From NCBI RefSeq assembly GCF_003086415.1, contig NZ_QEFP02000014.1:3496-35495 (forward strand): a stretch of DNA of 32,000 nucleotides. The letters are read 5' to 3'. The position numbers were made by a program, and so were the translations under genes. This document shows, one piece after another, positions 1 to 32,000 of the stretch. Each line of letters starts with the position of its first letter. The first letter of the stretch is position 1. Under the pieces are notes generated by a model. The model had not been told where the DNA came from. It searched no databases and worked only from the letters and a program-made list of their open reading frames with translations. This DNA is from Candidatus Nanobsidianus stetteri. Its GTDB lineage: Archaea > Nanobdellota > Nanobdellia > Nanobdellales > Nanobdellaceae.

Positions 1-545
1 ATAACTTCGTTTGTTGTAATATTATATCCATAAATATTTCCATTGTTAATATATATACCATAATCAGAAATTCCTATTGGAAAATAAATATTATTTATTG
101 GTTGATTTATTAAACTATATGTAGAATAATAATATGCATTTTGTGTATTGTTATTATAAATTACTATATAATAATTTCCCGAGGATAAAAATATACTTTG
201 ATTTATATAATTTGTATAGTTCTGATAAATTGATGTAAAATTACTACCATTTTGAAAATTTTGATAATTTTGCTGATTCATTATATAAAAAGATAAAGGA
301 ATAGTTGAATTAAAATATATATTTAAATATTGATTTGATGAATTTATTGGATAAGAAAAATAATATCCTGGATATAAAATATAAAAATCACCATAAGATC
401 CCTGTCCTAAATTGTATAGATTTAATTGATTTATATTTATTGGATTTATTGGAATATTAAACAATGTTGATGAATAATTTTGTGAGTATATATTAAAAAA
501 ATTAAATATTAGAATTAATAATGCAAATAGTTTTAATTTATTCAT
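1..545 (-). CDS. Secreted or N-terminally anchored Asn/Tyr-rich protein; N-terminus at 545, C-terminal part runs off the window
   Basis: Hand translation of the reverse strand from the ATG at 545-543 gives MNKLKLFALLILIFNFFNIYSQNYSSTLFNIPINPININQ...NIYFPIGISDYGIYINNGNIYGYNITTNEV. The frame stays open to position 1, and the ORF is missing from the track because it has no stop in the window. The N-terminus has a basic stretch plus a hydrophobic stretch, typical of a signal peptide. Composition resembles the surface proteins at 11.9-24 kb. Confidence 0.6.
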   Translation of the reverse strand, partial: MNKLKLFALLILIFNFFNIYSQNYSSTLFNIPINPININQLNLYNLGQGSYGDFYILYPGYYFSYPINSSNQYLNIYFNSTIPLSFYIMNQQNYQNFQNGSNFTSIYQNYTNYINQSIFLSSGNYYIVIYNNNTQNAYYYSTYSLINQPINNIYFPIGISDYGIYINNGNIYGYNITTNEV

Positions 546-596
546 AAGATTTTATTATTATTCATTTTTTATAAGATTTTATTTGAATATTTGATT

Positions 597-1214
597 ATGA
601 GAATATTCATTTTTTATTCAAATACCATAAGAACTGATGGAAATTTTAAAAACATATATTATTCTGGAAGATTGGATATAGCAATTAATTCAATTATACA
701 TGCTTTCTTTGTATCTAATGGATTAAGAAAAAATATTAGATTTGATTTATGTTTAAATGGAAAACCAGTTCCTCCTAGATTGATAAGAATAGAATCAGAT
801 ATAAATACCCCATGGTCAAAAAAGGATATATCTACATTATTATCGATATCATTGAAAAAATATAATAAAAAGAATATTAAAAATCCATTCCCAGGTATAT
901 ATGTTGATAAAATTGACTTTTTCGATTTATTAAGAGAATATAAAGATAATGGAAAAAATATATATTTATTGGATAAAGATGGGGAATTTATTGAAAATAT
1001 AAAAATTGAAAATCCTGTATTTATTATTGGAGATTTTTTGGGAATACCAAAAGATATAAAGAAAAAGATAGAAAATGATGTAATAAAGATTTCCTTAGGA
1101 GATATTAATTATTTTTCATCACAGGTTATTGTAATATTAAACTATTATTTAGATAAAATGAATTTTGAAAAAGATATATATGATACTTCATATAAATTTA
1201 TTTATAGGGAATGA
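597..1214 (+). CDS. trmY: tRNA (pseudouridine54-N1)-methyltransferase TrmY (SPOUT, DUF358 family)
   Basis: MRIFIFYSN...SGRLDIAINSIIHAFFVSNGLRKNI...PPRLIRIE...PGIYV...GKNIYLLDKDGE...ENPVFIIGD follows, from memory, the Methanocaldococcus Mj1640/TrmY pattern (GRLDL, AFFLSHGIR, PGIYV, ENPVFIIGD). The track starts at TTG 591; the ATG at 597 gives the family-typical MR-FIF start. Confidence 0.8.
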   Translation: MRIFIFYSNTIRTDGNFKNIYYSGRLDIAINSIIHAFFVSNGLRKNIRFDLCLNGKPVPPRLIRIESDINTPWSKKDISTLLSISLKKYNKKNIKNPFPGIYVDKIDFFDLLREYKDNGKNIYLLDKDGEFIENIKIENPVFIIGDFLGIPKDIKKKIENDVIKISLGDINYFSSQVIVILNYYLDKMNFEKDIYDTSYKFIYRE

Positions 1215-1696
1215 TACTTGGTTTAGATCTATCTGCAAAAGAAAATAATAGAACTGGATATTTTTACTTTAATAAAAAGCCAGTATTTGGGGTATTATAT
1301 AAAAATGAGGAAATATTAAATTTAATAGAAAGTGAAAAATTTAAATATATATTTATTGATGCTCCTTTAAGTTATGAATATCCATATAGAGAAGAAGAAA
1401 GATTATTATATAAATATGGATTCAAACCATTGCCATTATCTTTAAAATCAATGAAATTATTATATGAAAGAGCCAACTTATTAAAAAGTAAAATAATGGA
1501 AATTAATAATGATATAGAAGTATATGAAACATTTCCTAGAGCTGTGGAAAAAATATTAAAATTAAAATATCAATATTTTTCAAGAATATTTAAATATAAA
1601 GATATTTATGACGCTTATTTATCCTATTTAGCTGGCTTATTTTTTAAATTGAATAAATATCAAAAATTTGGAAATTTAATACTACCAAAGATATAA
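1211..1696 (+). CDS. Hypothetical protein, possibly an RNase H-fold nuclease-like protein (DUF429/COG2410 type)
   Basis: 161 aa with a 4-nt ATGA overlap onto trmY. The N-terminal ILGLDLS and the later IFIDAPLS resemble the acidic-residue strands of RNase H-fold proteins. The family assignment is weak. Confidence 0.35.
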   Translation: MILGLDLSAKENNRTGYFYFNKKPVFGVLYKNEEILNLIESEKFKYIFIDAPLSYEYPYREEERLLYKYGFKPLPLSLKSMKLLYERANLLKSKIMEINNDIEVYETFPRAVEKILKLKYQYFSRIFKYKDIYDAYLSYLAGLFFKLNKYQKFGNLILPKI

Positions 1697-1704
1697 TATA
1701 TATA

Positions 1705-1779
1705 GGACCCGTAGTTCAGCATGGATAGAATTCTCGGTTGCGGTCCGAGAGGTCCGGGGTTCGAATCCCCGCGGGTCCA
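1705..1779 (+). tRNA. tRNA-Arg (anticodon GCG)
   Basis: GC-rich island in AT-rich DNA. It folds by hand as GGACCCG/CGGGTCC acceptor stem, GTTC/GAAT D stem, CTCGG-TTGCGGT-CCGAG anticodon arm (GCG), CGGGG-TTCGAAT-CCCCG T arm and discriminator A. No CCA is encoded and there is no intron. Confidence 0.9.
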
Positions 1780-1839
1780 TATATAAATTTTTGTTACTAA
1801 AAGATAACAATAAAAGTATTTTTCAATATTATAATAAAA
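1779..1839 (+). promoter_or_regulatory. Promoter/operator module copy 1: TATA-like ATATATAAA plus inverted repeat TTGTTA-N8-TAACAA (1791-1810)
   Basis: Aligns with the modules at 2586-2652 and 3739-3801. It starts at the last base of tRNA-Arg and ends at the ATG of the 1840 ORF. Confidence 0.55.
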
Positions 1840-2505
1840 ATGTCTGAAATATACTATATAATCTTCGATACAATAGTTTTTGAAATAACAAGAGAAAATA
1901 ATCTGGATAAAATACTAGCATATCAAATAGATAAAAAAGAATCTCCACCTTATATTTTTCTAACAGAAAAGAGGATACCTGAAGTATTAGAAATTTATAG
2001 AAAAACTATAAGTGGACGTTATCCTGCGGCTTTTATATTCCCCTCACCATCAGTCGAAATAATTGGAAAAGCCACTTATTTTGATGATCAATTTTTCTTA
2101 ATTGTAGCATATACAGAAGAATTACCACTTTATGTACCTTTTGATAAATTAATTAGTGTATCTAAAATAATAATTTATGAGGATGATCCACAAAAGATAA
2201 AGGTTATAGGTGCTTGCGGATCGGATGCTTTAAATATTCTAATGAATAATAATAATTTAAATAATGATAATGATAAGAATAAGAAGGAGTTAAAGTTAAG
2301 ACATTATACTATAGATTTAAGGAAAGCCAATTTAAATAATCTAACCAGGTTTTTTATATACAATTCTGTAAATAAGCAAAGTAATAAAGATGGAGAAATG
2401 AAAGTAGCCGGCACGTATATTTTTATTGGTGAAGACGAAAATCTTTCATGTAAACAATCTTATATAGCTCCTAAAGATATTAAAATACTTGAATTTTATA
2501 AGTAA
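1840..2505 (+). CDS. Hypothetical protein, paralog A of the 3802-4503 gene
   Basis: 221 aa. Colinear similarity to the 233-aa ORF: FIFPSPSVEI vs FIVPTPSIRI; DKLISVSKIIIY vs DKLIKVSSMRIY; SDALNILMNNNNL vs PDALDALINNNNL. The C-terminus NLSCKQSYIAPKDIKILE is identical in both. No family recognised. Confidence 0.7.
   Translation: MSEIYYIIFDTIVFEITRENNLDKILAYQIDKKESPPYIFLTEKRIPEVLEIYRKTISGRYPAAFIFPSPSVEIIGKATYFDDQFFLIVAYTEELPLYVPFDKLISVSKIIIYEDDPQKIKVIGACGSDALNILMNNNNLNNDNDKNKKELKLRHYTIDLRKANLNNLTRFFIYNSVNKQSNKDGEMKVAGTYIFIGEDENLSCKQSYIAPKDIKILEFYK
2439..2492 (+). repeat. Perfect 54-nt direct repeat, copy 1 (3' end of paralog A)
   Basis: aaatctttcatgtaaacaatcttatatagctcctaaagatattaaaatacttga is identical base for base to 4428-4481, although the rest of the two genes is strongly diverged. 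Confidence 0.9.
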
Positions 2506-2518
2506 GAATATAATTTCA

Positions 2519-2556
2519 AGCAATGGAGGGAATTTGAATCTTTAGAAGATCTTTTT
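2519..2556 (-). pseudogene. Decayed copy of the 3' part of tRNA-Leu (3' acceptor strand, T arm, part of variable arm)
   Basis: An ungapped hand alignment of 2519-2556 to 4511-4548 gives 25 of 38 identical positions, including ggaggg and atttgaa. Of the 13 mismatches, 11 are G/C in the tRNA versus A/T in the copy. The T stem no longer pairs. Confidence 0.55.
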
Positions 2557-2585
2557 GTCCATTTAGATTTATTCGATTAGAGATC

Positions 2586-2652
2586 TATATATAAATTTTA
2601 TGTTACTAAAAGATAGTAACAAATAAAAATCTTTTTACTATAATAAAATATA
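2586..2652 (+). promoter_or_regulatory. Promoter/operator module copy 2: TATATATAAA (2586-2595) plus perfect palindrome GTTACTA-AAAGA-TAGTAAC (2602-2620)
   Basis: The first 33 nt match copy 3 at 32 positions. The module ends at the ATG of the DUF218-like gene. Confidence 0.6.
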
Positions 2653-3465
2653 ATGGCATACTTAACAAACATGCTTTTTCCATATAGGGAAAGAAAAAGT
2701 GAAAAGTCAAATCTCACTCTTGATAGTATAATTAATAGTTCTAGAAATCCTGGAAATTATGAAAATACAAATTTCAATTATCCTAAAAAACCACATTATT
2801 ATGCTATAATTGTTTTAGGAGGAGGTCCAGAACATACTGAATATAGACTTAAAAAAGCAATAGAATTATACAAACAAGGAATTGCAGATTACTTGATTGT
2901 AACAGTTGGTGAAACCGATGTTTCTATTGCTAAAAAAATAATAGAAAATGCTGATATAGATAAAGATAAATATATAGTTGATGATAGATCTACAACTACA
3001 TTGCATAATGCTCTTTATGCTAAAGAAATACTTCGAAATTTAAATGTACCAAAAGGTACATTAACAGCAATATTAACAGAAAGTCCTCATTGTCCTAGAG
3101 CTAGGGATACATTTGACCTAATCTTTAGAGGAAAATATAAAATAGATTCAATTTGTATTGAGCCTCTTCCAGATCCATATATGTGGGGTAAAGAAGAAAA
3201 AATAAAAAGTATAAGAAAATACATTCATCCTTTATATCCCTCATTAATTATCTCCTTAACATATTCAGAAAAATATTTAAGTTATTTACCAGGAATGAAT
3301 GAAGAAAAAGCAGAGAAAATTGTTGATAAATTTGTAAGATCTACATCAGATACTATTAGCTATTTATTTAATACATCCTTAAAATATGCTAATAATGTAA
3401 AAGAATATATCAAGAGAGTACTTGGAAGTTATAGATCACATGTAAATGCATCTCCAAGTAGCTAA
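2653..3465 (+). CDS. DUF218 (YdcF/ElyC/SanA-like) domain protein
   Basis: YAIIVLGGGPEHTEYRLKKAIELYKQGIADYLIVTVGE...DDRSTTTLHNALYAKEIL matches the DUF218 signature as I recall it (vivVLGgg ... R ... a.ly..G.a..ii.sGg ... S.nT.eNa). Confidence 0.5.
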   Translation: MAYLTNMLFPYRERKSEKSNLTLDSIINSSRNPGNYENTNFNYPKKPHYYAIIVLGGGPEHTEYRLKKAIELYKQGIADYLIVTVGETDVSIAKKIIENADIDKDKYIVDDRSTTTLHNALYAKEILRNLNVPKGTLTAILTESPHCPRARDTFDLIFRGKYKIDSICIEPLPDPYMWGKEEKIKSIRKYIHPLYPSLIISLTYSEKYLSYLPGMNEEKAEKIVDKFVRSTSDTISYLFNTSLKYANNVKEYIKRVLGSYRSHVNASPSS

Positions 3466-3738
3466 TAAATATAGTTAAATAAGATAATATGGGTCTATTA
3501 TAAATGCAAAATTAAAAATATAGAATTAAAGGAAAATAAATATTATGTATATGCAAATTTTCTCAGAAATCAATTATAACTTTTATATTCTTCAAAAATA
3601 CTTGAAAAATCAAAAAATAGGAAATCAAAAATTAAAAATTATATACAAATAAATATATTTTTACATTTATTTCTTAAATAATACAAAAGGCTCTTTCTAA
3701 AAAATCCTTTCAGTAAGTATTACTTTTTAAAACATCTT

Positions 3739-3801
3739 TATATATAAATTTTATGTTACTATAAGATAGTAATAAAAACTTTTTCATAATATTATGATAA
3801 A
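3739..3801 (+). promoter_or_regulatory. Promoter/operator module copy 3: TATATATAAA (3739-3748) plus GTTACTA-TAAGA-TAGTAAT (3755-3773)
   Basis: Same 16-nt spacing from TATA to palindrome as copy 2. One half-site has one mismatch. The module ends at the ATG of paralog B. Confidence 0.6.
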
Positions 3802-4503
3802 ATGCCTTCGTATATAACGCTTAAAGCAAGAGTATATTATATAACTAGAGATGGAGGTTTGTACAATATACATGCATATGTTGAATACAACAGGGGAAGA
3901 GAAAAAGAACGTAAATTCTTTACTTTGCAAACAGAAAAGGAAATTCCAAAAATAATATTTGAAAAATATAGAAAGATAAAAGATGAAGATAAATATTATT
4001 TTCCTAAGGTATTTATAGTACCAACTCCATCAATAAGAATAAGAAAAAATAAAAAAAACATTCCTAATAAAACAGCTATTCCTTTTGATGAGAAGTTTAA
4101 GTTAGTTGTAATATATGCAAAAGACCCACCCTATCGTATACGTTTAGATAAATTAATTAAAGTGTCTAGCATGAGAATTTACGTAAGAAAGGATAAACTA
4201 AGAAGGATGTATGTTGAAGGTTTTTGTGAACCTGACGCTTTAGACGCTTTAATAAATAATAATAATTTAGAGTCAAAATCTTATAATATAGATTTAAGAG
4301 AAGCCAATTTAGATGATCTACTCAAGTTTATTAGATATGATGTTAAATACAATTCTAAAAATAATCAAAATAATAGAAATGAAGAAATGGAAAAAACTGG
4401 CCCATATATTTTTATTGATAAAGGTCGAAATCTTTCATGTAAACAATCTTATATAGCTCCTAAAGATATTAAAATACTTGAGATATATAAGATAAAAATA
4501 TAA
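3802..4503 (+). CDS. Hypothetical protein, paralog B of the 1840-2505 gene
   Basis: 233 aa, colinear with paralog A (see that entry). Its 3' end contains the 54-nt perfect repeat. Confidence 0.7.
   Translation: MPSYITLKARVYYITRDGGLYNIHAYVEYNRGREKERKFFTLQTEKEIPKIIFEKYRKIKDEDKYYFPKVFIVPTPSIRIRKNKKNIPNKTAIPFDEKFKLVVIYAKDPPYRIRLDKLIKVSSMRIYVRKDKLRRMYVEGFCEPDALDALINNNNLESKSYNIDLREANLDDLLKFIRYDVKYNSKNNQNNRNEEMEKTGPYIFIDKGRNLSCKQSYIAPKDIKILEIYKIKI
4428..4481 (+). repeat. Perfect 54-nt direct repeat, copy 2 (3' end of paralog B)
   Basis: Identical to 2439-2492. Weaker similarity continues through the stop codon and the intergenic aatataattt into the tRNA-Leu 3' end. Confidence 0.9.
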
Positions 4504-4510
4504 TTTTAAA

Positions 4511-4594
4511 TGCGGCGGAGGGGATTTGAACCCCTGGCGGATCTTATCCAATCGGACCTAAACCGACCCCCTTTGACCTCTCGGGCACCGCCGC
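4511..4594 (-). tRNA. tRNA-Leu (anticodon UAG), class II with long variable arm
   Basis: Reverse complement is GCGGCGG TG CCCGAGAGGTCAAAGGGG GTCGG-TTTAGGT-CCGAT, variable arm GGAT-AAG-ATCC, AGGGG-TTCAAAT-CCCCT, CCGCCGC, A. No CCA is encoded and there is no intron. Confidence 0.9.
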
Positions 4595-4603
4595 TTATAA
4601 AAA

Positions 4604-7210
4604 TTAATTTACTTTCTTTATATAAAATTTATCAACTTTCTTTTCTCCTTCCTTTAAATTAATTATTCCATCCTTACACTTCAAATTTATATCATTTATT
4701 AAATTTTTATACTTCAAAACATATTTTATTATATCAGAAATATATAAATTGGTTTCTAAATATAATTTTCCATCTTTTATATTATTTTTAATATATTCTT
4801 CTAATATTAAATTTAATTTTTTATTATATTCATCTCTTTCCTTATTTATTTTCTCAATATAATTATTTAAATTATTTATATCAATATTATATTTATTCTT
4901 TATATCTAAAATTTTTTCTTCATAATCTTCAAATTCTTCTATAACCCTATCACCAGCAACAAATCTAAATCTTATTAACCCATCTGCAATTTTTTCTACA
5001 CTTTTTATTTTTACTAATCCGATTTCCAATGTATTATCCAAATGTGTTCCTGAACATGCTTCAACATCTGTATTTTCTATTTCAACAATTCTTAATTTTG
5101 TTTCTGGTATAAATCCTCCCTGATATATTATAAATCCATATTTTTCTTCAGCTTCATTCCTTAATAAATAAAATTTATTTATTTTTCTTCCTTCCAATAT
5201 TATTTTATTTAATTCTTTTTCAATTAACTTTATTTCATTGTATGATGGTACTTTATAATGCGTAACATCCAATTTTCCTTCATATTCATTTTTTTCAGCA
5301 CCTGCCTGCCAGATATGATTTCCATATATTTTTCTTAATACAGATGTTAATAAATGGGTTGCAGTATGATGTCTAGATATTCTATATCTTCTATCTTTAT
5401 CAATAATTTGTAAAATATTCGAATTTTTATCCCAATTAACTTTTCTATCTATTTTATGTAATATTATTTTTTCATATTCAATTACATCAATAACTTTTGC
5501 AAAATAATTTTCAAATCCTTCAATTTTATTACCATTTAGATAATCTTTTAATATTTCTTTTACATAATATGGAAAATCATAATTATTTAAAATATCTCTT
5601 GAATAATTTTTTATTTCATCTAAATTAAATATATATCCAGTATCATTTACCTGACCACCTTTTGTTGGATAAAATACAGTTCTATCAAATATTAAATATT
5701 CATCTTCTATTCCAATTAATTTTCCAATATCATAATATTTTTTCCATGATTCATAAAATGATTTATATGTTTCTGGATAATTTAATTTTAAATTTAATTT
5801 TTCTTCTTTTTTTACTTTTTTAGATTTTTCTTTATGTTCCTCAATTAATTTATTTAATTCTTCCCTATTTATTTTTATATTTGGATTTATATCTTCTATA
5901 ATTTCTAAAGAAATCCCATATGATGTATATAATTCAAATATTTTCTTTGTATCAATATTTTTTAAGTTATTTAAAATTTTTTGAGCATTTTTCTTTACTT
6001 CCAAATATTTTTCATATTCATATTTTAATATATCAACAATTTCATTTATATTTTCTTTTAATTTTTCTTCATACCAATCTTCAGAAATCTTTATCAATAA
6101 TTTTCTTAAGAAATCTTCTATATCATTTACTTCAAAATATTTATCAATAAAATAAAACATCCTTCTTGCAATTAATCTTAAATTATAATTTCCACCTATA
6201 TTTGAAGGTAATGCTCCATCAGATATTGCAATATATAATGATCTAATATGATCTGAAATTGAATATATTGCCCTCATTATTTCAATATTATTCTTTGGAT
6301 CTATTCCCTTTTCTTTTAAAAATTCTTCAAAAGATTTTATATCATTATTTTCAAAATCAAATAATGAAGAATACATTGAAATTTTTGATAATAAATCTAT
6401 ATCAATTTCATATTTTATATTATCTAATAAAAATTTTATTGTATTTGGAAATACAATATCATATGATGTACTTGTACCATTTGTAATCCATGCAACCCTT
6501 TCTTGTCCCATTCCCATATCTAAAACTTTCAATTTATCCAATTCTATCCATTCATTATTAATAATTTTATATTGCATATATACCTGATTTGCAACCTCTA
6601 AACCCCTTATAAAGAATTCAATTGATGTACCACCATTTCCCCCACCTTCCCATTTATCTTCATGAAATATAAATTCATTCATTGGAAAATTATTATCTTC
6701 AAACCAATAGTATAGATCTAAAAAATATTGATTTATATCATATTCTTCTGGTTTTACAAATGCATGTTGTCCAATCATTACAAAACCAGTATAATGCCTC
6801 CCAGTCAATCCAACATTTCTTACATCATTAAACCTTAAACAAAATTGTGGAACAGTTAATTTTTTTGAAGGTGGTTCCGTATATCCTTCTACAACCCATG
6901 GTTGAAAATCTGCAATTGATGCAATTACAAAATCTATATCATCTCTCCATCTAGCTACAACAGGATATCTATTTATTATCGCATATCCTCTTTTATTTAA
7001 ATACTTTGAAAAGCTTTCCCATACTTCTCTATATTTTAATTTTTTTCCAACAGGGTTGTTTATAAAACCATAATTTTCATGATCTCCACATATTTCCCTA
7101 TTTTTATCAAAAGTCCAAAAATATCTGCCACAAATTTTACATTTTTTTCTAAATAGACCTAAACTTTCTAAAGATCTTTTTGGATATAATTTTTCATAAT
7201 TAGATTGCAC
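4604..7210 (-). CDS. alaS: Alanyl-tRNA synthetase (archaeal type)
   Basis: 868 aa. Class II core motifs are present (FCLRFNDVRNVG, GMGQERV). The editing domain carries HHTATHLL and CSGTHL. Confidence 0.95.
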   Translation of the reverse strand: MQSNYEKLYPKRSLESLGLFRKKCKICGRYFWTFDKNREICGDHENYGFINNPVGKKLKYREVWESFSKYLNKRGYAIINRYPVVARWRDDIDFVIASIADFQPWVVEGYTEPPSKKLTVPQFCLRFNDVRNVGLTGRHYTGFVMIGQHAFVKPEEYDINQYFLDLYYWFEDNNFPMNEFIFHEDKWEGGGNGGTSIEFFIRGLEVANQVYMQYKIINNEWIELDKLKVLDMGMGQERVAWITNGTSTSYDIVFPNTIKFLLDNIKYEIDIDLLSKISMYSSLFDFENNDIKSFEEFLKEKGIDPKNNIEIMRAIYSISDHIRSLYIAISDGALPSNIGGNYNLRLIARRMFYFIDKYFEVNDIEDFLRKLLIKISEDWYEEKLKENINEIVDILKYEYEKYLEVKKNAQKILNNLKNIDTKKIFELYTSYGISLEIIEDINPNIKINREELNKLIEEHKEKSKKVKKEEKLNLKLNYPETYKSFYESWKKYYDIGKLIGIEDEYLIFDRTVFYPTKGGQVNDTGYIFNLDEIKNYSRDILNNYDFPYYVKEILKDYLNGNKIEGFENYFAKVIDVIEYEKIILHKIDRKVNWDKNSNILQIIDKDRRYRISRHHTATHLLTSVLRKIYGNHIWQAGAEKNEYEGKLDVTHYKVPSYNEIKLIEKELNKIILEGRKINKFYLLRNEAEEKYGFIIYQGGFIPETKLRIVEIENTDVEACSGTHLDNTLEIGLVKIKSVEKIADGLIRFRFVAGDRVIEEFEDYEEKILDIKNKYNIDINNLNNYIEKINKERDEYNKKLNLILEEYIKNNIKDGKLYLETNLYISDIIKYVLKYKNLINDINLKCKDGIINLKEGEKKVDKFYIKKVN

Positions 7211-8060
7211 CCTTTTTCTTTAATAATTCATATTTCTGCATTACTAATATTTCATCCATTGAAAGTTCAGAACCATTCATAATTTTTTGTTGTATCTTTG
7301 AATATTCTTCAATTATTTTATTCTTTTCTTCTTCAGATATTTCAACTGCTTGTTTTTGTAATCTCTGACTTATATATCTTTGTAAATCTTCATATAATTT
7401 ATCTTCAAGTTCTCTTATTTTATCCTTTATTTGTTTTATTTGTTCTTTAAGTTTATTATATTCATCCATTATTTGTGTTAATCTTTCTTTTATTTGTTTT
7501 ATTTGTTCTTTTACAACCTTTCTTTCATCAATATTTTTTCTAATATTTTGACCTATTATTGATAATTTAGATCTAAAAGCATTATATTCTTCCCTTAATT
7601 TATCAAATTCTTGTAAAACAGAAGATATTTCTTCATATTTACCTAAAAGCTTTCTTAAATATTTTATCCTATTCCAAATTTTCTTTTCTTGAGAATATGA
7701 TAAAACTTCCGTCTGTAAAACATATTCCAATGTTTCCAATTCCTTTTTATATTTATTTATATCTTTTGCAATATCTTTATTCTTAAATATATCTTTTCTT
7801 GTTTGCTTTATTTCATCCAGCTTTTTCTTTAATTCTTCCAACTTTTCCAATGTTTTTTGTCTCTCATTCATTAAGTTATCCAATATTTTACTATATTCTT
7901 CTTTCTTATTTCTTAATTCCTTTAATTTTTCCAATAATTCTTTTCTTTCTTTATATAAAACTCTCTTTCTAGAGTATAAATTTTCCTTTTCTTCTCCTAG
8001 CTTAATTAATTCTTTTTTTGTTAGGATAATGCCCCTATAAAGCTTATCTGAATCAGTCAC
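7200..8060 (-). CDS. Lys/Glu-rich coiled-coil protein (archaeal COG1340-like)
   Basis: 286 aa with heptad-like K/E/L-rich sequence throughout. Its end overlaps the alaS start by 11 nt. The family call is tentative. Confidence 0.5.
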   Translation of the reverse strand: MTDSDKLYRGIILTKKELIKLGEEKENLYSRKRVLYKERKELLEKLKELRNKKEEYSKILDNLMNERQKTLEKLEELKKKLDEIKQTRKDIFKNKDIAKDINKYKKELETLEYVLQTEVLSYSQEKKIWNRIKYLRKLLGKYEEISSVLQEFDKLREEYNAFRSKLSIIGQNIRKNIDERKVVKEQIKQIKERLTQIMDEYNKLKEQIKQIKDKIRELEDKLYEDLQRYISQRLQKQAVEISEEEKNKIIEEYSKIQQKIMNGSELSMDEILVMQKYELLKKKGAI

Positions 8061-8095
8061 CTTAAAATTAAATTATATATAAAAATTTATAAATT

Positions 8096-8404
8096 TTAGA
8101 AACCGAATAATGATGACAAACCTTCTAATGCTTGTTCTTCTTTCTTTTCTTCTGCTTTCTTTTCTTGCTTTTCTTCCTTCTTTTGTTCTACTTGCTGTGG
8201 AGCAACTTGTGCTGGAGCGATAGATAATGATTCTTCCTTTATTTTATCCAAATCAACTCCCTGTAAACTTGCTAATACAGCATTTACCATTGCATCATTT
8301 GGTTCTATTCCTACTGATGTCAATACCTTTTTTATATTATCTGCATTTATTTCCTTTTTAGCTTCATGTAGTAACCATACTGCATATATATATTCAAGAC
8401 CCAT
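8096..8404 (-). CDS. rpl12: 50S ribosomal stalk protein P1 (L12)
   Basis: MGLEYIYAVWLLHEAKKEINADNIKKVLTSVGIE... is followed by an acidic/Lys linker and a conserved C-terminal EGLSSLFGF tail. Confidence 0.95.
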   Translation of the reverse strand: MGLEYIYAVWLLHEAKKEINADNIKKVLTSVGIEPNDAMVNAVLASLQGVDLDKIKEESLSIAPAQVAPQQVEQKKEEKQEKKAEEKKEEQALEGLSSLFGF

Positions 8405-8447
8405 TTATTATTGTTAAAAAAAATATATTTAAAAATGATAACCTTCC

Positions 8448-9566
8448 CTATTTTATATCCTCAAATCTTTGAATTAGTCTATCTAATATAGGTTTTACTG
8501 TGGTTGTTAGTAAATCTTCATAAGATACCCTATGTGGTTCAAATGGACCATGTCTTCTAATATAATCTGCAATCTCCAGTGCTTTATTTCTTGTATAATC
8601 AAATGCTGGATCATCAAACATATCTTCTGGTCCATATAATTTATCTTTCTTTACTTGGAATCCCAATGCAATCACCCTTGGAGGTCCATCAAACCTTGTA
8701 GCTCTTGCATTCTTTAAACTTACAGGTAATAAAGGACCCCAATATGATCCTCTCATCCATCCATTTACCATATATGGAAATGAAAAAGCTTCCAATATTT
8801 CTCCTACTGCAGGAAATCCTTTTTGTGCTCTTACAATCATTACTGGATCATCTTTTCCAGAATATTTGCCAGCCACTTCATATAATCTTTCTGTAGAAGA
8901 AACAGCAACAGGTTCATCTTTTGGATATTTATCTGATCTGGGATATACCCTCTTTATAGCAAACCTTTCTGATGTTCCAATTAATAATAATAGATCATAA
9001 ATTTCTTCTGGAGAATTTAGATATATTCTTTTATGATTATATAAATCCCATACTTCAAATCTAAATCCAGGTCTCATATCTGGATCAATTACCAAACCTG
9101 GTGTATTAAATGGATTTGCAAACATTTGAAATAAAGGATAATTAAATGCTCCAGATTCTGTTTTATCCGCAGCAAATACAATTATTGATTCTGAATGCCT
9201 TAATGTAAATTCCATTTCTGCAACCCCAGGTCCCATTCCAATTAATGAACCAGTAAATTCATTTTTTAATAAATCACCCCCTGCACCGTATAAATTCATT
9301 TCTTTTGCAATTTCGGAATTTTTCTTAAATATTTCAAATGCAATTTGATGTATTTCTCTATTATTTTCCCCTTTATTATGTAATAATATTAAATTCAAAT
9401 CATCTCCTACATGTGATACAAAATAATCGAATATTTTTTCTCCCTTATATTTATCTAATATATCTGAAGCTGTTTCTTCAAATATTTCCGGAATATTTGA
9501 ATTTCCTACTAAACTTCCTATATCCGCTTTTAAAACACTTATTGTTATTTTTTCTGATGATGTCAT
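8448..9566 (-). CDS. fbp: Fructose-1,6-bisphosphate aldolase/phosphatase (class V FBPase)
   Basis: 372 aa. The N-terminus ITISVLKADIGSLVG, plus the length and overall pattern, are typical of the archaeal bifunctional FBP aldolase/phosphatase. Confidence 0.9.
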   Translation of the reverse strand: MTSSEKITISVLKADIGSLVGNSNIPEIFEETASDILDKYKGEKIFDYFVSHVGDDLNLILLHNKGENNREIHQIAFEIFKKNSEIAKEMNLYGAGGDLLKNEFTGSLIGMGPGVAEMEFTLRHSESIIVFAADKTESGAFNYPLFQMFANPFNTPGLVIDPDMRPGFRFEVWDLYNHKRIYLNSPEEIYDLLLLIGTSERFAIKRVYPRSDKYPKDEPVAVSSTERLYEVAGKYSGKDDPVMIVRAQKGFPAVGEILEAFSFPYMVNGWMRGSYWGPLLPVSLKNARATRFDGPPRVIALGFQVKKDKLYGPEDMFDDPAFDYTRNKALEIADYIRRHGPFEPHRVSYEDLLTTTVKPILDRLIQRFEDIK

Positions 9567-9662
9567 ATAATAATTTTTAATTTCATTTTTTATAGTATTA
9601 TTATACTACCTTTGAGTATAAAATTTTTAATGGTTAAATACCTTTCTTAAAAATATTTAATA

Positions 9663-10850
9663 ATGGCAAAGAGTTCACCACCTTACATAAAATATATGAT
9701 ACATGCGTCAGTATATATTGATGGAGTAGTTGAGAAACCTGATGTAATAGGAGCAATATTTGGACAAACAGAAGGATTGTTAGGATCAGAAATGGATCTA
9801 AGAGAATTACAGAGATCTGGAAAAGTTGGAAGAATAGATGTGGATCTTAAAGTAGAAAATGATAAAACAATTGGGGAAATTAGGATACCAACAAGTTTGA
9901 ATAGATTTGAAACTTCATTAATAGCTGCAACATTGGAAACTGTAACTAGAATTGGACCAACACATGCAACAATAAAAGTACAAAAGATAGAAGATATAAG
10001 AAAAACAAAGGTACAGCAAATATTAGAAAGAGCTAGAGAATTATTGACAAAATTAATAAATGAGGAATTACCAGATCCAAAAGAGTTACTATTATATTTA
10101 GAATATTCATATAATATGAAATCATTAATTGAATATGGACCAGAAAAATTGCCTGCGGGGCCGGATGTAGATAAATCTGAAGAAATAATATTAGTAGAGG
10201 GAAGGGCTGATGTTCTAAATTTATTAAGATATGGAATTACAAATGTAATAGCATTAAATGGATTAAATGTACCAAAAACAGTAATTGATTTATCAAAGAA
10301 AAAAATAATAACAACATTCTTTGATGGTGATAGAGGTGGGGATTTATTGGTAAAAGAATGTATGTTAAGTGGTGTTGATATTGATTTTGTAGCAAAACCT
10401 GAACCTGGAAGAGAAGTTGAAGAATTATCTGGAAAAGAAATATTAAAAGCATTAAAGAATAAAATATCATTTGATCAGATTAGAGCATATTATGAAAAAT
10501 TGGAAGGAACTACTGAAGATATAAAAAATATTAGAAGCGAAAAGAAAATAAAGGATCCAATATTACAAAAATTAAAATCATATATGAATGATATATTTAA
10601 AACAGATCAAGCTTTATTATTGGATGAAAACTTTAATATATTAAATAAAGTACCTGTAGAAAAATTGGGAGAAATAATATTGAAACATAATAATGTAGCA
10701 TATTTAGTAATGGATGGAATATTAACAAGGGAATTATTGGAATTAATAGAAAAGAGTACAAACATAAAATATGTTGTATGTATAGATAGTATACAAAAGA
10801 GTAGTAATAAGGTAAAGATATATACAATAAGCGATCTTGATAAAGTCTAA
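9663..10850 (+). CDS. dnaG: Archaeal DnaG primase (TOPRIM)
   Basis: YIKYMIHASVYIDGVVEKPDVIGAIFGQTEGLLG..DLRELQRSGKVGRIDV is the conserved archaeal DnaG N-terminus. TOPRIM motifs are present (ILVEGRADV, FFDGDRGGD). Confidence 0.9.
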   Translation: MAKSSPPYIKYMIHASVYIDGVVEKPDVIGAIFGQTEGLLGSEMDLRELQRSGKVGRIDVDLKVENDKTIGEIRIPTSLNRFETSLIAATLETVTRIGPTHATIKVQKIEDIRKTKVQQILERARELLTKLINEELPDPKELLLYLEYSYNMKSLIEYGPEKLPAGPDVDKSEEIILVEGRADVLNLLRYGITNVIALNGLNVPKTVIDLSKKKIITTFFDGDRGGDLLVKECMLSGVDIDFVAKPEPGREVEELSGKEILKALKNKISFDQIRAYYEKLEGTTEDIKNIRSEKKIKDPILQKLKSYMNDIFKTDQALLLDENFNILNKVPVEKLGEIILKHNNVAYLVMDGILTRELLELIEKSTNIKYVVCIDSIQKSSNKVKIYTISDLDKV

Positions 10851-11320
10851 CTTTTTTCTACTTGATAATTTATTATTCCACTAACAGAATTATTTCCTAC
10901 AGATGAATAATATAATGTTAAATATAAAATTCCACCGAGTTTTTCCCATTGGACAATTGTTAATCTTGTCTGATCATCCAATTCAAAATTATATTGCAAT
11001 GTAATATGATTTTCTGGTTGTATTATATATATATTCTGTAAAAAATTTCCTGAAGTTATTATTGATGATGTTTGATATGAATTTTTTAACCCTAAATATG
11101 AGAAATATATTTCTACAGAATAGTTATTTGGGTTATTTACATTAAAGGAAAAATAATTTCCATTTACGCTAAAATTTGATATATATAAATTATATATATT
11201 TTCAGGATTTACCATTTTATTTCCAACAAAATATGTTGAATATGAATAATATATTATGTAAATTACTGGTATGGAAAATGCTAGAAATAATATATTTAAT
11301 ATTATCTTTTCTCTATCCAT
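10847..11320 (-). CDS. N-terminally membrane-anchored hypothetical protein
   Basis: 157 aa. MDREKIILNILFLAFSIPVIYIIYY forms the helix, followed by an Asn/Tyr/Ser-rich domain that looks beta-rich. No Cys. Composition is like the surface island. Confidence 0.6.
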   Translation of the reverse strand: MDREKIILNILFLAFSIPVIYIIYYSYSTYFVGNKMVNPENIYNLYISNFSVNGNYFSFNVNNPNNYSVEIYFSYLGLKNSYQTSSIITSGNFLQNIYIIQPENHITLQYNFELDDQTRLTIVQWEKLGGILYLTLYYSSVGNNSVSGIINYQVEKS

Positions 11321-11325
11321 AATAT

Positions 11326-11922
11326 ATGGATGAATTTAATAAATTAAAAATATATCATATGAAAAAACTTGAGGAAGCTAAGGAAAAATATTTAGCAGAT
11401 CAACCTATATATTATATTCTAGATCTTATTAATTCATTAGATTTCTTTTTTACAACATCTTCATGTGCAGGTAGGATAATTTTATTAAAAATACCAAAAA
11501 GTGGGAAAAAATTTGAGGCCGAATTTCTATTTAAATCCCATTATTATGTAAATTTTTATTATATATGGAATAAATTATTAGAAGTATATAAAAATTATGA
11601 TGAGAAAATATACTTTAAACAAGAACCATTTATTTTGCATGTATCTTCAAAAAATATAGAAAGGGCATATGAACTATTAAATATTGCAAGAAAATCCGGA
11701 TTCAAACATTCTGGAATATTTTTGATAAATGATAAAAGGGTAATGGTTGAAATTGTTGGAAATGAAAAAATTGAAACAATTGTATCAAAAAATAGAAAAT
11801 TATTGGTAGATAAAGAATATTTTTATAATTTAGTAAAAGAGGCAAATGAGAAGTTAAAGAATGTAAGAAAAAGAATAAATATATTTTATAAAAATCTTCT
11901 ATCCTATTATATAACAAAATGA
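11326..11922 (+). CDS. taw3: tRNA wyosine-derivative methyltransferase Taw3 (TYW3 family)
   Basis: FFFTTSSCAGRIILL matches the TYW3 signature SSC(S/A)GRI, and the length of about 200 aa is typical of archaeal Taw3. Confidence 0.7.
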   Translation: MDEFNKLKIYHMKKLEEAKEKYLADQPIYYILDLINSLDFFFTTSSCAGRIILLKIPKSGKKFEAEFLFKSHYYVNFYYIWNKLLEVYKNYDEKIYFKQEPFILHVSSKNIERAYELLNIARKSGFKHSGIFLINDKRVMVEIVGNEKIETIVSKNRKLLVDKEYFYNLVKEANEKLKNVRKRINIFYKNLLSYYITK

Positions 11923-13392
11923 ATTATCACAATAATTATTCATTGTTTCATTATTTATTCCTACAAATTCATATAAATAATAATTGTATGTAAATTGATT
12001 ATTTATATTTAATTCTGAAACATTACATGTAGCATTAAAGTAATAATTTCCATTATTATTATAACATTCAGATATGGTTGTACATAAATTTGATAAATAA
12101 CTTTCCAATGAATTTTGTGAATTTGAACAGTCAGAAGAATTTTTGTACGGACCAAATTGCAATGTTTCATTATTTATAGAGCAACTTACATTATTATAAT
12201 TTATCTGAATATCTACAGGTATTAAAGCTGGATAATATCCATCAGTATAATATGCATAATTTTCTAAAATATTTTCTACAAAACTTGTACTAACTTCTAC
12301 ATTTTTTTCATTAATAATATTTACACCAGTTATATTATACCAATATCCATTGAATATGTTGATTTTATTCAATACTTGATAATTTAACTTTGATAAAATG
12401 GCACTTACATTATTTAAACATTCCTTCATATATTCACTATATATACTATTTACTATACATTGATTATTTACAATCTGCCCAATTGATTCACATGGTATTA
12501 CGATTGTTACATTTGTAATATTTGGATCTTCTACTGGCAAAAGTTGAGATGTATATAGATCTAAAACATAATAATACGGATTATTGAATGAAAAATTTAA
12601 ATATAAATTATCTCCGATTGTTTCTTCAGAATATGCACTTTGATATAAATCTATATAATTTGATTGATTTATTAAATTGTTATATATAAATTGAAATGTT
12701 TGATTATATAAATAATCTATTAATTCATTATAATATAATAAAAAGGGATATATTGAATAACCTATTTGATTATTTAATTCAGGGAAAGTTAAACTTCTTT
12801 CATATTTATTTAATACAAAGAAATAATATTGTGGATTTGATAATACAAAATTATTAGAACCATCATAATAGAAATCCTGATATGAAAAATTTGCATGTTT
12901 AAAATTTAAATTTCCATTTAAATATCCGATTTCATTGTTTAAATCTTGACTTACAATGTTTTTAATACTAAAAAATATATTTTCAATATTTTGATAGTTG
13001 TTTACATTATTTAAAGGAATTACTGGGACACATAATGAATAAATTATGTTATAATTATTTCCATTATCTTCTATATTGGTTAGATTAAATAAAAAAGGAA
13101 CTTCACATTGAGAATAATAATTTGGAATATTATTTCCAAATATATAATTTATATTATATGTAGATCCTTTAAAAATATTTGTAAAAAGATTATTTAATAA
13201 ATTATATCTAATATCAAATGGTATATAAACAAATAATATATATAAAAATCCCTGATATGCAATATAATCTTCACTTAAATATTTTAAAGATTGAGTTGCA
13301 ATTTGAATCTGGGAATTTAAATAAAATATACCAAAGAGAACTAAAATTATTACTCCTAAGAATAATGCTACTGGTGCTAAAGATGTTTTCAT
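11899..13392 (-). CDS. Surface-island protein (497 aa), N-terminal anchor or pilin-like helix, 12 Cys
   Basis: MKTSLAPVALFLGVIILVLFGIFYL is followed by an Asn/Tyr-rich ectodomain with many N-x-S/T sequons and 12 Cys (hand count). It is the last gene of the minus-strand operon, and its 3' end overlaps the taw3 3' end by 24 nt. Confidence 0.75.
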   Translation of the reverse strand: MKTSLAPVALFLGVIILVLFGIFYLNSQIQIATQSLKYLSEDYIAYQGFLYILFVYIPFDIRYNLLNNLFTNIFKGSTYNINYIFGNNIPNYYSQCEVPFLFNLTNIEDNGNNYNIIYSLCVPVIPLNNVNNYQNIENIFFSIKNIVSQDLNNEIGYLNGNLNFKHANFSYQDFYYDGSNNFVLSNPQYYFFVLNKYERSLTFPELNNQIGYSIYPFLLYYNELIDYLYNQTFQFIYNNLINQSNYIDLYQSAYSEETIGDNLYLNFSFNNPYYYVLDLYTSQLLPVEDPNITNVTIVIPCESIGQIVNNQCIVNSIYSEYMKECLNNVSAILSKLNYQVLNKINIFNGYWYNITGVNIINEKNVEVSTSFVENILENYAYYTDGYYPALIPVDIQINYNNVSCSINNETLQFGPYKNSSDCSNSQNSLESYLSNLCTTISECYNNNGNYYFNATCNVSELNINNQFTYNYYLYEFVGINNETMNNYCDNSFCYIIG

Positions 13393-13423
13393 ATAAATTC
13401 AATAAATTTTAAAATTATTAACT

Positions 13424-13903
13424 TTAAGTTGAATAACCACTAGTATAATTTACATAAAAGTTATATAATACTGTTGGTGGACAAACATAGAATGTATATG
13501 ATTCACCATTTAAATAAACATAATAATTTATATATTCTTTATTTGGACATGCACCAATGATTGTATTATTATTAAAATAGAATGATAAAATTGTAGCGGA
13601 ATCATTTAAATAATATAACTCTTCATTTGCCAATTCATTTATTATATAATTATCCAATGCTGTATTATTATAAAATCCTGCGTATATATCTATTACAGGT
13701 ACAGTTACATTATCAAAATAAATTAAAGAATCTAAAAAACCATTTGCAGATTTATATTCAATACCAACAGCATTTAAACCTGCAATATTATTTAGTGTTG
13801 GATTTCCATAGGAAAATATATTAAAGATAAATATAAATAGTAGAACTATAACAATAATTACTGCAGCAATAAATGATAAAAAGAATCCAATTTGTATTTT
13901 CAT
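13424..13903 (-). CDS. Surface-island protein (159 aa), N-terminal anchor or pilin-like helix, 2 Cys
   Basis: Begins MKIQIGFFLSFIAAVIIVIVLLFIFIF. Its start overlaps the upstream stop as ATGA (13900-13903). Confidence 0.75.
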   Translation of the reverse strand: MKIQIGFFLSFIAAVIIVIVLLFIFIFNIFSYGNPTLNNIAGLNAVGIEYKSANGFLDSLIYFDNVTVPVIDIYAGFYNNTALDNYIINELANEELYYLNDSATILSFYFNNNTIIGACPNKEYINYYVYLNGESYTFYVCPPTVLYNFYVNYTSGYST

Positions 13904-14748
13904 TGTATTTGAGTAATTTTACATGAAGATATATTTATTTGGCCTCCAGCAATTATATTACATGTTTCATTATATATTCCATTCATATAAAGATTTCCTA
14001 CACCGTATAAAGATACTATTACTGGTTCTCCACTATCATATTCTGGTAAAGTAATATAATATGATGCTATTGGTTGAATATATACTTCAGTATAATATAC
14101 AGTTCCATAAGTTGCAGTAGAATTGAGTATTTCAGTATTATTTATAAATTGATAGTTTTGATACATATATTCTGTCTCATTATATATATATAAACTATAA
14201 TTATAGAAATAATTGATTAAAAATTGGTTTAAAGATGGTAGATTTTCGTATGTGTAATCTACATTATAAATATTATATGCAACATAATATGGATTAACAT
14301 TTATATCATTTTCAAAACTAAGGTTATATGGATCATATGAATATGAATTACTTATATTGTTAATATCATAGAAAAAGAAGTATATATAATCGTCATAAGA
14401 GAAATTTAAATATGTATATATAACTTCATTTGATTGATTTGATTCATTAGTAAAATAATCTAATGTTCCTGAGATATTCATAAAGCATTGTTGATATACA
14501 TTATTATATTCATTGATAATATTTGGATTGGGAGCATAAAATAATAATAATGGATTTCCTGTATCTTCATATAAACAATAATTTAATCTATCAATTAATA
14601 AACTATTTGTAAATTGCTGATATGTATATTCAGAATACGATTCAATATTAAATAATGCATATAATATTGCTACAATAAAAAATGCGAATATTATAACAAC
14701 CGCAGCAGCAATATATTCAATTATATCTTTTAAAGATAATGATCTCAT
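13900..14748 (-). CDS. Surface-island protein (282 aa), pilin-like N-terminus, 4 Cys, 12 N-x-S/T sequons
   Basis: MRSLSLKDIIEYIAAAVVIIFAFFIV resembles the archaeal class III signal pattern (basic residue, small residue, then x-S-L-x-acidic, then a hydrophobic helix). ATGA overlaps at both ends. Confidence 0.75.
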   Translation of the reverse strand: MRSLSLKDIIEYIAAAVVIIFAFFIVAILYALFNIESYSEYTYQQFTNSLLIDRLNYCLYEDTGNPLLLFYAPNPNIINEYNNVYQQCFMNISGTLDYFTNESNQSNEVIYTYLNFSYDDYIYFFFYDINNISNSYSYDPYNLSFENDINVNPYYVAYNIYNVDYTYENLPSLNQFLINYFYNYSLYIYNETEYMYQNYQFINNTEILNSTATYGTVYYTEVYIQPIASYYITLPEYDSGEPVIVSLYGVGNLYMNGIYNETCNIIAGGQINISSCKITQIQ

Positions 14749-15857
14749 GATGTAGAAGATAATACTGATACATTTAAATATGGTTGGCCTCCAGATTGTA
14801 CACCCACCTTTGATAAAATAATAAACTCTGGAAATACTTGATTACCATTATTATCTACATTTCCTAAATCTAGTTTGAATATATTATCCTGTGAATTATC
14901 TTGTGAATTATAAATGTATGTAAAACTTGTATCACATAAATAATTATTACTACATCCATTATAAAATGTAAACTCGGGATTATAATATATTGACAATGTT
15001 AAATATGGTTGATATACTGTATATTTTCCATTTGGAATTGACAAAAAGAGCCAATTAGTGCTTTGTTGTATAAATTGATTATAATAGCAACTTGCATATG
15101 GACTCGATGTAGCTTGCCAATATTGATATAAGGTAATTGATGCAGTAAATGCTAAATTAAATGCAAAACCAGCTACAAAATCAGCTGGAGGTGGTAAAAC
15201 TTCATCTAATATCATATCTCCAACCTGCATTATAGTAAATTCTGCAGTAGACCACAAGGTAGGTCCCACAGAAGATTGTAATGCATTAAATATATCTCCC
15301 CATATGTTATAGTTTCCGGATGCATATTGTAAAAGTGTAGATTGATATGTATATAATCCATATGTACCAGCAGCAGCTATTGCTGTTTGTTTTGCAATTT
15401 GAGATGAAGATCCAAATACTTTATTTAAAGCATTTAGTAAAGATGTTGTTTTACCACCATACTTTAATCCTGGCAGATATGAAAATACTTCAGCCATAAA
15501 AGAATTTAATGCATCATCTGCAAGTTGTTGCCATAGATCATTTACATAACATTCTCCAATACTAACTAAAAAATCATTATTATTATATAAAGGAATAAAT
15601 AGGGCGGATGATTGTATTGGAGGAATTATCCTAAATTCATAGAAAAATACTGGAGCATTTGTTACAAAAAATGCTGCTGTCATATTCCCAGGTTCTGATG
15701 TTGAATATGTAATAAAACCAGCAACTTCCAATATTAAATAAGGATTATGTGTACCAAATATTCTTGCAATAATATATGGAAAATATATTCCTATTAGTGA
15801 TACAATTATTAAAAATATTGATGCTATTATTGCATCTAATAATTCATCAACATCCAT
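14745..15857 (-). CDS. Surface-island protein (370 aa) with an N-terminal helix and internal Ala/Gly/Thr-rich hydrophobic segments, 4 Cys
   Basis: The N-terminal helix is MDVDELLDAIIASIFLIIVSLIGIYF. Internal segments include QTAIAAAGTYGLY and ADFVAGFAFNLAFTASITLYQYW. One nt separates it from the upstream stop. Confidence 0.75.
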   Translation of the reverse strand: MDVDELLDAIIASIFLIIVSLIGIYFPYIIARIFGTHNPYLILEVAGFITYSTSEPGNMTAAFFVTNAPVFFYEFRIIPPIQSSALFIPLYNNNDFLVSIGECYVNDLWQQLADDALNSFMAEVFSYLPGLKYGGKTTSLLNALNKVFGSSSQIAKQTAIAAAGTYGLYTYQSTLLQYASGNYNIWGDIFNALQSSVGPTLWSTAEFTIMQVGDMILDEVLPPPADFVAGFAFNLAFTASITLYQYWQATSSPYASCYYNQFIQQSTNWLFLSIPNGKYTVYQPYLTLSIYYNPEFTFYNGCSNNYLCDTSFTYIYNSQDNSQDNIFKLDLGNVDNNGNQVFPEFIILSKVGVQSGGQPYLNVSVLSSTS

Positions 15858-15858
15858 A

Positions 15859-16800
15859 TTATGTAGAAACAGTTTCTCCTATGTATATATTAATATTTGC
15901 TGTATTTCCGTTACTATTTACCTCTATATCCATTACTGTTGGTGGTAAAGAACCTGCAAAATATAATAATGGAAAGTTTATTTGGAAGTATTGGATAATA
16001 TAAGTAAATGTTTCAGAACTTACAATTTCACCTTCAAGATTACTAAGCTGTATTTGAGGATTCTCTGGAAATCCTGACAATTCTACACATACTGATGGAT
16101 TATATGGCAAATTATTGTTATTTGAATTTATATTTGAACTTGGAGCACAAGATATAGAGCCACTTTCTTGATATGTATTACCATTTTCATCAATTGTTGA
16201 TGTAAATGTGCATCCATTATCATTACATGTTATTGTTGTATCATTTACTATAGTAAGAAAGAATGAAGAGGATTCTGGAAAGAAATAATCTATTATATTT
16301 ACAAAAATTTGGAGACCACCTAAGTTCTTATTATTAGTAGAATATGCTAATAAACCAGCATTATCATTTAATCCTTGTATGTTTATATTTATTTGATTTA
16401 TATTACTATTTAAGGATATTTGTTTTACTAATTTACAAAATACTAATGCTGGTGCAAATATAATAGTATTTCCATTATCTGTCGTAGAAACATTCCAATA
16501 TACTACTTTAACGGATAAGAGACCTACAACCTGATTTGGAGGAAAACAATGATATAATTGCAAATACCATCCATTATTGTTTGTCAATACAAAAACATAA
16601 TTATAGTCATAATTATTTATAAATACTTCTCCATTACCTCCATTATTTATATCATTAGCAATTGAATTTAAATATCCAATATATTTTGCATCATTTCCCA
16701 TAGCAACTCCAATAAATGTCACAATAATAAAGTATATTAAAACTACCAATACAATTAATACTATTATATCAAAAATTATTCTAAGAAAATCTCCTCTCAT
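15859..16800 (-). CDS. Surface-island protein (313 aa), pilin-like N-terminus, 6 Cys
   Basis: MRGDFLRIIFDIIVLIVLVVLIYFIIVTF is followed by an Asn-rich ectodomain. Its ATG at 16800 lies 1 nt after the stop (16802-16804) of the upstream micro-ORF. Confidence 0.75.
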   Translation of the reverse strand: MRGDFLRIIFDIIVLIVLVVLIYFIIVTFIGVAMGNDAKYIGYLNSIANDINNGGNGEVFINNYDYNYVFVLTNNNGWYLQLYHCFPPNQVVGLLSVKVVYWNVSTTDNGNTIIFAPALVFCKLVKQISLNSNINQININIQGLNDNAGLLAYSTNNKNLGGLQIFVNIIDYFFPESSSFFLTIVNDTTITCNDNGCTFTSTIDENGNTYQESGSISCAPSSNINSNNNNLPYNPSVCVELSGFPENPQIQLSNLEGEIVSSETFTYIIQYFQINFPLLYFAGSLPPTVMDIEVNSNGNTANINIYIGETVST

Positions 16801-16801
16801 A

Positions 16802-16963
16802 TTATCCTAATCCAGATTGATTTAATATTTTATATCCTACGCTTGTTACATTTGTCTGTATGGAGTTACTTGCTATGTAATAATAAAATATTATAGCTAA
16901 AATAATTATTACTATTGCAATAATTAAAAATATTAAAAAGTTTATTGAATTATCAGCCTCCAT
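16802..16963 (-). CDS. Micro-ORF, 53 aa mini pilin-like protein (not in the ORF track)
   Basis: Hand translation gives MEADNSINFLIFLIIAIVIIILAIIFYYYIASNSIQTNVTSVGYKILNQSGLG. Its ATG lies inside the end of the upstream gene (ATGGAGGCTGA, 11-nt overlap). It shares the S-I-N-F plus helix motif with the 30757 and 30446 ORFs. Confidence 0.6.
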   Translation of the reverse strand: MEADNSINFLIFLIIAIVIIILAIIFYYYIASNSIQTNVTSVGYKILNQSGLG

Positions 16964-17138
16964 AGTTGTTATTATTTATACTATTTACAACATTTGTGCC
17001 ATTTGTTTGCGGTATACTATTAAATAAATTTGCTCCACCTTTAAAATAAAAGTACATAAATATTGCTAATAATACTAGAGCAACTATAAATAATATTATT
17101 GCTACTAAAAATGTATTTACTTGTGTTTTTTTATCCAT
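16953..17138 (-). CDS. Mini pilin-like protein, 61 aa
   Basis: MDKKTQVNTFLVAIILFIVALVLLAIFMYFYF is followed by an Asn/Gly/Ser tail. It overlaps both neighbouring micro-ORFs. Confidence 0.65.
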   Translation of the reverse strand: MDKKTQVNTFLVAIILFIVALVLLAIFMYFYFKGGANLFNSIPQTNGTNVVNSINNNNYGG

Positions 17139-17277
17139 TTCCCCCTATTAATTGATATTGAGCAAATATATTTATATTTAGCCCTAATTTTGGTCCCAAT
17201 ATAACAAAAACAAATATTAATATTAATACAGTAAATATCAATGCAAGAATTATCTTTAGAAGTTCTCCAGTTTCCAT
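17131..17277 (-). CDS. Micro-ORF, 48 aa single-helix membrane or pilin-like protein (not in the ORF track)
   Basis: Hand translation gives METGELLKIILALIFTVLILIFVFVILGPKLGLNINIFAQYQLIGGNG. Its stop overlaps the next gene's start (AATGGATAA). Confidence 0.5.
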   Translation of the reverse strand: METGELLKIILALIFTVLILIFVFVILGPKLGLNINIFAQYQLIGGNG

Positions 17278-17307
17278 TATAAATCTAAAAACTTTGCAAT
17301 TTATAAA

Positions 17308-25382: not shown

Positions 25383-25700
25383 ATGGAAGTACTGAATAAA
25401 AAGATTATAACACCTGCAAATGTTAAAAATATATTATTGAAAAATAAAGAGAAGAGAAATTTATTATATGTGGAGGAAAGAACATTGAAATTCCTTAATG
25501 ATACATATAAATTGGATGAAAATCAGGAAAAAGAAATATTAGAAGAATTAAAGGATATAAATTTACCAGATGAGGTAAAAATACAAATATTAGAATTTTT
25601 GCCAAAAAATGAAGAAGAATTAAGGACAGTATTATATACAAATACTTTAAGCAAAGAAGATATGGAAAAAATATTAAATGTAATAAAGAAATATGGATAG
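25383..25700 (+). CDS. rpoF: DNA-directed RNA polymerase subunit Rpo4 (F)
   Basis: 105 aa and helical, with a pattern like ...LPDEVKIQILEFLPKNEEELRTVLY. It sits in the conserved archaeal L21e-RpoF-DUF655 neighbourhood. Confidence 0.7.
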   Translation: MEVLNKKIITPANVKNILLKNKEKRNLLYVEERTLKFLNDTYKLDENQEKEILEELKDINLPDEVKIQILEFLPKNEEELRTVLYTNTLSKEDMEKILNVIKKYG

Positions 25701-26232
25701 AAAGGAAGAATACGCAATTGTAATATATTATTTACCAGGTGGGGATCCAACAAAAAATATTAAAGAGCCAGTAGTATATGCTGTAGGAAGAGATTATTTT
25801 ACATTATTATTATTAACATTGAAACCTGGTGTTACAGTAAATTTATTTGAAGAATTATATATTGGAAATAAACAAAGGGATAAGGTAAGATCTATATTGA
25901 AAAGATTATCATTTGATGAATTACCAGAAATTGCAAAGGCAAATTTAGAAAAAGCAATAAAGGATTTAATAGTAAAAAATGAGAAAAAATTTGTAGAATT
26001 TTTTAATAAGGCTGGTCCATTAAATATTAGGGTTCATACATTAGAATTATTACCAGATATTGGAAAAGTAACTGTACAAAAAATTATTGAGGAAAGACAG
26101 AAAAAACCATTTGAATCATTTAAGGATATTGAAGAGAGAGTGAAAGGTATTAAAAATATACAAAATATAATTTATGAAAGAATAATTTTAGAATTATCTG
26201 GAAAAGAAAAGATAAAATTATTCACTATCTAA
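25693..26232 (+). CDS. DUF655 (COG1491) putative RNA-binding protein with C-terminal helix-hairpin-helix
   Basis: EEYAIVIYYLPGGDP at the N-terminus and ELLPDIGKVTVQKIIEER (HhH-like) near the C-terminus. It overlaps the rpoF end by 8 nt. Gene order is conserved across archaea. Confidence 0.65.
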   Translation: MDRKEEYAIVIYYLPGGDPTKNIKEPVVYAVGRDYFTLLLLTLKPGVTVNLFEELYIGNKQRDKVRSILKRLSFDELPEIAKANLEKAIKDLIVKNEKKFVEFFNKAGPLNIRVHTLELLPDIGKVTVQKIIEERQKKPFESFKDIEERVKGIKNIQNIIYERIILELSGKEKIKLFTI

Positions 26233-26493
26233 CTTTATATTATTTAACTTTGCTTTTATCTTTAAATATTTTTCATAATTTGTTAATTCAATATTACTTT
26301 TTTCTTTTATATTAATTAATAATAATTGTTTCATAAATTTCTTCCATTTTCTTTTATTCATTGTAACATTTCTTAAATGGGATTTCATTAAATGTCTACT
26401 ATATTTCTTACTATTTACAAATACATGACCACATAATGGGCATTTATATATTTCCCTTCCATTTCTATCAATTTCCCTTATAGCATGCAGCAT
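26218..26493 (-). CDS. Small C2H2 zinc-finger protein
   Basis: YKCPLCGHVFVNSKKYSRHLMKSH is a classical C-x2-C-x12-H-x4-H finger, followed by a basic tail. Confidence 0.55.
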   Translation of the reverse strand: MLHAIREIDRNGREIYKCPLCGHVFVNSKKYSRHLMKSHLRNVTMNKRKWKKFMKQLLLINIKEKSNIELTNYEKYLKIKAKLNNIKLDSE

Positions 26494-26523
26494 TTTTTAT
26501 ATATTTATAATAACCTTTAAAAA

Positions 26524-27198
26524 TTATTTATTTTGAACTAAAAACATTGCATGATCAATATGGTATGGTTCCAATCTTACTTCTTTTATTATCTTTAATC
26601 CATAATCTTCCAATTCCCTTCTTACTTCTCTAAATATTTCCCTTGGATCCTTTGATACATCAATTGATCTTGCCTTTACTGCTAAAAATCCATATCCCTT
26701 ATTCTTTAAATAATATTCAATATTTCTAATAAATATTCTTACCTGATGTGGTTGTGCAACATCTTGATATATTAAATCAACCTTTGTAACAATATGTAAA
26801 TATTCCCATGGTTTATCAGCATCCGCCAATATACCAATAATATTCTTTCTATCATATAATATTGGAACAAGGTCCCTTAATATCCTTGAAGAAACATCTA
26901 TACCAAATATTATCCCATTTTTATCAATTATATCTGATATATGGGATGCTGTTGTACCTGATGCAATACCTAAATATAATATTTTATCACCTTTATTAAT
27001 TGGTACTTCTCCAATATTTTTCTTAATTGCCGCTGCTAATTTAGATCTACTTGTATTCCATTCCCTATATTCTTCATTATTATATTTTACCAATCTTTCT
27101 TCATATACAACTTTTCCAGGTACCAAATTCTTTGTATATAATCTTCCTTTTTCATCAATAAATATATTCTTATTTTCTTTTAATGGTTTTAATTTCAT
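26524..27198 (-). CDS. flpA: Fibrillarin (rRNA/tRNA 2'-O-methyltransferase)
   Basis: ILYLGIASGTTASHISDIID..GIIFGIDVS is the SAM-binding motif. Length is 224 aa. ATGA overlap with nop5. Confidence 0.95.
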   Translation of the reverse strand: MKLKPLKENKNIFIDEKGRLYTKNLVPGKVVYEERLVKYNNEEYREWNTSRSKLAAAIKKNIGEVPINKGDKILYLGIASGTTASHISDIIDKNGIIFGIDVSSRILRDLVPILYDRKNIIGILADADKPWEYLHIVTKVDLIYQDVAQPHQVRIFIRNIEYYLKNKGYGFLAVKARSIDVSKDPREIFREVRRELEDYGLKIIKEVRLEPYHIDHAMFLVQNK

Positions 27199-28178
27199 TT
27201 TTCTGATAATTCTTTAAATCTCTTATCCAATTCTTCCTTCAATTTCTGATATATTATTTTTCTACTTAGATCTGCTTTTACTGCAATAGATATTTTTGAT
27301 GCCAATGTTCTAGCCATTGCTCCCCTTCTTTTTGGAGGTAATTTTTGTAAATATGGATGATTAAATAACACACCATGTTTTGGTGGTTTTATACCTTTAG
27401 ATAAATGTAAAAATAATGCTTTTTCTGCACCCAAAACTTGTATTGTTGATGAAGGTAATAATGATAATTCTTTCAATCCACCAGCTAATAATATTAACCT
27501 TGCACCTATTTTTGGGGTAGCAATTTCTGATAAATTAGGAGCAATTTCCTTCATCAATTTTTCAATATAATCTTCCAAATCTTTTCTTAAATCATATAAT
27601 TCCTTTATTTTTAATGATATTTTATTCATTATTTCCAAATCTTCTTTTTCAAATATTTTTCCACCCATCGTTTTATTAATATTATACTTTTTCATTAATT
27701 CTTCCCTATTTGAATTTATAATTGTTCTTATAAATTTCTCATGATCTTCAATTTCTTGTGAAATTTCTGGAAAATATAATCCATACCATTCCCTAAATCT
27801 TTCCATAAATAAATTCAAAGATTTATTTAAATCATCAAGGAAACTTATTGCCTGTATTATTATTTCATCCCTATTTATAGAATCCGATATTTGTTCTTTC
27901 AATAAATCTATAAACAATTTATTATCAATTTTTTCTTCCCCAATTTTTTCCAATGCCTTTCTTATTATACTTATATCTTCAGTATATTTATATCCATCAA
28001 ACCTTTGTCCAATAAAAATATCATTTTCCTTTATATAATTTTTTACCTTTTCAGGTAATTTATTTTTATATATTTCCTTTAAATCATCTAAATTTAATTC
28101 TAAATCAATTTTCTGAAAATTTTCCAAATTATCATCAAATATATATAATCCATTATATCTTAATAAAATATAACTCAT
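27195..28178 (-). CDS. nop5: Nop5 (Nop56/58) C/D box sRNP core protein
   Basis: The Nop domain is recognisable: IAPNLSEIATPKIGARLILLAGGLKELSLLPSSTIQVLGAEKALF...KHGVLFNHPYL. Confidence 0.9.
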   Translation of the reverse strand: MSYILLRYNGLYIFDDNLENFQKIDLELNLDDLKEIYKNKLPEKVKNYIKENDIFIGQRFDGYKYTEDISIIRKALEKIGEEKIDNKLFIDLLKEQISDSINRDEIIIQAISFLDDLNKSLNLFMERFREWYGLYFPEISQEIEDHEKFIRTIINSNREELMKKYNINKTMGGKIFEKEDLEIMNKISLKIKELYDLRKDLEDYIEKLMKEIAPNLSEIATPKIGARLILLAGGLKELSLLPSSTIQVLGAEKALFLHLSKGIKPPKHGVLFNHPYLQKLPPKRRGAMARTLASKISIAVKADLSRKIIYQKLKEELDKRFKELSEK

Positions 28179-28489
28179 TTTATTATCTTTAATGATATTC
28201 TAAATCCTTTTGATGGAATTTGCATATTTATAAAATAATTTTTGAAAAATCTTTCATCATTTGCAACATCTAAAAATCTTCTATATATTCTTATTTGATA
28301 TGTTTCATATATTTTTGTACCTCTCTTTCCCAATGTTCTCATAGTTGGTACTCTAATTATTTTTGTTGGCAAATTGACAGGACCCCTCTTTTCAATACCT
28401 AATTGTTCAATTATTTTTAATAATTGATTAGTAAACTGATTCATTGTTTTTAAATCTGTTCCCCACATTTTAATCCTTATCATCGACAT
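28175..28489 (-). CDS. rps10: 30S ribosomal protein S10
   Basis: IRIKMWGTDLKTMNQFTNQLLKIIEQLGIEKRGPVNLPTK...YQIRIYRRFLDVANDE matches the S10 pattern (RIkl.s.d...ld......gpiplPtk...e.R.h.R.idi). Confidence 0.85.
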   Translation of the reverse strand: MSMIRIKMWGTDLKTMNQFTNQLLKIIEQLGIEKRGPVNLPTKIIRVPTMRTLGKRGTKIYETYQIRIYRRFLDVANDERFFKNYFINMQIPSKGFRISLKIIK

Positions 28490-28513
28490 AAATTCATAAT
28501 ATATATTATATTT

Positions 28514-30394
28514 TTAAATACTTTCTACAGGTTCAATTTTCAATATATAAAATATTTTATCCAATATTTCTTTCGTTAAATATACTAGGAATAACCTATG
28601 TGGATATTTATCTTTATAATTTAATATTGGAACATTTTGGTAAAATTCATTAAATGATCTAACTAAATCTATTAAATATCTATATAAATGATTTAATTCT
28701 AATGATTTTTCAATATCATAAATTATATCTTTAAACTTAAATAAATTAATAATTAATTTTTCTTCATATTTATTTAATTCATTTATTTCAAATTCTTCAG
28801 GTATTTTATCAACTTTATTTAATAATGATTTTATCCTTGCATATGTATATAAAAAGTATATTGCATTCCCTTCCTCCAAATTTAACATTTTATCAATATC
28901 AAATAATATTGTTGTATTTCTATCATATTTTAACATTTCCAATGATATAAAACTCTTTACTATCCTTTCAGAAGTTTCTTTATCTTTAAATTTATCATAA
29001 GCAATATTATATAATTTTTCATATAAATCATCAACATTTATATACAATCCCTTTCTTCCAGACATCTTTATATCCTCATTTATTCCAAACATTTTTGCAG
29101 TATTTCTATGCAATCTAACCAATCCATATCCATAATATATATATTTAGAATTTCTATCAATTTCCTCAATTACCTTTTTTACCATTAATTGATTATGCAT
29201 TTGTTCCATTCCAATTACATTTATTGAGATTTTACATGGTTCAATCTCCTTTCCTTCATCATTTATTTCATATATATATTCCCCATTTGGTTGTTTTATA
29301 TATTCTTTAAATTTAATATTTGATTTAATTATACCATGTTTCCACATCGCATATGCAATATCCTTTGCAATATATGTAGTAGTTCCATTTGATCTTACAA
29401 GAACTTTTTCTTTATTTGAATATGCTTTATATATATCTTCCCATCTTGTTAAATCTAAAGAAATTGTATCATTCTTTTTTATCATTTTATTTTCTTCCAA
29501 TATTTTTAATGCACTATCAAATAATTTATATTTTAATATATCAGATTCTCTAATTATTATATTAAAATATATATTAAATTTCCACAATGTATTTAATTGT
29601 TCAAATAAAATTCTTTCAGATATTCTTTTAGATAAATAATATACTTCATTATTACCTTCCTCAATCATCTTTATAATATTATATTTATATTTTTCTAATT
29701 CAGGAATTATTTCATACAATTTATTAACTATTACATATACAAAATCTCCGTAATAATGATCAATTTTTTCAGGTATTTCATATCCATATAAACTTTTCAA
29801 TATATTCATTCTTTCCAAAAATATTTTCCTAATTTTTTCCTCATATTCTTCTTTATACAAATTTTCTTTTATTAAAAATTCTTTAATATTATTTATTACC
29901 TTTTCTAAATTGAAATCTTTTGGTTCTTCAGGTATCTTTAAATAATATATTCCAACAATATTATCACCAACCTGTACCCCGGTATCATCTATATAATTTA
30001 TTACATATACATCATAATTTAGTGTTTTAAACAACCTATATAGAGAATCTCCAATTATTGAATTTCTTAAGTGACCTATATGTAATGCTTTATTTGGATT
30101 CGCAGATGTATGTTCTAAAAATATTCTAATATTCTTTTTTTCAAAATCAAACAACTTTTTATAATTTTTCAATAATTTTTCTTTATTTAATTTAATATTT
30201 AAATATCCATTCATAAATTTATAATCCAAAACAAATTCTCTTATTTTTTCAATTATTTCATTTACCAATATATTTGGATCTTTTCCTTTTTTCATTTCTT
30301 TGAATAATTTAATTGATATATCATAATCTAAATTTTTTGGAGGTTCAGAAAATTCTAGATCATAATCTTTTAATTTTTCTTTTATTATCCACAT
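28514..30394 (-). CDS. argS: Arginyl-tRNA synthetase
   Basis: EHTSANPNKALHIGHLRNSIIGD carries the class I HIGH motif in ArgRS context. The protein is 626 aa, and its C-terminal part is consistent with an ArgRS anticodon-binding domain. Confidence 0.9.
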   Translation of the reverse strand: MWIIKEKLKDYDLEFSEPPKNLDYDISIKLFKEMKKGKDPNILVNEIIEKIREFVLDYKFMNGYLNIKLNKEKLLKNYKKLFDFEKKNIRIFLEHTSANPNKALHIGHLRNSIIGDSLYRLFKTLNYDVYVINYIDDTGVQVGDNIVGIYYLKIPEEPKDFNLEKVINNIKEFLIKENLYKEEYEEKIRKIFLERMNILKSLYGYEIPEKIDHYYGDFVYVIVNKLYEIIPELEKYKYNIIKMIEEGNNEVYYLSKRISERILFEQLNTLWKFNIYFNIIIRESDILKYKLFDSALKILEENKMIKKNDTISLDLTRWEDIYKAYSNKEKVLVRSNGTTTYIAKDIAYAMWKHGIIKSNIKFKEYIKQPNGEYIYEINDEGKEIEPCKISINVIGMEQMHNQLMVKKVIEEIDRNSKYIYYGYGLVRLHRNTAKMFGINEDIKMSGRKGLYINVDDLYEKLYNIAYDKFKDKETSERIVKSFISLEMLKYDRNTTILFDIDKMLNLEEGNAIYFLYTYARIKSLLNKVDKIPEEFEINELNKYEEKLIINLFKFKDIIYDIEKSLELNHLYRYLIDLVRSFNEFYQNVPILNYKDKYPHRLFLVYLTKEILDKIFYILKIEPVESI

Positions 30395-30445
30395 AAGATT
30401 GATTTATATAAAAAGTTTAAAAATATGGAAATTGCATAAAAATTT

Positions 30446-30748
30446 ATGGTAAAAAAAGGTCAGTCGTTATCAATTAATACATTAATTATATTAATAATAG
30501 GACTTGTTGTTCTAATAATTATAATATTATTTTTTACAGGTACATTTTCTAAAGGAGTAGTTGGAACAAATAATGTATTAAATCCTGCAATAAATCAGAC
30601 AAATCAGTCAGGTCAGTTAATTAATAATTTACAAAATCAAGTAAGTGGAGGATCTAGTTCATCAAGTACATCTAGTACAAGCAGTAATACTCAATCAACC
30701 ACATCTGGTACAACAATAAAAAATCCTAAAGGACCTACTCCTGAATAA
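30446..30748 (+). CDS. Type IV pilin-like protein with canonical archaeal class III signal peptide
   Basis: MVKKGQSLSINTLIILIIGLVVLIIIILFF has K-G at -2/-1, Q at +1 and a hydrophobic helix. The C-terminus is a Ser/Thr-rich tail (GGSSSSSTSSTSSNTQSTTSGTT). Confidence 0.7.
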   Translation: MVKKGQSLSINTLIILIIGLVVLIIIILFFTGTFSKGVVGTNNVLNPAINQTNQSGQLINNLQNQVSGGSSSSSTSSTSSNTQSTTSGTTIKNPKGPTPE

Positions 30749-30756
30749 TCTATAAG

Positions 30757-30945
30757 ATGAAAAGATCTGACGCCATAAATTTTGTAATCCTTTTAATAAT
30801 TGGGCTTATTGTTTTGGTACTAGTTATAATTTTTGTAGCTCCTCAAACCCTTAATATAATGTCATCTCAACAAAACTTATCAAATACATCAAATAATGTT
30901 TTAAATCAAACATTTAGCAATATATCAAATATATCAAATTTATAA
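30757..30945 (+). CDS. Mini pilin-like protein, 62 aa
   Basis: MKRSDAINFVILLIIGLIVLVLVIIFV is followed by an Asn/Ser/Gln tail containing sequons (NLSNTSNN, NQTFSNISNISN). It starts 8 nt after the preceding pilin-like gene. Confidence 0.65.
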   Translation: MKRSDAINFVILLIIGLIVLVLVIIFVAPQTLNIMSSQQNLSNTSNNVLNQTFSNISNISNL

Positions 30946-30960
30946 TTTTGTTTTCGGTCT

Positions 30961-31031
30961 TGGGCCCGGGGGGACTCGAACCCCCGTCAATGGGTCTGGA
31001 GCCCACCGTCCTGCCACTAGACTACGGGCCC
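30961..31031 (-). tRNA. tRNA-Trp (anticodon CCA)
   Basis: Reverse complement is GGGCCCG TA GTCT-AGTGGCA-GGAC G GTGGG-CTCCAGA-CCCAT TGAC GGGGG-TTCGAGT-CCCCC CGGGCCC A. There is no intron and no encoded CCA. Its first base is also the last base of the aIF1A stop codon. Confidence 0.9.
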
Positions 31032-31336
31032 TAGAATTCTTCCTCAATCTTTAAATATCCTTTCTTTTTTAACCATTCAACTTCCGAATCTGTATATGAA
31101 TATAATATATCTCCCTTTTTATCAGATTGCAATTCCCATGGTTCTACTAATACATATGTACCCTTCTTTAACCATATATTCCTGTGCATTTTCTTATTTT
31201 GTGGTACTCTACATATTCTTGTTTTTCCATCAAAACATCTTACCCTCGCATGTGCCCAACCAACAACCTCTTCAATTATTCCTATAACCTGTCTACCCTT
31301 TGGAACAGGAATTCCCTCTTCTTCGAAAAGAGGCAT
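31031..31336 (-). CDS. eif1a: Translation initiation factor aIF1A
   Basis: GRQVIGIIEEVVGWAHARVRCFDGKTRICRVPQNKKMHRNIWLKKGTYVLVEPWELQSDKKGDILYSY is the S1-like OB fold signature of aIF1A. Confidence 0.9.
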   Translation of the reverse strand: MPLFEEEGIPVPKGRQVIGIIEEVVGWAHARVRCFDGKTRICRVPQNKKMHRNIWLKKGTYVLVEPWELQSDKKGDILYSYTDSEVEWLKKKGYLKIEEEF

Positions 31337-31368
31337 TTAAAAAATATTATAAATTAAACATCAATAGC

Positions 31369-31512
31369 TTACCACTCTTCTTCCCACTCTTCATCCCATT
31401 CTTCTTCTCCTTCATCCCATTCCTCATCCCAATCTTCATCCCAATCTTCACCTTCTTCTGGAGCCATCATTTTCATTTCTTCTACCTTTCTTTTTAAGTC
31501 TTCCCAATCCAT
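31369..31512 (-). CDS. Micro-ORF, 47 aa acidic Trp-repeat peptide (not in the ORF track)
   Basis: Hand translation gives MDWEDLKRKVEEMKMMAPEEGEDWDEDWDEEWDEGEEEWDEEWEEEW. It lies between the NMD3-like gene and aIF1A on the same strand. The mirror plus-strand ORF (31300-31497) is Phe/Pro/Leu junk. Confidence 0.4.
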   Translation of the reverse strand: MDWEDLKRKVEEMKMMAPEEGEDWDEDWDEEWDEGEEEWDEEWEEEW

Positions 31513-31548
31513 ACCCTTTTATTATTATGTAAACTTTTATAAAGTTTT

Positions 31549-32000
31549 TTATGCATCTTCATCATTCCTTAGTAATATTGTTACAATATATTTTTTACTA
31601 CCCTTCTCTTTATCATAACCAAATAATTTTTTACTTAATTTTACTTTTCCATACTTTTTTAATATATTATAATAGCTTTTTACCCTATTTTTTCCAACAT
31701 ATAAATATATATCAATATCCTTTTCATTTATTTCATCCACTTTTTTTATTATATCTTTATTTTTCTTTGCTATTTTTAATATTTCATCTTCAATATTTTC
31801 ATTATATCCCCTTATTTGCAAGATTAAATTTTCTTTTTTACTTAAACCTTTACATCTTGGACAAACAGTATATTCATATTCAAAATTATTTATATCAAAA
31901 TTATTATACCATTTATTATGATACTTTACCCTTCCACAATATTTACATATATATACTTTCTCTCTTTTTTCTTCCTTTTTATTTATTTTAATATAACAAT
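31549..32000 (-). CDS. Zinc-ribbon protein resembling the N-terminal Zn-binding module of NMD3; N-terminus outside the window
   Basis: The reading frame stays open upstream of the track's TTG start, to the window edge: ...ICKYCGRVKYHNKWYNNFDINNFEYEYTVCPRCKGLSKKENLILQIRGYNEN.... The layout C-x2-C-G-x6-W ... C-P-x-C ... L-Q-I-R recalls NMD3 (FCRNCERFLQPPGQW ... CPDC ... VQIRQ). Only about 88 aa follow the QIR motif. Confidence 0.35.
   Translation of the reverse strand, partial: CYIKINKKEEKREKVYICKYCGRVKYHNKWYNNFDINNFEYEYTVCPRCKGLSKKENLILQIRGYNENIEDEILKIAKKNKDIIKKVDEINEKDIDIYLYVGKNRVKSYYNILKKYGKVKLSKKLFGYDKEKGSKKYIVTILLRNDEDA

Follow-up and report, generated by a model that had tools for sequence, protein, structure and literature searches.

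The Flp pilins of bacterial Tad pili are very small one-helix proteins that occur in tandem, in the company of the pseudopilins TadE and TadF and the large TadG. A further system, Bas, is among those cited in PMC3875500. In it, large proteins are localised to the cell surface by means of three small pilin-like membrane proteins, whose N-termini are similar to their own; the Bas genes lie together with those of the ATPase BasE and the platform protein BasF, and canonical PibD sites are present. PVAP, a protein of ~92–98 aa, builds pyramids alone. It is the single-helix protein of the Sulfolobus virus-associated pyramids (PMC11420986). The Epd mini pilins of Methanococcus maripaludis (MMP1685/EpdE, MMP0528, MMP0903 and MMP1283; Pfam Class_IIIsignal/DUF361) are made as precursors of 67–76 aa, and the mature pilins of 54–63 aa have one N-terminal hydrophobic helix and a short N-glycosylated tail; MMP1685 has 74 aa, and 62 aa when mature (PMC3875500). 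The Epd leader, of 5–13 aa, is basic and Gly-terminated, with Gln at +1 and Glu at +5, and is matched by DUF361 (PMC3875500).

The locus analysed here lies in a window of 32,000 nucleotides from Candidatus Nanobsidianus stetteri, by which we mean the whole stretch of DNA under study. It contains three micro-ORFs in tandem:

17131..17277, minus strand: micro-ORF A, 48 aa; METGELLK, a 19-residue uncharged core, then GPKLGLNINIFAQYQLIGGNG
16953..17138, minus strand: micro-ORF B, 61 aa; MDKKTQVN, a 24-residue core ending FYFKGG, and an N-rich tail with the conserved sequon NGT
16802..16963, minus strand: micro-ORF C, 53 aa; MEADNSIN, a 24-residue core ending FYYY, and a tail with the sequons NVT and NQS

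The resemblance to the Epd pilins is that of tiny one-helix proteins (48, 61 and 53 aa), with several small genes alongside larger pilin-like proteins and with conserved sequons in the tails of B and C, where glycosylation is predicted. In contrast to Epd, neither DUF361 nor Pilin_N matches any of the three above noise, position –1 is occupied mostly by T or S, and the +5 Glu is missing from B and C. Moreover the N-terminus of A is acidic, B and C can be fused, and there is no gene for an EppA-like peptidase or an ATPase nearby. Like the Flp genes, those of the trio are tandem, tiny and of one helix, and adjoin larger proteins with similar hydrophobic N-termini. However, inspection of the alignments finds the G/XXXXEY motif in no A, B or C orthologue, and the trio has neither tadV, tadA, tadB or tadC as neighbours nor any profile similarity. 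The Bas system is functionally close to the explanation that we favour, yet A-B-C has no neighbouring ATPase or platform genes and no canonical PibD sites. PVAP is relevant because the Nanobdellales build a cone-shaped attachment organelle, and PVAP is itself a very small N-terminally anchored protein that gives rise to a large cone-shaped envelope structure. But PVAP is viral and acts alone, and A, B and C have no sequence relationship to it. A viral origin of the trio was rejected, since there is no PHROG match and there are no relatives among viral contigs.

The micro-ORFs and their operon

The three frames had been described in an earlier note, two of them from translation by hand. Their coordinates and translations are exactly reproduced, all on the minus strand, and the mutual overlap described there amounts to 8 nt between A and B (17131–17138) and 11 nt between B and C (16953–16963). 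A gap of 1 base separates the stop codon of C from the next ATG (at 16800). The layout of leader, helix and tail also holds, each protein having a short polar N-terminus, an uncharged core of 19–24 residues and a polar tail. Directly past the core the helix is broken, by a GG that is invariant in B and a GP that is nearly invariant in A. On the plus strand there is no ORF of at least 30 aa in 16802–17277. The trio is embedded in a run of genes on the same strand:

17308..18528, minus strand: P423, the upstream partner, 406 aa from the ATG at 18528, with a TTG-extended ORF to 18579
17300..17307, minus strand: TATA-box-like TTTATAAA, 23–30 nt upstream of the A ATG and directly past the stop codon of the upstream gene
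15859..16800, minus strand: P313, 313 aa, the downstream partner, N-terminally anchored (MRGDFLRIIFDII...) and syntenic in all lineages
14745..15857, minus strand: P370, 370 aa, with an acidic, A-like N-terminus, MDVDELLDAIIASIF
13900..14748, minus strand: P282, 282 aa, with the nearly invariant N-terminus M-R/K-S/A/G-LSLKDIIEYI
13424..13903, minus strand: P159, 159 aa, with an N-terminal Q-I-G-F-F-L-S invariant in 11 genome orthologues and two invariant Cys near the C-terminus
11899..13392, minus strand: P497, 497 aa, the final gene of the run, N-terminus MKTSLAPVALFLG...

The 30-nt spacer that contains the TATA-like element is nearly identical in eight close genomes; two positions differ, and both flank the TATA box. 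Four distant lineages have an AT-rich TATA-like octamer at about the same distance (TTTTAAAT, TTTATATT, TTATAAAT and TTTTTAAT). We regard the element as the putative promoter of a leaderless or near-leaderless A-B-C transcript.

The operon is of the envelope type, comprises about ten genes and is confined to the Nanopusillaceae (Nanobsidianus, Nanopusillus, Nanobdella, YN1 and deeper sister lineages). Its large proteins are fast-evolving, N-terminally anchored and rich in sequons. P423 has an N-terminal helix followed by a helical and alpha/beta body; it is 100% identical to a Ca. Nanobsidianus stetteri protein and has 106 homologues, all Nanopusillaceae-like. No family could be assigned to any of these proteins. 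Scans of A, B, C and all the large partners against Pfam, NCBIfam and PHROGs returned sub-threshold transmembrane noise alone, and PDB sequences searched with profiles of the B, P423, P282, P313, P370 and P159 families gave nothing below E 0.1. P313 has no match in Pfam, NCBIfam, PHROG or the PDB. The AF2 model of P423 (mean pLDDT 58) has no Foldseek match in the PDB at E ≤0.001, and that of P159 (pLDDT 50) is not usable; both models are too poor to inform on partners. Exact look-up of the 61-aa and 313-aa products in the contig index gave no match.

A second pairing of a micro-ORF with a large anchored protein is present in the window:

23772..23960, minus strand: P62, a fourth micro-ORF of 62 aa, a paralogue of C, with a 4-nt overlap with the start of the 879-aa gene
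21136..23775, minus strand: P879, 879 aa, large and N-terminally anchored, paired with P62; no match in Pfam or PHROG

The paralogy is plain from hhalign (97%, E 7.6e-11 for C against P62). A micro-ORF directly upstream of a large anchored protein is thus a recurrent arrangement, found as C/P313, as P62/P879 and as a 61-aa/500-aa pair in the locus L014. Within the trio the hhalign values are 4% for A-B, 37% for A-C and 74% for B-C. We do not call A, B and C a single family, because this mutual similarity is weak and driven by the helices. Periodicity of conservation along the helices is uninformative, as inspection of the alignments shows I, L, V and F exchanging throughout.

B and C are encoded as a single polypeptide in four independent fusion representatives (P0174–P0177) and in L014/L015. 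The layout in L014 is A, followed by the B-C fusion. The fusion protein has two hydrophobic helices with a strongly basic loop between them. Since gene fusion is a classic sign of interaction, we take this as a sign that B and C interact.

Selection and conservation

A, B and C are genuine protein-coding genes under purifying selection. First-order Markov simulations of the window put the chance rate of ATG-ORFs of 48 aa or more at 0.27 per kb per strand; 16802–17277 holds three such ORFs where ~0.13 would be expected. The dN/dS ratio is 0.23 for A (27 distinct sequences), 0.22 for B and 0.27 for C, and dN is smaller than dS in 887 of 901 pairs. The earlier note had suggested that the frames be compared in related genomes for conservation and for synonymous versus nonsynonymous change, and on both counts they behave as genes. 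The large neighbours tested have the higher ratios of 0.52 (P423), 0.58 (P313) and 0.50 (P370), and that of P159 is 0.36. The same disparity is seen in identity to distant genera, at 50–75% for A, B and C compared with 27–49% for the large operon proteins, and once again in L014, where B and C retain 47 and 40% identity against 22–27% for the large proteins. Few products of the operon are as constrained as A, B and C.

The order and sizes of A-B-C are held directly after a P423 homologue in L001–L010, and the same is true of 24 metagenome loci as far as their DNA extends. In every lineage, start codons overlap with stop codons or adjoin them. All the Nanopusillaceae lineages recovered, including Nanobdella and YN1, have the trio, save for two deeper lineages with changes; in one of these B and C are fused, and in another an unrelated 62-aa ORF fills the third slot. 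The A and B slots are retained in L012. Orthologues of A are found in 12 genome and metagenome lineages, with a positional equivalent besides in L014. A profile of B finds only 33 proteins among 5.8 billion, and in a second search 8 representatives among 1.84 billion, all from Nanopusillaceae-like sources.

The frames are short, rich in hydrophobic residues and of low complexity, and there are no peptides on record for A, B or C, all of which might be expected if the frames were open by chance in this AT-rich genome, or if the sequence were non-coding. In the proteome table of N. acidilobi the entries Nps_00225 to Nps_00255 carry no abundance values; detection in that study covered only about a third of the proteome, and tryptic sites are few in these proteins. 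Yet the reading frames stay unbroken in lineages where the neighbouring proteins have fallen to 22–36% identity, and this together with the excess of ORFs and the dN/dS values makes the chance reading vanishingly improbable; it is effectively refuted by the conservation data. Transcripts are recorded for 735 of the 736 CDSs of Nanobdella, where the counterparts of A, B and C are MJ1_0043, MJ1_0044 and MJ1_0045, and hence at least two of the three are transcribed. An Rfam scan of the window gave tRNAs alone (two), and a non-coding RNA was dropped as a candidate.

Pilins, assembly factors or a membrane complex

The earlier note had seen in the trio possible filament subunits of the island, or else small membrane regulators. 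Part of this stands, in that A, B and C are genuine single-helix membrane proteins of the surrounding cluster, and their size does match that of the smallest known archaeal pilins, such as Methanococcus MMP1685 and the other N-glycosylated pilins of 54–63 aa (PMC3875500). Read in this way, B and C, and less likely A, would be miniature type IV pilin-like subunits akin to Methanococcus Epd or bacterial Flp. A divergent prepilin peptidase would cut after a K/R-G/S/T site, a nanoarchaeal type IV pilus ATPase/TadC pair encoded elsewhere would polymerise the subunits, and the role of minor pilins or of adhesins at the tip would fall to the larger operon proteins. Indeed, the N-termini of B and C resemble short class III signal peptides. 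Those of B have K/R, then G/S/T, then Q/D/E and x-S/N ahead of the hydrophobic helix, as in the MAYHKG-QISTFLV of Nanobdella, so that the +1 residue is Q, E or D; their N-side net charge of 0 to +2 is compatible with a prepilin. Distant C orthologues and P62 start MKS/MRN-D/N-I-S-I-D. Several large partners begin with M-K/R-G/S, and the helix that comes next has a conserved acidic residue; the invariant QIGFFLS of P159 belongs here too. All orthologues of the trio share with prepilins an uncharged hydrophobic segment of ~20 residues, their cores being 18–27 residues long. The helices are far better conserved than the large operon proteins, and a conserved helix with a variable remainder is also typical of pilins. 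The tail sequons are conserved, as NGT, NGS and NIS in B, and as NVT, NLT and NAT together with NQS, NQT and NRS in C, where they remain sequons despite the varying middle residue. Finally, the literature describes pilus ATPases and FlaJ/TadC homologues in the Nanoarchaeota, including two type IV pilus systems and four FlaJ/TadC homologues (Jarett et al. 2018, PMC6142677), and an orphan nanoarchaeal pilus ATPase (Makarova et al. 2016), of which B and C may be the 'missing' cognate pilins.

Several of the pilin tests nevertheless go against such a reading. The FlaFind-type prepilin pattern, which Szabo et al. reportedly set out in 2007 as [KRDE][GA][ALIFQMVED][ILMVTAS]x3, is found in 1 of 37 orthologues (0 of 14 for A, 1 of 12 for B and 0 of 11 for C), the sole match being the B of Nanobdella (KGQIST). 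This is also the sole protein with Gly at –1, the residue being mostly T or S elsewhere. Position +5 is taken by F in B and by N or S in C, and Glu is conserved in neither. Pilin_N (PF07790) matches the window's C only (1 of 11 members), with an E value of 0.073 that does not rise above noise; Class_IIIsignal (PF04021) matches no A, B or C, and the NCBIfam models of archaeal pilin and flagellin N-termini give transmembrane noise. All 14 orthologues of A have a net N-side charge of –1 to –2 and a C-side charge of +1 to +2, which inverts the prepilin arrangement; in C the N-side charge of –2 to 0 is weak, and the window's own C begins MEAD, with no basic residue. The two-helix B-C fusion of a sister lineage is hard to square with pilin subunits that are extracted separately, and the GG of B and GP of A interrupt the helix right past the core. 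Pilus machinery close by was rejected: there is no Walker A signature of a VirB11-type ATPase within 10 kb in 15 loci and the window, and no ATPase, platform or peptidase gene within 10 kb at any locus. Two of the nanoarchaea lack a recognisable prepilin peptidase. Overall we consider it unlikely that these proteins are pilins, though the idea retains some substance for B and C.

The explanation that we prefer, and to which we would give about an even chance, is that the three proteins belong, as membrane-embedded subunits in equimolar amounts, to an envelope complex specific to the family and built with the large anchored surface proteins. The trio would be transcribed from its own promoter and translationally coupled; the overlapping or abutting start and stop codons fit equimolar synthesis. 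The three helices would then assemble in equal amounts into a conserved intramembrane bundle, which would anchor a surface complex in the membrane or serve as its base there; the large operon proteins would make up the variable parts of this surface complex, those that face the host. B and C would have their short tails on the outer side, where N-glycosylation is probable. That A, B and C physically associate, that their complex touches the large proteins, that the tails are glycosylated and how the proteins are oriented in the membrane are all inferences. On the last of these the signals conflict, the strongly basic loop of the fusion being set against an outside location of both the B and C tails, and the charge bias is weak in B and C. 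The recurrent placing of a micro-ORF directly upstream of a large anchored protein, and the strong conservation of the micro-proteins beside fast-evolving large neighbours, would also be expected of dedicated membrane assembly factors or regulators, for example helpers in the insertion, glycosylation or sorting of the adjacent large proteins. But the translational coupling and the fusion of genes point to amounts that are stoichiometric, not catalytic; a dedicated putative promoter lies directly upstream of A, and the Pfam, NCBIfam and PHROG scans show no similarity to a known insertase, chaperone or regulator family. We think such a role improbable.

The attachment organelle and small-protein annotation

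Cryo-tomography of Nanobdella aerobiophila, YN1 and YN4 reveals a cone built of repeating densities, which lies on the outside of the symbiont membrane in place of the S-layer, together with a portal of ~20 nm and a tube of 7–8 nm into the host; which proteins make up these structures is, by the authors' account, not known, and none has been assigned to this interface (PMC11104419, PMC11420986, 10.64898/2026.06.04.730037). It is a speculative and rather doubtful proposal that the trio and its operon are the building blocks of this Nanobdellales organelle. The micro-proteins would then form a conserved membrane lattice or thin tube, and the large variable proteins the host-facing layers.

The Nanopusillaceae are obligate ectosymbionts with genomes of ~0.6–0.8 Mb, which must grip the host and take its lipids, nucleotides and amino acids. 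An operon that is restricted to the family, is retained in reduced genomes and encodes membrane-anchored surface proteins only is a concrete and testable candidate for the interface. A, B and C rank with the products of this operon under the strongest constraint, and so are natural handles for tagging, antibodies, targeted proteomics and multimer modelling. Should they prove to be pilins, this would close a gap, nanoarchaeal pilins having so far gone unidentified, and they would represent a pilin class that escapes current predictors. Either way, small-ORF cut-offs conceal conserved envelope components in such genomes. The absence of two of the three frames from the ORF track, to which the earlier note had drawn attention, is true of the track but reflects merely its length cut-off; proteins with the exact sequences of A, B and C are already in NCBI as MCC5447200, MCC5447199 and MCC5447198, all annotated "hypothetical protein".

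Three conserved micro-ORFs

Re-reading the sequence from 16500 to 17600 alongside the ORF listing gives three micro-ORFs, whose coordinates and translations are exactly those claimed in the earlier note.

17131-17277, minus strand, micro-ORF A, 48 aa
16953-17138, minus strand, micro-ORF B, 61 aa
16802-16963, minus strand, micro-ORF C, 53 aa

The frames overlap as described, A and B sharing 8 nt and B and C 11 nt, and a single base lies between the C stop codon and the ATG of the next gene. The shape proposed for them (polar leader, one long helix, polar tail) is also found in all three, with an uncharged core of 19-24 residues between polar ends. At the window G+C content of 24-25%, first-order Markov simulations give 0.27 chance ATG-ORFs of ≥48 aa per kb per strand, so that ∼0.13 are expected by chance in the A-B-C stretch compared with the three observed; the ORF listing has no open frame of ≥30 aa on the opposite strand there. 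The three are not new to the databases. Their exact sequences are the hypothetical proteins MCC5447200, MCC5447199 and MCC5447198, and the orthologues in Nanobdella aerobiophila are MJ1_0043, MJ1_0044 and MJ1_0045; they are thus annotated already, but uncharacterised, and a literature search found no mention of either set of locus tags. The automated names 'PerM permease' and 'MnhB subunit' attached to B elsewhere are evidently transmembrane-helix artefacts.

How widely is the trio conserved? Scanning one genome per species with a profile of the upstream protein P423 gave 11 loci, including Nst1, N. acidilobi, several Nanopusillus MAGs, N. aerobiophila MJ1, strain YN1 and other Nanopusillaceae. 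A, B and C lie directly downstream, in the same order and at near-equal lengths, in 10 of these, even where the flanking protein has just 35-36% identity; the eleventh and most divergent locus (31%) has A and ends shortly beyond it. Metagenomes added 24 loci, with the frames intact wherever the DNA is present, apart from one C shortened to 38 aa (L017, 262-378). There are ambiguous bases in the neighbouring gene of that contig, and the short C probably reflects faulty assembly, not a pseudogene.

Nei-Gojobori analysis of 27-29 distinct nucleotide sequences per gene gave dN/dS values of 0.23 for A, 0.22 for B and 0.27 for C, with dN below dS in 887 of 901 pairs overall. The comparison of frames and of synonymous with nonsynonymous change that the earlier note had proposed thus comes out in favor of the ORFs: A, B and C are real, strongly conserved genes. 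The large proteins of the same operon are much less constrained (dN/dS 0.50-0.58 for the three neighbours tested). Identity between genera is 50-75% for the micro-proteins versus 27-49% for the large ones, and in the deeper lineage L014, where DnaG retains 72% and FBPase 56% identity, it is 47% for B and 40% for C versus 22-27%. Exhaustive HMMER search of 1.84 billion representatives with a B profile returned just eight proteins, all of the B family, and an indexed search returned 33, from which the family appears to be restricted to Nanopusillaceae-like archaea. In the most divergent lineage (L012) the position of C is occupied by a 62-aa ORF (MKNKNKKSVNAPGWAIGLII..., 10168-10356) that does not evidently resemble it, so C is less widely retained than A and B; the gene downstream of that slot (355 aa) differs too.

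The operon and its expression signals

The trio belongs to a minus-strand run that reads P423, A, B, C, P313, P370, P282, P159 and P497, the numbers being lengths in amino acids. Synteny of this arrangement extends from Nanobsidianus to Nanobdella, YN1 and L014. Beyond a conserved TYW3-like gene of opposite orientation lies a further anchored protein, P157.

17308-18579, minus strand, P423 ORF, 423 aa from a mechanical TTG start
17300-17307, minus strand, TATA box TTTATAAA, 23-30 nt upstream of the A ATG
11326-11922, plus strand, gene of ∼198 aa between P497 and P157 in every lineage examined; L014 counterpart called TYW3-like
10847-11320, minus strand, P157, small, N-terminally anchored, just outside the operon

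The deposited P423 and all its homologues begin at the ATG at 18528, giving 406 aa (MKSISDS...), and this protein is 100% identical to a Candidatus Nanobsidianus stetteri protein. P157 is under far tighter constraint (dN/dS 0.16, 58-60% identity in distant genera) than the large proteins of the operon.

At the N-terminus all operon products have a short polar stretch and then one hydrophobic helix. N, S, T and Y are abundant in the large ones, which also have conserved cysteines and numerous N-x-S/T sequons. Searches of Pfam, NCBIfam, PHROGs and PDB sequences gave no match to any of the products, and the published table for N. acidilobi assigns them no arCOG. The AF2 models of P423 (pLDDT 58) and P159 (pLDDT 50) are too weak for classification, and that of P423 matched no PDB fold.

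The 30-nt spacer 5′ of A is near-invariant in the Nanopusillus/Nanobsidianus group, its two variable positions both flanking the TATA box, and an equivalent AT-rich octamer lies at about the same distance in four distant lineages. In archaea such geometry marks a promoter for leaderless or near-leaderless mRNA, and we infer one here. Across all lineages the start of B and that of C each overlap the stop codon before it, implying translational coupling, and the three proteins are apparently made in equal amounts. Reads were obtained for 735 of 736 CDSs in the Nanobdella transcriptome, so at least two of the three orthologues are transcribed there. The N. acidilobi shotgun proteome has no values for any operon protein; this is weak negative evidence, since only a third of that proteome was detected and the proteins are poor tryptic substrates.

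B-C fusions and a fourth micro-ORF

Half of the eight B-profile representatives (P0174-P0177, 111-124 aa) are fusions of B and C. The fused gene belongs to a deeper sister lineage, where L014 (5544-5888) and L015 (188-532) carry it in an otherwise identical operon. Gene fusion is a classic sign of two proteins acting in physical contact. The fusion proteins have two hydrophobic helices, and the B module is without the basic N-terminus it once had. KSKRSD is retained in the loop, whose net charge is +3 to +5, and sequons occur in both loop and C-tail, a topological contradiction.

Upstream lies a second micro-protein with a large partner.

23772-23960, minus strand, P62, 62 aa, fourth micro-ORF, start MKSNISIDMVIII...
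21136-23775, minus strand, P879, 879 aa, N-terminally anchored, start overlapped 4 nt by P62

By hhalign (97%, E 7.6e-11) P62 and C are clear paralogues, and P62 runs into the start of P879 much as C abuts P313. The pair is kept in L001, L003, L005, L009 and L010. L014 probably has it too, with a 61-aa ORF followed by a 500-aa ORF repeating the pattern of micro-protein then large anchored protein. Two plus-strand genes (409 and 390 aa, 18621-21121) separate the pair from the P423 operon; L014 has both clusters side by side on a single strand. The 409-aa product, which carries a signal peptide and is anchored C-terminally, is found just in the closest relatives, suggesting a lineage-specific insertion.

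A proposed envelope complex, or possible mini pilins

We put at about even the chance that A, B and C are conserved intramembrane subunits of an envelope complex that the operon encodes, because they are strongly constrained, apparently equimolar, coupled and, in one lineage, fused, amid fast-diverging anchored surface proteins. Their helices would form the membrane base of the complex and the large proteins its variable exterior. The faster evolution of the latter agrees with the excess of non-synonymous polymorphism reported in 'hypothetical external' nanoarchaeal proteins (PMC6142677). Sequons persist in the tails of B (NGT, NGS, NIS) and C (NVT, NLT, NAT; NQS, NQT, NRS) while the middle residue changes, which suggests that these tails may be external and glycosylated; the strongly basic loop in the fusions is at odds with this.

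The main alternative, that B and C work like mini pilins, seems to us rather improbable. The earlier note was right about size, as the three match the smallest experimentally studied archaeal pilins: the Methanococcus mini pilin MMP1685 has 74 aa (62 when mature, N-glycosylated) and others have 54-63 aa when mature (PMC3875500). Starts of B orthologues run K/R, G/S/T, Q/D/E, then x-S/N, with a textbook-looking site in Nanobdella (MAYHKG-QISTFLV); distant C orthologues and P62 begin MKS/MRN-D/N-I-S-I-D, the N-x-S-x-D start of P62 coming nearer than anything else in the region to the Methanococcus mini-pilin motif QxSxE; and several large partners begin M-K/R-G/S and have a conserved acidic residue near the start of the helix. 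Nanoarchaea are also described as having a type IV pilus ATPase without identifiable pilins, and several FlaJ/TadC homologues. Yet a FlaFind-type pattern occurs in just 1 of 37 orthologues of A, B and C, Pilin_N and Class_IIIsignal give no match above transmembrane noise, and neither the window nor any of 15 loci has a VirB11-type ATPase signature within 10 kb; these tests do not bear out the mini-pilin identity. Moreover, B and C lack the +5 Glu, C of the window starts MEAD, and the helix is ended right after its core by an invariant GG in B and a nearly invariant GP in A. A is net acidic on the N-side and basic on the C-side in all 14 orthologues, predicting an orientation opposite to that of a prepilin, the B-C fusion is a two-helix protein, and the literature reports no recognisable prepilin peptidase in two nanoarchaea. 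For these reasons we do not file the trio as pilins. It is an orphan set of micro membrane proteins, specific to the family.

Two overlapping small ORFs (64 and 67 aa) beside AlaRS in L012 (6360-6750) have N-termini, MKKKSISLSLETLVIII... and MVRVKKSVSLTMEKLILLI..., that look more pilin-like than A, B or C; neither matches Pfam.

Could the proposed envelope complex belong to a known structure? Cryo-tomography of Nanobdella, YN1 and YN4 reveals an attachment organelle, a cone of repetitive densities that replaces the S-layer on the outer face of the symbiont membrane, with a portal and a 7-8 nm tube into the host, and its proteins are explicitly stated as unknown (PMC11104419, PMC11420986, 10.64898/2026.06.04.730037). 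The operon is a reasonable candidate, encoding family-restricted, membrane-anchored surface proteins in exactly those organisms; we nevertheless consider it a long shot that the trio and its operon are parts of that structure.

The window also carries the archaeal housekeeping genes for AlaRS, ArgRS, Nop56/fibrillarin, class V FBPase and DnaG. ARAGORN calls a tRNA-Leu(TAG) (4511-4594, minus strand) that Rfam does not report at its gathering threshold; the other two tRNAs of the window are reported by Rfam.

Follow-up and report, generated by a model that had tools for sequence, protein, structure and literature searches.

Very small pilin-like proteins of a terrestrial nanoarchaeon and their relation to archaeal proteins with K-K-[G/A]-Q heads

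The window analyzed here is the whole stretch of 32,000 nucleotides. It has a G+C content of ~24% and carries archaeal housekeeping genes for ArgRS, AlaRS, aIF-1A, fibrillarin/Nop56 and FBP aldolase/phosphatase. Its gene order is that of N. acidilobi, Nst1 and five Nanopusillus MAGs, and one protein of the island described below is 100% identical to a protein of Candidatus Nanobsidianus stetteri. The source organism therefore falls among the terrestrial Nanopusillus/Nanobsidianus nanoarchaea. The Nanoarchaeota live as obligate surface symbionts. Little is known about the machinery with which they attach, which is believed to evolve rapidly. Six very small proteins, named below after their length and together called minis, are encoded in the window:

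30446..30748, plus strand: m100, 100 aa, starting MVKKGQSLSINT / MVKKGQSLSINTLIILIIGLVVL; a conserved core of 68 aa followed by a variable Ser/Thr-rich tail
30446..30460, plus strand: codons of the predicted class III-type leader of m100 (M-V-K-K-G, 5 residues), with the putative cut before Q6
30757..30945, plus strand: m62b, a paralog of 62 aa starting MKRSDAINFVILLIIGLIVL; head MKRSDAINF
23772..23960, minus strand: m62a, a paralog of 62 aa; head MKSNISIDM; overlaps the start of an 879-aa gene by 4 nt
16802..16963, minus strand: m53, a paralog of 53 aa in the island operon; head MEADNSINF, lacking a positive charge
16953..17138, minus strand: m61, 61 aa; head MDKKTQVNTF; family membership marginal
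17131..17277, minus strand: m48, 48 aa; acidic head METGELLKIILALIF; same operon as m61 and m53

The minis are real genes. Close homologs of the five that were quoted in the sequence-only reading, whose list lacked m48, are present in related Nanopusillus/Nanobsidianus genomes, and both sequence and gene order are kept in at least eight of these genomes. Orthologs of m100, m62a and m62b were found in six to seven species with the same neighbours (m62b adjoins m100 in seven and in the nanoarchaeote YN1, m62a occurs in six). Similarly, m53, m61 and m48 are conserved with the same gene order in all three island loci fetched, and there m48 is called as a gene. An exact look-up of the 100-aa protein found no record; its homologs number 31, and residues Q6 and S7 are invariant. 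Since m62b starts only 8 nt after the end of m100 these two genes are probably co-transcribed. Upstream of each mini ATG an in-frame stop codon follows at a distance of 2–4 codons, therefore the heads cannot be longer than given here, and misannotated start codons are ruled out as the cause of their shortness.

At such a low G+C content many off-frame ORFs are rich in Ile, Leu and Phe. The mutual resemblance of the minis might accordingly be sought in composition, that is in the Ile/Leu/Val helices and Asn-rich tails of short AT-rich ORFs, some of which would then be no genes at all. This is contradicted by the related genomes fetched, in which the proteins are conserved and their gene order is unchanged. 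A further argument comes from profile comparisons in which the HMM of each ortholog group was run on the remaining groups and, for every target, on 2000 decoys with head, helix and tail shuffled separately. For m100, m62a, m62b and m53, whichever way the comparison is run, the real score is reached by only 0–18 of the 2000 decoys (0 of 2000 for m62b against m100 and m53, 0–18 for m62a, 0–14 for m53). The HMM of m61 beats the decoys against m100 (1 of 2000), with the reverse comparisons not significant, and the similarity of m48 to the other minis is no greater than that of composition-matched decoys in 2000 shuffles. Shared features of the paralogs are an [S/A]-I-[N/D]-x element, a helix containing IIG/AL and a tail resembling NNVLNQT. 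By these profile scores the proteins of 100, 62, 62 and 53 aa are clear paralogs, the 61-aa ORF is marginal and the 48-aa ORF is unrelated. The sequence-only reading had postulated a mini family of five to six members at three loci; four solid paralogs remain of it under shuffle control, m61 being a borderline case and m48 falling out. For these four members conservation and shuffle tests refute a reading as spurious ORFs. For the minis as a set a compositional artefact, which draws on the failure of m48 and, largely, m61 to beat their decoys, is extremely improbable, also in view of the profile results with unrelated organisms described below.

The heads of the minis differ in a graded manner. 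According to the FlaFind-type rule a class III signal has a charged residue (usually K/R) at position -2, Gly or Ala at -1 and then a hydrophobic stretch of ~20 residues; the positions that matter are -2, -1 and +1. In the window this rule is followed by m100 alone, where K4-G5 precedes QSLSINT and the hydrophobic helix, and the earlier statement that a single member has the classical cleavage motif holds, for [KR]-G was found just in the 100-aa ORF. The other heads deviate from the rule, with R3-S4 in m62b, K2-S3/N3 in m62a and no such site in m53 and m61. In YN1, which has the same gene order, the head of the m100 counterpart reads MKKGQSIAINT and that of the m62b ortholog MKKGDLSISY, therefore Ser4 of m62b corresponds to Gly at -1. 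A gradual loss of the leader can thus be followed from MKKG in YN1 via MVKKG and MKRS in the window to the uncharged head of the 53-aa protein. When the three paralogs are aligned with m100 by homology, their initiator Met falls on its position -2, which leaves them almost no leader.

A search with a family profile in 1.84 billion representative proteins (E <= 0.001) matched 87 relatives, some of the distant ones possibly driven by composition as the profile is dominated by the helix. Nearly all have 50–200 aa and are aligned from residues 1–8. The closer relatives are minis of other nanoarchaea, and their heads include MKGVELGINT, MKKGDLSISY, MKRSVEIALGT, MKKKAVEIAFGT and MKSDISISF; relatives of m53 elsewhere begin with MKSDISISF or MRLDDSINF. 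The distant relatives, often equipped with Cys-rich C-terminal domains, have canonical heads including MKKGQGLPVNT, MKKAQLSINT, MSSKKAQGLPINF, MNKKGAELSLNF and MKGQISINT. If aligned on a polar anchor residue at the start of the helix, the family shows the consensus K-K-[G/A]-Q-[S/G/E]-L-[S/P]-I-N-T ahead of the helix and the motif LFFTGxF, and m100 agrees with it at every position. Counted from the predicted cut the anchor occupies +5 or +6; it is Asn in 46 of 85 sequences and Glu in 10 of them. The Asn or Asp that had been pointed out at the acidic +5-like position of pilins is hence a family-wide trait.

The relationship was also recovered by two further comparisons. With hhalign the m100 family and 43 distant heads were aligned with 99.5% probability over 53 columns, the common LFFTGxF motif included. 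A head HMM was built from the distant proteins alone, with nanoarchaeal sequences left out, and run on the 176 ORFs of the window. It picked m100 (62.8 bits), m62b (29.8 bits), m62a (24.4 bits) and, weakly, m53 (9.2 bits) and none else; m62b and m62a are matched over their helix part only. This selection of the same four minis by a profile from unrelated organisms is the compositional counter-evidence referred to above. Judged by these comparisons m100 belongs to an archaeal pilin-like family that lies outside every curated library.

The latter point is illustrated by the curated models themselves. Neither m100 nor any of ten distant relatives matched PF04021 (Class_IIIsignal, DUF361) at E <= 1. 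Compared with the Epd motif Q(+1)-x-S(+3)-x-E(+5), m100 has the invariant Gln at +1 and Ile at +5, and the residue at +6 in its family is Asn, Asp or Glu; shorter relatives, e.g. MKGQISINT, show Q-x-S-x-N. PF07790 (Pilin_N, gathering score 25.2 bits) did not match m100 and of the minis met m53 alone, below threshold and in the helix only (14.4 bits, E = 0.073). NCBIfam models for archaellins, pilins and class III signals found no counterpart among the minis at E <= 10, where only unrelated single-helix families such as SAG1386_EF1546 and LlsX appeared. Whether run on minis, on island proteins or on distant relatives, Pfam and NCBIfam returned nothing but sub-threshold single-helix noise. A weak sub-threshold match to Flp1_like occurs in 4 of 43 distant members (best E = 0.0024), and the family profile had one chance match among PDB sequences (E = 1.7).

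Gene context supports the pilin reading of the family independently of the head motif. Four loci of distant relatives offered enough contig for inspection (L014, L015/L016, L018 and L019), and in all four a family member is located 0.05–5 kb downstream of a T2SSE ATPase of ~750 aa, the one of L015 scoring 54 bits against PF00437 (cut-off 24.9). Next to the ATPase lies a putative platform protein of ~680–720 aa, and in both of the two that were scanned a sub-threshold T2SSF match falls on equivalent positions. The ATPase and platform genes are embedded in arrays of small and large proteins headed KKG or KKA, and this layout is that of an archaeal type IV filament locus. With the homology to KK[G/A]-Q proteins and this neighbourhood of their relatives, the link of the mini family to type IV pilins that was first drawn from the K-G-Q context gains support from two sides. 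Pfam scans found no ATPase, platform or peptidase gene within the 32-kb window; a separation of pilin genes from their machinery is a known arrangement in M. maripaludis.

The minus-strand island is a conserved operon that encodes proteins of 406, 48, 61, 53, 313, 370, 282, 159 and 497 aa. Its larger products and the 879-aa protein of the m62a locus are the following:

17308..18528, minus strand: first gene of the island operon, 406 aa; true start MKSISDSVIELII, then an N-terminal hydrophobic helix; orthologs begin at the same Met
15859..16800, minus strand: 313-aa protein with an M-[KR]-[GS] head; in the model a long N-terminal helix precedes an all-beta domain
11899..15857, minus strand: four more operon genes (370, 282, 159 and 497 aa); each product begins with a few polar residues, then a long hydrophobic helix; several are rich in sequons
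21136..23775, minus strand: 879 aa; head MRGKIFDD; forms a conserved, translationally coupled pair with m62a (4-nt overlap)

The high-confidence AF2 model of the 313-aa protein (pLDDT 84, pTM 0.81) comprises a helix from residue 2 to 52 and then beta strands and thus has the general shape of a pilin, but Foldseek found no match for it in the PDB at E <= 0.001. Among 107 full-length homologs the head is MKS in 50, MRG in 30, MKG in 24, MRS in 2 and MKV in 1, i.e., M-[KR]-[GS] in 106 of 107. For the 406-aa protein neither Pfam nor NCBIfam gave a match, and the 370-, 282-, 159- and 497-aa proteins matched no Pfam family. Architecture and context suggest that these four could be pilin-like; the head of the 370-aa protein is without positive charge. 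The 879-aa protein has no Pfam match either. In its make-up the island is similar to the distant arrays, as both comprise an acidic-headed mini (48 aa in the window, ORFs near this size in the distant T4P-like loci), several minis of ~60 aa and large proteins with an N-terminal helix, one of them of ~870 aa, the distant loci being occupied by proteins of 861–866 aa. With phmmer no large island protein resembled a large protein of the distant T4P-like loci, and no similarity was detected between the 879-aa protein and those of 861–866 aa. By architecture and by this analogy of composition the whole island may be a pilin array.

According to AF2, m100 consists of one confident helix (residues 10–32) and a disordered tail. 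Sequons of the type N-x-S/T are enriched over shuffles in the tails of m62b (five, z = 2.9) and m62a (five, z = 4.2), and m100 has two conserved ones. The cell surface of N. acidilobi is glycosylated; together with the sequon-bearing tails this fits an orientation in which the C-terminus points outwards. The N-termini might also be regarded as ordinary Sec signal peptides, from which signal peptidase I would release small secreted glycopeptides. Indeed the N. acidilobi gene table has the entry “signal peptide +” for Nps_00150, which is orthologous to m100, and lists a signal peptidase I (Nps_01795). Nevertheless, the excessive length of the helix and the lack of a cut site make a Sec signal very unlikely: the hydrophobic stretch spans 20–25 residues and is modelled as continuous helix from 10 to 32, and the conserved LFFTGTFSKG behind it shows no small-x-small site. 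A typical Sec h-region is shorter than this stretch. In addition, the homology to proteins of ATPase/platform loci points elsewhere. Shotgun proteomics of N. acidilobi did not detect the orthologs of m62b (Nps_00145) and m100 (Nps_00150) or the products of the island genes Nps_00205–00265. This speaks weakly against high abundance, weakly because proteins that are small, hydrophobic and probably glycosylated are hard to detect.

Whether and how the heads are processed has to be viewed against the inventory of peptidases. Class III leaders are removed by A24-family prepilin peptidases (PibD, FlaK or EppA). In published surveys Nanoarchaeota came out without such an enzyme. It is likewise absent from the gene table of the closed N. 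acidilobi genome, though the host of N. acidilobi has one; besides the signal peptidase I the table contains two archaellins (Nps_01995 and Nps_02010, corresponding to Nst1_396 and Nst1_399) and FlaI-type ATPases. The genomes of this lineage encode several FlaI-type ATPases and FlaJ/TadC homologs, and for one nanoarchaeal ATPase clade earlier censuses did not identify the cognate pilins. The sequence-only reading had suggested that the lack of a prepilin peptidase gene would refute its proposal. Such a lack seems indeed to be what the literature describes for the phylum, but as a test we judge it unsound, given that archaellins and machinery of the FlaI/FlaJ type are found in these very genomes. 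For m100, cleavage before Q6 would be in line with the family consensus and with the KGQ sites of the Epd pilins of M. maripaludis. Its Gly at -1 is less conserved than Gln at +1 and Ser at +2, being replaced by Ser in two and by Arg in one of 23 aligned homologs. In m62b, S4 and D5 are each kept in 34 of 36 homologs, and this near-invariance argues for a constrained site and not for a decayed one. The paralogs may be cut by a divergent peptidase that takes Ser at -1, may stay uncut, or both modes may be mixed.

Uncut proteins are central to the main competing explanation. In it the minis are derived from pilins but have ceased to be filament subunits and have become single-pass membrane glycoproteins with N-terminus in and C-terminus out, similar to ArlF/ArlG, and they might serve as partners or anchors of the large surface proteins encoded just downstream, e.g. 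in the pair of 62-aa and 879-aa proteins. The [KR]-[G/A] site is missing from three of the four paralogs, an A24 peptidase is not reported for the phylum and Gly-1 of m100 is not strictly conserved. The 4-nt overlap of m62a with the 879-aa gene and the position of m61 and m53 at the head of an operon whose large products have N-terminal helices point in the same direction, as does the labelling of some m62b homologs as FlaG/FlaF-like by JGI automatic annotation. On the other hand m100 fits the canonical head at all consensus positions and the almost invariant Ser4/Asp5 of m62b indicates a constrained site. Moreover, the minis lack a globular domain as in ArlF/ArlG, and the same genomes keep several assembly ATPases without assigned pilins. 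All in all we regard this explanation as possible, if somewhat unlikely.

The best explanation, which we hold with moderate confidence, is that m100 is a type IV pilin-like protein of very small size and that its paralogs are lineage-specific forms with shrunken heads. In detail, m100 would be inserted into the membrane with its N-terminus inside and its C-terminus outside, whereupon a cut before Gln6 would take off the positively charged head MVKKG. The mature core would comprise ~63 residues, namely one hydrophobic helix and a short, probably N-glycosylated tail. The lineage-specific paralogs m62b, m62a and m53 retain heads of no more than M-K-[R/K]-S, M-K-[S/N] or an uncharged stub, and these proteins would act as minor subunits cut after a leader of 3–4 residues with Ser at -1 or as subunits used uncut. 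Assembly would be driven by a FlaI/TadC-type pair encoded elsewhere in the genome. What results could be a thin filament on the cell surface or a set of pilin-like pieces anchored in the membrane, and its role would be host contact. As candidates the minis are concrete: they are conserved across the nanoarchaeal family and tied by homology to a wider pilin family of uncultured archaea. Class III signal processing without a recognizable peptidase can be tested in the cultivated N. acidilobi–Acidilobus system.

A more far-reaching proposal is that Nanopusillus-type nanoarchaea build type IV filaments from pilins that are independent of a classical A24 peptidase. The leader would be Met-Lys-(Gly/Ser) or lost, and the subunits would be used uncut or trimmed by an unrelated or unrecognizably divergent enzyme that accepts Ser at -1. 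We consider this doubtful. If true, it would explain the long-noted absence of the peptidase despite the presence of ATPases, platform proteins and archaellins in nanoarchaea, and it would supply the pilins that earlier censuses missed for one nanoarchaeal ATPase clade.

Compared with described systems the minis appear as a known kind of protein with new features, i.e., a helix-only pilin-like family outside curated libraries, with graded leader loss and in a phylum without a recognizable prepilin peptidase. Closest in several respects are the Epd-type pilins of M. maripaludis (EpdE/MMP1685, MMP0528, MMP0903 and MMP1283; Class_IIIsignal/DUF361), which are glycosylated and have precursors of 67–76 aa as compared with the 68-aa core here. 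Common to both are a leader that ends in Gly (5–13 residues in this comparison), a K-G-Q site with Gln at +1, N-glycosylation sequons and genes scattered over several loci away from ATPase and platform. In contrast to the Glu at +5 of the Epd proteins, the family described here has Asn (sometimes Glu) at +5 or +6, and m100 contains one extra residue (QSLSIN versus QxSxE). Further differences are the missing PF04021 match and the lack of Gly at -1 in the paralogs. Reports of EppA, the dedicated peptidase, are confined to organisms that have clade 1 systems and do not include nanoarchaea.

The substrates of PibD in Sulfolobales with their 3-residue leaders share the very short charged M-[KR]-[small] heads with the helix directly behind them, and PibD was shown to cut leaders down to 3 residues. 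However, the residue aligned with -1 is here often Ser (Asn in m62a) and not Gly/Ala, and no PibD homolog is reported in Nanoarchaeota.

ArlF and ArlG (FlaF and FlaG) are unprocessed and have, like the minis, an N-terminal hydrophobic helix of the pilin/archaellin type without a canonical cleavage site, a likeness that the JGI labels of some m62b homologs also express. They possess a folded beta-sandwich and are encoded in the archaellum cluster, whereas the minis have an unstructured tail of 20–35 residues and are located outside an arl cluster. Finally, the bacterial Flp/Tad (type IVc) pilins of ~50–80 aa are likewise almost entirely an N-terminal helix, and the comparison with Flp is drawn in the M. 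maripaludis literature as well. Here the Flp motif Glu5-Tyr6 is missing, and position -2 is positively charged in the archaeal style.

23993-24559, minus strand (L001, 16524-17441): VKOR-family gene adjoining the 62-aa/879-aa pair

Some 7 kb further along, related genomes have a DsbA/thioredoxin-like gene, and the island proteins carry invariant cysteines, six of them in the 313-aa family. Taken together, these gene contents and conserved residues suggest extracytoplasmic disulfide formation in these surface proteins. The 313-aa island protein (15859-16800, minus strand) yielded a confident AF2 model, and a Foldseek search of its beta domain against the PDB returned no match; the fold may be novel, or the domain may be an adhesin-like one that has diverged strongly. 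A further protein is encoded divergently from the island operon.

18621-19850, plus strand: 409-aa protein; N-terminal signal of Sec-like type, membrane anchor at the C-terminus, 22 N-x-S/T sequons (z = 4.5)

This protein probably resides at the cell surface and is heavily glycosylated. On one related metagenomic contig (L003) the 62-aa mini gene is followed not by the 879-aa gene but by a 73-aa fragment (2894-3115) that matches residues ~70-140 of the 879-aa protein (window 21136-23775) and is followed by unrelated genes. Therefore, the large partner gene of the 62-aa mini gene is not always intact.

Within the island operon a sixth conserved mini ORF was found that is missing from the list of the sequence-only reading.

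17131-17277, minus strand: conserved 48-aa mini ORF beginning METGELLKIILALIF..., flanked by the 406-aa and 61-aa genes

Its head is acidic and without K-G, and acidic-headed ORFs of 43-50 aa also occur at distant loci linked to a T2SSE ATPase (L015, 5723-5869 and 7758-7889; L018, 9274-9426). At another of these distant loci (L014, 856-4695) the ATPase itself comprises 1279 aa and includes an intein with matches to Intein_splicing and LAGLIDADG_3.

The C-terminus of the 100-aa pilin-like protein (30650-30748, plus strand) is highly variable across its homologs (in A1, L005, L007 and L010). Many of them end at 65-73 aa; others carry an extra 30-55 residues that are Ser/Thr-rich or of unrelated sequence, and in one homolog (P0020) the sequence resembles the Ser/Thr tract read in a shifted frame. 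The tail could be phase-variable or simply unconstrained low-complexity sequence.

Two further small features were recorded in the window.

4511-4594, minus strand: tRNA-Leu(tag), called by ARAGORN
31369-31512, minus strand: conserved, extremely acidic ORF of 47-52 aa

Rfam at the gathering threshold did not report this tRNA, only the other two. The acidic ORF, whose product contains many Trp, Glu and Asp residues and ends in ...EEEW, is also present in L001 (10954-11112) and L017 (10610-10768), and in every case it is flanked by aIF-1A and NMD3.
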